IMG/VR virus record: IMGVR_UViG_3300037225_001359
Location: 1 to 58,189 of that record
From: a virus
Taxonomy: Duplodnaviria > Caudoviricetes
DNA length: 58,189 nt
Direction: 5' to 3' (one strand)
Below the pieces are notes generated by a model that searched no databases, had not been told where the DNA came from, and saw only the letters and a list, made by a program, of their open reading frames with translations. The translations under genes were made by a program, and so were the position numbers. Shown piece after piece: positions 1 to 58,189 of the stretch. The first letter of the stretch is position 1, and each line of letters opens with the position of its first letter.

Positions 1-157
1 AGACTTTTTTCGAGAAAAAGTAGTATTATTTTGTATCAATTTTAATAAAATTTATTAAAATTAGTATGGAAAATTACTTCTTTTATCAAAAAGGTTACTT
101 AAATCGTCTACTTCTTCCACAGATATGTGTTTAGCTTTAGAAATTGCGGGAGACGAT

Positions 158-556
158 TTAGTCCACAATTGTTTTTTTCTTTTCATTAATTTTCTTACGA
201 GCATCATCAAGACCAGAATCAGCATTAAGTTGATCCTCCTGCTTCCATATCTCATTACGTTTTTTCTCAAGATCTTTATATTCATTGCTATTTTTATCAC
301 CTTCATAATAAACGGTCTTATCATGTGCCTTTTGTCCTTCATCAATAAGAGTTTTCCGTTCTGGACTATTATGTACATGTGTCCAAAGTTCATCTGGTGT
401 TTTAAACTTTGAAATATCAACTACATGATGCTTCGATCTATCAGCAGCGGGATGTTCTTTTAAATATTTTTGCATCGCCTCTTCTGAATAAAAATCCATA
501 GCTCTTTTGCCGATCCATTTCGCTTCTTTGACAATATCATTTACAATCTGTTTCAT
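158..556 (-). CDS. Hypothetical charged protein, possibly virion-internal
   Basis: ORF with AAGGAG RBS, directly downstream of a copy of the 16-bp late motif. Contains FYSEEAMQKYLKEHPAADRSKH. Function not recognisable. Confidence 0.6.
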   Translation of the reverse strand: MKQIVNDIVKEAKWIGKRAMDFYSEEAMQKYLKEHPAADRSKHHVVDISKFKTPDELWTHVHNSPERKTLIDEGQKAHDKTVYYEGDKNSNEYKDLEKKRNEIWKQEDQLNADSGLDDARKKINEKKKTIVD

Positions 557-595
557 TTTACTTTCTCCTTTAAAATTATATATTTTTATAACAAT

Positions 596-611
596 ATAAA
601 TTCTTTAGAAA
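596..611 (-). promoter_or_regulatory. Putative late promoter motif, copy 1 (TTTCTAAAGAATTTAT)
   Basis: One of 8 intergenic copies of TTTCTAAAGNWTTTAT on the coding strand, just after an upstream stop codon. Confidence 0.65.
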
Positions 612-614
612 AAT

Positions 615-1205
615 TCAAATTCCCTGCGGTAAGAAATTAATTCTCCAGACAAGTGCCATTTCTGCGTTTGCGGGTTTGCTGATTGCAGAAAATGTCAAAT
701 AATTAAACATTGTTCCACTATTAGCTGTTCCTGATGCATCTCCACCGAATAATCCCATTTCCACTAAAATCGCATCAAGACCTCCCAAACCACCCGGAAA
801 TGTGAATTCAAAATCTACGATCCAAGTTGGCGGAGTAGCCTGATTGATAAATGTGTTGGGATCAACAAATGGTATACCCGTGTTTGTTCTTATAACTCTA
901 GCTGCTTCTGTCACAAGCTGTGTTGTTCCAACAGTTTGCAATGGCGGATTGAATGGATCCCATCCCGGATCTCCAGTTCCGACAGCAAGATATGTAATTC
1001 CTGACACAAAACTTGCCGGACTTGTCGTTTGATTTGCCCATCTTGCAAGTAATAAGCTAGCAGAATCGACAATAATGTTTTTCAAATGTCGGTCTGGATT
1101 ATTGACAACATCATCGTGCTTAAGATCCTTCCCAATCTTAATAAAAACTTCACCAGTAAAATTGAAATGGCAATTTTCTGTAAACATCATTTTCTTTTTT
1201 TTCAT
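615..1205 (-). CDS. Baseplate / tail-fibre attachment (tail-collar-fibre-like) structural protein
   Basis: Motifs KNIIVD, ITYLAVGTG, EMGLFGGDA, GTMFNY..F..ISK, LVWRINF resemble the small protein that follows baseplate wedge genes in myoviruses. Position fits. Confidence 0.6.
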   Translation of the reverse strand: MKKKKMMFTENCHFNFTGEVFIKIGKDLKHDDVVNNPDRHLKNIIVDSASLLLARWANQTTSPASFVSGITYLAVGTGDPGWDPFNPPLQTVGTTQLVTEAARVIRTNTGIPFVDPNTFINQATPPTWIVDFEFTFPGGLGGLDAILVEMGLFGGDASGTANSGTMFNYLTFSAISKPANAEMALVWRINFLPQGI

Positions 1206-1217
1206 TTTTTCCTCCGA

Positions 1218-4200
1218 TTAAGACGATTTATTGATATTGCTAAAAATTTCATAAAATGTATGTGGATATGAAGCATCTAATCCAAAAACAGTATCAGTTG
1301 CATCATTTCCAGACGGAGCAGTAAATTCAATTGAAGTACTGCCCGTCAATAAAATTGCTCCCAGCATCGGATCATGTCTGACATAATTATCAGCTACGTG
1401 AGATGAACTTGTCGGATCATCGACAATATCAAATCCAATTGTCGTTCCAATTGTTGTGCTAGCGTTTGGACCCGACGCCCATAATAAACTAAAGCTTGTG
1501 CTATTCACAATAACGAACTGATGATTATAATAATTTTCAAAAGGATCCTCAAAATTTACGACAAATCCGGCAAATTGAGCATTCATTTCTATCATAATTT
1601 CTGCAATCATATCAGCAGCATTATATAATCCGTGAACTATTGTTGCAGTATAAACTGTAGCTCCAATTTGAAAATCAAGCTTGTCATTGGTGCTATCAAT
1701 CAGAAAATAATTTATAAAACCTTCTTCCGTTGCACAACCTGGAAAAATAACATTGATATTTGCAATAATTTCAGTAATTGTTGTTGCAGCTGGTATTGCT
1801 CCTCTCAAATCGATTTGATGAGCACCGCTTCCGTCTATATTTAAATTTATGTTATACAAAGCACTGAGATCATACGTATAATCTAAACTAATTAATTCTT
1901 CAAAGGCATTCACACCCAATACATCCGTACCGTTCAGAATTGATTGATTCAAAATGAATGGTTTATAATTTATTCCAATCGCATCTCCAGCATTTTCTTC
2001 ATAGGGATGTTTTTTAGTTGAAAACGTCATTGTTTGTAAAGCATCTTCTGGTAATTCGGGCATTTCAAACAAAAATCCTTGGCGTCCATCAATTGTAAAA
2101 TTTTGAAATCTGTCACTAATCTTTATCTGCCCCATCGCCTCACTAAAAATATTTCTTTGTTTTATCCAAACATGTGCCGGTTTTACAATTTTAAAGAAAT
2201 GTGAAATATTTGCAATAAAAGCTGTATAGTCGATTCCGATCAGTCTGCTTTGTCCGATTAAATAATCAACTGACACGGTGAATTGATCTGAAATATCACT
2301 TGATTCTTGAAATAATTCATGCATGACAATACTGAATGGAGCATACAACGTGATTCCCTGTTCAATGCTAGATTTTTTGGAACCCTTCAAAAATATCGAC
2401 AGTAATGATGTCAGCAAACTACGATAAAGCTCTGTTGATTGCAAGCTTTCAGTTGTCGGCTCTGCCTTTAATAAATATCCGACTTTTTGATATAAATATT
2501 CTTGACGTACAGTATCAACTGATTCATCGTCGGCTAAAGCTTGCAACTCTTGCACAACTCTGGCTAATTCTTTAGCAATCGCTTTTTGATGTCCATAAAA
2601 TGATGTCGACCTCGACCGAGTATAATTGCTTGCCGTATTTTTCTGCATGTCATCGATAAATGTCAATGCTTGCTTTTGTATAAAGTTTCTGTCTTGTATC
2701 GACGGTGTTGCGACAATGCTTGGAACAAAAGAATAATCATATTCTGCCATGACCTTATTGATAAAATCTGTCGCATTAATCGTAATATTTACATATTTTC
2801 CATGAGCAAATTCAAAATCGGGTGTAATAAAGAACAAATATCCTAAATCATTTTCGATATAAGTCACATAAGGATTTTTTTCTTCAATATAAATGTTTAA
2901 TGTCTTTGCTGAATTTGATATTTTTTGATTCAGAATCGGTGTTATTTGATCTGACAAATTTTCACGATATTGTCCGTCTAATATTGTCGAAACATAAACT
3001 GGAACTGTGCTATTTGATGGAATATAGTTATTAAGATAATCGTTTAATTTTTCAATTGTGCTATAATTATTACTTTGTAAATTCAAACTCAAATCCAGTT
3101 GTCCGCTTAAATAAGTAATCAAATGACTGTTCTGAATTGTCAATCGAGCATTAGGTCTTGGCCCCTTATAATAAACACCTAAGATTGGTGTTGAAATAAC
3201 TTTGAATTCAAAACTTTGAATTGTGAAATCAACAGCAGAAACATCTAATCCAAAATCATCCGATACTGCAACAACTACATTTGATTTTGTCGAAACATCA
3301 TAAGCGTTGGGAATAGGATTTAATTGTCGAATTCTTGGTCCAACTATTTGTTGAAGTACCGACGTTTTTACATCTTCAATATTTCCGGCTTTATCAGTTG
3401 AATAATAATAAAATGTCAGCGGTAAAATTGATTCTGAAATTTCAAAAGAATCATCCTGTTCAAAACTTGATGTAACTGGCATGGGAGTTGTCAAAGAAAA
3501 GAATGTTTTATCTCTTCCCGACACTTCGTCATTTGCGTCAAAAGTCACAATGACATTAGATCCGCTAAGTTGCAAATCATAAATAGTTTCAGGTGCCGTT
3601 TTATCTATGTGCAAAACTGTCTTCTTCGTTATTTCTTTATTTCCTGCATTATCAACCGCATAAAATTCTACATCGATATTTCCTTCCAATCCCACTTCGA
3701 ATGGACCCGTATATTCAATAAATGTACTTTGGGGTAATTGCCCATTGTTGATATAATCTCCGCCAAATTTATAAAAAGTTTCTTTAACTCCAGATAAGAC
3801 ATCAGAAGATGTTAAAGTTACAACGGGAGATGTAACAAACCAACCTTTTTCTTGATCAGTATTTGCAATCACATTTCCGTCAGGAGGATCAGGTATTACT
3901 GAAATTAAGGTTATGGGAGCATCACCATCAACAAAAATAGGCAAACCTGATGTATTTGGACTTGTCAAATTTCCTGCTACATCTTCAACGATATAAGTTA
4001 GATAATATGTTCCCGATTGAGTTAAAACGATGTGCGATTGAGATTCAGAAATAAATTCTGCTTTTTGAGAATTAATTGTCGGAATTGAACCATCAGTTGT
4101 ATAAAAAGTTGCATATACACCTGACATGTCATCATGTGATGTAACAGTAACGATAAACGGTACTCCGTTATAATCAGCATCATAACTATAATCGTCTATA

Positions 4201-7200
4201 GGCATGCCAGGAGCAGTTGCATCATATCTGAAACTGAATGCTCTAATCGAACTTCTTTTTTGTAAAACATCCGTATCGGCTAGTGAGTTTTTATCCAAAA
4301 CTCTAATTGAAACGGTATGATATCCATCACCATTCGCTAAATAAAAATATGGTGATGAAAATGCTATTTTATATCTTGCAGCTCTGGGAATACCCTGATT
4401 ATCAAATGCAAAATCATCAAATCTGCTCAGTGAAATTGCAATTGAAGATACGGGATCAATAACTGGCGGTGTTGATGAACTTGAACTATTGAGTCCATAA
4501 TCTACTTCTTGTAATGACACATAATGTTTATAATCAACTCTAATTTTATCCAAATCAGCATCTGTCGGAAATTGGATGCCACCGATATTTATTGTATTAT
4601 AAACACCATTGGGTCCACGATCAGCTAATTTTGCATAAGGTAAAATTTGAAATGGATTAGTATAAACAACTGTAAAAACATACTGAATAAATAAACCAAC
4701 ATTTGTCGGCATATCATCAGCATATTTATTACTCATTCTAACTTTGAAATAATCTGCAAGATATTGATTCGATCCAGTATCTATCGCGGCATTATCAAAT
4801 CCCAATACACTTGCCGAATTGCTTTGTGTCCAATCTAAAGAAAAGTTTGTAAAAGTATTTCCGATTGTAAATCTATGGCTAGTCAAATCATAAGAAACAT
4901 AATAATTACCAACAGTCGATTCATAATTTAGAGCATTTTGTAAAAAAGTTGCTAAATCAGCACCGGCATAAATACCAGCTGTAATTGTAATATTGCCGTT
5001 GTTAAGAAGTGGTGAAGGATCTGAAAACTTCAAATGGTCATTTTCACCAGCCACAATTAAGAACGTATCAACAAAACATGAATCATACATGTCTTGCAAA
5101 AGATTTGGAATTCCTCCTCTGACATCAATTAAATCGGTTGTTGAAGCATAAACAACTAAATTGAATGGTGATTTATACCAACCCGAATTTCCATTTGGAG
5201 GATCAACAATAAAGCTTATTTCTGGCCAATTTTTTTCAATTTTTATGGGTAATGAATGTTTGTGACTTTCTTCATTTCCGGCATTATCAATCGACCAAAA
5301 TTCCGTCTGATACAAACCATCTTCTGAAAATATGTATTCAGTCGTTAAACCACTAAATATTTCAGCTTCTTCAATAAATGTTCCATCGGCTATTGTGTAA
5401 ACATTTAAATAAGTTGCCTTAACTCCTGATGAGTCATCTGATGCTTCAAGTTTATAAAGAATATTACTGTCATGAGATAACGGAACATATATCGGCTCAG
5501 TTAATCCATATCCGACCTTATTTATTGGATCATCAGTGTTTAATTCTTCGGGCAAATGAGAATCGTCATATTCATAATCAACAAATATTGTATCTGTCAA
5601 ATTTACGGCAGGACTTATTTCGATGACATTTCTATCTATTCCCGAGGCAAATTGTATACCGAAAATATACGGAATTACAGTATAATCGACTAGTGGCGCA
5701 TTTTGATTTCTAATTCTTAAATTATTGTTGTCATCATATAATATGTCTTTTACATTGGGATTTACCAAAGACAAATGTGTTGCATCAGTGACAATTGCAA
5801 TTTCATTTTCTACAATAGTCCAGCCAGGATTAGTATTTAATTCAAATACACCTTCTAATTCAAGACTATTATCATTTGTTACTGGTGCAATTGTGTCGAT
5901 TTTAAATTCGAATTCATTAAAATCTTCGACATTTCCCGCTTTGTCCATCGAAAAATATGTCAGAATATTATCATTTTGATGTATTGGCAATATTCCGCCA
6001 TTGTATTCATATAGCGGTCCATTGTCCCAACGATAATATGTTTTAGAAGCACCCGATGCAAAATCGAAAACATTAAAACTGATTTGAGGATCAACGATAA
6101 ACCAGTTGTCAGTTGAAAATTTTGTGACAAGATTGGTGATAGGTTTTTGTTGATCAAGACGATATAATTTGCTTGCAGTCGGACTTGAATTTCCTTTTGT
6201 ATCTATAGCATAAAATGTCAATGTCCATTCACCATCATAGGGCAAATACATGGGTGAAACATATTGTGTATCAACGTCAGTTTCTAAGAAAATATATGGA
6301 TATGCTGCTGGATCTAAGCCGAATAAAACTTTAGTTGCATCAGACAATGGATTACTTGGAGCAGTCAATCTAATTTGAGATGATGCAAGTTTTGAACCGG
6401 CTGTGGGAGAAGTTAATGTGATATAACCAATTCCTGCAGTTCCGTCTTTTCCTGTTTCAGTCGCTATTGTCTGTTGCAAAGTATTATTTATTACGTTAAT
6501 AACATCAGTTATCGTAACGACATCAGCAGTAATTTGAACTTCTACTAAACTATTATTGTCAACAGTGATATCAAATAAATAAGGAGCAATTAAATTTCCC
6601 CAATTAATTTTTGGAAGCAGACTATTTGATCCTGTAAATTTTGCAGAATTGTTGCCATTTGTATTCGTAAATTTATAAATGATCGATTGAATTCCAATAG
6701 AATCATCAGCAGACAATGTTATTTGTGGTGGTGTCTTATACCAACCAAATTTACCATCAATGGGAATATTTTCAGAAACATAGATATCTGACGCTGAAGG
6801 AGGAGTAACATCGATATCAACATTAACATGTGTATTTTCTACTTTTTCTTTATTTCCGGCTAAATCAACTGAAAAATACTTAACATCATAAGATCCTGTT
6901 TTGCTTAAAGATATTGATGATCCACTACTTGATTGAGTTGTCGGTATTGTTCCGTCTGTCGTGAAAAATGTTTCTGCTACACCCGATGCATTATCAGATT
7001 GTAGCAAATTAATTGTCAAAGCTTTTTCTTGAATACCGATAGGAGCATCATCGACAGTAATCGGTGGTGTATCATCAAGTTTAAAATATTGCAAATTTGT
7101 CGCTTCAATATTTCCAGCAACATCAATTGCAAAATATTGAAGTTCATGAACACCTTCAGGTGATGGGATACTTAGCGGAAAATTATAATCTGAAAAGTCA

Positions 7201-7598
7201 TTATCATCCCACCGATATCTAATCTTTGCAACACCGGATGATGCGTCAGTAGCAGAAATCGAAATTGAAACATTTGTATAATACCATCCATTCGTTCCTT
7301 CAGGAGCATGACTAACTGTTATCACTGAAGTCGGAGTAACATTATCCATCCAAATTTGTTGTGAATAAATCTGGCTAGATATTATTCCGTTATTGGCAAA
7401 ATATCTGATTTGAATTATTCCTTGACCAAAAACTAATGCTTTGTTATTTACTGCGATTTGAGAAAGCAAAGTCGGCGTAGAACCGTCTGTTGTATAATAA
7501 ACAATCGCAGCAGGATCACTGCAAGTAAATTTGACAACAAATAAATCAGTTAAATTCCACTGATTTGTCGGAATATTTGTCGAAACAGTTAATAACAT
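1218..7598 (-). CDS. Giant baseplate wedge protein (gp7/gpI-like core) with many Ig-like (CHB_HEX_C/Fn3-associated, OmpL47-type) repeats
   Basis: Repeated YYTTDGSTPT and YFA.D.AGN.E motifs. C-terminal-half core (HQKAIAKELAR...YRSLL...LKGSKKSSI...IVKPAHV) resembles gpI/gp7 wedge proteins. Follows the baseplate J gene. Confidence 0.65.
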   Translation of the reverse strand: MLLTVSTNIPTNQWNLTDLFVVKFTCSDPAAIVYYTTDGSTPTLLSQIAVNNKALVFGQGIIQIRYFANNGIISSQIYSQQIWMDNVTPTSVITVSHAPEGTNGWYYTNVSISISATDASSGVAKIRYRWDDNDFSDYNFPLSIPSPEGVHELQYFAIDVAGNIEATNLQYFKLDDTPPITVDDAPIGIQEKALTINLLQSDNASGVAETFFTTDGTIPTTQSSSGSSISLSKTGSYDVKYFSVDLAGNKEKVENTHVNVDIDVTPPSASDIYVSENIPIDGKFGWYKTPPQITLSADDSIGIQSIIYKFTNTNGNNSAKFTGSNSLLPKINWGNLIAPYLFDITVDNNSLVEVQITADVVTITDVINVINNTLQQTIATETGKDGTAGIGYITLTSPTAGSKLASSQIRLTAPSNPLSDATKVLFGLDPAAYPYIFLETDVDTQYVSPMYLPYDGEWTLTFYAIDTKGNSSPTASKLYRLDQQKPITNLVTKFSTDNWFIVDPQISFNVFDFASGASKTYYRWDNGPLYEYNGGILPIHQNDNILTYFSMDKAGNVEDFNEFEFKIDTIAPVTNDNSLELEGVFELNTNPGWTIVENEIAIVTDATHLSLVNPNVKDILYDDNNNLRIRNQNAPLVDYTVIPYIFGIQFASGIDRNVIEISPAVNLTDTIFVDYEYDDSHLPEELNTDDPINKVGYGLTEPIYVPLSHDSNILYKLEASDDSSGVKATYLNVYTIADGTFIEEAEIFSGLTTEYIFSEDGLYQTEFWSIDNAGNEESHKHSLPIKIEKNWPEISFIVDPPNGNSGWYKSPFNLVVYASTTDLIDVRGGIPNLLQDMYDSCFVDTFLIVAGENDHLKFSDPSPLLNNGNITITAGIYAGADLATFLQNALNYESTVGNYYVSYDLTSHRFTIGNTFTNFSLDWTQSNSASVLGFDNAAIDTGSNQYLADYFKVRMSNKYADDMPTNVGLFIQYVFTVVYTNPFQILPYAKLADRGPNGVYNTINIGGIQFPTDADLDKIRVDYKHYVSLQEVDYGLNSSSSSTPPVIDPVSSIAISLSRFDDFAFDNQGIPRAARYKIAFSSPYFYLANGDGYHTVSIRVLDKNSLADTDVLQKRSSIRAFSFRYDATAPGMPIDDYSYDADYNGVPFIVTVTSHDDMSGVYATFYTTDGSIPTINSQKAEFISESQSHIVLTQSGTYYLTYIVEDVAGNLTSPNTSGLPIFVDGDAPITLISVIPDPPDGNVIANTDQEKGWFVTSPVVTLTSSDVLSGVKETFYKFGGDYINNGQLPQSTFIEYTGPFEVGLEGNIDVEFYAVDNAGNKEITKKTVLHIDKTAPETIYDLQLSGSNVIVTFDANDEVSGRDKTFFSLTTPMPVTSSFEQDDSFEISESILPLTFYYYSTDKAGNIEDVKTSVLQQIVGPRIRQLNPIPNAYDVSTKSNVVVAVSDDFGLDVSAVDFTIQSFEFKVISTPILGVYYKGPRPNARLTIQNSHLITYLSGQLDLSLNLQSNNYSTIEKLNDYLNNYIPSNSTVPVYVSTILDGQYRENLSDQITPILNQKISNSAKTLNIYIEEKNPYVTYIENDLGYLFFITPDFEFAHGKYVNITINATDFINKVMAEYDYSFVPSIVATPSIQDRNFIQKQALTFIDDMQKNTASNYTRSRSTSFYGHQKAIAKELARVVQELQALADDESVDTVRQEYLYQKVGYLLKAEPTTESLQSTELYRSLLTSLLSIFLKGSKKSSIEQGITLYAPFSIVMHELFQESSDISDQFTVSVDYLIGQSRLIGIDYTAFIANISHFFKIVKPAHVWIKQRNIFSEAMGQIKISDRFQNFTIDGRQGFLFEMPELPEDALQTMTFSTKKHPYEENAGDAIGINYKPFILNQSILNGTDVLGVNAFEELISLDYTYDLSALYNINLNIDGSGAHQIDLRGAIPAATTITEIIANINVIFPGCATEEGFINYFLIDSTNDKLDFQIGATVYTATIVHGLYNAADMIAEIMIEMNAQFAGFVVNFEDPFENYYNHQFVIVNSTSFSLLWASGPNASTTIGTTIGFDIVDDPTSSSHVADNYVRHDPMLGAILLTGSTSIEFTAPSGNDATDTVFGLDASYPHTFYEIFSNINKSS

Positions 7599-7624
7599 CT
7601 CAAATCCTCACAATTAATGGAAAA

Positions 7625-7771
7625 TTATTTCTTTCTTTCAGAGCCTTGGTGTTCCTTGCCGCAAACAGTGCAATGTAGTTTTGTCCCGTCCTTATTTGGA
7701 CAACAAACTCTCATACCTTTGCCATTTAATTCATCTTGGCCTTCATGTTGACATGAACATTTCAAAATCAT
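7625..7771 (-). CDS. Small Cys/His-rich putative zinc-binding protein (48 aa), not in ORF track
   Basis: Manual translation MILKCSCQHEGQDELNGKGMRVCCPNKDGTKLHCTVCGKEHQGSERKK. AAGGAG RBS upstream. Fills the gap between two genes. Confidence 0.7.
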   Translation of the reverse strand: MILKCSCQHEGQDELNGKGMRVCCPNKDGTKLHCTVCGKEHQGSERKK

Positions 7772-7790
7772 GATCTACTCCTTTTTAATT

Positions 7791-10700
7791 TTAATTTGTT
7801 GTTGAAAGAATTGTTTGTGGTACTAAATTTAAAATTATGTTACCAACTGTCAGATATTCTAGAGACGTTATTGAAATATCTGATGAACCGATATTTCCGA
7901 AAACAGCATAATCAACTGTATAAATATGTTTTGAAGGATCATCTGTCGGATCAATTCCACCGTTCAAAGTTGAAATGATAACTTCACCTTGATTGCTAAT
8001 ATAGCCTTGTCCTGCAGCAGCATCAACTTGCGTCGGATCAGAAATCATTGTTAATGGTCTATCATCTTCGAATATTGCATAAAATCCATCATTGCCATTC
8101 GATCCTTTTGTTTTATTTTGCAAAGCATTTATTCCTGTCGTCCAAGCCCTGACAACATTTTGCTGATACAATTGAAATTCTGCAGTTAGTTCTTCTCGAT
8201 TTATCTGATCGCCATTTGATTTAACTATTTTTGTTAAAGGAATCATGACAGATACAACATTATTTACACTTTCAAGCGCACTGACGATATCTGATTGTGC
8301 GATGCCTTGTCCAAGTTTCAAACGATTTATTTGATTTGAAATTGCTGATTTACAATTTGCTGACAATAAATTCAAATCAGAATTAGCTTTTGCAATGATA
8401 CCGATTTCAAAATCTAAACTTGTTTCTATCGCGCCTTTGATAAGCACATCAGCTGCAAGAGGTCTTCCAGAATTAATCACATTTTGAACAATTGCGATTA
8501 ATGGATTAACATTATAGGTCACAGTGTAAAGTTCGGCATATTCATAAGAACAACTTAATGATCGACCGTCATCGGGTATTGTTGAAATTGTTGTTCTACT
8601 AATTCTTACATTATATCCACCATCTTCTGCAGTAACTATATAATCATGTCCTGCACTATAAACTGTTGTTGAGGGATTTTGCTCTTTCAAAATAATCGTA
8701 TCAATGTCAATTCCTTTATTCGAAAGTGATGTCATCTCAAAATTAATCAAAACAATGTTCTCAGAAGTATAATGAATTGAATCACCCGAAATTGAAAATG
8801 GTGGAATCATTGTCAATGTTCTGTTTGCCTTTGTTGAATTTCCATTAAGTAAAATATCATCAAATTTATTCAATCGATATTCAGCTGGATTCAAGGTTCC
8901 CGATTCATTTGAAACTGAAGAAATTGAATCGACTGGCTGATTCAAAAACAAATAAGCATTGTCAGGATTTTGATAACGATAATTGACACTAAATTTATCG
9001 TTATTTCCTGTTCCAATTGTCATATTTGTAAGATTATTTTTTGTGTTTATGAAAATACATTGTTGATATTGAAATTCTAAAATACAACTTTGTAAAATAT
9101 CAGGATTCGCAAATGCAGCAGTTGTCTGCTCAGATGTTGCACTAGCTACAACTACTTCGCCAACAACTGGTATGATATAATCATAATCAACAGTTATCGT
9201 ATCATTAATTCCTAATGTAATAATCAATGTAATAACCCTAGTCAAAATATCAATTGTATAATCAGTTCCCTCTACTAATATTTTTGCTGCTTGTCCTGTC
9301 GTATTTTTATAAACAGTGTATGAATTTTCAACGGGCTCATGTAAAAGTGTGAAATTAATATTATCAAAAGAAATCGGACTTTCATTTAAAATCGACGTTC
9401 TATAAAAATAATCCGCTATTACCTGATCTCCAGCAGTTAGCGGATTGAGAAAAAGAATCTGTCCTGTCAATAAAGTTACCCTAACTAATGATTTGTCCAT
9501 TGCAATACTGTTCAAATATAATGTCCAGCAACCACTAATGTCGTACTCTTCGTTTTTCGTTACATTAAGAATATTCTTGACACTTATTATTTGTGAAGAC
9601 GAAGAAACGCTAGAATTTGTGCATTCAATCAAAACATTTGTTGATCCGTTAAATGGCAATATATTTCGATTAAAATTTGTATCATTATTTATTAACGCAA
9701 ATAAAAATCCGAAAGAATCTTGATACTGAATAGGTAATCCTCCATCGATATAAATATCGACTTTTCCATAAATATGTTTATGTCTAACTTCATCATAATC
9801 TCTTTGCATCAAATAATCACCAGCATCGACAATTTTTTCGTCTTCAACAGTTGGTATTCCTGCAACATTTTTCTTATATCCATAAAATGTTCCTATGTCG
9901 ACTCCAACAATTGCCAATTCTGCGCGATCTGCTAAACTAGAATTACTTTCACTGTCTTGACCACCAAAAGCTGTTGCAGTGTTTGTCACTTGTAAGCCCG
10001 AAACCGATGAACTAATTAATGTATCAGATGAAACATTACCTGCTGATCCTGCAGCAACAGCTTGTGCCGGAATTTTTAATTCATATCTTTGTGTCGATGC
10101 ATTAAAAAATCCTTGCAAACCAGCAACAGTCATTGTTCCCGATGTCAATGTACTAAATGTAATTGCTGCTTCATTTGCAGTTGGCACAGTACTAATTATT
10201 GCTCCCGAATTTACTGTTACATCAGCAGTAATGGGTGTTTCTGTATAAAATGTCAATATTGTCTGTGCTTGTGTAGCTGCAATTCTAAATGTTCCAAAAT
10301 TAAATGCTAATTTATCAAATGCAAAATCAATCATGTTTTGAACATCCGTATCAGCAGTATCTGATGTAAAGAAAAAAGCAACTTCTAATAGTTGTTTATA
10401 TGGACTGTCTGAAACGGGATCAGAAATTCCATCTCCATTTGAATCATCAAGATTTCGTAATGTCAAGAATGATTGTGATTGATTTGTAAAATCATTTCTG
10501 ACATTCATCAAATACATTTCCAAACTATTGGGGTCAACATGAAGTTGTCTTGTCACAGAACCGGGCTTCACATCAAGTTTAGGTTCACGAGTCAATAATG
10601 TTGTGATGTAATCTAATGAAATGTCATTTTGCGATCTAATTTGTGTCGGTACAATTGCTGTTGAAATAATAATGGGTGTACCACTAACTTCTATAGATTG

Positions 10701-11087
10701 AGCACTTTCATTTCCCGTATCATTTACTGCAGTGACAACATAATATTGCGTACTTGCAACAGTCAAATTGTCGTGTACATATAAAAATACATTTACTTCT
10801 TGAAAATTTATAACTGTCGTTGTAGTTTGTTGAGTTTGATCAGGTCCTGTTGAAGCTTCATTGACAACTTCAGTAGAAGACATTTGTTCTTTATCAACTT
10901 CAGATGGCACTTCAATTAGAGTCGTATTCAATTTTACATAACCACTAATTCCTCCACCTGATGTCGTTGAGTTATAAATATTATACCCTTGAACCTTATC
11001 GCTATCCGGATTTGCTATCCAACGAATTTCGAGTTTATTACGAAATGTTTGAACGGTTAACCCAGTTGGAGCTGTAGGAATTGCCAT
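7791..11087 (-). CDS. Baseplate J / gp6-like wedge protein with N-terminal Fn3 domain and inserted beta-domains
   Basis: LDVKPGSVTR, G..GNV...I, VTN...FGGQDSESN..L..R, G.VDIYI and C-terminal LGQGIAQSDI motifs of Baseplate_J. N-terminal PTAPTGL..W..YNIY..YYVVTAV Fn3. Start moved to MAIPT (RBS AAGGA). Confidence 0.8.
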   Translation of the reverse strand: MAIPTAPTGLTVQTFRNKLEIRWIANPDSDKVQGYNIYNSTTSGGGISGYVKLNTTLIEVPSEVDKEQMSSTEVVNEASTGPDQTQQTTTTVINFQEVNVFLYVHDNLTVASTQYYVVTAVNDTGNESAQSIEVSGTPIIISTAIVPTQIRSQNDISLDYITTLLTREPKLDVKPGSVTRQLHVDPNSLEMYLMNVRNDFTNQSQSFLTLRNLDDSNGDGISDPVSDSPYKQLLEVAFFFTSDTADTDVQNMIDFAFDKLAFNFGTFRIAATQAQTILTFYTETPITADVTVNSGAIISTVPTANEAAITFSTLTSGTMTVAGLQGFFNASTQRYELKIPAQAVAAGSAGNVSSDTLISSSVSGLQVTNTATAFGGQDSESNSSLADRAELAIVGVDIGTFYGYKKNVAGIPTVEDEKIVDAGDYLMQRDYDEVRHKHIYGKVDIYIDGGLPIQYQDSFGFLFALINNDTNFNRNILPFNGSTNVLIECTNSSVSSSSQIISVKNILNVTKNEEYDISGCWTLYLNSIAMDKSLVRVTLLTGQILFLNPLTAGDQVIADYFYRTSILNESPISFDNINFTLLHEPVENSYTVYKNTTGQAAKILVEGTDYTIDILTRVITLIITLGINDTITVDYDYIIPVVGEVVVASATSEQTTAAFANPDILQSCILEFQYQQCIFINTKNNLTNMTIGTGNNDKFSVNYRYQNPDNAYLFLNQPVDSISSVSNESGTLNPAEYRLNKFDDILLNGNSTKANRTLTMIPPFSISGDSIHYTSENIVLINFEMTSLSNKGIDIDTIILKEQNPSTTVYSAGHDYIVTAEDGGYNVRISRTTISTIPDDGRSLSCSYEYAELYTVTYNVNPLIAIVQNVINSGRPLAADVLIKGAIETSLDFEIGIIAKANSDLNLLSANCKSAISNQINRLKLGQGIAQSDIVSALESVNNVVSVMIPLTKIVKSNGDQINREELTAEFQLYQQNVVRAWTTGINALQNKTKGSNGNDGFYAIFEDDRPLTMISDPTQVDAAAGQGYISNQGEVIISTLNGGIDPTDDPSKHIYTVDYAVFGNIGSSDISITSLEYLTVGNIILNLVPQTILSTTN

Positions 11088-11097
11088 AGATTTTTCC

Positions 11098-13023
11098 TTA
11101 TTTCTGCGTTGAGCTGACAATGTTTAATGAAACGTTATCGATACTATTACCAGCCTGCGTAACAATATCAACAAATGCTTGATAATATGACGGTTGAGAC
11201 ACATTTTGCTGAACCGTCAAATTCTTAATGAAATCGATTGCTTCTTGAGGATCGACTTCTTGATAATTTCCCTGCTGAATCTGAGCTGTCTTCAAATTAT
11301 TTAAAGCATCTAGTATTTGAGACGATATTTTTGTTTGAATATAATCAGGAAAAAGTTTTGCTCCTATCATCTTGATTAATGTCATTCCATACCATAATGC
11401 AACAGGATCACTTCCCAAAATAGTTTCAGTAATTTTTAACAAATCCTGAATCAGTTTTTCTTCTCTCCAAACTTTGAAATAATTTCCGACTCCGTCTGTT
11501 CTGTAATCTATCAATGAACTATGTGTTATGCACTTTGCACATTGGTCAGTTGGAACAGTATAATCAACCGAAATTCTGTCAGGTATTTCTTGTGTCTGAT
11601 AATAATATGAAACAACAATTTTGTCATAAACTTTGGGATAATCGAAAAGTTTGACATATCCTGTCAGTGGATTAATCGTCGCAACAGGTAAATTCACGCC
11701 GTATTGATAATTTGCTATCAAAACATCTGCTGGAGTGATGATGAATTTGAAATTGATAATTCCTGAATCTAAGTCAATTTCATAATCTGTTTGGTCTATC
11801 AATAAGTTTCCGTTTTTATAAAGTCGATAAGAATTTGAAAGAATCGGCGTATTAACCAGTTGATATTCAGAACTACGTCTTCTCAGAATTGTCTCATTAA
11901 CAACATCATAAACTTTTGTCACAACAACTGCATTATTTAAAGCGTTAATTGGACTATTATAAAAATTTTGAAACAACGGTAATAAAGGGCTGTTTACTGT
12001 CATAAACCAAAGTACTGTCGATGATCTATAATCATATTCAATACTAAATACTTGTCCAATAATTAAACCGACAAATAATGTTATTATTCCTCGAATTAAG
12101 TCAATGCTGAAATCAATTCCTTCAACTAATGTTTTTGAATCAACAGTCACAGTATAGCTTCCTGAAACAATATAACGATCCTTTAATTGAAATTGAGTTT
12201 CAGATCCAGCCACAGAAGTATAAACAAAATTTCCCTTCACATTAGAAATGAATTGATTTGATACATCTTCATAAACAACATGTACACGATTTGTTTTTTG
12301 CGGCAAATAAAATTCAACATCTCTAGCACTTGGAATTAATGATTTTTGTGACTTCTGAAGAAACCAACCATCACTGACTTGATGATAATATTGAACACTT
12401 ACTAATCCCGTTAATGAAGAATTTAATGTCAATATTCCATTTAATCCGTCAATGGCTTTTACGAATACTCTGTAATAATATGTCACTGTCACTGTATAGC
12501 CAGCAGGAATAACTTTATCAAACTGAATTTTTCCATTTGTTACATCAATATCAATCACTATAAACATATTCGTTACATCGATTATACCATTCATAATTTT
12601 AATGTCTAAATCATTATTATCAACAATTTGTGTATAATCATATGCGCCTGAATTTAACAATGGTTTGTTACTTGTTTTGAAAGCACTTTGTGAACCCGTG
12701 AATTGATTTGAAACATCTTCAGCAATAATTTTATTTTTAACTATGACGTCTGAAGTATATTTAGAAATGTTTCCTATTTTCAATCCGTCATAAATGGGAT
12801 ATGACAACACATGAATTATGCTTCCTGTCGGTATAACAGTTTCATGTATTAAAATCTCAGTTTTAAAATCAGTTTTTCTTTCAAAATCATTGATTCGAAC
12901 AATCAAATTGGAATTGCTTGTGAACTTGTCCAGAACAACAGTCAATTCGTCATCCTCAAAGATATGGTCTTCTTCCAAAATTCTGTGGTTACAAAAATCT
13001 GATAATTTGATGTCGTAACTCAT
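11098..13023 (-). CDS. gp25/GpW-like baseplate wedge subunit with N-terminal repeated beta-domains
   Basis: C-terminal EEKLIQDLLKI..T.LGS.P...WYG..L..MIG resembles gp25-like domains. Directly upstream of baseplate J. Repeats EDVSNQF and L.EG.D(F/Y).ID...G.I. Confidence 0.65.
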   Translation of the reverse strand: MSYDIKLSDFCNHRILEEDHIFEDDELTVVLDKFTSNSNLIVRINDFERKTDFKTEILIHETVIPTGSIIHVLSYPIYDGLKIGNISKYTSDVIVKNKIIAEDVSNQFTGSQSAFKTSNKPLLNSGAYDYTQIVDNNDLDIKIMNGIIDVTNMFIVIDIDVTNGKIQFDKVIPAGYTVTVTYYYRVFVKAIDGLNGILTLNSSLTGLVSVQYYHQVSDGWFLQKSQKSLIPSARDVEFYLPQKTNRVHVVYEDVSNQFISNVKGNFVYTSVAGSETQFQLKDRYIVSGSYTVTVDSKTLVEGIDFSIDLIRGIITLFVGLIIGQVFSIEYDYRSSTVLWFMTVNSPLLPLFQNFYNSPINALNNAVVVTKVYDVVNETILRRRSSEYQLVNTPILSNSYRLYKNGNLLIDQTDYEIDLDSGIINFKFIITPADVLIANYQYGVNLPVATINPLTGYVKLFDYPKVYDKIVVSYYYQTQEIPDRISVDYTVPTDQCAKCITHSSLIDYRTDGVGNYFKVWREEKLIQDLLKITETILGSDPVALWYGMTLIKMIGAKLFPDYIQTKISSQILDALNNLKTAQIQQGNYQEVDPQEAIDFIKNLTVQQNVSQPSYYQAFVDIVTQAGNSIDNVSLNIVSSTQK

Positions 13024-13025
13024 TT

Positions 13026-13542
13026 TTAACTGACACCTGATTGTGTTTGAAAGTTTTGCATATCCTGCACTGTATTGAACAAGAACGAAGAATTTTCCTT
13101 AGTAAATAATGATTCGACATTATTCAAATTTAATTCTGTTTCTGTCTTTGAAATAGCTTTTCTGTCCATTGCTTCTTTTATTTGCTCAATCGCATCAGTC
13201 AATTTTAAAATTTTATATTCCAAGTGTTCTCTTTTAAATTTGATATGAGAAATAAATGGTTTTTTGATTTTTGAAATCAATACTCCCGATTTTCTGTCGT
13301 CTTGGTCGGGAACTTGTCTAATTAACGGTAATTGTGTTTCTATTGTCGATAATTTTTGTATAACTTGACCACCAAATGCCGCATCCGCTTGAAGAAAACT
13401 TGCTCGAGTACGTTCTAAGTTGTTTTTTTGAACTCTTAAATAGTTTATTTCATCTTCAATAGTCTGCAACTCACCCAGCAAGAAGTTTCTCAAATCATTT
13501 AGTTGATCTTTTGACAATGTACCTAAAAAATTAAATGCCATT
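13026..13542 (-). CDS. Hypothetical coiled-coil protein
   Basis: Start moved to MAFNFLG, which lies 3' of the late motif at 13558-13573. Heptad-rich sequence. Confidence 0.6.
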
Positions 13543-13557
13543 TTAAATACCCGTTTG

Positions 13558-13573
13558 ATAAAATCTATAGAAA
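13558..13573 (-). promoter_or_regulatory. Putative late promoter motif, copy 2 (TTTCTATAGATTTTAT)
   Basis: One mismatch to consensus, immediately after the TAG at 13576. Confidence 0.55.
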
Positions 13574-13575
13574 AA

Positions 13576-16500
13576 CTATGCAGACAATCCAAATAATAGA
13601 TTCATTGCATTTTTTATCGCGTCAATGCTTTCTCCTCCAGCAGGAGCTCCATAAGCAAGAACGACTCCAGCAGTGAATCCAGTTCCATCACTATTTGGTC
13701 CATTTTCAGCGAATTGAATTGATTGCTTGAGATATTGTGTTCCACCAATTTTAGGTTGCACATTCAAAAGATAAAAACCAGGTCCTGAAAAATCGTTCTT
13801 TAAAATATTCAAAACAACTTGAATCTTTGCGATAAAGTTGTTCAAATTGTCGATTTTTGTTTGTATTAAATTGATAAAATTAATGATTGCATCAGCATTT
13901 TTATCTGTTCCTGATTTCAATGAATTCAAAAATATCAGCAATTGGTCAATCACATCATTTATCGCAGGAAACAATTGTAATAAATTCAAGCCAAGTTTGT
14001 CCCAGTTAGGAGGAGATCCATTATATCCAGCCCTGGGATCGACTTTCAAATAACCGTCACATCTTTGAGACATAATTCCATTTTGACAGGCAATTGGATC
14101 CCAAAATTTATTAAATTGAATGTTTTCAGGCACTAATGTCGCATTTTGTACATTTGTTGTTGCTGTTATTCCTAGAATAAGTCTCTGAGATAAAGCAGTT
14201 TGTGAAATCGTGCATTGAGTTCCATTATTATAAATGCAGTTTCTGTTTTCATATCCGGGACATAAAGTTGTACCATCAGAACAGGTCGTAAAATCAAAAT
14301 AATATTTGCTAAATTCTTCATTGACACATCTAAAAAATTGCTTAGATTTTATTGTAGCATAATAATCATAAGAAACTGAATATAAATATGTTTTGTTAAT
14401 GTCACCAAAATTGATTTGTATTATACCTGCTCTAGGATCAATAACCGTGAAAGCATTTGATGCAACAGTAATATCATTTCCTAAATATTCCATGACGTTT
14501 GTAATTTTAACAGTTGACATATCAACGGGCTGTCCGGCTTTCAAATAGATAATAGCCTGTCCTTTACTTGTCACTGAATCAGTTGTAGATACTGTTTCAA
14601 GCGGAACTTGATAGAAATATTCGACTACAAATTCTTGAACAAAATCTGCGGAATTGATAATTGTAATGATTTTGCCGCTTATTCTATATTCAGACGTTGC
14701 CAATGGACTTAATGCATTATTTCCATTCATTCTATATCCCGACACAGACGAAATTGAAATAGGAAAATATTTCAAAATCAACTGTCCGTTGGAATCCGAA
14801 TTAAGTTGTTCTGATATTTTCTGGTCAAATCCACATCTATAAAATCTACATCTTGCTAAATTATAAGTCACTGATCCGAATCCATTTGAAGCTTTTGCAC
14901 TAACTTCAGATGAATAGGGACCAACAATTATTCCAGTAACAGTCGGTTGAATGACAGTATTTCCGGAATATTTTTTCTTCAAATCACCTGATTTTTTTCC
15001 GATAATCGAATCATTTGTATTGAGTGCTGATGCTAAAACGTAAAAATATGTTTGCCCATTTTGAACACTCTTGTCTTCGAAAAGAAATCTTCCTGCAACT
15101 GTTTCACCCAGACTAGAAAGAAAACTACTTATTTTTCCTCCGAATTGAGATAACTGATCTGAAATTTGTGTTGTCGTTAAAGGATTAGCAGTATCTTTAA
15201 GTATATTCGATAATTGTTCAATAGTATTCATTCGTCCAATTATGTCATAATTTGTCACAACTCGTCCATTTTGATCGACCATGATATTACCAGTTGCTGC
15301 ATCAGTCACAATTTCACCGCCTGAAATTTTGCTTCTCATGACTAATATAGATTCTGGAATATAACCGTCGTTAGGTGAACAAGTAATTTTAACTTCATTG
15401 TTTCCACCCAACGCATTGAGGTTTGTCGGTGGATCAAATTGCGCAACAAATTCGTGTTTTAAGACATTGGCAATCATGACTATTACGTCTAATACTTTCG
15501 TCAAATCTCCAGAATCTGCAGCAAGGACTACACATCCTGCAATAGCATCGTCTGAAAATTGTGGTCTATTCGTATCAGATGCATTGTCAAATGAATATAT
15601 GATTTTACTTACAAATGCTTGTGAACCACCTCTAACACTGTCAAAATAATCTGAAACATTTCCGAAAACCTTTTGTAAATCAGTTTGTGATATTGTTTTA
15701 AAATATTGCGGCGTATTTGTCGGATTAATTCTTTTGTCTCCTGGCAAAATCCACAATGAATATAATCCGGTCGATTGTAAATCTTTCGTAAAATTATTTA
15801 TCAACAATATCAATGCATTGACTATCAATTTCACTGGATCTGTAAAATCCATAATGAATGCTTTTATAATATTCAATATTCCTTTCAACACACCCAAAAA
15901 TGTTGTCACTGTTGTTGCTACATTACTCAAACTACCCGCAACTTCTTGAATAACGGGTGGAACAATTTTGTCTAATGAAAATTCTGACCATTGTAATCCA
16001 GCTGCTGTTCCAGTACCAGATAAAGAAATATGAACCTTATTGTTTGACGGATCATTCGACAAAATATCAAAACTTGACGGAAACTGTCCGACATAACCGG
16101 GATTGAAAGTAACACTTACTTCTGTCTGAGAATTAGAAGCCACATCTCCTGATGATGGACTAATTTTATATTCAGTTGCAAATAATGCAAATTTTGCAGA
16201 AAAAGTTAAACCAGCTTTTCCGGTATTCTTAATTGTTATTGTTTTTGAAGCTGATGATGATAAAAGTTGATTTCCAAATGCCAATGAAATTGGTGAAACA
16301 GAAATTCTGGGAACATTTTTTCCTTTTCCGCTTAAATTTAATGTCACTGAAGCATTTTGCGGATCGTTCGTTGTCAAAACTATATTTGCTACTTCATCAC
16401 CTTCTGTCACTGGAGAAAAAGAAACTATAAAATTTGAAGATTGAGCTTGTGCAATTGTCAATTTCGATGTACTAGTCGTAAAAATTCCACTGGATGATGC

Positions 16501-17541
16501 TATATTAACTTGTAAAGTCACATTTCCAATATTAGAAATCGGTACTGATACTGATTGTGAATCTCCTGGTGAAGTATCAGAAAATGCAATTGTCGTCGTT
16601 TTTAATCCCAGCACAAATATCGGAACTCCTCCTGTACCCAAAACAGTTACGCTAAAATTAAGTTTTTTACCTGATGTTTGAAATGTTCCATGTCCTGTCA
16701 CAATAGCTTGTCTTTTTAATTGTACAGTCGGAGTAAAAGAAACTATGAAATTGCCAGTTGTACCTTGTGTTAATATCAATGAGCTTGGAGCAACAGAAAA
16801 TCCGTCATCACCATTGATGCTAAAACTATCTACAATAAAATTTTCATAACTTTGATTTATTATTGAAAAGCTCTGAGTCACCGTAGTATTTACTTCAACA
16901 TTTCCAAAACCATAAGTCAAAGGATTAACATTGATATTTTCTTGCAATCCGATTCCTGACAAAATCACAACAATATTGGGATTTACAAAATCATCTGACG
17001 TAATTGTTAAATTAGCTTGAATCGTTCCCACATTTTGCGGAATAAATGATAATACTATTGTTGCCGAACTTTGTGGACTGATGCTGCTTGTACTAGTTTT
17101 AACAATAAATTGAGTATCAGAAGAAATAATGCTAGAAATACTCAGATCATAATCTGAAACATTATTCAATGTCAGATTCATGTCTTTTGATTTCCCGATA
17201 AATGCATTTCCAAATGATAATGACTCTGAGACGTTAAGAATTGGTGCAACTCCTGAACCGACAACTGACAATGCCTCAGTGCCCGATCCATAATTAAAAA
17301 TAATATTTGCAGCATCGCTTATTACATTGTTGGGACTATATTCTACGACAAAGTTGACTTTCTGCCCAGCAATGATAGAACCCGAAGAAATGGGCAATAT
17401 AAAATTAACATTTGTTGAAGTTGCAGAAAATGTAATCGTCACATTTCCAGTATTTGATATTTGAATTGTCTTTTGAAGCTGCACTCCAATTTTGACTTTT
17501 CCAAAATTCAAAGCTTGCGTTGATAAGATAAAATTAGACAT
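13576..17541 (-). CDS. Baseplate-region protein with about 5 tandem ASH/choice-of-anchor-D (Abhydro-Ig-like) domains and amphipathic helical segments
   Basis: Repeats of L.FG.V......T..I.N.G...L ... V.F.P...G...A...I.S(N/D)DP....V.LSG.G in the first ~510 aa. Long amphipathic helices later. Confidence 0.7.
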   Translation of the reverse strand: MSNFILSTQALNFGKVKIGVQLQKTIQISNTGNVTITFSATSTNVNFILPISSGSIIAGQKVNFVVEYSPNNVISDAANIIFNYGSGTEALSVVGSGVAPILNVSESLSFGNAFIGKSKDMNLTLNNVSDYDLSISSIISSDTQFIVKTSTSSISPQSSATIVLSFIPQNVGTIQANLTITSDDFVNPNIVVILSGIGLQENINVNPLTYGFGNVEVNTTVTQSFSIINQSYENFIVDSFSINGDDGFSVAPSSLILTQGTTGNFIVSFTPTVQLKRQAIVTGHGTFQTSGKKLNFSVTVLGTGGVPIFVLGLKTTTIAFSDTSPGDSQSVSVPISNIGNVTLQVNIASSSGIFTTSTSKLTIAQAQSSNFIVSFSPVTEGDEVANIVLTTNDPQNASVTLNLSGKGKNVPRISVSPISLAFGNQLLSSSASKTITIKNTGKAGLTFSAKFALFATEYKISPSSGDVASNSQTEVSVTFNPGYVGQFPSSFDILSNDPSNNKVHISLSGTGTAAGLQWSEFSLDKIVPPVIQEVAGSLSNVATTVTTFLGVLKGILNIIKAFIMDFTDPVKLIVNALILLINNFTKDLQSTGLYSLWILPGDKRINPTNTPQYFKTISQTDLQKVFGNVSDYFDSVRGGSQAFVSKIIYSFDNASDTNRPQFSDDAIAGCVVLAADSGDLTKVLDVIVMIANVLKHEFVAQFDPPTNLNALGGNNEVKITCSPNDGYIPESILVMRSKISGGEIVTDAATGNIMVDQNGRVVTNYDIIGRMNTIEQLSNILKDTANPLTTTQISDQLSQFGGKISSFLSSLGETVAGRFLFEDKSVQNGQTYFYVLASALNTNDSIIGKKSGDLKKKYSGNTVIQPTVTGIIVGPYSSEVSAKASNGFGSVTYNLARCRFYRCGFDQKISEQLNSDSNGQLILKYFPISISSVSGYRMNGNNALSPLATSEYRISGKIITIINSADFVQEFVVEYFYQVPLETVSTTDSVTSKGQAIIYLKAGQPVDMSTVKITNVMEYLGNDITVASNAFTVIDPRAGIIQINFGDINKTYLYSVSYDYYATIKSKQFFRCVNEEFSKYYFDFTTCSDGTTLCPGYENRNCIYNNGTQCTISQTALSQRLILGITATTNVQNATLVPENIQFNKFWDPIACQNGIMSQRCDGYLKVDPRAGYNGSPPNWDKLGLNLLQLFPAINDVIDQLLIFLNSLKSGTDKNADAIINFINLIQTKIDNLNNFIAKIQVVLNILKNDFSGPGFYLLNVQPKIGGTQYLKQSIQFAENGPNSDGTGFTAGVVLAYGAPAGGESIDAIKNAMNLLFGLSA

Positions 17542-17779
17542 TTATTTTTCCTTCAGCAATGTTTTTCAATTTTGTCTTTAATTGTTGAAATTCAGCATTA
17601 TTTTGCAAACCCTGAGTACTGTACATTTTTTGTAATGTATCGACTTTATTGACAATGTCAAGCAACTCTTTATTGACAATTTGTTTTGTCAAACTTTCGA
17701 TCTGTTCAAAAAATTTGACCATTCCAAGCTTGTCAGTATATTGCCAATTTACTTTTTCTTCAAGCATTGATAAGAGCAT
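17534..17779 (-). CDS. Small hypothetical helical protein
   Basis: Overlaps both neighbours in operon fashion. Start uncertain. Confidence 0.55.
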   Translation of the reverse strand: MLLSMLEEKVNWQYTDKLGMVKFFEQIESLTKQIVNKELLDIVNKVDTLQKMYSTQGLQNNAEFQQLKTKLKNIAEGKINV

Positions 17780-20700
17780 CTAAGTTAGATGACTGAGCTG
17801 AATTTTGTGCCTGTGTCGCATTATTGTTATCTATTGAATTCAATAAATTTCCAATCTTTTTATAAGATCCTAATTTATAATCCAAACGCAATGGTAAATT
17901 ATCTCGCCTTGGTTCATATAAACTATCAGTTAATAACGGAAGTATTTCATTTACTCTTGTGTTGATTTGAGTCGACCTTGTGTTAAAATCAAACGTTAAT
18001 CTATGTGACGAATCAACGATTCTATTCGCTACATTAGAAAAATCAATAGTATAAAATTGAACGGTCACGTTTGAATAATCTACCGGTGCTGCAGGATATA
18101 TCGACAAATCATTAATACCAGCATCAAATCCTAATTTAGTTGCTAATAATCCTCTTACTTGAATTTTTGATGTGCTAGTTATTATTACATTTGTCGTTCC
18201 CGAAAAAACGTTGATATATAAATTCATCCAAGTTGTTAAATCCGCAATTGAAATAGAATTACTATTTGAAAATATTCCACTTCCTGCAACAGCACTGCCA
18301 CCATTTGAAACACCATTTTTTCTTCCAATTTTTAAACTTACAGCAGCATCATTAACGCCATCTGAATAAACTTTTACTGAAGAGTTTGTACCACCTGAAC
18401 CACTAACTAAGGCATATGAAATATTTGTTTCATTGAAAGAACATGTAAATCCTAAAAATGATGCACGATCTGTAATGTTATTAATGTAAATGTTTCTAAC
18501 TTCTTGTTGAATTTTTGCTGCAATATCATATCCGTTAATCTGTGTTCCCAAAATAATTTCATGCAAAGCTTGATATTGATATGAAATTAAAATGACATCA
18601 CCCAAAGATAATGGCAAACGAGGCAAAAATGTGATAATTCCTTGCTCCCAATCAGTTATTGTATAGTCAACGTTTTCAACTAAAACAGTATCCGGTCCGA
18701 CTAGATGTGTAATTCTTCCAGACGAAGTACCCAAAACTAGCAATGGATGCTGTGTCTGCACAGTAATTATTACTTCTGGCGGTATCAAAATATAGGGTAT
18801 TGTTGATAATATCGTTACAGGATCATCTATCATTGTCATCGCAATGTTGTCTATATTGATTAACAATCTGTCATTTGTATTGCTCGTTATTTTTGTTACT
18901 GCATTTGTTCCTGAGAGACAATATCCAGCAATTAAACTAGCTCTCATCGAAACCGGCTGATCTGAATCGATATTAATTGTCAAATCATCACCGTCTGACA
19001 ATCTGAATGGACTTGACATCCTACTAATCAACTTTGCTGAAGCAGAACTATCTACGGTATATGTATTTGAAGTTGTGAAAAACTCTGGATTACTGAATGT
19101 ACCCGTAATATGTCTTCCACCATTAACATTTACTAACGGTGGAGGATTGTTATAAATCAGTTTTCCAGTATGTGACGCTATCATAAAAGTTGTACCTGAA
19201 ACAGTCTCAGTTTCTTTTTTAATATTCAATAAACCCGCATGGTTTTGAAGAAGATCATTCAAACTGTTCCAATTCTGTGCAGCACTTTCATACGCAATAG
19301 TTTTTCTATTAATTTCAGGTCCCGTTTCACTGATATGATTTGCATAAGCGCCTCGTTGATGTCGAATTGCACTTATCACTTGCGATACTTTTGTAAATTC
19401 AGTATTTGCTAAACTTTCCCAACCATCTAGCAGAATTTCATTATCATATTGTGACAAACTCAAAACTTGTGACAATAAATTTGAATCTACATTTTCCGAT
19501 TGTGCATAATATCTTTCTAAAAACATTAAACTTTTTTCATTTATTGTCAGATCGATAATATCACCGATTGGGAAAAACTGTTTGGGAAAAACCATTGTGA
19601 ACGGATTTGAATTTGTGATTTGAGTTTGATAATCGCTTGTACATGGCAAAATATGATCCGTAGAATTAAATCCCAAACGATCTGCCATGCTATATTTTGT
19701 ATCTTTTCCAGTTCCAAATAAAATCGTTCCCAATCCTGATAATGTGAATTGCTTAGCTGTAAAATTATATGTACAAGTAATTCCCGAACCTGCAAATGCA
19801 TTTGAAATTGCAGTGTCCAATCCGATTGAATCTTCCGAACTTGACGGCGGATATTCTCCCGATACAATTGTCACAGTTTTTTCAACATTAGCGATCTGAG
19901 TGTAATTTATTTTATTATTCGTTGAATCAATGACAACTTTTCCATTGGGATAAATTCTTGGTTTACTTCTTGAACCATCGTCATAAATTTTTGTTGTCGG
20001 AAAACTATATGCTTGAAATCCAGTCCCAACTAAATATCCTGTGTCTGATGAATATAAAATTGAATGTGATAACCTAGAATCCCAATTGGCTCTAGAATCT
20101 ATTTCAGCTACAATGACATTTTGATATACACCCGTTTTTTGATTTAATTCATCATATAAAGAACCCAAAGTATCAAACGCATTTGTGAATTCTTCTTCAA
20201 CCGGAATATCAAATCCCAACATTGTTCTGGCATCTCGTAACGGATCAGGACCCGGTAAAATATGAACAGATGAAATTAAACCGACCATTCCGTGTCGGCA
20301 AACAACTCCCGAATAAATGATAAATTGCTGAGAATATGAATAATACTTGCAAACAGCATTTGTAAAACCACCACTACCCACTTCTCTCAATTTTGCTTGA
20401 ATAGAAGCCGCAACATCAGCAGCATCATCAAATCCCGAACAAAGTAATGGTCCACTTAATGTATTTCCAAATCCGCTCCAAAGAACACCATAATCATCAT
20501 TATCATCGCCCAATGTTACACTATGAAAACATCTTCTAAAATCTTTAATTTGTATTGTCTCCGTTTGATTACCCATTTTAACTGTCAATAAATTATTTTG
20601 ATATTTTCCTTGGATTTTATATTGTTGATTCAAGTCGTCAAATCCTATGATATTTCTCAAATCGCTTGTGTAACCATACATGATTTGCAATGTATCCGTT

Positions 20701-21911
20701 GCAACTAATGGTACAACTAATTCTAAAATTCCAGATGCCAGAACAATTGAGTAGTCAATATGATCAGACAATAAAACTGAATTTTTATAAACTGAATATG
20801 TATTAATAAGAACAGGAAAATGATTTAACTGAAATAATGTTGCATCTGCTTTATTTGTGAATGTCATGCTTTCAATCAATGGATTAGCTTGTAAAACTTC
20901 AGCAGTCGACGAACTTCCTCCTGATCCTGATGCTATTGTAAAAATATTCAAATTGTCATTATAAACACATGATGCACTTGTGAATGGACTTTGATAAATA
21001 ATTCGTTTCATCGAAAAGCCAAATTTATTATTGGGATTTCCATATCCGTTTGAAATTTGAAAATAACCAGATGATATTGAAATTTGAATTTGAGTTCCGT
21101 TAAGAGCTACTGTTACACCAGACCAATGCTTATTGAAAAAATCGACACATTCTTTTGCCGTTGCCATAATTTGTTGTCCGAAAACTAATGCAAAACCGTC
21201 TGCTGAAAATGTTGCAGGTTGTAAATAACCTCCGTTGACTTGAAGATACATCGTATCACCGATATTAACTTCAAAATAAGGTGCTAAAATTGTGTTTAAT
21301 GTTGATCCCGATTCAATCTGTTGAAATAAATTTTGAATTATTGATGAAAGTTGCAGTCCTGTCATTTGAATCGGCAACGCTAATATGTCAGCAACATCAA
21401 CTTCTTGCTCATATCCGTCCATTTTAACTTTTAATTTTCGATGACAATCGTCAATTATAATATTTGGTGATGATAAAACTTCTGATGTTGTTGATCCGTG
21501 TCTGTCTCTCGACCAAATATCAAAATCATTTCCAATATTTGTTCTTGATTGTGAATATCCTTTGATGGGAATAATAGGAATATTAACAACTTGTTGATTA
21601 TTTTCTGTAATTTTCAATCTGCCATCTCTAATTCTTATTCTTGCATCATCAACAGTATCATAAATGACAAATGTTTCTTCTTGCAATGCATCCACGATTT
21701 CATGTCCGTCCAAATATTTTAATTCGTCTTCATAAAAGAAAATATCGCTATGAATATCATCTACAATTTTCTTGAACGGAATGTCCAATGGATATAAATC
21801 TGCTGTCGCATTGAAAGCATCATTATTACCATTTGACAAATCAGTGTTCTGTGAAAGTAAATTTTCATTTTCACTTTGTAATAAATTTTTGTCTTGAATC
21901 GATAGTGACAT
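17760..21911 (-). CDS. Large baseplate/tail-associated structural protein
   Basis: 1383 aa. Repeats of A..IQ..(L/I)R...F...C.Y......I.SG..G..S.V and L....DY.I....G.I shared with other structural ORFs here. Lies between spike and wedge genes. Confidence 0.55.
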   Translation of the reverse strand: MSLSIQDKNLLQSENENLLSQNTDLSNGNNDAFNATADLYPLDIPFKKIVDDIHSDIFFYEDELKYLDGHEIVDALQEETFVIYDTVDDARIRIRDGRLKITENNQQVVNIPIIPIKGYSQSRTNIGNDFDIWSRDRHGSTTSEVLSSPNIIIDDCHRKLKVKMDGYEQEVDVADILALPIQMTGLQLSSIIQNLFQQIESGSTLNTILAPYFEVNIGDTMYLQVNGGYLQPATFSADGFALVFGQQIMATAKECVDFFNKHWSGVTVALNGTQIQISISSGYFQISNGYGNPNNKFGFSMKRIIYQSPFTSASCVYNDNLNIFTIASGSGGSSSTAEVLQANPLIESMTFTNKADATLFQLNHFPVLINTYSVYKNSVLLSDHIDYSIVLASGILELVVPLVATDTLQIMYGYTSDLRNIIGFDDLNQQYKIQGKYQNNLLTVKMGNQTETIQIKDFRRCFHSVTLGDDNDDYGVLWSGFGNTLSGPLLCSGFDDAADVAASIQAKLREVGSGGFTNAVCKYYSYSQQFIIYSGVVCRHGMVGLISSVHILPGPDPLRDARTMLGFDIPVEEEFTNAFDTLGSLYDELNQKTGVYQNVIVAEIDSRANWDSRLSHSILYSSDTGYLVGTGFQAYSFPTTKIYDDGSRSKPRIYPNGKVVIDSTNNKINYTQIANVEKTVTIVSGEYPPSSSEDSIGLDTAISNAFAGSGITCTYNFTAKQFTLSGLGTILFGTGKDTKYSMADRLGFNSTDHILPCTSDYQTQITNSNPFTMVFPKQFFPIGDIIDLTINEKSLMFLERYYAQSENVDSNLLSQVLSLSQYDNEILLDGWESLANTEFTKVSQVISAIRHQRGAYANHISETGPEINRKTIAYESAAQNWNSLNDLLQNHAGLLNIKKETETVSGTTFMIASHTGKLIYNNPPPLVNVNGGRHITGTFSNPEFFTTSNTYTVDSSASAKLISRMSSPFRLSDGDDLTINIDSDQPVSMRASLIAGYCLSGTNAVTKITSNTNDRLLINIDNIAMTMIDDPVTILSTIPYILIPPEVIITVQTQHPLLVLGTSSGRITHLVGPDTVLVENVDYTITDWEQGIITFLPRLPLSLGDVILISYQYQALHEIILGTQINGYDIAAKIQQEVRNIYINNITDRASFLGFTCSFNETNISYALVSGSGGTNSSVKVYSDGVNDAAVSLKIGRKNGVSNGGSAVAGSGIFSNSNSISIADLTTWMNLYINVFSGTTNVIITSTSKIQVRGLLATKLGFDAGINDLSIYPAAPVDYSNVTVQFYTIDFSNVANRIVDSSHRLTFDFNTRSTQINTRVNEILPLLTDSLYEPRRDNLPLRLDYKLGSYKKIGNLLNSIDNNNATQAQNSAQSSNLDALINA

Positions 21912-21913
21912 TT

Positions 21914-22504
21914 TTAAAAAACCTTTCCTGTGTCTATACCCGATGCAGCAGAAGTAGGATATGTAACTGCACCAGTAATAATTGTATTAACAATTGCAGC
22001 TGAAATTGATGTCGCTATTGCCGATCCAATTCCGTCTGCTAAATCTCCGCTTTTAGTTCCTGAAATTGAAGATGCAACCATGAAAAGTTTTATTGAACTT
22101 CCAACCGAAGCACCGACAATTCCTGAAATCGTTCCAATTCCTGCACCAATTCCGACAGGAACACTTGTTGAGGTTACTTGTCCTGAAAGAATATGTATTG
22201 CAAATGCATCTCCAATAGCAGAAGCCAAATCAGCCATTTTTGTACCAGAAATACTTTTTGCAATCAAATTTGCTATGATTAATGAAGTAACACTTACACC
22301 GACAATTCCAGATATTGTTCCTGTTCCGATTCCTGAGCCTGGACCAACTCCAGTTGCTGTTCCTGAATATGAATTACTTTTTAAAATTTCTGTTACTATA
22401 CCATTTCCAATTGCATTTGCAAGACTCAGCGCTTTTGTTCCAGTGAATCCCTTTGATGTAAAATTTGTGAATATTAAAGATCCAAGAATTGTTCCACTCA
22501 ACAT
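21914..22504 (-). CDS. Gly/Ala/Ile-rich protein with three internal repeats, spike-associated
   Basis: Repeats GTK...LA.(A/G)IG.(A/G)(I/F) three times and G.G.GTISGIVG twice. It is the first gene downstream of the spike once the IscB element is removed. Confidence 0.6.
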   Translation of the reverse strand: MLSGTILGSLIFTNFTSKGFTGTKALSLANAIGNGIVTEILKSNSYSGTATGVGPGSGIGTGTISGIVGVSVTSLIIANLIAKSISGTKMADLASAIGDAFAIHILSGQVTSTSVPVGIGAGIGTISGIVGASVGSSIKLFMVASSISGTKSGDLADGIGSAIATSISAAIVNTIITGAVTYPTSAASGIDTGKVF

Positions 22505-22593
22505 GATTGACTCGTTTCATGATCTTACGAAAAGGAAACCCACGGAGCGAGGCTTTGCGAGCGTCTTTAGCCGTGGGAGGAATTTCGCTCTAC

Positions 22594-23787
22594 TTAATAG
22601 ATTGATTGTGTATGAAAAACATTTTCTACTTTTTTAATACTAAAATCAAAATTTTTAATATTATTTGTACAAAGGATCCATTTTCCATAACAATGACAAC
22701 CCTTAACAATATATTTTTTATCTTTTATCCAAATTATATCTCCGGGTTGAATAGAATACCTCTGCCTTCTTATTGATGGTTTAAAGCCTTTTCTATTAAG
22801 TTGAAGAACTCTGTTATTTTTATGTTTTTGTTTTAAAATAATAGGTTGAACTTTAGTTTGACTATTTCCACCAGCGATAACAAAGGCATCATTGTAATGA
22901 GTCTTTTCTAATCTCAAATTATTTCTTTTAACGAATGTTTCATTACCATAAGTTAATTTGCAATCAGGAAATATTTTTCTAAATCTCCATCGAATTATAT
23001 TCATAAATGTTGTATCTTTATATTGTTTATTCTTTTTCAGCAAACTAAAAGATCGGTTTTTATGTAATTTTTTATGACAAGATTCGTGAAGTAATGCTAA
23101 ATTCTTTTCCCTATCAGTACCGCCTTTACTTTTTTGTATTATATGGTGAATGTGCGAAGAATTACCTTTACTAAACTCTTTATTGCACAATTGACATTTA
23201 CCTTGTTCTCTTGCTAACAAGAAACTTCTCATATTTTGATATTCAAACATTGAACCTTGTTGATATTGTATACCTGCAATATCTGGATTTTCTATCTTTT
23301 GAATATCAAAATTACCAACTTCAATTGTAATATTTTTGATTGGTAATAACTTTTTAAGTTTATTTATTAATGTAATATGAGTATCAAACTTTCTCTGTGC
23401 AGACGGTGGTAGCCAACCTTTCTCTATCTTTCTATTATTAAATCTTGGTTTACGATACCACAATTTATTTCTACGTCCTCTTCGGTACATTGCGCGTTCA
23501 GTGAGTCTGTCGGATGTTTTATTATCTAAAATCAATGTACCACTGTCAATTTCTTTTTTGTTTGTAATAACCGAAAATCCGATATTCTTAGAACCTGAAT
23601 CGATACCAAGTGAACATTCTTGGACTTGTTCTCCACTTGCGCGATTTAACTGAATAACAAAAAATGGATTAGTTTTTACGACATGGGCATCTCTCCTTTT
23701 TAGAAGTAATCTTGCTTTCCTTGCAGAGCAAGGCATCAACGAATTACCCCGTTGATTAAGTACATAAGCAATAACAGGAACTCTCAA
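22594..23787 (-). CDS. iscB: IscB RNA-guided endonuclease (RuvC + HNH)
   Basis: SLMPC (PLMP-like), GIDSG RuvC-I, RRGRR bridge helix, ITIEVG RuvC-II, CQLC...HIHH..KSKGGTD..NL..LH..CH HNH, HYNDA RuvC-III. Probable start TTG at 23787 with GGAGG 7 nt upstream. Confidence 0.93.
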   Translation of the reverse strand: MRVPVIAYVLNQRGNSLMPCSARKARLLLKRRDAHVVKTNPFFVIQLNRASGEQVQECSLGIDSGSKNIGFSVITNKKEIDSGTLILDNKTSDRLTERAMYRRGRRNKLWYRKPRFNNRKIEKGWLPPSAQRKFDTHITLINKLKKLLPIKNITIEVGNFDIQKIENPDIAGIQYQQGSMFEYQNMRSFLLAREQGKCQLCNKEFSKGNSSHIHHIIQKSKGGTDREKNLALLHESCHKKLHKNRSFSLLKKNKQYKDTTFMNIIRWRFRKIFPDCKLTYGNETFVKRNNLRLEKTHYNDAFVIAGGNSQTKVQPIILKQKHKNNRVLQLNRKGFKPSIRRQRYSIQPGDIIWIKDKKYIVKGCHCYGKWILCTNNIKNFDFSIKKVENVFHTQSIY

Positions 23788-23794
23788 GCCCTGT

Positions 23795-24037
23795 CCTCCC
23801 TTATGTTGGAGTAGATCCACATCGAGGTTGTTTAAAGTCAGTACTTTATCCTGTACACTAAGACTTTGGTCTTTGTTTAATACAGAATTTGTAGAGCTAC
23901 AGACTTGTGGAGTATCTGTAGGTACGTTCTTTAACTTTACTTTAAACTTCTGCATAAGATTTAACCTTTGCCCTCTAATCAACTCTTACGTTGAACCTCA
24001 CGATTCAAGCCTACTTCTTTAGAAGTAGGTAGTTGAC
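23795..24037 (-). ncRNA. omegaRNA scaffold of the IscB element (guide expected from flank ~24038-24057)
   Basis: About 240 nt between the GTCAAC left end and the iscB RBS, with paired segments (CCTACTTCT/AGAAGTAGG, CTACAGA/TCTGTAG). Standard omegaRNA position. Boundaries approximate. Confidence 0.75.
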
Positions 24038-24095
24038 TTCTAGATGTTCTACGAAGCCATTAGATTGATTTTAATTGTTTAGTAATGGATTACCA

Positions 24096-25925
24096 TTAAC
24101 TAGATGCTTTGACTGTCTGGCTACCAATAAGTGGAGCCCCAGTTACGTAATCAAGGTGTGTCAAGGTTGTTATCACACCACCTCGTACTGGTAATTGTCC
24201 GATATCAACAGACGGAGCGATCAATTCAATTTTTACTCCACTTCCGAGTTTAACTTTTAAGAGTCCATTGACCTCAACTTGCTGTGTTACTGAATTTATT
24301 TTAACATTTCCTAACAATGTTTTGATTTCCATCGAACCGGTCATTATTTCAAGAAAATCGACAACAGTCGTCGGAACAACAGGAATAGCATTTTTTGTGC
24401 CAGCAATCGTTACTGTTTGGCTTTCACCAATTGTCACTTGTTTATCTTTAATTATCGTTTCTTTATAAGATCCTCCATACACATTGCTCTTATCATTTAA
24501 ATAGTTTTCAATTTTCGTTCCTAACACTTCTTCAGTAATTTTTCCTGTAACTGTAATTTTATAATCACCTGAAACAGTGACAAAATAATTTCCATTAACA
24601 TTATATGCGACATTTCCTTGTGCACTAAAATCAATAGCATTTCCATTTTTATCAGGTGCTAAAATCCGTGTATAAATTCCACCCTGCGTTGTTGTTTCAA
24701 TGCTTCTTAAATTTGCTGCTTCAACACCGTATGTTTCTTTTGTGCTACCGAATGTATCAATAATAACTGAATGTCCAAGATTATCTTTTCCAACAAGCCA
24801 TTTTATTGCACCGTCAAAATTACTTTCCCAACTTCTGCCATTTCCCAGGGGATGTTGCGCAGTTGAAGCAGCAAAATTAGTGAAAAAATGACCTTGTTTA
24901 TCAATATCAATTTTTGTGCCTGAACGAAATTTTAATTGAAATGCTGAAGCCAAAGTATCATATTCTTCAGGTAAACATCCAAGATCGTCAACAGTTGGTG
25001 TAGTATCATTTTGAGTTCCAAAAACTTGTGGTCTTAAAATTTTTGCATATCTATTTATGTTTGTCGCATCATTTCCGACGTTTGTTCCAATAATAAACGT
25101 TACATCAGGCGATAAATTTGTAATATCCATTCCCGCATTGACTTCATTGACATTTAAAATACCATCACCCTTATGATACGCTTCAATTCGATATTCTGTA
25201 TATGGTTTTCCTCCTAAATGAAATGGATTTTGAGAATCAGTTGCTATATAAACTTTTTGACCATCAGGAAGAACAGTCGGAGAAATGAATTCATTGCCCT
25301 GCAACGGTTGTCTTGTGATCATTCCGTTCCAAGTTCGAGCCGCTTCTGATGAACTATATTGTTGAAGAGAAGACATCCGAATCGATTGGTCATTTGAATT
25401 TATTTCTATCTCTGAAAGCTTGCTATCAGAGATTAAAACATTATCATCAAGATAAACCTCAGCTCCATTCGATGATTCAATATCAATTTCACCCGGATAA
25501 ACTTTTCTAGCTTTCTGACGAACAATGTTGAAACCAATTTTGTCCTGAATTGTTGAAATATCTTGAAGATTTGAACTAGCTTTTGCACGTGTTAATTGAT
25601 AGTTATGCTTTTCAATATAAGCTCCATCAAAATACGCTAAAATTACCGGTTCATCCAGTGTTGCTGTTTGTCTTCTCCATCCACAAATAACTAAGTTTCC
25701 CTCTTCTGGCATCGTTTTAATATGTCCTCTTTGTCCCGAAAAAGCTGAAGTAAGATTAATTTTAGAATAAGTTCCTACATTATCAACCCATTCAAGGTCT
25801 ATCGTTCCTTTTTCATAATCAGAATAAATTACACGCCCAATTCTAATACGAGCATATGACTCATATCGACCATAATATGGTTTTTCTTTTAATCCTATTT
25901 TTCTTGCTATAGGAATTTTTGTCAT
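24096..25925 (-). CDS. Baseplate central spike (gp5/gpV/VgrG-like)
   Basis: N-terminal OB-fold-type motif (IGRV...D...G.I ... MPEEG..V..G). C-terminal beta-helix repeats (VNGNY..TVSGDY..TVTG). Ends with His-containing THLDYVTGAP. Confidence 0.75.
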   Translation of the reverse strand: MTKIPIARKIGLKEKPYYGRYESYARIRIGRVIYSDYEKGTIDLEWVDNVGTYSKINLTSAFSGQRGHIKTMPEEGNLVICGWRRQTATLDEPVILAYFDGAYIEKHNYQLTRAKASSNLQDISTIQDKIGFNIVRQKARKVYPGEIDIESSNGAEVYLDDNVLISDSKLSEIEINSNDQSIRMSSLQQYSSSEAARTWNGMITRQPLQGNEFISPTVLPDGQKVYIATDSQNPFHLGGKPYTEYRIEAYHKGDGILNVNEVNAGMDITNLSPDVTFIIGTNVGNDATNINRYAKILRPQVFGTQNDTTPTVDDLGCLPEEYDTLASAFQLKFRSGTKIDIDKQGHFFTNFAASTAQHPLGNGRSWESNFDGAIKWLVGKDNLGHSVIIDTFGSTKETYGVEAANLRSIETTTQGGIYTRILAPDKNGNAIDFSAQGNVAYNVNGNYFVTVSGDYKITVTGKITEEVLGTKIENYLNDKSNVYGGSYKETIIKDKQVTIGESQTVTIAGTKNAIPVVPTTVVDFLEIMTGSMEIKTLLGNVKINSVTQQVEVNGLLKVKLGSGVKIELIAPSVDIGQLPVRGGVITTLTHLDYVTGAPLIGSQTVKASS

Positions 25926-27964
25926 TGCTGACCCACATTCTGAAGTGCTGATGCTATATCATTAATGTTATATTTTGCATCTTGCTGTAGCATTGATGTT
26001 TCAGTATTATCTAGAATAATTGCATTCATATTTTTGGGATTGATTTGTAAAGATAATAAGTTTTGAGCAGCTTTTAGTTTTATCTCAGTCTTAGACAAAT
26101 TACTTGTATCTTCTACGACTGCAGTTGGACCAATTTGCAAACCCAAACCGTATGGTTTTTCTGATGACGTTATTGCACCGATGATTTCATACCCCTCAGT
26201 ATCTGTAACTTGATATTCTTTTAAGGGATTAAAAGAACCTTGTTTTAATTTCGTTCCAGATTTTAATTCATACGGTCCTTGTTCCATAGCTGATACATTT
26301 TTACATTGATTGACATAATCAGGTTTTGTAACAGTTGGCAAGACATTAAAATTACATTGATTATAAAGTTGTTTGACGAAATTATCATTTTCAATCGGTT
26401 CAGCAATTGATGTTCCAACTACATTAGCTGTCGAATCAGTTAATTGTCCTATACTTCTATAAAATCCATCGCTTATTATATTTCCCTGTGAATCTTTTAA
26501 TTTTCTTCTTTCTGATACTAATGACAATGATGTTGTAAAACTACCGCCGAAAGTAAAGTCATGACTTATTCCTCTGATATAATAAAAAGCATCTCTAGAC
26601 GGAATGTAAATTGGATAACCCAATCTCAATTCGGGTCTTCCTAATATTACAACACTTCCTTCTCTTGCTAATGCATTTATTCTACTAAGTTCCGATTGTG
26701 CATATATTAATGCATTTTCAGGAGTATTAATCCATGCTACTGTTCTTTCTTCAACTCTTATCCCATATTTTCCGATTAAATCAAATGCTAATGCCACGCC
26801 CTTTATCACAAGCTGAGCATTCTGACTCGTTTGAGATTGTATAAATTCTCCCGTAACATCCATTCTAGTTTTGATTTCAGCATCGTTCTGATTAAATCCC
26901 CAACTAATTATATCTACATCCTCAATTACATTCGTTTTACATGACCGTACGTCCATGTTATAGAAAGGAGGTTTAAAAATTATTTCTCCCGTTGTATCCA
27001 TGAAAAATTCAAAATTTACTTTGTTCTTTACTTCATTCGCAATTTCAAGTTTAGTTTTCATGACACTTTTGTAAAGATCTGGTGCCGTATTATCATAAGC
27101 AAATCCAATCACATCTTTTAATCCACTTAGATTGAATCCCGTCGCATTTGTTGTTTGAAGATCAAGTGAAAAAATTCTCAAACTTCTACCGATTTGTCCG
27201 AATCTTTTATACCAATACAAAATGATATCACGTTCAAGATTTGTAACATCAGTTTGTTCAATTTGATCGGGTTTAGAAATTTTGCTGCCAACTTTTGGAG
27301 TTAAAGCATCATAAACGGGCATAAAATCTCTAGTTGATATCTGAGACAAACGAATAAGAATATATGGAATGTTTTGATTAGAAAAAAAATCGTAGGGAAG
27401 AAGTTCAATCGCCTCGGTATTCAAATCACCCGAAATTTCACCATTCATAAAGCTTTCTTGAGCTCTAATGTGATTATCATCTAAGATTTCACCCGATTGT
27501 TCAGCACCTACAACTGCAGTACTTGTGATAAAGTTTGTTAATTCCCACCAACGTAAAATATCTACACAAGAAACCTGTATTGTATGTATACCGTCAGAAT
27601 AGTTTTCAATTACGCTCGTTATCATTCCCCAAAACGTATGATAATAGGGATACACTAACGTCCCGTCATCATTCTCGACAGGAAATCTGCCCTTCATGTA
27701 TATTTCTATTTCAGACATCACAATTAACGAATCATACCTTGTTTCATTCAATCTTCTGATCGAATGATCCGGCATCGATATTGTGAATGACGCAGAACCA
27801 GGAACTGATTCAGTATTCAATTCAGAGCTCAAATCTGAAATATCATTTCTAATTTCATATTTATTTCCATTATCATCTGTTACTGTTTCACTTCCATTAA
27901 TGAAAACAATCGCATCAGGTGCCAATTGAATGACTGGAACTTGTTTATAAATAATTGCTGCCAT
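25922..27964 (-). CDS. Baseplate hub protein (gp27/gpD-like)
   Basis: GSASFTI, IEIYMKGRF, FWGMI..V, FEFFMDTTG.I.FKPP.YN, KYGIR, G.V.I.GRPELRLGYPIY, YI..ISH.F..GG.FTT.L.L motifs. Confidence 0.8.
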   Translation of the reverse strand: MAAIIYKQVPVIQLAPDAIVFINGSETVTDDNGNKYEIRNDISDLSSELNTESVPGSASFTISMPDHSIRRLNETRYDSLIVMSEIEIYMKGRFPVENDDGTLVYPYYHTFWGMITSVIENYSDGIHTIQVSCVDILRWWELTNFITSTAVVGAEQSGEILDDNHIRAQESFMNGEISGDLNTEAIELLPYDFFSNQNIPYILIRLSQISTRDFMPVYDALTPKVGSKISKPDQIEQTDVTNLERDIILYWYKRFGQIGRSLRIFSLDLQTTNATGFNLSGLKDVIGFAYDNTAPDLYKSVMKTKLEIANEVKNKVNFEFFMDTTGEIIFKPPFYNMDVRSCKTNVIEDVDIISWGFNQNDAEIKTRMDVTGEFIQSQTSQNAQLVIKGVALAFDLIGKYGIRVEERTVAWINTPENALIYAQSELSRINALAREGSVVILGRPELRLGYPIYIPSRDAFYYIRGISHDFTFGGSFTTSLSLVSERRKLKDSQGNIISDGFYRSIGQLTDSTANVVGTSIAEPIENDNFVKQLYNQCNFNVLPTVTKPDYVNQCKNVSAMEQGPYELKSGTKLKQGSFNPLKEYQVTDTEGYEIIGAITSSEKPYGLGLQIGPTAVVEDTSNLSKTEIKLKAAQNLLSLQINPKNMNAIILDNTETSMLQQDAKYNINDIASALQNVGQQ

Positions 27965-27966
27965 AG

Positions 27967-28554
27967 TTAAAGTTTTGAAGTGAAAAGATTATCAGAAAAG
28001 ATACTTGGAATTCCGATATTAGTTGTTAACGAACTTCTTGTTTCATATACCTTAAATTCAAAATTAAAATTTACACTGAATTGCTGGTCTTGGCTTTCTG
28101 TAACATTAAATGAATTAAATGAACCGATATAAACTTTTGAATCGTAATAAATTGATACAGACCCTACGGATGTAATTACTCCAGTGCTTTTTCGATTAGG
28201 ATTTTTATTGAAATTTTTGCCGTTATTTCTATAGATAGCTACTAATTTTTCAATATTGTCCCATGCAATTGATTCTTGTCTATTTTCTGATGTCAATCCA
28301 CCATCATTATAAAATTGAGCTGATCTTCCATCTGCTGTTAATACATCTAAATCATCATGATGTGCTTGCAAAATATAGCCACTGTCTCGTCTATCGATCC
28401 ACCTTCTTCTACTTTCGCTAACTTTAGGAGTCAATCTAATTTCAAGGCTGTTGGGATTTAAAAGTAACACAAACGGAGGAGGCGGCAAATCAATTGCTAA
28501 TTCAAATACCATCGGTTTTAATGCCGGTTTTACTCCAGTTATTGTTGAATTCAT
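27967..28554 (-). CDS. Tail tube initiator-like protein (gp48/gp54 / CIS tube-like)
   Basis: LLNPNSL...Y.GSF.SF.V.E..DQ.F...F.F.FKV. Paralogue of the adjacent gene. Between tape measure and hub. Confidence 0.65.
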   Translation of the reverse strand: MNSTITGVKPALKPMVFELAIDLPPPPFVLLLNPNSLEIRLTPKVSESRRRWIDRRDSGYILQAHHDDLDVLTADGRSAQFYNDGGLTSENRQESIAWDNIEKLVAIYRNNGKNFNKNPNRKSTGVITSVGSVSIYYDSKVYIGSFNSFNVTESQDQQFSVNFNFEFKVYETRSSLTTNIGIPSIFSDNLFTSKL

Positions 28555-29099
28555 TTAACAATGTCCAAAGTGTAGTTTTGAGCTTGTATTACTAAGTTTC
28601 CCAATAATCTTGTAACTTTAAAAGTAAAATCATATTCTAGATAAAATTGTTTATCAGCATTCTCTTTTACTGTAAAACCATCAAAATATCCTTGATATTC
28701 TTTGTTCATATATGACATAGCTATTGTACCGAATACTGTAATCGTATTTGGATTGTGAACTTTTTTCGTGTCATAACCTTTTCCATTACTTCTGTAAATG
28801 TCTAACATTCTAGAAAAGTTTTCATAACCAGCAGATGATTTAGCATCTAATCTTGTCAATCCACCCGAACTGTAAAACATTGCTGTTCTACCACTTGACG
28901 AAATTGATGATAATTGCTCTCCCCAATGCTCTTCTGCAAAACCACCCAATGTTCTTGTTTCATTTATGATTTGATTATATGCAATGTCTAAATTTTCAGG
29001 ATTAATCAACATCACCATTTCAGGAGGAGGATTAGGAATTCCGTCAATTCTCCATATTATTGCACGTTTATTTGTTTTTGCACCAGTTATTGTTGCCAT
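28551..29099 (-). CDS. Tail tube initiator-like protein (paralogue)
   Basis: MLINPENL...RTLGGF.EEHWGEQL...Y.GYF..F.VKE.ADK.F..EYDFTFKV. Confidence 0.65.
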   Translation of the reverse strand: MATITGAKTNKRAIIWRIDGIPNPPPEMVMLINPENLDIAYNQIINETRTLGGFAEEHWGEQLSSISSSGRTAMFYSSGGLTRLDAKSSAGYENFSRMLDIYRSNGKGYDTKKVHNPNTITVFGTIAMSYMNKEYQGYFDGFTVKENADKQFYLEYDFTFKVTRLLGNLVIQAQNYTLDIVK

Positions 29100-29104
29100 G
29101 ATAT

Positions 29105-31300
29105 TTACTTATGTGACAAACCATCTTTTACAGATTGCGCGAGCTGATATCCTGCTGCTCTTACAGTAGCATCTGAAACATTTCCAGTAAAATTTATTGT
29201 TACTCCGCCCATATCGACTTTTGGCGGTTGATTATATGTCGATGTCACTTCGGGAGAGTAAATAGGTACTTGCGACTCTGCGACCTTTAATGGAGCTTTT
29301 AAGCCCGGCATTCCAACAATTTCTTCACCCGGAGCAGTCGGCTTACCTGGCTCAACTTTTTTAGAACCCCAAAAATCAAAGAAATTACTGATTACACCCG
29401 CGAATGTATTTACAGCTGTTTCAAATTTGCCAATAGCAGTTCCTAATGGTCCTAATTTATTCGCAAGTTCATTTCCAAGAATTTCCATTTCACTCTTTTG
29501 TCCACTTATAATGTCTTTAGCTCGCTGTTTATCAGATGGAAAACCTTTCCCGAGAGTACCCTTTTCTATTGTTGTCATTTTATCAATAACTGCATCTAAC
29601 GTCGCTCCCTGATTTTCTTTGAGTAAATTTGTTAATGCAGTAGAATATTCTTTATCTTTTCCCGCAACTAGCTCAATCATTTCTCTTATTTTTGCTGTAC
29701 CAATATCACTTACTCTTTTAGATAAATTTTGTTTACCCAATGATTGAACCATCAGAGCTTTAGTCGATTCACGTGCTTTTACATCTGACGAAGCACCTCT
29801 GAGCATTATCGCTCTTTGATACGCATCTTTCGCTTTCATGAAATCTGGCATCATTTTCCTAGCTTCTTTGGTTGTAATACCGAATGTTTTTCCTAGCTCC
29901 TCAGCAGCATCATTCCAACTCTTTGTTCCTTCTGTTACATTCGCATATTTGTCTTGAATATCTTTTAGCGTTTTATCCATTCCAGATAAGCTTGTCGTCA
30001 ATGTCTGAGCACCAAGATCCATATCATCAAATCCACGCATTAATTGTTTTGCAAACTCAGCAGCTTGGTCAGCTGACATCGTCGTACTTAATTTTTTTCT
30101 TAAACTTTCCCACAAAGTAATTGATTTTGTTGTGTTTGAATTGAATATTGATAAACCTGATGCAGCATTGATTGCTTTACTATACCATTTTGTTAAACCA
30201 AGTCCTGATTTTGTAGCCATTTCGTAAACATTACCCAAATCTTTGTAAGATTGTTGAAATGATGCAGACATTTCATCCCATCCCTGAACGATCAAACCAG
30301 CAAACTCACCAACAGACTTCCCCAAATTTGCTGCAGTAATTCCAAATTGAGCTACTTGTTCTGAACTCATCTTTGCACCATATCCGGCACTAATTATCTC
30401 TTTATTCCAATCTGTCAATTCTGATAATGTCATACCAAATCCAGACAACGTAGTATTGAGAGTTTTATTAAATGCATCAACATCAGTCGTTAAATCTTTT
30501 GCTGAAACACCGGCTTCTGCATATGCAGAGGCTAACTCACTAGCAGCTTTTCTTGCTTTATCTGCAGCTTCTCCTAATGATGACAAAATTTTCATTATAC
30601 TGACAATTGCAAGCAATGGAAGGAATGCCTCCTGTATTGCCTTACCTACTGCATCAATTCCACCCTTCAGAACTCTCATTCCACGACCCAACACCGTCGT
30701 TTCTTGTGCTAGTAATGCAAAATTTTCTCTTTGCAGTTTTATTTGAGCTGCGATTCTTTGAGAAAAAGTCAAATCTTTCTTTTCATTTTTAATTTTCGCG
30801 ATAGTTGCTTTGTTAATGTCTCGTTGTGCTTTCAATTCTGCATTATATAATTTTCCAGTTTTCATTTTTATCGCACGAATTTTGTCATCAACTTGAAACT
30901 GTGCTCTGAGTCCACTACTTGATTGTTTTATTATTTTATTTGCAATTTCAAGCTGTTTATTATATAGTTCAGATTTTTTCTTTAAAGTTCCTGTACCTTT
31001 TGTTATTTTCGAAATTTCACCAGAAACTTTGTCAAGCTCTCCAGAAACTCCTGCAAATTGTTTGGGATCCAAATTTTTAAAAACATCTTTAACTTTCGTA
31101 AAATCTCTTAATTTATCAGATAACCGAGTCACATATTTCGTTAATTGTGCATGTGTTTTGATCGCGCCTTTTCCGCCATCTTGCATGACTTTAAAAACGT
31201 CGCTCCATTTGTCAAGTATTTTTTCAGTACTAGCATTAAAGTCGTCTAGATTAGCCTTGACTTCTATTTCTTCAGTCGTTACATTTTTTTTGTTGGCCAT
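29105..31300 (-). CDS. Tape measure protein
   Basis: Long helical Ala/Lys/Gly-rich protein with a hydrophobic segment (AFLPLLAIVSIMKIL). Sits between chaperone-like genes and tube initiators. Confidence 0.75.
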   Translation of the reverse strand: MANKKNVTTEEIEVKANLDDFNASTEKILDKWSDVFKVMQDGGKGAIKTHAQLTKYVTRLSDKLRDFTKVKDVFKNLDPKQFAGVSGELDKVSGEISKITKGTGTLKKKSELYNKQLEIANKIIKQSSSGLRAQFQVDDKIRAIKMKTGKLYNAELKAQRDINKATIAKIKNEKKDLTFSQRIAAQIKLQRENFALLAQETTVLGRGMRVLKGGIDAVGKAIQEAFLPLLAIVSIMKILSSLGEAADKARKAASELASAYAEAGVSAKDLTTDVDAFNKTLNTTLSGFGMTLSELTDWNKEIISAGYGAKMSSEQVAQFGITAANLGKSVGEFAGLIVQGWDEMSASFQQSYKDLGNVYEMATKSGLGLTKWYSKAINAASGLSIFNSNTTKSITLWESLRKKLSTTMSADQAAEFAKQLMRGFDDMDLGAQTLTTSLSGMDKTLKDIQDKYANVTEGTKSWNDAAEELGKTFGITTKEARKMMPDFMKAKDAYQRAIMLRGASSDVKARESTKALMVQSLGKQNLSKRVSDIGTAKIREMIELVAGKDKEYSTALTNLLKENQGATLDAVIDKMTTIEKGTLGKGFPSDKQRAKDIISGQKSEMEILGNELANKLGPLGTAIGKFETAVNTFAGVISNFFDFWGSKKVEPGKPTAPGEEIVGMPGLKAPLKVAESQVPIYSPEVTSTYNQPPKVDMGGVTINFTGNVSDATVRAAGYQLAQSVKDGLSHK

Positions 31301-31305
31301 TTAAC

Positions 31306-31788
31306 TCATTCCTTTTGCTCCACGGGCTTTTGTTCTTCATCTTTTTCCGGTACTTTCGGTTCTTCTTTAAGTTCTTCTTTTTTAATAATTCCCAATTTTA
31401 TTAAATCTTCTTTTATCTCATCGCACAACTTTGTATATTCACTATAAACATAGTTTCTCAGATCGTCATTCCATTTTGACAAAATTTCAGCAACTTTATC
31501 ATAAGTTTCTTTTTTCACTCTTTCTCTTTCTTCCTTGTCATCAATTTTTTCATATGACCGTAATGATTTTCCGTTTATCTTGATAATTGAAAAAGTCAAC
31601 GTATCTTTTTTTACACCTTCAAAATATTCTATGCCGTCTGATTTTTCATTTCTATTGTGAATTTCGGATTCAACTAATCCCGATAATGGTATCAACGTTA
31701 AAACGAAATCATTTGTCACGGACACATCTTTTTCTTTGTATCCGATTTTAACAATTTCTTCTAGCATTTCCAAAGGATTGTCTGTCAT
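31306..31788 (-). CDS. Tail assembly chaperone-like protein
   Basis: Acidic protein directly upstream of the tape measure gene. L..SI.KING motif. Confidence 0.6.
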   Translation of the reverse strand: MTDNPLEMLEEIVKIGYKEKDVSVTNDFVLTLIPLSGLVESEIHNRNEKSDGIEYFEGVKKDTLTFSIIKINGKSLRSYEKIDDKEERERVKKETYDKVAEILSKWNDDLRNYVYSEYTKLCDEIKEDLIKLGIIKKEELKEEPKVPEKDEEQKPVEQKE

Positions 31789-31790
31789 GT

Positions 31791-32063
31791 TTATTCTCCC
31801 TTCGCTTTCTTGACATCATTTATATTGACACCAGCTTCATTAAAAAACAAAATATCAACTTCATCTTCGGTCGGTATTCCCGTTTTTTCTTGATATTCAT
31901 GAATGACATCAATCGCACCTTGACGCCTATCAATAGCTGCTGTTATTTTCTTTTCTCGCACATCATCAGACTTTTTGTTCTTATTTATTTCTTCCCATCT
32001 CTTTTTTGCAGCTTCACCTAACTTTTTATCAAGTTCTGCGTCGACTTCTTCATTGTCAAACAT
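31791..32063 (-). CDS. Hypothetical protein
   Basis: AGGAGG RBS. Operon-embedded charged ORF. Confidence 0.6.
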   Translation of the reverse strand: MFDNEEVDAELDKKLGEAAKKRWEEINKNKKSDDVREKKITAAIDRRQGAIDVIHEYQEKTGIPTEDEVDILFFNEAGVNINDVKKAKGE

Positions 32064-32077
32064 AATCAGCCTCCTTT

Positions 32078-33316
32078 TTAATTTTGTTTAATTTTACGCT
32101 TATTTAAAACATCATCAATTCGCTTCCACCGTTCTTCACTTTTCTTTTTCATTTCTTTCAACACTGAGGGTCCGAAATCAACTAACTGTGCTTGCTGTTT
32201 GATGGGATTGATCACCATTTTTTCTTTCTTAGAATCAGCAAGCGCTTTTTCAACATGTTTCGAAATATCAATTTCAAAATTCATCATTTCTTCAAAAATC
32301 ATCAATTTTATTTTCTTTGAAATTTCAGCAAATATCTTTTCATGTATAAGTTCTGAATAATCGATTCCGTTCCGATAAAAATCTCTTTTTTCTTCTTCAG
32401 CAATTGGTTCTTGATTTTCATCATCAAATTCATCAACTTTTTTCGATCTTCTTGCTATTTCTTTAGCAATATCAAATTTCATCCTTTTCGCTAATATCAT
32501 TCTTTGTAGCATCATTATTTCATATTTTCTAACTGCCAACGCATGATCATCAAGTTTTTCACCCTTCAGACATTCTTTGACAGCTTCACTAACACGTTGT
32601 GCATATTCATCTTTTGTTTCGTCACTCTTTTTGTTTAAATTGTCAAAGACTTCCATATCAGCATTATCAAATTCATCATTACTATCATCTGCAATTTTTC
32701 CAGTCAAAGCTCGTTCTAAGTTTTGTGAAACATTAAAATTTTTCTCTAATTTTTTGTATTCTTTGGGATTTAAAAACGCACAAATATACTTAGCTAAATA
32801 TTCTGACCTTTGCCATTCATAAAAATTACTTTCAATTAAATCTAAACTATTGTTCGAAATTATCCAATATAATTGAAATTCGTTGACATCTTCCAGTTCT
32901 TCAAAACTTTTCTGAACATTTAACCTTTTGAATAAAACCCAATAACTCTTAGACAATTCACATCTGACAAAATCTTCTAAATCTTCTAATAAACTTCGAA
33001 TCTGAACCAGCATTTTATCATACAAATAATACAAATATCTCGTAATAGCTGGATTGAATCTGTTCAAATAATCAGCAATTTGACTCTTTTCAATTTTGAT
33101 TCCATTTATTTTTTCGATGCTTAGAGTCAATAATTCTATAACTAGAACAAAGTTTTTAGTTGACTTTTCACCCTTATATTTTTCTTGTAAATATCTTTGT
33201 TCTTTTTTATTCAAATTTCTAAATGTAATCTTTTTATCACCAATATCAAAATCGTATTCAAGATATCCCTGTAATATTAATTTTAATATGGCACTTTGTT
33301 GCTCTTCATTAGTCAT
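32078..33316 (-). CDS. Tail assembly chaperone-like protein with long C-terminal extension
   Basis: N-terminus (GYLE.D..I....TFR.L ... LSIEKING) parallels the 31306-31788 protein. Confidence 0.55.
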   Translation of the reverse strand: MTNEEQQSAILKLILQGYLEYDFDIGDKKITFRNLNKKEQRYLQEKYKGEKSTKNFVLVIELLTLSIEKINGIKIEKSQIADYLNRFNPAITRYLYYLYDKMLVQIRSLLEDLEDFVRCELSKSYWVLFKRLNVQKSFEELEDVNEFQLYWIISNNSLDLIESNFYEWQRSEYLAKYICAFLNPKEYKKLEKNFNVSQNLERALTGKIADDSNDEFDNADMEVFDNLNKKSDETKDEYAQRVSEAVKECLKGEKLDDHALAVRKYEIMMLQRMILAKRMKFDIAKEIARRSKKVDEFDDENQEPIAEEEKRDFYRNGIDYSELIHEKIFAEISKKIKLMIFEEMMNFEIDISKHVEKALADSKKEKMVINPIKQQAQLVDFGPSVLKEMKKKSEERWKRIDDVLNKRKIKQN

Positions 33317-33329
33317 AATGTGCGTTTTG

Positions 33330-33345
33330 ATAAAAAGTTTAGAAA
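33330..33345 (-). promoter_or_regulatory. Putative late promoter motif, copy 3 (TTTCTAAACTTTTTAT)
   Basis: One mismatch to consensus, 13 nt upstream of ATG 33316. Confidence 0.6.
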
Positions 33346-33363
33346 TTTAAGTCTGAGAAGAAT

Positions 33364-33402
33364 AAGTGTTCTCCCCTGGATTGCTAGGGTCAATGAACAC
33401 TT
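33364..33402 (-). ncRNA. Kink-turn-containing RNA hairpin (cis element or small RNA)
   Basis: Minus strand AAGUGUUC-AUU-GA-CCCU-AGCAAUCC-AGGG-GA-GAACACUU gives an 8-bp C helix, 3-nt bulge, tandem G.A/A.G pairs and a 4-bp NC helix. Confidence 0.6.
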
Positions 33403-33430
33403 GAAGTAGAAATACAATCCTATTGAAGCA

Positions 33431-33664
33431 TTAACGAAGAATTGCTTTTTTCATTATCATGTCAACTATGTTTGTTATTCGTTCTGGTAAATCTTTTCGT
33501 TTTGTGTGTGCAAAATCTGACAAATCTTTCTTTTTCATGTGCCCAGCTAAATCTTTAATTTTTTCTTTTAAAGAAGCAGGCACATCCTTTAAAGAAAGCT
33601 CGCCTTTTTGATAAGCCCAAGCCATACCCATTAGACGCTGCTGTGTTTGACTGACTGAAGGCAT
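33431..33664 (-). CDS. DUF3008-family small protein
   Basis: MPSVS..QQR.MG.A.A..KGE...M.K.DL.DFA.TKRK.LP matches the DUF3008 pattern. Confidence 0.7.
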   Translation of the reverse strand: MPSVSQTQQRLMGMAWAYQKGELSLKDVPASLKEKIKDLAGHMKKKDLSDFAHTKRKDLPERITNIVDMIMKKAILR

Positions 33665-33670
33665 AATTAA

Positions 33671-34318
33671 TTATCCATTTGAAAATTTGAATAAATTACT
33701 TGCCAGCTTATTGCTTGTCTGCGCATCAACCAATTCCGTTTCATAATCATCCATGGGCTGAGCATAAATATCGGTGACAGTCATATCAGCATCCTGTGTC
33801 ACGATTGTATCAGTTACATTGAATGACTTATTGTATGATGTCAACCAGCAAGCTTCATAAATTGTTTCGATAATGTTTGATCCTGCATCAGCATCAGTAG
33901 CAACACCAGCACCTGTATTTTCACCAGTCAAGACAAGCAAATCGGGCATGACGATTGTTTCCTTGACGTCAAAGGGCCATCTGTGATGTTGCAAAGACCG
34001 AATCAAACCCGATGATCCACCTTTGTATCCGAAAATCTGAGATGTATCTTTTAAATACATCATCAAAATCGAACATGTTGCTGTCAAGTCAGTCACACCG
34101 ACACCAAGTTCTGCTGTATGGTCTCCATGACCGATACCACGAGCAGGATCAACCGTTCTTGATTGCGATGGACTCCATGTTTGGATCAATCCAATTTGAG
34201 CATATTGTCCTGCAGCAGCGTCAGAATCAAAACTAAATACTCTGACCCTCTGACTGCTTAACAATCTTGTATTCGGAGATGCTCCCCTACGATAAATATA
34301 ATTCGGTGTTCCGGCCAT
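33671..34318 (-). CDS. Tail tube protein
   Basis: Follows sheath. QIG.IQ.W.PSQSR......GIG, PFD..E, IYE.CW..SY...F, strong AAGGAGG RBS. Confidence 0.8.
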   Translation of the reverse strand: MAGTPNYIYRRGASPNTRLLSSQRVRVFSFDSDAAAGQYAQIGLIQTWSPSQSRTVDPARGIGHGDHTAELGVGVTDLTATCSILMMYLKDTSQIFGYKGGSSGLIRSLQHHRWPFDVKETIVMPDLLVLTGENTGAGVATDADAGSNIIETIYEACWLTSYNKSFNVTDTIVTQDADMTVTDIYAQPMDDYETELVDAQTSNKLASNLFKFSNG

Positions 34319-34354
34319 GTTAGCCTCCTTTAAAGAAAATTCTATTTTGATTAA

Positions 34355-34388
34355 GTTTCAATCCACACATCACTAAATGTAATGCGAC
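34355..34388 (-). CRISPR. Solitary type I-C CRISPR-repeat-like unit (no array)
   Basis: GTCGCATTACATTTAGTGATGTGTGGATTGAAAC has the GTCGC start and GTGGATTGAAAC end of I-C repeats. Stem CGCATTAC/GTGATGTG (8 bp, two G.U pairs) forms only on this strand. Confidence 0.7.
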
Positions 34389-34404
34389 TATAACTATAAA
34401 TAAA

Positions 34405-34420
34405 ATAAAAACTTTAGAAA
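34405..34420 (-). promoter_or_regulatory. Putative late promoter motif, copy 4 (TTTCTAAAGTTTTTAT)
   Basis: Consensus copy downstream of the sheath terminator and 16 nt upstream of the repeat-like unit. Confidence 0.7.
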
Positions 34421-34483
34421 ATTAACTTTTTGTAAAAAATTACATCACAACAATAATGTGTCATGTGAAAATGTTTAAAATAC

Positions 34484-34518
34484 AAAAAATCCAGAGAATA
34501 GTTTTAGTATTCTCTGGA
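34484..34518 (-). terminator. Intrinsic terminator after the tail sheath gene
   Basis: 11-bp stem TCCAGAGAATA/TATTCTCTGGA followed by TTTTTTG on the minus strand. Confidence 0.8.
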
Positions 34519-34557
34519 CTTAATAAATTAGATTAAGCAATTTTCATAAATTGTTAA

Positions 34558-37311
34558 TTATGATGTCCTTAGGCCATATTCTACTAATATCCAGTCACAT
34601 CCGAATACTGGCACATAGTAAGCTGAAACGTTGATCATCTTGGGATTGTTAGGATCTCTGACAGCAGTTGCAGGAGTATAATTAGAAATGATTTGTGCCT
34701 GTTTTGCTGCCCTTAACATTGCTGTATCAGTCCTTGCAACATCATTAGTAAATCCATCAACAATCTTTCTTCCAATAAACGGATCCAGAACCTGTCTTGT
34801 CTGCTGCTGGATAAAGTCAGAAATTGTTGTAACTGCAGGATCACTCGTTATTATATTCGACATGTTTGTTGACAAACTATGACGAACTGTGAAGTTTTGA
34901 GTAATTATCGTTACACCCTTAATTGCAACCATATCCATCGTCGGTTCATCCAACGTTCTGACTAATTGCTTCAATCCGACGAGCTGTTTTCTCGTCATTG
35001 GAGTCGCAACATCATACATTGAATTAACATTTAAACCAACCATTGCAGCCGCCAAATATGAACCTTCAATAACATGATCCGTTGCCACTCCATTTGTATC
35101 GACAAGCTGAATCGTTGCTCCGTCAGGATATACAGCGAGCATCCTCTGATTATTGATCGAAGCAGCAAAATTAGCAGCATCCAAGGGCTCAGTTCCAACG
35201 GCATATCCGAAGAAAGAAGTTCTTTCTCTGCGATATCTCTTGGATGACATCTGAGTCACATGAGCTGTAGTATATTCAATGACTGACTGAGAAGATGTAA
35301 CAGGAAAAACGATTGAAGGTGCAACTCCTGAAACGTCTGATTTCAAAACATCCAGCGCATCAAAATAATATTGATCTGGTGCAACTTCCGAATCTGCTCC
35401 CTTTCTGACTTGATAGCAAATCAATGCAGTTGCTCCGTTTAACATTGCCAAATATGCAGCAAGAACAAGAGAATTGTTTTCACTCAATGCGCCATATTCA
35501 TTTGTAACATCTTTGAACTGTGTAAAAACAGCAGGTTCGAAATCAGTTTTCACATAAGTATATGTGACATAATAAACATCACTGACAGCAGGTTCTTTTC
35601 CCGACTTATTGAAAATATACAATTTCGTCAGATCTCCAGCTGCTGTGATTGGATCAAAAGCATTCTCTGTCGAAAGAACATCGACTGTAGCACCCGGTAT
35701 GCTTGTCAACGTATTACTTAATGTCGAACTGACAGGAATTATTGCCGCAGCTTTTTCAATAACCATTTGTATCGTCACTGATGAAGTAACAACACTTTCA
35801 TCTAAAGTAAAAAATAATCCCGTGTTGACATCAATATACGTCGAACCGACAGTTCCGTATCCGTTCGATCCAGCTGATTGATCAGATGTTACAGCAAATC
35901 CCAGACTTGAAGTTACAGTGATCGTCACATTTTCATCGATAGCATAATCAAGAGGAATTGTCGGTAATGAATCAGAATAAAATTTGCCCTGATCAGTCAC
36001 AAGCAAACCGACATTGCCAACGTCGATCTGATTTCCAACAACATCATTGTACCAAACATGATATTGACCAACATCCTGTCCGCCTGCAGTTATAACTTCA
36101 ACGTTATACTGACCATCAATGATTCTGCTATACCAATATGTCACAGTAACCGTTGAACCAGGAGCAGGAGCACTAACCAAAGTTATTTTTCCGATATCGC
36201 CCTGTACTCTTCTGACATCAACCTCGGTTCCGTTAACTTTAACAACCACTGATGTCTGATCGACAGTATAGATGTCGATCGGATTCATTTGCGGACTTGT
36301 ACTCTGTCTTGCAGTTCCGTTGACAATAGGAATAATTGAAACAGTACAAAAGTTTTCAGTTCCTGTAAATTGACTAGAAACATCTTCTTTGTATTTCTTA
36401 TTATCAAAAACAGAAACAACAATCATATTATCATTGAAAATTCCTGAATCATTGGGATCTGGAACTAATTTCCAACCTGTACCCCACTGAATCTGGTCAT
36501 CAATAATCGCAAAATCAACATCTTCAATGAAATCTGATGTTTCAGGAGAATATCCGACACGAATCATCTGTGTTAAACCAGCAACTGGAAGATCGTCAGA
36601 TGTATTGGGATATTGATTGAAAAAGTATGTTACAGTAACAGTTGCATTCAGTGCAGGAGCAGTTGCCAGCGTAATTGCACCATTAGCTCCATCGAGATGT
36701 ATGACATCAGCAAATGAATTGCTGACCTTAACTTTGACATCAGAGACATTTGTCGTTACTCGTCCTGCGTTTGAACCATCAACAATGGGTTCATTTGCAA
36801 CATAAAAAGTCGTTGTCGATCCGTCAGCCTGATCTGACAGATTTTCATTCAAAATTCTGGTATCAGTTCTTTTGTAGAAATATGCAATCGTAACAGTAGG
36901 ATTTGATGTACCAGTCGGATTAGGAGCAAGTGCTAAAACAACTGTTCCCGAAAGACCAACAATCGAAGCAACAATCGCAATTATACCATCGACTTTAACA
37001 ACGATGTTATTAGCTTTGTTAGTAATAGTTCCTGAACCATCACCTGTTACAATTGGCTTATGAAAAGTTGTAAAAGTACGATTTCCCAAATTTCCCATAC
37101 CATCAAAAAAACTTGAAACATCTTCAGTAACTTTCTGATCAATAGTCGGCGAACTACCACGAACCATCTCATAACCATCAAGCAAATTGACTTCTTCTGC
37201 AGTACCTATCAAAGCCGGTACACGCAAATTAGCCAATAATGTTGCAATCGGTTGATCGAGGAAGGTTGAGGTGTAAGTTCCGGGTGGCGCGTAGCCAACA
37301 AATGGTCCCAT
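34558..37311 (-). CDS. Contractile tail sheath protein with inserted beta-domains
   Basis: N-terminal Y.PPG.Y. C-terminal sheath core (H..QMSS..YRRER, GSYLAAA..G, PMTRK...G, GVT.I, TISDFI..R..L..FIG.K, I.V...Y.PVF....I.V). Confidence 0.9.
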   Translation of the reverse strand: MGPFVGYAPPGTYTSTFLDQPIATLLANLRVPALIGTAEEVNLLDGYEMVRGSSPTIDQKVTEDVSSFFDGMGNLGNRTFTTFHKPIVTGDGSGTITNKANNIVVKVDGIIAIVASIVGLSGTVVLALAPNPTGTSNPTVTIAYFYKRTDTRILNENLSDQADGSTTTFYVANEPIVDGSNAGRVTTNVSDVKVKVSNSFADVIHLDGANGAITLATAPALNATVTVTYFFNQYPNTSDDLPVAGLTQMIRVGYSPETSDFIEDVDFAIIDDQIQWGTGWKLVPDPNDSGIFNDNMIVVSVFDNKKYKEDVSSQFTGTENFCTVSIIPIVNGTARQSTSPQMNPIDIYTVDQTSVVVKVNGTEVDVRRVQGDIGKITLVSAPAPGSTVTVTYWYSRIIDGQYNVEVITAGGQDVGQYHVWYNDVVGNQIDVGNVGLLVTDQGKFYSDSLPTIPLDYAIDENVTITVTSSLGFAVTSDQSAGSNGYGTVGSTYIDVNTGLFFTLDESVVTSSVTIQMVIEKAAAIIPVSSTLSNTLTSIPGATVDVLSTENAFDPITAAGDLTKLYIFNKSGKEPAVSDVYYVTYTYVKTDFEPAVFTQFKDVTNEYGALSENNSLVLAAYLAMLNGATALICYQVRKGADSEVAPDQYYFDALDVLKSDVSGVAPSIVFPVTSSQSVIEYTTAHVTQMSSKRYRRERTSFFGYAVGTEPLDAANFAASINNQRMLAVYPDGATIQLVDTNGVATDHVIEGSYLAAAMVGLNVNSMYDVATPMTRKQLVGLKQLVRTLDEPTMDMVAIKGVTIITQNFTVRHSLSTNMSNIITSDPAVTTISDFIQQQTRQVLDPFIGRKIVDGFTNDVARTDTAMLRAAKQAQIISNYTPATAVRDPNNPKMINVSAYYVPVFGCDWILVEYGLRTS

Positions 37312-37381
37312 TTTTTACTCCTTTGTTTTCTGAAATTTGAACATTCTCATTAAAATGAATCTTTAATTTAGTATTATTTTG

Positions 37382-37397
37382 ATAAAAACTTTAGAAA
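37382..37397 (-). promoter_or_regulatory. Putative late promoter motif, copy 5 (TTTCTAAAGTTTTTAT), upstream of sheath
   Basis: Consensus copy 3 nt after the TAG at 37401. Confidence 0.7.
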
Positions 37398-37400
37398 ACT

Positions 37401-37739
37401 CTATTTTTTAGTTGTTTGTTCTTGTAAACGTTTTCGTGTTTCTGTTTCAATTTGCTCTTTCAGCAAATTTTGCTGTGAATTTGCAATCACAATCTGCATA
37501 TTCCGATCGAAAGAAAATTGCATTTTTTGATTTTCTAGATCTGCAACCTTTAATTTTGCTTCAGTTATCTCTTTGTCAAATTGCAAAAGACGAAGTTGAA
37601 AAGCTGTATTTTCATCAACTTTAACAGTTTGGGGTGATTTATCAAGTATCGGCATTTGTTGTAAATCCTGAACTGTTTTTGCTGCATCAGCCGTCGTTTC
37701 CATTTGCTCAGCCATTTTCTGCTCATTAGACGTTTCCAT
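37401..37739 (-). CDS. Coiled-coil protein, possible tail-fibre chaperone
   Basis: Gln/Glu-rich heptads, AAGGAG RBS, immediately downstream of the S74 fibre gene. Confidence 0.55.
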   Translation of the reverse strand: METSNEQKMAEQMETTADAAKTVQDLQQMPILDKSPQTVKVDENTAFQLRLLQFDKEITEAKLKVADLENQKMQFSFDRNMQIVIANSQQNLLKEQIETETRKRLQEQTTKK

Positions 37740-37767
37740 TTTTGAATCTCCTTTAATTATGGTTTAA

Positions 37768-40383
37768 TCAGGCCAATTTTGCCTCTAAAATAATAATTTT
37801 ATTTTTCAAATTTTTGATTTCATTAATAAGAACTGGAATAAAGCGTTCATATTGAACTGAATCCGGAATTCCTTCCTTGTCTCTTGTAATAAAAGTTTCA
37901 TTTATCAATGCTACTTCCTCAGCAATCAATCCATACCGCTTCGTTCTTTCAACATCATTTTTATAAGAAAAATTAACGGGTCTTAAATCATAAAACCAAT
38001 CAGTATTTTCCATATTCAGAATGTCTTGTTTGAATCTTAATGAAGATGCTGGAACTCTACCCACTAATCCTTGATTGTCAATATATAGAGCAATACCAGA
38101 TGCACCCGTAGCAGTATTAAATGGTCCAGCTCCCGGAACATTAAACGTTCCAATTCCAGCAGCATTTAATCCCTGAATGCTAAATGTCGTAGCATTATCA
38201 GTTGTTACTTGTCCTTGTACACCAGCAGCATCACCAATGCCAAGAACTCCGATGCCACTAGCTCCAGTCCTATTAGTTCCCTGAATAGCTGGTGTATTTG
38301 TTGGTGAACCAGAACATTCACCACTGATAGCAAATCCAGTTCCACTTTGTATTGATCTGATTACAGCGTTGGCTGAACTATAAAATATATCTAGTGGTCG
38401 TATAGGAACTGTACCGATACCGACCAATCCTTCAAATGTGGCATCTCCTGGTGAAACATGCAATGCTATTAATGTACCAATGCCAACATGGGCACTATCG
38501 TCGATAGAAATTGCAATATCACCTGATCCATTTTTTAGATAACCATAATAAGGACCGATTGCTTTCTTAAATATCAGACTTTCGCTCATATAAATATCGC
38601 CGAAATATCTAGTGATATCACCCAGATCTGTTCCACCACCCAATATACCGACAACTTTGGGTCTTTCTATTTGAAAACTATTATTTATCGGAGTATCAGT
38701 TGCAATACCAACATTTTGACTTGAATCCAATGAAATGCATGTGTTGCCATAAGCATTTTTTATATAACTGCTAAAAGTGTTAAATCTTAGTGATTCATAT
38801 AAGTAAATATCACCGAAAAATCTTGTACCGTCACCCAAGTCTGTTCCACCGCCAATTTTTCCAAGTACTTTCGATCCCTCAATGTGTAATGTTGCCAATG
38901 GAATTCCAGTTCCAATTCCAAGTTTCGGAGAAGGAAAATCAGTTGTTCCATCTATTGTAATTGCAGAAACATCGCCGCTTGTAGTATCATGAAAATAGAA
39001 TTTCAAAAAGTTTCCAGCATCAGTTCCATATATTACTGATCCGCCAACATATGCATCTTTAAATCTTCGTGTCAAACTTCCCAAATCTGTTGTTGTATCT
39101 GTCCTTCCGATGATTTTAGTTCCTTCTACTTGTAATCCATGAACTCCGGCACTACCGTATGCCGAGTTTGTTCCGATACCAACTGAATTATTTAACAAAA
39201 TACTTGCATTAGTTTGTTGTGATCCGATCACTATCGATTGTAAGTCGATTGAACTGATGAACCATGACACGTTGCTATATGGAGCACTTGAAAAATAAAG
39301 TGATCCTCCCGCTTTACTAGTGCCAGTACCATTAATTTCAATTGTTCTATCAAAAGTATAAGATACGACACCTACTGTCGTATTAAATGTATCACTGTTA
39401 TGTAACCATGCAGGACTTGAAATAGAATTAACTTCCAGAGCATTACGATTGCTTTTTATTGTTGTACCGATTCCGACTGGCCCGTTGATAAGCATAGATC
39501 CTCTATCATGTCCAGATGTATCAGTTCCGATTCCAGTCGTTCCATCTGCAAATAAACTTGCCGGACTAATTATAAATCTTTTATCAGCGATAACACTAAC
39601 ATTGTCATTTCCTGGACTTCTTGTTATTTCAGCAATTTTGATATATCTGTGATAAATTCCGTTTGCATCAATTGCATAATGAAATACACCGGATTGAATT
39701 ACTGTTCCTGGCAATGTTGGAGCAACCGGAGATGCGTTTTCTGCTCCCATTACAACACAAATATCTTGAACTTGTCTAACTCTATATTGCGTTAATTTAT
39801 TAATGCCGGGTACAATCAAACTTGTATCAATATACTCTGACGATCCTGATGGTGCAACTTGAGCAAAATAGAAATCTACGAAAACTGAATCAATTCTTCC
39901 CAATGACAACGGTGTTTCATAAGTACCTGTGTCACCGACAGGTGTTCTTGTTGAGTCATAAACAAAAACAGTGCCCTTTGTGTCTCTGTCATCAGTTAAA
40001 TTTCCAGTATCAGCTTGGCCGTTAGTTCCCTTGAAGTCGTAATCACTTTTTATTGCCAAAATGTAACCATCAACAAATAATGTACCGGCGCCGTCGAGTG
40101 TTCCGTCTCCGCCTTGAATTCGAAAATTATTATTTTGGCTTATTGTGCTAATTGCTATTTTGAATCCGTTATTTAATGATGATCCATTAGCGAAGTTGCT
40201 TCGAATAATTTGACGCAACATGGATTCGGACTCAGTTATATTTTCTTCGAGTTCACCGTCAGCCAATGCAGCCTTTTGATATAATAATTTATATCTTTTC
40301 TGCAAATAGCTCGGTGCAAATGTACCAACACCAGCTGCTGCATATACATCATAAGAAAAACTGCCCTGATAGGGAGATGACAT
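37768..40383 (-). CDS. Tail fibre with C-terminal peptidase S74 intramolecular chaperone
   Basis: SSLRFKQDI...LRPV.F.YK...GLIAEEV...VQYERFIPVLINEIK. Multiple VGIGT and DLG..TR.F.D.Y repeats. Confidence 0.85.
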   Translation of the reverse strand: MSSPYQGSFSYDVYAAAGVGTFAPSYLQKRYKLLYQKAALADGELEENITESESMLRQIIRSNFANGSSLNNGFKIAISTISQNNNFRIQGGDGTLDGAGTLFVDGYILAIKSDYDFKGTNGQADTGNLTDDRDTKGTVFVYDSTRTPVGDTGTYETPLSLGRIDSVFVDFYFAQVAPSGSSEYIDTSLIVPGINKLTQYRVRQVQDICVVMGAENASPVAPTLPGTVIQSGVFHYAIDANGIYHRYIKIAEITRSPGNDNVSVIADKRFIISPASLFADGTTGIGTDTSGHDRGSMLINGPVGIGTTIKSNRNALEVNSISSPAWLHNSDTFNTTVGVVSYTFDRTIEINGTGTSKAGGSLYFSSAPYSNVSWFISSIDLQSIVIGSQQTNASILLNNSVGIGTNSAYGSAGVHGLQVEGTKIIGRTDTTTDLGSLTRRFKDAYVGGSVIYGTDAGNFLKFYFHDTTSGDVSAITIDGTTDFPSPKLGIGTGIPLATLHIEGSKVLGKIGGGTDLGDGTRFFGDIYLYESLRFNTFSSYIKNAYGNTCISLDSSQNVGIATDTPINNSFQIERPKVVGILGGGTDLGDITRYFGDIYMSESLIFKKAIGPYYGYLKNGSGDIAISIDDSAHVGIGTLIALHVSPGDATFEGLVGIGTVPIRPLDIFYSSANAVIRSIQSGTGFAISGECSGSPTNTPAIQGTNRTGASGIGVLGIGDAAGVQGQVTTDNATTFSIQGLNAAGIGTFNVPGAGPFNTATGASGIALYIDNQGLVGRVPASSLRFKQDILNMENTDWFYDLRPVNFSYKNDVERTKRYGLIAEEVALINETFITRDKEGIPDSVQYERFIPVLINEIKNLKNKIIILEAKLA

Positions 40384-40427
40384 AATTATTGCTCCTTGAT
40401 AAATTTATTATCAAAATATATTTTTTA

Positions 40428-40443
40428 ATAAATACTTTAGAAA
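40428..40443 (-). promoter_or_regulatory. Putative late promoter motif, copy 6 (TTTCTAAAGTATTTAT), upstream of tail fibre
   Basis: Consensus copy in intergenic gap. Confidence 0.7.
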
Positions 40444-40456
40444 ATTTGAAATTAAA

Positions 40457-41749
40457 TTAAGCAGTTCTTGGATAAACTTCTGTTTTTCTGTCGAATTGTT
40501 TGTATGGATTTGATGGCAGCATAACTGCAGAGTCCGAGGGCATAAGCATTTGTATACCAAATTGATTATTTTTTGCATTAACCATTCTTATATCGAATTG
40601 TTCTTTTTCGTAAAGCGCTTCTTTTAAATCACTTTGTGTTTGTTTAAAACTTTCGTTTCCATAATATGGATTGATTCTTCTTAGTTCACTGATAAGAGGA
40701 ACATGTAATTCCCAGTCAGTATCTACATTGAAATCTATGCCGCCTGTATAATTATATTCCGAGGGCAAATCCATTTCTTCTTCTTCGGCTTCGCTTAAAG
40801 TGAAATCGTGAATTAGAATCCCTTCATTGACTAATTTATCTTGCCATTCTGCCCAAAACATAGATACTGCGTAGTCAGATAGTCTTTCTTGTTGATCAGA
40901 GTCCAAGCTAACAGCAATCAGAGAAATTGTCATGTTCCATCTTCCACCAAACACTTTCGCTGTCGGTTTTTCTTCTTTTTCGACGAAAACAACTTGTTCG
41001 TCATTAACTTTAATTCCATCTCCGAAAGCGATAATTACACCAGGTACTGCGTCATTATTTAATGAATAGGGTTCAATCACAAAAGGTCCTAATTCAGCAC
41101 CAATAACTTGATAATCACAACTTACATTTCCATAATCGTTTGTGTCATCATTAAAAATTATTCTTCCTGAATCATAATCAATAACATAATTGATATTTCT
41201 TTTCAGTTCATCTCCGCCATCAATATGTATTACTTCAGAATCGGGATTTACTGGAAGTTGCTTCAAAACAACAGTTTTCTTTCCACTGACATGATCTTCT
41301 AATGTTAAGGGCTCATCATTTACAACTAAAAAAGGATCAACTACAAAATTATATTGTTCTTTCTCATCAGTCGAAATATCAGCAGTTATTTTTACAACGT
41401 AAAATCCCGGAGCTGATAATTTATCCATGTTATTATGATCATCTCTTACCCATTCGATCGATTTCCCATTTATTCCTTTCAAATTTGCCAATCCGCTAAA
41501 AGCATAATTTGTCCTGATAAAATTATCAAGACTTAATTTTAACGAATTACCCGAAGCACTTCGAATTAGCAAAGCATATTTAGGTCTTTCTTCTTCAGGA
41601 AATTTAGTAATCACTGAAACTTTGTTCCAAATCGGATGATCACGAAAAATGTCCTGAAAGACAAACACAAATCGTTTTTTTAGTGCGTTGCTAATGGCGA
41701 AGTAGATAATTAGCTCCTTTTTTATTCCTCGTTTTTCAACATAAACCAT
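40457..41749 (-). CDS. Tail completion / terminator-like structural protein
   Basis: KFPEEERP.Y...I, GGRW.M.ISL...S.D..QQE...D, Y..G..F.V.TDWE pattern of tail-terminator folds, plus one inserted L....Y.IDY..G.I.F domain. Start uncertain. Confidence 0.5.
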   Translation of the reverse strand: MVYVEKRGIKKELIIYFAISNALKKRFVFVFQDIFRDHPIWNKVSVITKFPEEERPKYALLIRSASGNSLKLSLDNFIRTNYAFSGLANLKGINGKSIEWVRDDHNNMDKLSAPGFYVVKITADISTDEKEQYNFVVDPFLVVNDEPLTLEDHVSGKKTVVLKQLPVNPDSEVIHIDGGDELKRNINYVIDYDSGRIIFNDDTNDYGNVSCDYQVIGAELGPFVIEPYSLNNDAVPGVIIAFGDGIKVNDEQVVFVEKEEKPTAKVFGGRWNMTISLIAVSLDSDQQERLSDYAVSMFWAEWQDKLVNEGILIHDFTLSEAEEEEMDLPSEYNYTGGIDFNVDTDWELHVPLISELRRINPYYGNESFKQTQSDLKEALYEKEQFDIRMVNAKNNQFGIQMLMPSDSAVMLPSNPYKQFDRKTEVYPRTA

Positions 41750-42039
41750 TCATCAAAATCGGGTATTTCAATCGTTTTATTTGCCATGTCGTGTGAACAA
41801 TCAGATAAGTACTGAATTTGCCCATCTTTGATGAGACTATGACATCTTGGTGTATCCTTAAATACGCCAGGAGTTCCTGGGTGAGCATGAATAAGAATCG
41901 ATCCCGTCACAGTCGGCTTTTCTCGGTCTTGATTCCAACCCCATAGCGGCTCGATAAAGAAATGACAATTTCCACACGCTTGGCAGATAAACATGTGCTT
42001 GATAATGTCACCTTCTTTAACGTCATGGATTTTGCTCAT
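41722..42039 (-). CDS. DUF6527-like Cys/His zinc-binding protein
   Basis: F.C..CG..H....W.WN.D.EKPT...SIL...RCHS.I.DG.I.YL.DC.H..A..T..IPD. Confidence 0.7.
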   Translation of the reverse strand: MSKIHDVKEGDIIKHMFICQACGNCHFFIEPLWGWNQDREKPTVTGSILIHAHPGTPGVFKDTPRCHSLIKDGQIQYLSDCSHDMANKTIEIPDFDEWFMLKNEE

Positions 42040-42114
42040 AGTGTTCTCTCGATGGTCTAGAATTCATCGTAAATGTTACCTTAATAGATAACCATTAACT
42101 CAAATTGATGAGCT

Positions 42115-42501
42115 TTAAAATGCGTTAGTATCTGGTAAGAATCGATTAATATTAAATAGACCAATTTTTTTACCATCTACATCACTAATTATTACAAGTC
42201 CTGGTTCTATTGTGGGCCCTACCAAATACTTATAACCTTTAAAAATTCCCTGCGCGGGATTACAACATGTGCAAAAATCTCCCTCATTGAGCAAAGATGC
42301 TTTCTTTTCTGCACTTGTCACAGTATTTGGCCCATGGATTCCGATAACATTTTCTGGCATATGATCCCACAGCTCGCTTTTTTCTTCTAAATCTTCCGCT
42401 TCGTCGCTTGCATCCAAAATTTCTTCTGCAAGCATCGGATCATCGTTTTCAATTTCTTTCGCAACTTTTCGAAGATTGTTTTTTACATCTGTCATTTCCA
42501 T
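42115..42501 (-). CDS. Hypothetical protein
   Basis: GGAGG RBS. Acidic N-terminal helix. Confidence 0.6.
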   Translation of the reverse strand: MEMTDVKNNLRKVAKEIENDDPMLAEEILDASDEAEDLEEKSELWDHMPENVIGIHGPNTVTSAEKKASLLNEGDFCTCCNPAQGIFKGYKYLVGPTIEPGLVIISDVDGKKIGLFNINRFLPDTNAF

Positions 42502-42514
42502 AGCGATTCCTCCC

Positions 42515-43579
42515 CTATAGATTATAATTTAATGAATTCAAAAGACAACCTTTTGCAACAGACGTCAATTGGTCTTTTGCAATCTTCACTTGTTTAATTT
42601 TAAATGGTAATGTTTTTAATCTAAGTTCTTTTTCAAAAAGTTTTTCAAAATTACCGGCTTTCGATGTTCCACCACTAACAACAACTGTTATTGGCTCTGG
42701 AAAATTAGGAATATTTTCTGCATGATTTAATTTCTTTTCAAGCGCATTACAAACATAATTGATTAAATGTTCATAATAAATTTTAATTGCTGTTTCTTCT
42801 CTATTTTTAGGATTTAACAAATCGATTCCTGCTTCTTTTATTGCAGTTATTCTCGATGTATTCAATCCAACAGCGGCTCCTGCGCCAGCATCGATCCAAT
42901 CACCAGCTCTAGATAATGAAAATTGATGCTTTTCATTTGAAATTCCCAAGAAAGAAAGTGCACAATTCACCATTCCCGCGCCGAATGACAAAGACAAGCC
43001 CATATAGCCTTCATCTTCTAATTCAGCCAAAGTAATTGCAAAAGCTTCATTCAAAGGAATTGCTTTAAATCCGAAAGAAGAAATAAATGACTTTAAAATA
43101 TTTGTATGATAAATTACATTCTGGTCTGGTGCATCAATCGAAACACCAGGTACTGAAAAATGACATACTTCATCGTCTTGAATCGGATCACCAATCAATG
43201 CATGAAGTATGACCTTAATCATTGAAAGAGCTTCTTTTTCATGAGTTGAGATAACACCTTTTGCCAATGGACGACGTATGTTTTGATTGAAAAAATTTGC
43301 TAAATTAAATGCCTCTTCGCCGATAATATATAATCTTTTTTTATCTTCACTTTCTATATAATTTGCATTTAATTTTGCTAGCATATTTTTCGACATCTGG
43401 TCATTATCAACATCGAAAAACGCATCTCTTTGGACTTTGAAACTTGCTATTTTATTTTTTGAAATAGCAGAAACACATGTCATCGTTCCTACATCAACTC
43501 CGAGTCCCAAATCTCTTGCTATGCTAATATTTGTTTGCACTTTTTTCTCTTCTTTTTTTTCTTCTAAATTAATGTCCAT
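42515..43579 (-). CDS. Actin-fold ATPase (MreB/MamK/ParM/FtsA superfamily)
   Basis: Phosphate-1 GVDVGT, RRPL..GVI, FSVP, connect-1 LNEA.A, phosphate-2 SFGAGMVN, AGD.ID, adenosine VVSGGTS, connect-2 VAKG.L. Start moved to MDINL. Confidence 0.85.
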   Translation of the reverse strand: MDINLEEKKEEKKVQTNISIARDLGLGVDVGTMTCVSAISKNKIASFKVQRDAFFDVDNDQMSKNMLAKLNANYIESEDKKRLYIIGEEAFNLANFFNQNIRRPLAKGVISTHEKEALSMIKVILHALIGDPIQDDEVCHFSVPGVSIDAPDQNVIYHTNILKSFISSFGFKAIPLNEAFAITLAELEDEGYMGLSLSFGAGMVNCALSFLGISNEKHQFSLSRAGDWIDAGAGAAVGLNTSRITAIKEAGIDLLNPKNREETAIKIYYEHLINYVCNALEKKLNHAENIPNFPEPITVVVSGGTSKAGNFEKLFEKELRLKTLPFKIKQVKIAKDQLTSVAKGCLLNSLNYNL

Positions 43580-43589
43580 AAATCCATCC

Positions 43590-44045
43590 TTATTTTGTAA
43601 ACGTGAACGGCAACCCATTGACTTTCGTCACATTGCGGACATCTAAATGATTCCATGTTACACCAAGTTCCAGCCCTGAAATAAATTGAAACTCTGGCTG
43701 ATTTGGCTTTGTCAAAATATCATTAATCACAGTTGAAGCCGGAATTTGTCCAAAATTGACATCCAGAGCAATCAAAAATTTGTGAGGATCCAGAGGACCA
43801 GTTTGTGTATATGTTGACGGTCGAGCTCCTCGATATGAAAATTGTCCGCCCTGTTTCCAATTATTTATCAAAGCCGATACACCATATAATTCTCTCATGA
43901 CATCCACAGTCCATAAAATATATTTATTCCACATCCACCAACAAAGTTCTTCGCCATTTGCTTTAAGCAGTTCGGGACACATGATTTCTTCAATTTTAAA
44001 ATATTTACATCGGTATGTTTGTCCAGCTACAGGAATCGGGATCAT
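43590..44045 (-). CDS. Peptidase M15-family Zn peptidase, putative endolysin
   Basis: YFKIEE..CP, D.MRE..G....INNW, RG.R, H......D, W.HLDVR motifs. Confidence 0.75.
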   Translation of the reverse strand: MIPIPVAGQTYRCKYFKIEEIMCPELLKANGEELCWWMWNKYILWTVDVMRELYGVSALINNWKQGGQFSYRGARPSTYTQTGPLDPHKFLIALDVNFGQIPASTVINDILTKPNQPEFQFISGLELGVTWNHLDVRNVTKVNGLPFTFTK

Positions 44046-44725
44046 GCTTGTCCTCCTTGTTTTCTGCGAAACATTTTCATCTTCTCTAACGATCCACTGA
44101 TATCATCTTTCGCGCTTTGAATCTTTCCGACATCCTTAATATTAGTACTAATTTTTGATTCTTCTGGAGAAACATCAATGAAAATATCTTGTGCATCATC
44201 ATGTGAATCGACTTGCTGTTGTTCTTTTTGTTTGATGAATTGACCTTTTTCTAAAATTTGAGCAACCATTTCACTTGCAAGTTGACTAGCAATTTGACGA
44301 ATAACATCATCATTTTTAATCATGTTCTTTGACATCTCGATTGCCATGGTTCTTGCCATTTCTTGTGCCATGGCTAAAATTTCTTCTTTTGACATAATTT
44401 CTGAATTTTTGTTAATTTGTGCTGTGACTTTTTCTTTAAATGTTGCAATCGATTTTATAGGAAATGTTCCCTTAATCACTTCTAACCAACCATTTTGTAT
44501 CGCATTTCTCAAATCATCAGATTTTTTAATTTCGAAATCATTAAAAGTTTGAATCTCACCCCTATTGACTCTACGACAAATGTCATTTAGTTCAACATCT
44601 CCTATCACTTTGCATCTTACAACCATTCCAAATCCCGCTTTTTCTTTTAAAATCTGTTTTGAAGCATTGGCCCAGATCCTTTTAAAAACATCAACATGCT
44701 CATAATTTAAGATAGGCATAGTCAA
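44042..44725 (-). CDS. Hypothetical helical protein, possible partner of the actin-like ATPase
   Basis: Central helical repeat and basic amphipathic C-terminus (DISGSLEKMKMFRRK). Translationally coupled to neighbours. Confidence 0.55.
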   Translation of the reverse strand: MTMPILNYEHVDVFKRIWANASKQILKEKAGFGMVVRCKVIGDVELNDICRRVNRGEIQTFNDFEIKKSDDLRNAIQNGWLEVIKGTFPIKSIATFKEKVTAQINKNSEIMSKEEILAMAQEMARTMAIEMSKNMIKNDDVIRQIASQLASEMVAQILEKGQFIKQKEQQQVDSHDDAQDIFIDVSPEESKISTNIKDVGKIQSAKDDISGSLEKMKMFRRKQGGQA

Positions 44726-45135
44726 GCAACAGTTTCAGTTTTTGTGTCTTTTGCAATTGTAGAAACATCCTGAACATAAGCAGAAGACACAATTGGAGTG
44801 GGTACTATTGCAGCAACTGAATTCATTGCTTGTGCAAGCGTAGTTCTAGCTTCTATTAATGTATTCAGAATAGCTGCTGCATTTTTGATTTCGTCAATTA
44901 CTTGCTCATGAACTTTGGGAACTACTGTTACGACATTCTGACCATTTGTTTGACTAACTGTGCCCTTTGTATAAATATTATGAATCAATCCAAATAATGT
45001 ATACAAGCTTGATGCTCCCAGCATGATGTTAGAAACGATTGTTGAAGCCTGGTCGCTTCCGACTCCATAATGCTGTAAAATCAAAATCGCGATTGTTGTA
45101 AGTGCACCGATGTTGAAATGTAAATTTTGTGACAT
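44722..45135 (-). CDS. Holin-like membrane protein
   Basis: Two N-terminal hydrophobic segments. Two genes upstream of the M15 peptidase. Confidence 0.5.
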   Translation of the reverse strand: MSQNLHFNIGALTTIAILILQHYGVGSDQASTIVSNIMLGASSLYTLFGLIHNIYTKGTVSQTNGQNVVTVVPKVHEQVIDEIKNAAAILNTLIEARTTLAQAMNSVAAIVPTPIVSSAYVQDVSTIAKDTKTETVA

Positions 45136-45148
45136 GATTGAATCTCCT

Positions 45149-45631
45149 TTAAAAAATTTTAAATCTCATCTTTGCAATCTCATCACCCAAATCTTTTCTA
45201 GTTCTTTTGACACTTTCTGACATGAAACCGCGGCCTTTTTTAAAACCCGGATGAGTCCATTTTTTTTCTTTCATCGATTTTGGAGATGCCCATCTAAAAA
45301 TGCCGTTTGCTGCATCGATCGGAATTGGCTTTTTCGACTTCAACAAATATTTCATTTGATGTCTTCTGACACCGTCTTCTAGATATTTCGCATAATTTGT
45401 ACGAACCTCAAATTTTACACCTCTCGGAGATAACCGATAACCGACATTTTTCAACATGTTGCCCGTATTAATCAAATCTCGTTTTCTTATCTCTGATCTA
45501 ATGTTGTTAATACCCTTCGCACCAATCCGCCTCAGCATATTTTGCAAATCTTTTTTATAATTAGCTTGCAACCTTGATGGCGGCAGTCTTTTTCTCTTCT
45601 TTTTTATTTTTACTCTAAAAGATAGTGCCAT
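45149..45631 (-). CDS. HK97 gp10-like / virion morphogenesis (neck) protein
   Basis: Basic protein with TG.M...V, TNYAKYLEDG, HPG.K....FM...V motifs. Start moved to MALSF. Confidence 0.7.
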   Translation of the reverse strand: MALSFRVKIKKKRKRLPPSRLQANYKKDLQNMLRRIGAKGINNIRSEIRKRDLINTGNMLKNVGYRLSPRGVKFEVRTNYAKYLEDGVRRHQMKYLLKSKKPIPIDAANGIFRWASPKSMKEKKWTHPGFKKGRGFMSESVKRTRKDLGDEIAKMRFKIF

Positions 45632-45632
45632 T

Positions 45633-45851
45633 TTAGTGATGAACCATTGGCATACAAATCGGATGAGCATCCAATTCTATGCCCAATAAGTCAAACCAAC
45701 AATCATCACACACGAAACCTTTGTCTGACTTTCTTCTACCGGTTATAGTAGTTTGCAGCGGTACTTTACATATCTTGCACTTTTCTGTACCTTGCAGAAG
45801 AAAATTAGGATCTTTCATTCTTTTCTGAAATTCAATTAATGTGTATGCCAT
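45633..45851 (-). CDS. Small CxxC...CxxC zinc-finger protein
   Basis: CKIC...CDDC. First gene after late motif copy 7. Confidence 0.6.
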   Translation of the reverse strand: MAYTLIEFQKRMKDPNFLLQGTEKCKICKVPLQTTITGRRKSDKGFVCDDCWFDLLGIELDAHPICMPMVHH

Positions 45852-45878
45852 AATTTTATTCCTTGACTAGCAAATTAT

Positions 45879-45894
45879 ATAAAAACTTTAGAAA
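45879..45894 (-). promoter_or_regulatory. Putative late promoter motif, copy 7 (TTTCTAAAGTTTTTAT)
   Basis: Consensus copy abutting the TAA of the glycosyltransferase gene. Confidence 0.7.
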
Positions 45895-48891
45895 TTACTT
45901 TGTGCTGCCAGTCAAATTCATGACTCTGACAACTTCTTTCAAATTTCTTTGTGCAGCCTCAAAATTTGGATTTAAAGCGATGGCTTGTCTGAGGAATAAC
46001 AATGCTTGCTGAAATTTTCGAGTTCTAGCAAATTCTATAGCTTTTTCATTATATGCAATATCTAAAAGACCCCACGGTTGAACGATGCTTCTATATTTTT
46101 TCATCAAAGGTTCAACGATCAGTATCGTTTCATCAAACTTTCTTAATACATTACAGCAATAAGCATAATCACCGAAAGCTTTCAAATCTTTTGTGACATG
46201 AATTATCTTACGAAAGCAATCATAAGACTTTTGATAATCGTTTAATTTTGCATATGTAATTCCCAAATGTCGATATGCATATTCAGTCTCTTTAATTTGT
46301 AATGATTTTTTGAAATATTTTTCAGCACTTGCATAATTTTCCAATAAATTATACGTTGTTCCTATTTTCGACAAAAAATCGACATTGCCCGGTTCAATTT
46401 CTAATGCTTTTCTCCATAAAACTAGAGCTTCATCGTAATCATTCAAAGCCATATATTGAGTGGCCAGTTCAAAAATTGCCTTTACATCATCTTTTTTATT
46501 TTTCAGTTTTTCAATTCCCAGCCTTAAATATAAATTGTCTTTATTTTGTCTATTTTTTAAATACCCAAAATGTAATATCTGAATTTGTGCATTTTTGACA
46601 GGTACATTTATTGACTCTTCAACAAGTTCATGAACTTTGCCAACAAATTGTATTTGTTTATTCGTTTGAAATAATCTAATTTTGACAGACCAACACCAAC
46701 CGACAAAATCTTTGTCTTCTTTGTATCTTCCGTCGCATGCTCTGACACCTTCAATATTTCTGTCAGTCACATAATTTCTAGTTTCGAAATTATATGCAAA
46801 ATTGTCTCCTTGTAGCATTTCTCTCAGTTTTAGCAAATCTTTCGAAGCAATTCTTTCATCGGCATCAAGAATTAATGTCCACTTTTGAGTTGCTTTTGAA
46901 AGAGCAAAATTTCTAGCTGCTGAAAAATCATCATTCCATTCAAAATGGTATAATTTTACACCGAACCGCTTGGCTATCTGTATTGTCTCATCCGTCGATC
47001 CAGTATCTACAATGATAATTTCATTTGCAATTGTTTTAATACTTTCAAGACATTGTTGTAAATATTCTTGCTCATTTTTGACAATCATACAAACAGATAA
47101 ACTCTCTGTTTCTTTCTTCAGAGACTCAAAATATAAATCGTAGAAAAGTTTTTCAAGCTTGTCGATCTGATTATACCAAACATATTGTTTCGACGTTTTT
47201 ATGCCCTGATCTGCTAGTCTGTCATATAATTTTTCATCTTTTAATAGTAAATCTAGCTTTTCTCTGATTGCTTGAGAATTTTCTGCATGAACAACCAAAG
47301 CATTGAATCCATCAACTGCATAATCCATGACACCGCCACAATCAGAAGTAATAACGGGTGTACCACTTGCCATTGATTCCAATGGCGGTAAGCTAAAACC
47401 TTCAACTTTTTTCGAAGCATTTATCGTAATATCGCAAGACCCATAAACTTTTGCGATCTCATCTTGTGTCATCTGCGTCATTAAATGAAATTCACAATCA
47501 AGATTAGTTTCCGATCGAACAGATCCTGATAATCTTACTAATTCAATTTTTTTAGATTCTACTAAATCACGAATTGCTGCTAAAGCAAAACGAATTCCCT
47601 TAATTTCTAATCCGTCGTTTCCTGTTACTAAAACACGAACTTTTTCATTTCTTTTATGTTTTTCAAAAGAAAACACGTTTTGGTCAAGTCCATTGCTAAT
47701 ATAATGACAATTAATTCCATACTCTTCATCAATAATTTTCTTTAACCAATTCGATACAACAATTTTTTCTTTTGTAATTCTATAATTATTTTTGATTGTA
47801 CTCAACATACTTATATCTGAGTATAACTGAGCTTCATAACCCTGACATAAATGAAGTTTCACTTTTGCATTAACGAGCTGCAAAAATGGCAAAGTCGAAA
47901 AATATGTTCCTATCAAAATATCACAATCAGGAATATTTGTCAAGCTATAAATAATTGGTACTTTGACAGGAAACCATGGTTTTGATTCTTTAACGCCACA
48001 ATGAATTTTGACATCATGACCTCTTGCTCTCAGTCTATTGGCCTGTTCAAAAATTACTTTTACACCACCAGATGGACCGTCTGATGCCATTAAATAAATA
48101 ATTTTTAGAGGGTTTTTTATTTCATTGGCTTTATCAATTCGCTTTGATTTATACCACTTCAGTTCATGGATTTTTTGATTCTTTTCTAAAAGTTCAGTCG
48201 GTGTCGGATCATCATATTCTTCCTTAAATGATTTCCCGCCATAATGATAAATAAAAACGCCCTTTGCACAGCACATTTTATAACCACGTTCAATAGCTCT
48301 TAAACATAAGTCATCATCTTCAAAATTGCCGATTCCATATCTTTCGTCGAAATTGCCTATTTTGTCTAAATATTCACGTTTTGTCAAGATACAAAAACCG
48401 ACTAGTCGCCTTGTTTGAAGAACTTCAAATTTATTTTTGTCAAATTGTTGTTTTGAAAATTCCTGAATTTTAGAATCATCATCACTATCCAACGGTTGAA
48501 AATATTTGAATTTTACTTTTTGCTGATCTGATGAAATAACATTTGAAGTCGGTCCTACAAATGCAACTTTTTGCTCTTGTAAAACATGAATCATATTCGA
48601 TAGCCAATTTTCAGTGACTATCGTATCAGAATTTAAAAAACAAATATATTCTGCATTACTAATTTCTAGCGCTTGATTGTTTGCATGACCGAATCCGTAA
48701 TTTTTGTTATTGTAAATTACTTTTATTGTATCGCACTGTATCGATTTCAAATAATCTATAGAACTCTGATTTGATTTATTATCTACAATAATTATTTTTG
48801 CATCAGCACTATATAACTTAACAGAATTTATACACTTCTTTAAAAATTCTATCGCATTATAACTAACAATTATGATGTCAACTTTTTCCAT
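45895..48891 (-). CDS. Multidomain glycosyltransferase GT2-GT4-GT2-TPR
   Basis: IIIVSYN/VDNKS/FLNSD/EDDDLC (GT2). SGGVKVI/EGFSLPPLESMASGTPVI (GT4). SVCMIVKNE/VDTGSTD/DFSAARN/LDADE (GT2). C-terminal TPR helices. Confidence 0.9.
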   Translation of the reverse strand: MEKVDIIIVSYNAIEFLKKCINSVKLYSADAKIIIVDNKSNQSSIDYLKSIQCDTIKVIYNNKNYGFGHANNQALEISNAEYICFLNSDTIVTENWLSNMIHVLQEQKVAFVGPTSNVISSDQQKVKFKYFQPLDSDDDSKIQEFSKQQFDKNKFEVLQTRRLVGFCILTKREYLDKIGNFDERYGIGNFEDDDLCLRAIERGYKMCCAKGVFIYHYGGKSFKEEYDDPTPTELLEKNQKIHELKWYKSKRIDKANEIKNPLKIIYLMASDGPSGGVKVIFEQANRLRARGHDVKIHCGVKESKPWFPVKVPIIYSLTNIPDCDILIGTYFSTLPFLQLVNAKVKLHLCQGYEAQLYSDISMLSTIKNNYRITKEKIVVSNWLKKIIDEEYGINCHYISNGLDQNVFSFEKHKRNEKVRVLVTGNDGLEIKGIRFALAAIRDLVESKKIELVRLSGSVRSETNLDCEFHLMTQMTQDEIAKVYGSCDITINASKKVEGFSLPPLESMASGTPVITSDCGGVMDYAVDGFNALVVHAENSQAIREKLDLLLKDEKLYDRLADQGIKTSKQYVWYNQIDKLEKLFYDLYFESLKKETESLSVCMIVKNEQEYLQQCLESIKTIANEIIIVDTGSTDETIQIAKRFGVKLYHFEWNDDFSAARNFALSKATQKWTLILDADERIASKDLLKLREMLQGDNFAYNFETRNYVTDRNIEGVRACDGRYKEDKDFVGWCWSVKIRLFQTNKQIQFVGKVHELVEESINVPVKNAQIQILHFGYLKNRQNKDNLYLRLGIEKLKNKKDDVKAIFELATQYMALNDYDEALVLWRKALEIEPGNVDFLSKIGTTYNLLENYASAEKYFKKSLQIKETEYAYRHLGITYAKLNDYQKSYDCFRKIIHVTKDLKAFGDYAYCCNVLRKFDETILIVEPLMKKYRSIVQPWGLLDIAYNEKAIEFARTRKFQQALLFLRQAIALNPNFEAAQRNLKEVVRVMNLTGSTK

Positions 48892-49112
48892 GCAAGCTCC
48901 GTAAGTCTTTTCATAATAAATTCATAACCGTGTTCAGTATGAGGTAATGTACATCCAGAACAATCTTTTTTGCCATTTTTCAACATAACAAAATTTCCAC
49001 CACAGTCATAAGAATATAAACAACAAAAACAGAATTTGCAGTTCTGATGTGCGATTTGGTGGCAGGGAAAATATTTACAATCAACGTTAGAAAAGTGTTT
49101 GTATGAATTCAC
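48870..49112 (-). CDS. Cysteine-rich small domain protein (zf-like)
   Basis: F.N..C.YFPCH....NC.FCFC.LY...CGG.......KDCS.C..PH signature. Confidence 0.8.
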   Translation of the reverse strand: MNSYKHFSNVDCKYFPCHQIAHQNCKFCFCCLYSYDCGGNFVMLKNGKKDCSGCTLPHTEHGYEFIMKRLTELAWKKLTS

Positions 49113-49113
49113 A

Positions 49114-49935
49114 TTAGCTCCAGATAGTTCGCGGAAATTTCATTAATTGCATGCCCTCTTGATTCATCCAACTTTTCTTGAAAGTTTCAATATTGATTTC
49201 TGGTGTAAATCCCTCAGGATGATAATCTGGTGGATATATAATTCCTTCATGTGTTTCTTCATGCGTTAAAGCCGGAATATTACCATGTCGGATGCATTTT
49301 TTTTCAATCAAACTTGGAACAGCATATCCGAAATGACAAAATGATTCTTGAGGATCAAATTTTCTTGTACTATTGAAAATTTCTTTCGGACAAAGGTATC
49401 CATGGTCTCTGGCATATCCGCAAATATCTTGACCCTTAATTATTCTAAATAAAGCGGGACGTCGATGCTGAATAGCGACTTGTCCTTTTGTCCACCAATT
49501 CATCCAACCCGAATCAATTCTGAAATGATCGACTTTCCACCAATCTTTTTCTTCTAACGACCACATATGTGTAGCACCAGCATAAATGACATCGACTGAT
49601 TTCAACAAAATGTATTTAGATATATTTATCACAAATTGTCTCTCATATACATCATCAGCATCAATTTGAATGCACCATTCTCCCTGCAATTCATGAACTA
49701 ATTGTAATTCTAAATTACCAACACTGTGCTCATGGTAAGTTTTATTAGGAGCTTTTTCGATTCTGAGAGGTTTTTTTGCAGTTAAACAAAGATCTTGAAT
49801 GATTTGAACAGTTTTGTCTATAGACCAATCATCAACGACAACTAATGCATCAACATATTTTAAAATTTGAGATACTGTTTTTTCAATAAAAATTTCTTCG
49901 TCTTTAACCTTCATGGCACCGACTAGTTTAGGCAT
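49114..49935 (-). CDS. GT2-family glycosyltransferase
   Basis: VKDEE, VVVDDWS.D.T, W...IDADD (DxD), HFGY. Confidence 0.85.
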   Translation of the reverse strand: MPKLVGAMKVKDEEIFIEKTVSQILKYVDALVVVDDWSIDKTVQIIQDLCLTAKKPLRIEKAPNKTYHEHSVGNLELQLVHELQGEWCIQIDADDVYERQFVINISKYILLKSVDVIYAGATHMWSLEEKDWWKVDHFRIDSGWMNWWTKGQVAIQHRRPALFRIIKGQDICGYARDHGYLCPKEIFNSTRKFDPQESFCHFGYAVPSLIEKKCIRHGNIPALTHEETHEGIIYPPDYHPEGFTPEINIETFKKSWMNQEGMQLMKFPRTIWS

Positions 49936-49969
49936 GATAAATCTCCCTTAATTTAATTTAAATAAGCAA

Positions 49970-50119
49970 TTACTTTAACTTTTTCAGTTTCAATTTTTCA
50001 GAACATTTCGGACAAATAGTAGAAGTTCTAGATGGATTTCCTTCAGGCTGATCTATCATTTTCCCATCTTTCATAAACCTTCTACATTTTAAACACTGAG
50101 CTAAAACATCTTCTCTCAT
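49970..50119 (-). CDS. Small zinc-ribbon protein (49 aa), not in ORF track
   Basis: Manual translation MREDVLAQCLKCRRFMKDGKMIDQPEGNPSRTSTICPKCSEKLKLKKLK. TGATG overlap with upstream stop. Confidence 0.6.
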   Translation of the reverse strand: MREDVLAQCLKCRRFMKDGKMIDQPEGNPSRTSTICPKCSEKLKLKKLK

Positions 50120-50454
50120 CAGATTATCCCACCTTGCAAATATTTATTATTATTCGATTGCATATCGGGTGAAGAAATATCAGTCATTGGATGTTTATCT
50201 AAAATTGCTCCCTTTACTGCGTATTGATCCAGTAAATCGTTTGCATATTGATTTCCTGCATGAACTGCTCTTAGATTATTATATCTAACTAGCGCAGTAT
50301 TTACCGGACTTTTCCTAGCATCAAGTGGAACTATTCTGTCAGTTTTTTCTTTTAAAAACACTGCATCAACAGGATCTATTATATTATCAGTGATCGGAAT
50401 TTGTGCCCGATCACGATAGATTCGTCCGCAGGGTGCAATAACTACATTTCTCAT
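50119..50454 (-). CDS. Hypothetical protein
   Basis: GAGGG RBS. Operon-embedded. Confidence 0.6.
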   Translation of the reverse strand: MRNVVIAPCGRIYRDRAQIPITDNIIDPVDAVFLKEKTDRIVPLDARKSPVNTALVRYNNLRAVHAGNQYANDLLDQYAVKGAILDKHPMTDISSPDMQSNNNKYLQGGII

Positions 50455-50465
50455 ATATCCCTCTT

Positions 50466-53444
50466 TTACATCAACCGATTCACTTGGCCTTGTTTTTCAA
50501 ATAATACTATTCGACCAGTATTGTTGTCTCTCCAATTATTTGAAGAAGTGATATTTTGTTTATTTGTTTCTTTGATAAAGTTTCGTGCTGTTGTCATGGA
50601 CATTGAACTGAGCTCCATAATTGTATATTGATCGTTTTGTTGATCTACAAAATTTTGAGCTTGTTCTAATTCTTGTGCCATGACAACAATGTTTGCTATA
50701 GTCGAAATTTCAGTCGCGTTAATATAATTTACCCTTATTGATGTACTAATTCCGCCATTTATAGAAAGAGTCACAAAATATATCCCCAATGAACTATAAA
50801 GATGCGCCGGATTTTGTAAAGTACTTGTATTACCATCACCAAAATTCCAAGACCAGCTTATTGCTCCAATACTATCGTCAGTAAAATTGACAGTTAAAGG
50901 AATTCCTCCAGAAGTGATATTTGCATGAAAATTCGCAGAGACTAATGCTGCTAATACCATTATATAATTTGTCATAGTCTTTGTACTTGCTCCACTATTT
51001 ATGCTCAATATCACAGTGTATATTCCAGCAACACTATAAATGTGTGTTGGATTTTGTAAAGTACTTGTACTGCCATCACCAAAGTTCCAATTCCATGTTG
51101 TAGCTCCAATACTGTCATCGATAAAGCTTACGGACAATGGAACATATCCCAACGTCGGTACTGCATGAAAATCAGCAGTAGCCAAAGACGTCGTAGTAAA
51201 TTCTAATTTTACAGGTACTGGTTGTACTGCACCGCCAGCTGATTCTGCTACGAAATAAACATCATAAGTTGTCGATGCAACAAGATTATGAGCAGATAAT
51301 ATTGCTTCAATATTTTCACTTAATGTTCCAAAATCCGCGAATCCAGACGGTACGGGAACATCTGATGCATCAGTTCCATACTGCACTTGTTCAGAATTGG
51401 GTGCAGGATCTCCATGAGGAATAACTACGAAAAAACCATCACCAGTCGATGTTATTTCTAATAAAAAATCGGCATCATTTTTGTCTATCGTGCCCAATTT
51501 CGGATAGGTTGCTGCCCAATCAGGAGTTGTACCAAATGCAACTACTTCAGGAAAATCTTGTAGAATACCGTCACTTTCTGCAACAATCCATGCCTGATAC
51601 ATTGTACCAGAAGATAAATTACTTGCACTACAATGATTTCTAACATTTGCTACCAAAGCAACATTGCCCTTTAAGCCAGCAGCTACAGGAACATCCAAAG
51701 CATTAGTTCCCGCTTTGACTTGTGCTGATGTTGGTTCAGTATCATCATAGGGAAGTGTAACAAAATAGACAGTTGAATCAATGTCAGTTTCTACACCATA
51801 TCTTGCTGTAACATCAGTACTGTTATCAATAACAGGAGTGCCATCGACCCAATTGGGTTTGATTAATTCTATTTTCACAGGTGTTGCTTGCAATTCTCCT
51901 GTATCAATAGATAATGCTACAAAGTATGAATCATAATAATCGGATTCAATTAAATTAAAAGCAGATAAGAGCTCTTCGATATTTGGCGGACACATTACAC
52001 TACCATAAAAACCCACTGCTAACGGAGTATCAGATGCATCTGTACCTGCTTGTACTTGAGACGAGTTAGGAGCAGGATCTCCATGAGGTACAACTGCCAT
52101 GTATGAAGCACAATTAGTTTTTGTTTTAACTAAGAAATCAGCAGAAATATCTGTTAATACATTCACTTTTGGATAAGTTGCCGCCCAATCGGGTTTAGTT
52201 CCAAATTCAACTTCTAAAGCAACGGCTTGTAAACCAGCAGCACTTCCTGCAACAATCCAAGCTTCATACATTGTACCACCTAACAAATTAGTTGCTGTAC
52301 AATGTGTTTCAACATTAGCACTGAGAGAGATGCTACCATGAAATCCGGTTGCAACTGGAACGTCTGCTGCATTTGTTCCTGCCGCTACTTGAGCAGATGT
52401 CGGTTGATCATCACCATAGGGAACTACTACAAAATATGCAGTAGAATTAATGTCAGTTTCCATATCAAAACGCGCAGTAGTATCAGTTACGGCATCAATA
52501 GCAGGTTCTTCAACCCAATTAGGGATTGAAAACATGAATCCAGCACCTACAGCTACTCTTGTATTTCCCCACCAATCATTTTCGTATCCAGCATAACTTC
52601 CAGATCCCGTTATTATAATATCTACATTTATAACGTCTATATTCCAATCAGCTTGAACGGCATCCCATGATGGTGTTAAAACTGATTCCGGAGCCCAATT
52701 AACCTGCGAGTTTGTTATTGTCGAAGTTCCTCCCGTAGGAGAAGCTTCAAAAGCACAATAGTCTGCTGTAAAAATAACATTACCTAATAAAACTATGGGA
52801 CACTCAAATACTGTGTTAACAATATTTGCAGATATTGTTTGCGCAAAAGTGCTGAAGTTAACAGTTTTAGATGCAGCGTCAGAAGTAATAGCTATTCTTG
52901 AACCTTTTATATTAATACTAAAGTCGGTAAAACCATTATCATTGTTTTCAATAATAAGAAATGAAGCATTTGAATTTTTTCCAGTTATATTTATAGAACT
53001 ATCAATAATGTCAACATTTGTAATACCTATTGATGTGCTACAACTCAAATCTATTTCAGAACTTGACGTTTCTATTATGCCATTTTTTATCACACTAAAG
53101 CCACTAATAAGCATTGCTGTTGTAATAACCGGAAAGGGAGTAACATTAGACACTGTAGAAATTTTCCAACGCCATGGATTTAAGCCCCATTGACTAAAAC
53201 GAACTTCTTTTATAGATGTATTATTGATTGAAAAACTATCACTAGGATCAATTACAAACACAGCATCCCATGATCCCTTAACGAGATAGTCCCCTTCTTG
53301 TAAAATCACTAATTCATATGTAGAAGTTTCAGGCACGACATTATAAAACGCGAACTGGTTCTGCCCCATACAATTTTCTGGGGTTAATCCGTCTTTTGTT
53401 CCCTGTCCTTCCGCATTACCAATGTCAAGATAATATTGATTCAT
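50466..53444 (-). CDS. Acidic virion decoration/adhesion protein: four Fn3-like repeats (ABAB), two PKD domains, conserved C-terminal domain
   Basis: P(N/D)W...P / YF...P.....P.S.QV..GT.A.D.P repeats four times. W.WNFGDG.TSTLQNP.H.YS..G.Y.V.L PKD twice. Last ~78 aa nearly identical to 53706-54686. Confidence 0.75.
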   Translation of the reverse strand: MNQYYLDIGNAEGQGTKDGLTPENCMGQNQFAFYNVVPETSTYELVILQEGDYLVKGSWDAVFVIDPSDSFSINNTSIKEVRFSQWGLNPWRWKISTVSNVTPFPVITTAMLISGFSVIKNGIIETSSSEIDLSCSTSIGITNVDIIDSSINITGKNSNASFLIIENNDNGFTDFSINIKGSRIAITSDAASKTVNFSTFAQTISANIVNTVFECPIVLLGNVIFTADYCAFEASPTGGTSTITNSQVNWAPESVLTPSWDAVQADWNIDVINVDIIITGSGSYAGYENDWWGNTRVAVGAGFMFSIPNWVEEPAIDAVTDTTARFDMETDINSTAYFVVVPYGDDQPTSAQVAAGTNAADVPVATGFHGSISLSANVETHCTATNLLGGTMYEAWIVAGSAAGLQAVALEVEFGTKPDWAATYPKVNVLTDISADFLVKTKTNCASYMAVVPHGDPAPNSSQVQAGTDASDTPLAVGFYGSVMCPPNIEELLSAFNLIESDYYDSYFVALSIDTGELQATPVKIELIKPNWVDGTPVIDNSTDVTARYGVETDIDSTVYFVTLPYDDTEPTSAQVKAGTNALDVPVAAGLKGNVALVANVRNHCSASNLSSGTMYQAWIVAESDGILQDFPEVVAFGTTPDWAATYPKLGTIDKNDADFLLEITSTGDGFFVVIPHGDPAPNSEQVQYGTDASDVPVPSGFADFGTLSENIEAILSAHNLVASTTYDVYFVAESAGGAVQPVPVKLEFTTTSLATADFHAVPTLGYVPLSVSFIDDSIGATTWNWNFGDGSTSTLQNPTHIYSVAGIYTVILSINSGASTKTMTNYIMVLAALVSANFHANITSGGIPLTVNFTDDSIGAISWSWNFGDGNTSTLQNPAHLYSSLGIYFVTLSINGGISTSIRVNYINATEISTIANIVVMAQELEQAQNFVDQQNDQYTIMELSSMSMTTARNFIKETNKQNITSSNNWRDNNTGRIVLFEKQGQVNRLM

Positions 53445-53461
53445 ATTTTTTATTAATTACG

Positions 53462-53506
53462 TTGATAACAGTTATAGATGGTTTATTTGTCTATAACTGT
53501 TATCAA
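53462..53506. repeat. Perfect 17-bp inverted repeat, 11-nt loop
   Basis: TTGATAACAGTTATAGA (53462-53478) / TCTATAACTGTTATCAA (53490-53506). Confidence 0.9.
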
Positions 53507-53511
53507 TATAA

Positions 53512-53658
53512 TTACTTCCAACTTGAGGGTATAGACGTATAATTAGAAAACGATAAAACACTATTCCCCTGCCCACCAAAGCACCCAAAAGCAATTGCTG
53601 ATTGGTCACCCTGTTTGAAAAAAACAAGTATCTTATCTTCCCAATTAGGTTGATTCAT
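53512..53658 (-). pseudogene. Probable 3' remnant of a surface/structural protein gene
   Basis: 48-codon frame ending GCFGGQGNSVLSFSNYTSIPSSWK*. Its ATG is formed at the junction with the TnpB-end copy, with no RBS. Confidence 0.4.
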
Positions 53659-53704
53659 GGTTTAAAAAAATTAAACTTTGTTTAACTTTAATTCACTTTT
53701 AATC
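53657..53704 (-). repeat. Stand-alone 48-bp copy of the TnpB element 3' end
   Basis: Identical to 57564-57611 (GATTAAAAGTGAATTAAAGTTAAACAAAGTTTAATTTTTTTAAACCAT). Flanks differ on both sides. Confidence 0.9.
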
Positions 53705-53705
53705 T

Positions 53706-54686
53706 TTACATCAGTCGATTTGCTTGACCTTGTTTTTCAAATAAAACAATTCGACCAGTACTGTTATCTCTCCAACTATTTGAAGAGGTGATATTCTGTT
53801 TGTTTGTTTCTTTGATAAAATCTCTTGCAGTTGTCATGGACATTGAACTTAGCTCCATAATAGTATAGAAATCAGTTTGTTGATCGACAAAATTTTGAGC
53901 TTGTTGTAACTCTTGGGCCATAACGATAATATTTGCAAGAGTTTGCGTTTGCGCAGCTGGTTCTGCCCAACTACCCGAAGCACTGACACCATATCCTGGA
54001 AATAAATTAAATTTTGCTACTGGATCATTATATGCCGGCAAAGTAGGAATAGTTGCGCTATAAATAGCTGCAGACTGACTGACTGATCCAGAATGTGTTC
54101 CTACATAAAATAATTCATTAGGTGATCCAATTATGTCAGATAAATAATCACATGATGTCACAGAATTTATGATACTATTAGTAGAAGCATCGTCAGCAAT
54201 TGAAAATAATGAATCAGATGGATTTTGAAAAAGAACAACAGAATTGACTATATTTATATTTCCAATGATATTGTCATACTTTGTTCCTGTTATTAATGTA
54301 CTATTCAAAATATTGATATTTGAAAATCCAGCACCACCCCATGTTGTTCTAAAATACATATTGTTAAGTGTTAATTCACCCCAAATGTCACTAATAGCGA
54401 ATGCTTCAAAAACACCTCCTGTCATACTAACAGGAGAAAAACCACCGTATCCACTTAATGATGCAGTATTAAAATAAGACCAATGACCGTATAAAGCTAG
54501 ATCCCACGGAACAATGGTACAACTAGGAAAAGCACCCAAACTAGAACCTCCAACACCGCTTCCTCGACAGTGACAAACATCACCGTTAGTTATTGACATG
54601 GGAAAATTTTCAATATGATAGGGATCTACATCGATCCCGCTTCCACCAATACCAGATAATGAAAAATTAAAATATTTGTTAGACAT
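53706..54686 (-). CDS. Virion decoration-like protein, beta-helix-like N-terminus, conserved C-terminal domain
   Basis: Ser/Gly/Asn-rich I.NS repeats. C-terminal ~78 aa shared with 50466-53444. Preceded by late motif. Confidence 0.65.
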   Translation of the reverse strand: MSNKYFNFSLSGIGGSGIDVDPYHIENFPMSITNGDVCHCRGSGVGGSSLGAFPSCTIVPWDLALYGHWSYFNTASLSGYGGFSPVSMTGGVFEAFAISDIWGELTLNNMYFRTTWGGAGFSNINILNSTLITGTKYDNIIGNINIVNSVVLFQNPSDSLFSIADDASTNSIINSVTSCDYLSDIIGSPNELFYVGTHSGSVSQSAAIYSATIPTLPAYNDPVAKFNLFPGYGVSASGSWAEPAAQTQTLANIIVMAQELQQAQNFVDQQTDFYTIMELSSMSMTTARDFIKETNKQNITSSNSWRDNSTGRIVLFEKQGQANRLM

Positions 54687-54713
54687 AGTTTTTCCTCTAC
54701 AATTTAACGGAAA

Positions 54714-54729
54714 ATAAAAGCTTTAGAAA
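54714..54729 (-). promoter_or_regulatory. Putative late promoter motif, copy 8 (TTTCTAAAGCTTTTAT)
   Basis: Consensus copy just after the stop at 54734. Confidence 0.7.
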
Positions 54730-54733
54730 CTCA

Positions 54734-57484
54734 TCAGGGCATTTTGTCAATTTTTTCAGTTGAGGATTGAGATCCATAATTGATATTGTCAAACATTATG
54801 GTACGTCCCTTCTTGACATTACTTGTATCTTTCTGAGTAATTAATTCTTCTCTTTCTTTGGGAGCATTAACTTCAGGAACATAAATTCCGCGTTTATCAA
54901 TAGCCATTTCAGAAAATTGGTTCTGTAAGGGTTGAATGGGAAATGTATATCTAATATCCGTACGATCCAAAACTTCGATAGAAAAATGCTGCTGAACTAC
55001 ATAACCACCGGGTCCTTCAACAGGTGTCGGTGGTCCAACCAAACATCTATCACCATTTCTTCTGACGATCATATCCCTAATTGAAAGCAGCGGTGTTGGT
55101 GATGTCCAAGTATCCGTTTGATATTGTAATGTCAGACCTCTGTCAGTGTGGGCAATTTTTTGCTCTGTCATGGGTGTTGCAATTCGAATGGGATAGGGTC
55201 CATCAAATCCTCCGACAAATCCAGACCCATAACAAACATCGCAATCCTGGTCTGGTTGTTTATGTGTTCTTTCCTTGACATCTCTTTTGACACATTTACA
55301 AATTTTCCCTGCTCTTTTCTTCAAAAATAGCAGAACTCGTTCACCAGCATTATCAAGAATCCAACTATTTCGTCGAATGGCCTCTTCAAAGATCCAGCTT
55401 AATCTATCACCTTCTAGCTGAACCTGATGAAGAACATCCAGATCCGTTTCATCATTGTCTGTGACTGCTGTTACTTTATAAAAATATTTTTTTCTTAAAC
55501 CCAGATTCGTTTTTCTTTTCGTCGTTCTGTATGTCACTAATACTGTCGAAAATTCCGTCGGTTTTGGATTTTGAATCCAAATATTTCTAACCTCGTCATA
55601 ATTTCTTGAACAATCAAGTTCTATTTGACCTTCTAATCCATATAATTTCTTAATAACAGCTTTTTGTGCATCAATCGTCACAGTTATTTGTGTGATGTCA
55701 TCTGTCGGTTTTCCAGTTCCTGAATTATCAACAATGGGTGTATTTGCGGTTTGAATAAAATATTCTAAAAGCTGATTTCTAGGCTCAATAATAATTGGTA
55801 TTCCTGAATTCATGACGAAGTTTTGCCAATTCATTTCTATAGGAACATTAGCTGATTTACCTAAAATCTCGACATACATGTCTTGATTGTAATTTGTGTA
55901 TGTTCCCAGATTGACAAAACTTCCGTTGCTCAGATAAAAAGTTGTAATTGTAGTACCCGATCGAGTTATTCTAAACGATCCCTGTAGATCATTACTAGAG
56001 ACCCTAGAACCTATATCTATATTTCCGTTATAGATTCTATTACTATGGTAGATATTAGCTCCCGTAGACCTCTCCCGTGACATCCAGATAGCGTTATCGT
56101 CATCGGTCTTGACTCCGAATCCACATGCTTGATAATTCTTTGTCTGTGCATTCCAAATTGTTAAATTAAAATCGATCTGAATATCAAAATCATTTTTTAA
56201 TTTAAATTTAGAGACTAATTTCGAACCTTGAATCAATCCCACTTTGTCTGTAAAAATAACTCCAAAGTTCTGAAACATCAACTGAGCAGGATCAGATTCT
56301 ATCCATTTCATTTTATCATAATCGGGCTCAGAAAAATTATCATTTACCTCTCGGCTAATATTGACTGTTCTACGAAATTGTTCACTAACATTTTCATTGA
56401 TAACTGATAAATCCAATGTACTGTCTCGATATTGATTTGTCGTGATAAGGCGATCATTGACTTTTTCATAATTGCCCTTGGGATCATCAGCTCTGTAGAC
56501 ATTATATCCGATGATGTTAGTATAAATCGGATACATATCGTCCCATCTAATATCCAGAGCATTTTCTACATAGGGATATGAGATGAATACATTTTGAACT
56601 TTGATATTGTTCCGAGCTCGATAAATATTATAGACTTCTTCTTCAACTGCTTCGACATTTCCAGCTGTATCTATTGCAAAAAACTTGAGCACTGTTCTCT
56701 TATTTTCAGGAATAATAATCGGAGTTGTATAAGTTTGAGAACTGGATGTCGGAATAGTTGCATTGGTTGTAAAGAAAATCGTTGACGGTTCATCAGAACT
56801 CAACACGACATTTTGTGTTGAAAAATAATCTCCGCCTGTTGGTGTTGCAATAGTTGTCGGTGCTGTATAATCAAGATTATAAGTTTCTGTTTCAATTTTA
56901 CTAAATTGTAGATCTGCATCTAATGCGACAAATTTTAATTGTGTTTGACCTTCGACAGAAATGTCCAAAGGTGTAGTATATTGATTTGAAAATAGTGTCG
57001 GATCTGTAGTGTCTGTTGTATAATAAATTGTTGTCGTTAATGGAATTTGTCGATCAGATGTGAAAAACTCCGTTGTAAGAGAAACCGTTTGAGGTAAACT
57101 ATAATATCCACCTCTGACATCTGCTGAAACGATTAATGGTTCATTGTCAGGATCGTTTTGGCAAATAAAAGAAAAAGAATCCGTAACAGTAGCTAAGCTA
57201 TCTTGATAGTTCGTATCTACTGTAACTTCTTCATTATAGTCGAATTCAACTTCTTGAATGATATTAACAGAGACGATAGTAGGCAAAGCATTTTCATTAG
57301 TTATTGTGCCATGATAACCAAGTTGAAATTGACCGGCCAAAATTGCGTTGAGTCCATTGAGTTGAACATTCAACGTCGCAACATAAATCAAGCCCGTATC
57401 TTGAATACGAAAAAAAATCGGTGTTGTTCTAGATGCACCGATTGTTCCTTTATTGGGAATATAATCGATAATTTTAACTGCCAT
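54734..57484 (-). CDS. Neck/head-closure-like protein with N-terminal Ig/CHB_HEX_C, Fn3 and lectin-like domains
   Basis: C-terminal GERV.LF.KK..G..C.C...C..CYGSGFVGGF.GP...WT...PL...D..VRR.G.R resembles head-tail joining proteins of large phages. YYTTD..DPT and FFAID.AGN.E repeats. YNVYR...Y.YKVTAV Fn3. Confidence 0.6.
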   Translation of the reverse strand: MAVKIIDYIPNKGTIGASRTTPIFFRIQDTGLIYVATLNVQLNGLNAILAGQFQLGYHGTITNENALPTIVSVNIIQEVEFDYNEEVTVDTNYQDSLATVTDSFSFICQNDPDNEPLIVSADVRGGYYSLPQTVSLTTEFFTSDRQIPLTTTIYYTTDTTDPTLFSNQYTTPLDISVEGQTQLKFVALDADLQFSKIETETYNLDYTAPTTIATPTGGDYFSTQNVVLSSDEPSTIFFTTNATIPTSSSQTYTTPIIIPENKRTVLKFFAIDTAGNVEAVEEEVYNIYRARNNIKVQNVFISYPYVENALDIRWDDMYPIYTNIIGYNVYRADDPKGNYEKVNDRLITTNQYRDSTLDLSVINENVSEQFRRTVNISREVNDNFSEPDYDKMKWIESDPAQLMFQNFGVIFTDKVGLIQGSKLVSKFKLKNDFDIQIDFNLTIWNAQTKNYQACGFGVKTDDDNAIWMSRERSTGANIYHSNRIYNGNIDIGSRVSSNDLQGSFRITRSGTTITTFYLSNGSFVNLGTYTNYNQDMYVEILGKSANVPIEMNWQNFVMNSGIPIIIEPRNQLLEYFIQTANTPIVDNSGTGKPTDDITQITVTIDAQKAVIKKLYGLEGQIELDCSRNYDEVRNIWIQNPKPTEFSTVLVTYRTTKRKTNLGLRKKYFYKVTAVTDNDETDLDVLHQVQLEGDRLSWIFEEAIRRNSWILDNAGERVLLFLKKRAGKICKCVKRDVKERTHKQPDQDCDVCYGSGFVGGFDGPYPIRIATPMTEQKIAHTDRGLTLQYQTDTWTSPTPLLSIRDMIVRRNGDRCLVGPPTPVEGPGGYVVQQHFSIEVLDRTDIRYTFPIQPLQNQFSEMAIDKRGIYVPEVNAPKEREELITQKDTSNVKKGRTIMFDNINYGSQSSTEKIDKMP

Positions 57485-57563
57485 GTTTTTTCACACTCTC
57501 AATAGATTTTATGACTAAAATCTGTTTTATTAAGTCTTTCATTTTCAACCAATCAATATCCCA

Positions 57564-58189
57564 ATGGTTTAAAAAAATTAAACTTTGTTTAACTTTAATT
57601 CACTTTTAATCCATTCATCATGGTCTAAAAGCATCTCAAAAGTCTTTACGGACTTAAGTTGGGTCAACCATAGACCCTTATTTGGTTCGATTGGGCATTT
57701 TAAATTTTTCTGCATAATGTTTACAGACCCATTTCCGTCTCTACTAAATCTTAGATCTTTCGCTAATTCAACAACTCTATCTGACAATTTTAATTTTTTG
57801 TCAAATCTTTTGCCTGTTAAACAATTAGTTTGAGAAGTCCAAGCTTCGTCTTGTTTAACAAACTCTATTCCTTTGTCTTCGGCTTTGTATCCGACAAAGA
57901 ACTTAAATCTACTCAAACAGCCCTGGTTCTGAGTTGATTTATTTAATCCTGAATTTCTTTTTCTTTCCTTTCTATTTTGTCCTTTGACTTTCTTTTTTAC
58001 TAACTTTTTTGTCTGAATATCGCCATAAATAATTTTATTGACGTTATTTTCTTGACAATATTCAATTATCTTTTTACTGACTTTATGTTGAAAGTCTTTG
58101 TTCTTATTCGTTAAATTTCTTTTTAGTCTTTTGTAAACTCTTTTTAGCTTTTTCCAGCGTCTTGACTTTTTCTTTTTGTGATCAAGTAA
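57564..58189 (-). mobile_element. TnpB-encoding insertion element, 3' part (left part outside window)
   Basis: tnpB plus a short 3' end whose boundary (...AAACCAT) is defined by the duplicated copy at 53657. Confidence 0.65.
57578..58189 (-). CDS. tnpB: TnpB RNA-guided nuclease, 5'-truncated by window edge, rearranged RuvC-II type
   Basis: Frame open to the window end: SRRWKK...KDFQHKVSKKII...IIYGDI...F...VGYKAE..G.....DEAWTSQT.C..G...RDGNGSVNI. Confidence 0.85.
   Translation of the reverse strand, partial: LLDHKKKKSRRWKKLKRVYKRLKRNLTNKNKDFQHKVSKKIIEYCQENNVNKIIYGDIQTKKLVKKKVKGQNRKERKRNSGLNKSTQNQGCLSRFKFFVGYKAEDKGIEFVKQDEAWTSQTNCLTGKRFDKKLKLSDRVVELAKDLRFSRDGNGSVNIMQKNLKCPIEPNKGLWLTQLKSVKTFEMLLDHDEWIKSELKLNKV

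Follow-up and report, generated by a model that had tools for sequence, protein, structure and literature searches.

A large phage carries, in the 5′ leader of its predicted tail-tube gene, an element that is best read as a solitary repeat unit derived from a type I-C CRISPR repeat and as a candidate RNA anti-CRISPR (Racr). The stretch of phage DNA analysed here, called the window, is 58,189 bases long, with a G+C content of about 34% and every long open reading frame (ORF) on the minus strand. Identified by its ends and its fold, the element spans 34 nt of that strand (34355..34388) and reads, from 34388 to 34355, GTCGCATTACATTTAGTGATGTGTGGATTGAAAC. The original prediction had placed a type I-C-like repeat at these coordinates and exactly 36 nt, AAGGAGG included, before the ATG of the tube gene (34318-34316), and both details proved exact on re-reading. 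As a kind, the element is known: viral solitary repeats and Racrs, type I-C cases among them, have been described. What is new here is a strongly diverged case in a tail-tube leader, and its unusual features are a very AT-rich stem, the lack of a cognate array in three sequence collections and the structural-gene promoter motif upstream. The window represents about 31% of the genome by CheckV completeness, which together with record size places the full phage genome, by inference, at about 190 kb. The source of this large phage was peat. No phage GenBank record matched the 1.6 kb surrounding the site. Contigs from two other public DNA runs, belonging to other studies, are letter-identical to the repeat with its flanks (X3, 34229-34490; X4, 34338-34499), excluding an assembly chimera or artefact.

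RNA of the coding strand folds into an 8-bp stem (nucleotides 3-10 with 16-23, including two G.U pairs) with a 5-nt loop, leaving overhangs of 2 nt on the 5′ side and 11 nt on the 3′ side, and the 3′ tail begins UGG. On the minus strand of the window these parts correspond to a 5′ overhang at 34388-34387, stem arms at 34386-34379 and 34373-34366, a loop at 34378-34374 and a tail at 34365-34355. The coding-strand fold reached -8.1 kcal/mol, a value matched by 4 of 200 shuffles, versus only -1.4 kcal/mol on the opposite strand, matched by 111 of 200; the argument that the G.U pairs let the 8-bp stem form only on the transcribed strand therefore stands. A longer leader hairpin extending into the flanks of the repeat was rejected, as it was no better than shuffles for the 105-nt leader (z = -1.57). 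Rfam gave no CRISPR-DR match on the coding strand, and a weak CRISPR-DR match restricted to the opposite strand (E = 3.2) was disregarded.

Both ends of the repeat are those of type I-C, GTCGC at the 5′ end and GTGGATTGAAA(C/T) at the 3′ end. Of the 17 positions in the conserved ends only one has changed, and that change retains a G.U pair; before the tail the repeat has GTG rather than GCG, as do 17 of 229 viral I-C-like repeats among the matches listed. PMC8524198 describes type I-C repeats as sharing a pentaloop on a 7-nt stem, flanked by overhangs of 2 nt and 11 nt. Their recognition by Cas5c, according to the same paper, centres on the cut site, the UGG directly behind it and the 3′ overhang rather than on the loop or 5′ overhang. 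The 2-nt and 11-nt overhangs and the UGG after the stem recur in the studied repeat, with 8 pairs in place of the published 7, and every sequence feature reported as important for Cas5c recognition (stem base, UGG after the cut site, 11-nt tail) is present. By analogy with PMC8524198, a Cas5c cut is predicted between 34366 and 34365. At the base composition of the window, chance should yield 5.4e-6 matches to both conserved ends per window; demanding, in addition, a canonical-register stem of at least 8 stacked pairs lowers the expectation to 1.7e-8, which amounts to about 0.004 over some 250,000 windows. A chance origin of the repeat is thus excluded for practical purposes.

The subtype name draws on arrays that carry the same ends. 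These ends, with a compatible stem base, occur in at least 120 arrays of species genomes, those of Bacillota and Bacteroidota among them; repeat lengths among the 120 arrays listed were 32 nt (83 arrays), 33 nt (35), 34 nt (1) and 35 nt (1). Both arrays whose flanks were examined adjoin genes for Cas8c/Csd1, Cas7/Csd2, Cas4, Cas1c and Cas2, with the subtype-specific models Cas8c/Csd1, Cas7/Csd2 and Cas1c exceeding their curated cut-offs at each, supporting the designation I-C that had been proposed from the letters of the repeat.

Searches of the window indicated that the element is a solitary mimic and not one repeat of an array. The record contains a single exact copy of the 12-mer tail, and alignment of the 150-nt flanks revealed no partial repeat on either side (scores of 13 and 12, reached by 69 of 500 and 166 of 500 shuffles). 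There was no array-like tandem repeat in the 58 kb and no match to the Cas7c or Cas5d models, although the same searches, as a positive control, recovered both proteins in two other viral records. The repeat is thus present as a single copy without array or cas genes in 58 kb, as the original prediction had stated for the window. SRUFinder, the published procedure for solitary repeat units (SRUs), requires an intergenic position, no full or partial repeat within 100 bp and a BLAST match of at least 90% coverage and at least 41.1 bits (PMC10651486). The studied repeat is intergenic, inside the 239-nt gap 34319-34557, and has no neighbouring repeat in the 150 nt examined on each side. Its best blastn match scored 34.2 bits over 17 of 34 nt, against 363 sampled I-C-like repeats rather than the published database of 17,823 repeats; among the repeats sampled this lies under the 41.1-bit and 90% rule, and similarity-based censuses would probably miss it.

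Comparison with repeat collections, a check that the original prediction had proposed, yielded no cognate array. The exact 34-mer had 0 matches in viral contigs, and a stem-tolerant pattern (any loop, with G.U-to-Watson-Crick changes allowed) matched none of 185,579 species genomes and had no match in metagenome contigs either. Among the matches listed, the nearest repeats differed at 7 positions in genomes and at 6 in viral contigs, all of them in the stem or loop. When 2,510 spacers from the fetched I-C arrays were compared with the window, matches stayed at chance level, at no more than 17 nt, plus one of 19 nt with a mismatch.

Within the 239-nt gap, which separates a 917-aa ORF from the tube ORF, a terminator-like hairpin is followed in order by a copy of the motif TTTCTAAAGTTTTTAT, 16 nt, the repeat and 36 nt with a Shine-Dalgarno sequence. 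The hairpin (34487..34521, minus strand; 14 pairs and then a T run) comes after the 917-aa gene and stands between it and the tube gene's own promoter motif. The motif copy is exact (34405..34420, minus strand) and ends 16 nt before the repeat. Described at first as a late motif, TTTCTAAAGTTTTTAT is real as a recurring motif, with 12 matches at up to 3 mismatches versus 4.8 expected, a count reached in 0 of 100 shuffles. All 8 matches with up to 2 mismatches lie on the coding strand, and among the 14 largest gaps examined the motif precedes sheath-like, tube, tail-fibre-like and other genes. One copy, upstream of ORF 33316..32078, ends just 13 nt before its ATG, suggesting, if that start codon is right, that transcription starts a few nucleotides past the motif. 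The transcription start of the tube gene is thus probably within the A/T-rich spacer between motif and repeat (34389..34404, 16 nt, minus strand), and with a start so close behind the motif the repeat would be the first structured element of the tube mRNA. The rest of the leader, a 36-nt 'pseudo-spacer' (34319..34354, minus strand), carries AAGGAGG at 34330-34324; its first 20 nt have no further copy in the window except one match with 4 mismatches.

The gene behind this leader (33671..34318, minus strand) encodes 215 amino acids and had been called a tail tube. Because searches of Pfam, PHROGs and PDB sequences returned nothing for the protein, it was named by fold search. It has 92 homologues, none named and many on contigs of 100-480 kb. 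An AlphaFold (AF2) model built from 48 of the homologues had a mean pLDDT of 63.4, and its best Foldseek matches in the PDB were tube proteins of phage 812, PVC, lambda and others (E 6e-6 to 1e-4); the modelled protein thus has a tail-tube fold, in agreement with the earlier name. Upstream lies the 917-aa tail-sheath-like gene (34558..37311, minus strand), whose position is kept in relatives. Its product has 48% identity to a 909-aa ORF found ahead of the tube gene in L002, the closest large relative, and its nearest Atlas clusters carry tail-sheath Pfam families, which is a lead only. A 412-aa ORF further downstream has 28% identity to its L002 counterpart, indicating that the order sheath-like gene, tube gene, next gene is conserved.

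Conservation of the repeat upstream of homologous tube genes, which the original prediction had raised as a check, was not observed: 52 related tube loci, 17 viral and 35 metagenomic, all lack the repeat. Three matches to the tail motif with 1 mismatch in related loci were set aside, as they are not upstream repeats. Six relatives have readable upstream DNA, at 49-57% tube protein identity. In four of the six, the spacer between the end of the sheath-like gene and the tube start measures 13 to about 120 nt and often contains a hairpin, as against 239 nt here; of the remaining two, one has another gene inserted upstream of the tube gene and the other has 147 nt of upstream DNA only. The closest relative by protein (72% identity) is on a contig of 1,610 nt. 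In G004, the closest large relative and 97% complete, there was no Cas5d match, and tail-motif matches were at control level only. As judged from these loci, the repeat is a gain in the lineage of the studied phage or a loss elsewhere, and conservation at 49-57% identity cannot be used as an argument for or against function.

Solitary I-C-like repeats proved common in viral contigs. Single matches made up 96 of the 137 viral I-C-like loci fetched from the matches listed, nearly all with the canonical fold; 50 of the 96 are intergenic, and 23 of these 50, a few duplicate contexts included, lie within 75 nt upstream of a co-directional ORF. Gene calls around these comparison repeats are crude, being longest ORFs without a gene finder, and are unreliable in G+C-rich contigs. 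With such calls, of 66 distinct intergenic solitary repeats with two neighbours among the matches listed, 41 are co-directional with both and 13 opposite to both. A complete scan of viral contigs for a repeat followed by 2-32 nt and AGGAG returned 52 loci, including 24 distinct solitary repeats with a Shine-Dalgarno sequence and start codon 12-43 nt downstream. These distances are spread evenly with no peak at spacer length, so the idea that a separation of one spacer-length is meaningful as a general rule was rejected. In inner G+C the studied repeat, at 0.20, is the lowest of the 229 distinct viral I-C-like repeats among the matches listed (next, 0.22; median, 0.67).

PHROGs named 12 of 30 proteins downstream of leader-type repeats. 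Five are virion, head or tail products: a major tail or tube protein (L225), a head decoration protein (L315), a tape measure (L331), a weakly matched tail chaperone (L187) and a weakly matched virion protein (L341). The other seven are an integrase, an SbcC-like protein, a dUTPase, an SSB, an endolysin, a member of the 'replication terminator' family and an Arc-like repressor. With five of 12, an enrichment of structural genes is not established, and a capsid-like Pfam match downstream of the L177 repeat was discarded as below the Pfam cut-off. Leader-type repeats found here precede tail-tube, head-decoration and tape-measure genes. The tail-tube case, L225, closely resembles the studied locus: a promoter-like site, an I-C-like repeat, 40 nt with a Shine-Dalgarno sequence and the ATG of a tail-tube protein. 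Its sigma-70-like promoter (TTGACT-18-GATAAT) ends 6 nt before a 31-nt repeat, and its tube protein matches PF16461 (42 bits) and phrog_158. The phage itself is unrelated, unlike the studied one in its 51% G+C, its sigma-70-like promoter, its G+C-rich 31-nt repeat and its lambda-type tube protein. Together with the 24 start-proximal repeats, L225 illustrates that the leader position, and even a tail-tube leader, is not unique to the studied phage. Start-proximal sense placement of solitary repeats was not found in the main text of PMC10651486, where the words capsid, late, UTR and leader do not occur, or in passages of PMC11656645 and PMC8616872; supplements to the Racr and Cracr papers may list such contexts, this or similar contigs included. 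The impression that fusion to a structural-gene leader is an unrecognised arrangement is weakened by two cases: the I-C Racr described in PMC10651486, RacrIC1, already rides on an mRNA, and L225 has the same layout.

We lean towards a host-directed RNA anti-CRISPR, a decoy resembling a Racr, by analogy with the known cases. The TTTCTAAAGTTTTTAT motif would drive transcription, making the sense repeat the first part of the tail-tube mRNA leader; Cas5c of a type I-C system in the host would recognise the stem base, UGG and 11-nt tail, cleave behind the stem and remain attached to the handle; and Cas5c with Cas7, possibly also Cas8c, would be drawn onto an abundant non-guide RNA instead of crRNAs. 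We infer each of these steps, from transcription at the motif through cleavage and Cas binding to inhibition of immunity. The decoy reading is favoured by ends and an architecture that match those of I-C repeats, by the very low chance expectation, by a hairpin confined to the coding strand, by the solitary, intergenic and co-directional layout 16 nt after a recurring promoter-like motif, and by the recurrence of the identical sequence in two other runs. The inner stem still pairs even though it has drifted to 20% G+C, and the conserved ends are preserved, which fits selection on structure plus handle, and the sense bias among listed solitary viral repeats, with its crude gene calls, points the same way. 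The kind is moreover established, as viral SRUs are described and RacrIC1 is reported to inhibit type I-C. Against the decoy stand the lack of a cognate array in viral contigs, the species genomes and metagenome contigs, a blastn score below that of SRUFinder among the sampled repeats, absence from all related tube loci, six of them with readable upstream DNA, the weak stem with its two G.U pairs, and I-C spacers that match the window at chance level only. The motif also precedes structural genes and, if late, would be oddly timed for an anti-CRISPR. Finally, the inhibitory part of RacrIF1 is reported to be the 70-76-nt RNA upstream of the Cas6f cut (PMC10651486), whereas here at most 16 nt precede the repeat. 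The original prediction had offered a Racr-like decoy and a Cas-coated pseudo-spacer side by side; the first fits the recognition features and the solitary, intergenic, promoter-side layout, and the second is conceivable on geometry, with a spacing that comparable elements do not share as a rule.

The decoy reading's best-surviving rival, which we nevertheless regard as unlikely, is a neutral relic of past recombination with an I-C array, lodged in a lineage-specific expansion of the sheath-tube spacer and without present function. Absence from all 52 related loci, a spacer of 239 nt where four relatives have 13 to about 120 nt, and the failure to find a cognate array in any of the three collections agree with such a relic, as do two G.U pairs and an unusually AT-rich stem, which drift under A+T pressure predicts. 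The same drift, if able to remodel the stem, should have struck the ends too, but 17 end positions are intact save for the one change that keeps a G.U pair, 8 of 8 stem pairs form and the register is exact. The orientation of the repeat and its place right behind a promoter motif also fit use as RNA.

Two further readings would give the repeat a role in the message itself. The broader, which we consider improbable, is that leader-embedded I-C repeats are a class of their own, in which phages would place a repeat first on highly transcribed mRNAs that host Cas5c would cut into handle-capped messages with a 5′-OH end, and Cas5c and Cas7 would assemble over their ribosome-binding sites. If that were true, one element would deplete Cascade subunits in late infection and also link the stability or translation of a structural message to host CRISPR activity, and the phage would be using a CRISPR nuclease for its own mRNA processing. 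The narrower reading, to which we give slightly less credence still, treats the repeat, by analogy, as a Cas5c-dependent processing site: a handle-led tube mRNA with a 5′-OH end would arise, and Cas5c and Cas7 over the 36 nt that include the ribosome-binding site would change stability or translation according to host CRISPR state. In type I-C, Cas5c is reported to stay bound to the downstream product through its 5′ handle after a cleavage that leaves a 5′-OH end (PMC8524198), and for RacrIF1 a 5′-OH end is reported as more stable than 5′-PPP (PMC10651486), both of which would suit such a site. The 36 nt fall within the spacer range, and 24 distinct viral solitary repeats lie 12-43 nt before a Shine-Dalgarno sequence and start; the distances in those same 24 cases, however, lack any preference for spacer length, and there is no evident gain for a phage in blocking translation of its own tube.

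Less probable again is that the repeat serves a type I-C system of the phage's own, encoded in the roughly 130 kb outside the record. The record is only about 31% of the genome, and large phages can encode CRISPR systems (PMC11656645): the large viral records G002 and G003 have Cas7c and Cas5d above curated cut-offs together with arrays of a 36-nt I-C-like repeat, and a third large viral record has a 36-nt I-C-like array plus two solitary variants. None of these three, however, shares a match with the 917-aa sheath-like protein, G004 at 97% completeness has no Cas5d match, and the 58 kb contain neither cas gene nor array. We give little weight to the element being a Cracr, a viral crRNA-like regulator whose handle and adjoining 36 nt would direct the Cascade of the host to a promoter with a partial match, for example the promoter of a cas operon or a CRISPR-guarding toxin gene. 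Cracrs repress host cas or toxin promoters, and 219 viral candidates, including some directed at I-C loci, are reported (bioRxiv 10.1101/2024.10.29.618823). A regulator of this kind would be expected to match a CreA/CreR-type target of the host at 9 or more PAM-proximal positions of its spacer part. At the studied repeat there is no second (psi) repeat within 150 nt, and the sequence in the spacer position is the tube gene's own ribosome-binding region. A chance look-alike or unrelated mRNA hairpin, for instance a 5′ stabiliser, scarcely merits belief: 5′ hairpins are common in phage mRNAs and a longer leader fold does extend the hairpin into its flanks, but that extended fold is no better than shuffles and the chance expectation is vanishingly small even over some 250,000 windows.

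If active, the repeat would be a type I-C RNA anti-CRISPR in an environmental phage of about 190 kb, and one too diverged, relative to the repeats sampled, for similarity-based SRU searches, which would suggest that current censuses undercount decoys. Anti-CRISPRs are usually thought to be needed early, and a repeat mimic on an apparent structural-gene promoter raises the question of its role at such a stage. If inactive, it would be an ordinary relic. Whichever holds, solitary viral I-C-like repeats are often in sense orientation, a few tens of nucleotides before real starts, including that of one other tail-tube gene.

Among known systems, the nearest are viral SRUs and RacrIC1. PMC10651486 reports 2,103 SRUs on viral sequences, often directly after a predicted promoter and away from cas genes, many of which act as Racrs, and a host with CRISPR-Cas of the matching subtype for 83% of prophage SRUs. 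RacrIC1 shares a bicistronic RNA with an acrIC5 homologue, 11 nt downstream of which it stands, and relieves targeting by type I-C (PMC10651486, Camara-Wilpert et al. 2023); as a validated case it bears out the earlier statement that solitary phage repeat units can act as Racrs. Like these, the studied element is a single phage-borne repeat mimic, intergenic, with no cas gene nearby and beside a promoter, and like RacrIC1 it is of type I-C and would be carried on an RNA that also encodes a protein. It differs in that RacrIC1 stands 3′ of an acr gene, whereas the studied repeat follows a structural-gene motif and belongs to a tail-tube gene's 5′ leader, with at most 16 nt of RNA before its hairpin and a score below the published BLAST cut-off against the repeats sampled. 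With RacrIF1 the contrast concerns which product would hold the Cas proteins: its inhibitory RNA, upstream of the cut, is reported to carry Cas6f and a Cas7f filament without Cas5f or Cas8f (PMC10651486), whereas in type I-C, because Cas5c binds the handle, the Cas-carrying product would be the downstream one, here the tube mRNA. Cracrs resemble the element as phage-borne, repeat-derived RNAs that would load host Cas proteins, with I-C cases among those reported, but they match a host promoter through a psi-spacer and usually have a second, degenerate repeat as well; neither feature was seen at the studied repeat. With the canonical I-C repeat that is the substrate of Cas5c (Cas5d), the element shares the GTCGC start, the GTGGATTGAAAC end, the 2-nt and 11-nt overhangs, the pentaloop and the UGG after the stem; it departs from it in being single, in its 34 nt, where 118 of the 120 arrays listed have repeats of 32-33 nt, in its 8 pairs, in an inner stem of 20% G+C with two G.U pairs and in GTG for GCG before the tail.

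The placement of a solitary I-C-like repeat ahead of a tail-tube gene recurs in an unrelated viral contig of 51% G+C (L225), in which a sigma-70-like promoter (TTGACT-18-GATAAT; 4457–4564, minus strand, for the whole arrangement) lies 6 nt upstream of a solitary I-C-like repeat of 31 nt, and a gene for a lambda-type tail-tube protein has its ATG 40 nt past that repeat. Among the matches listed for viral loci L139–L413, 41 of 66 solitary I-C-like repeats were co-directional with both neighbours and 13 were opposite to both, as judged from crude gene calls (longest open reading frames (ORFs)); by the same crude calls, a start codon was often found 12–75 nt downstream of the repeat.

Within the window, a 16-nt promoter-like motif, TTTCTAAAGTTTTTAT, is repeated upstream of several genes, the sheath-like, tube and tail-fibre genes among them. 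A motif scan of the window located exact copies at 34405–34420, 37382–37397 and 45879–45894, copies with one mismatch at 33330–33345, 40428–40443 and 54714–54729, and copies with two mismatches at 596–611 and 13558–13573, all on the minus strand. The motif did not match the sigma-70 consensus in the promoter scan, and its reader is probably a phage-specific transcription system.

In one relative (L276, ~560–870, plus strand), a different gene ends 16 nt upstream of the tube start, where four other relatives have the sheath-like gene; this gene may be a mobile insertion. On the other side of the tube gene, a 77-aa DUF3008 ORF (PF11450, E = 9e-9; 33431–33664, minus strand) separates it from the 412-aa gene in the window, and the matching 144-nt gap between the tube gene and the next gene in the closest large relative (L002) contained no ORF in a list of those of at least 70 aa.

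Five DNA runs, each from a different study and each labelled as peat metagenome, contained at least half of the sampled words from window 33000–36000, a count from which a possible source run was left out. Contigs from four of these five runs were identical to this region wherever they covered it, with the exception of a 36-nt piece on an unrelated X4 contig that carried 6 differences.

Elsewhere in the window, a 367-aa ORF (42515–43618, minus strand) matched the actin-like protein Volactin (Pfam, E = 2e-67) over almost its full length and is a large-phage actin homologue. Reading the DNA by eye also revealed short Cys-rich frames with CxxC-like pairs in several ‘intergenic’ gaps (7599–7790, 45671–45894, 48892–49113 and 49936–50118, minus strand); these frames, which are shorter than the ORF length cut-offs applied, may encode small zinc-ribbon proteins.

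I-C-like repeats also occur as arrays in large viral records, with 14, 3 and 13 copies of a 36-nt repeat in G002 (loci L140, L351 and L353), G003 (L141, L350 and L352) and G001 (L142, L145 and L147), respectively. Cas7c and Cas5d exceeded curated cut-offs in two of these three records (G002 and G003), and G001 carries, besides its array, two solitary variants of the 36-nt repeat elsewhere in the genome.
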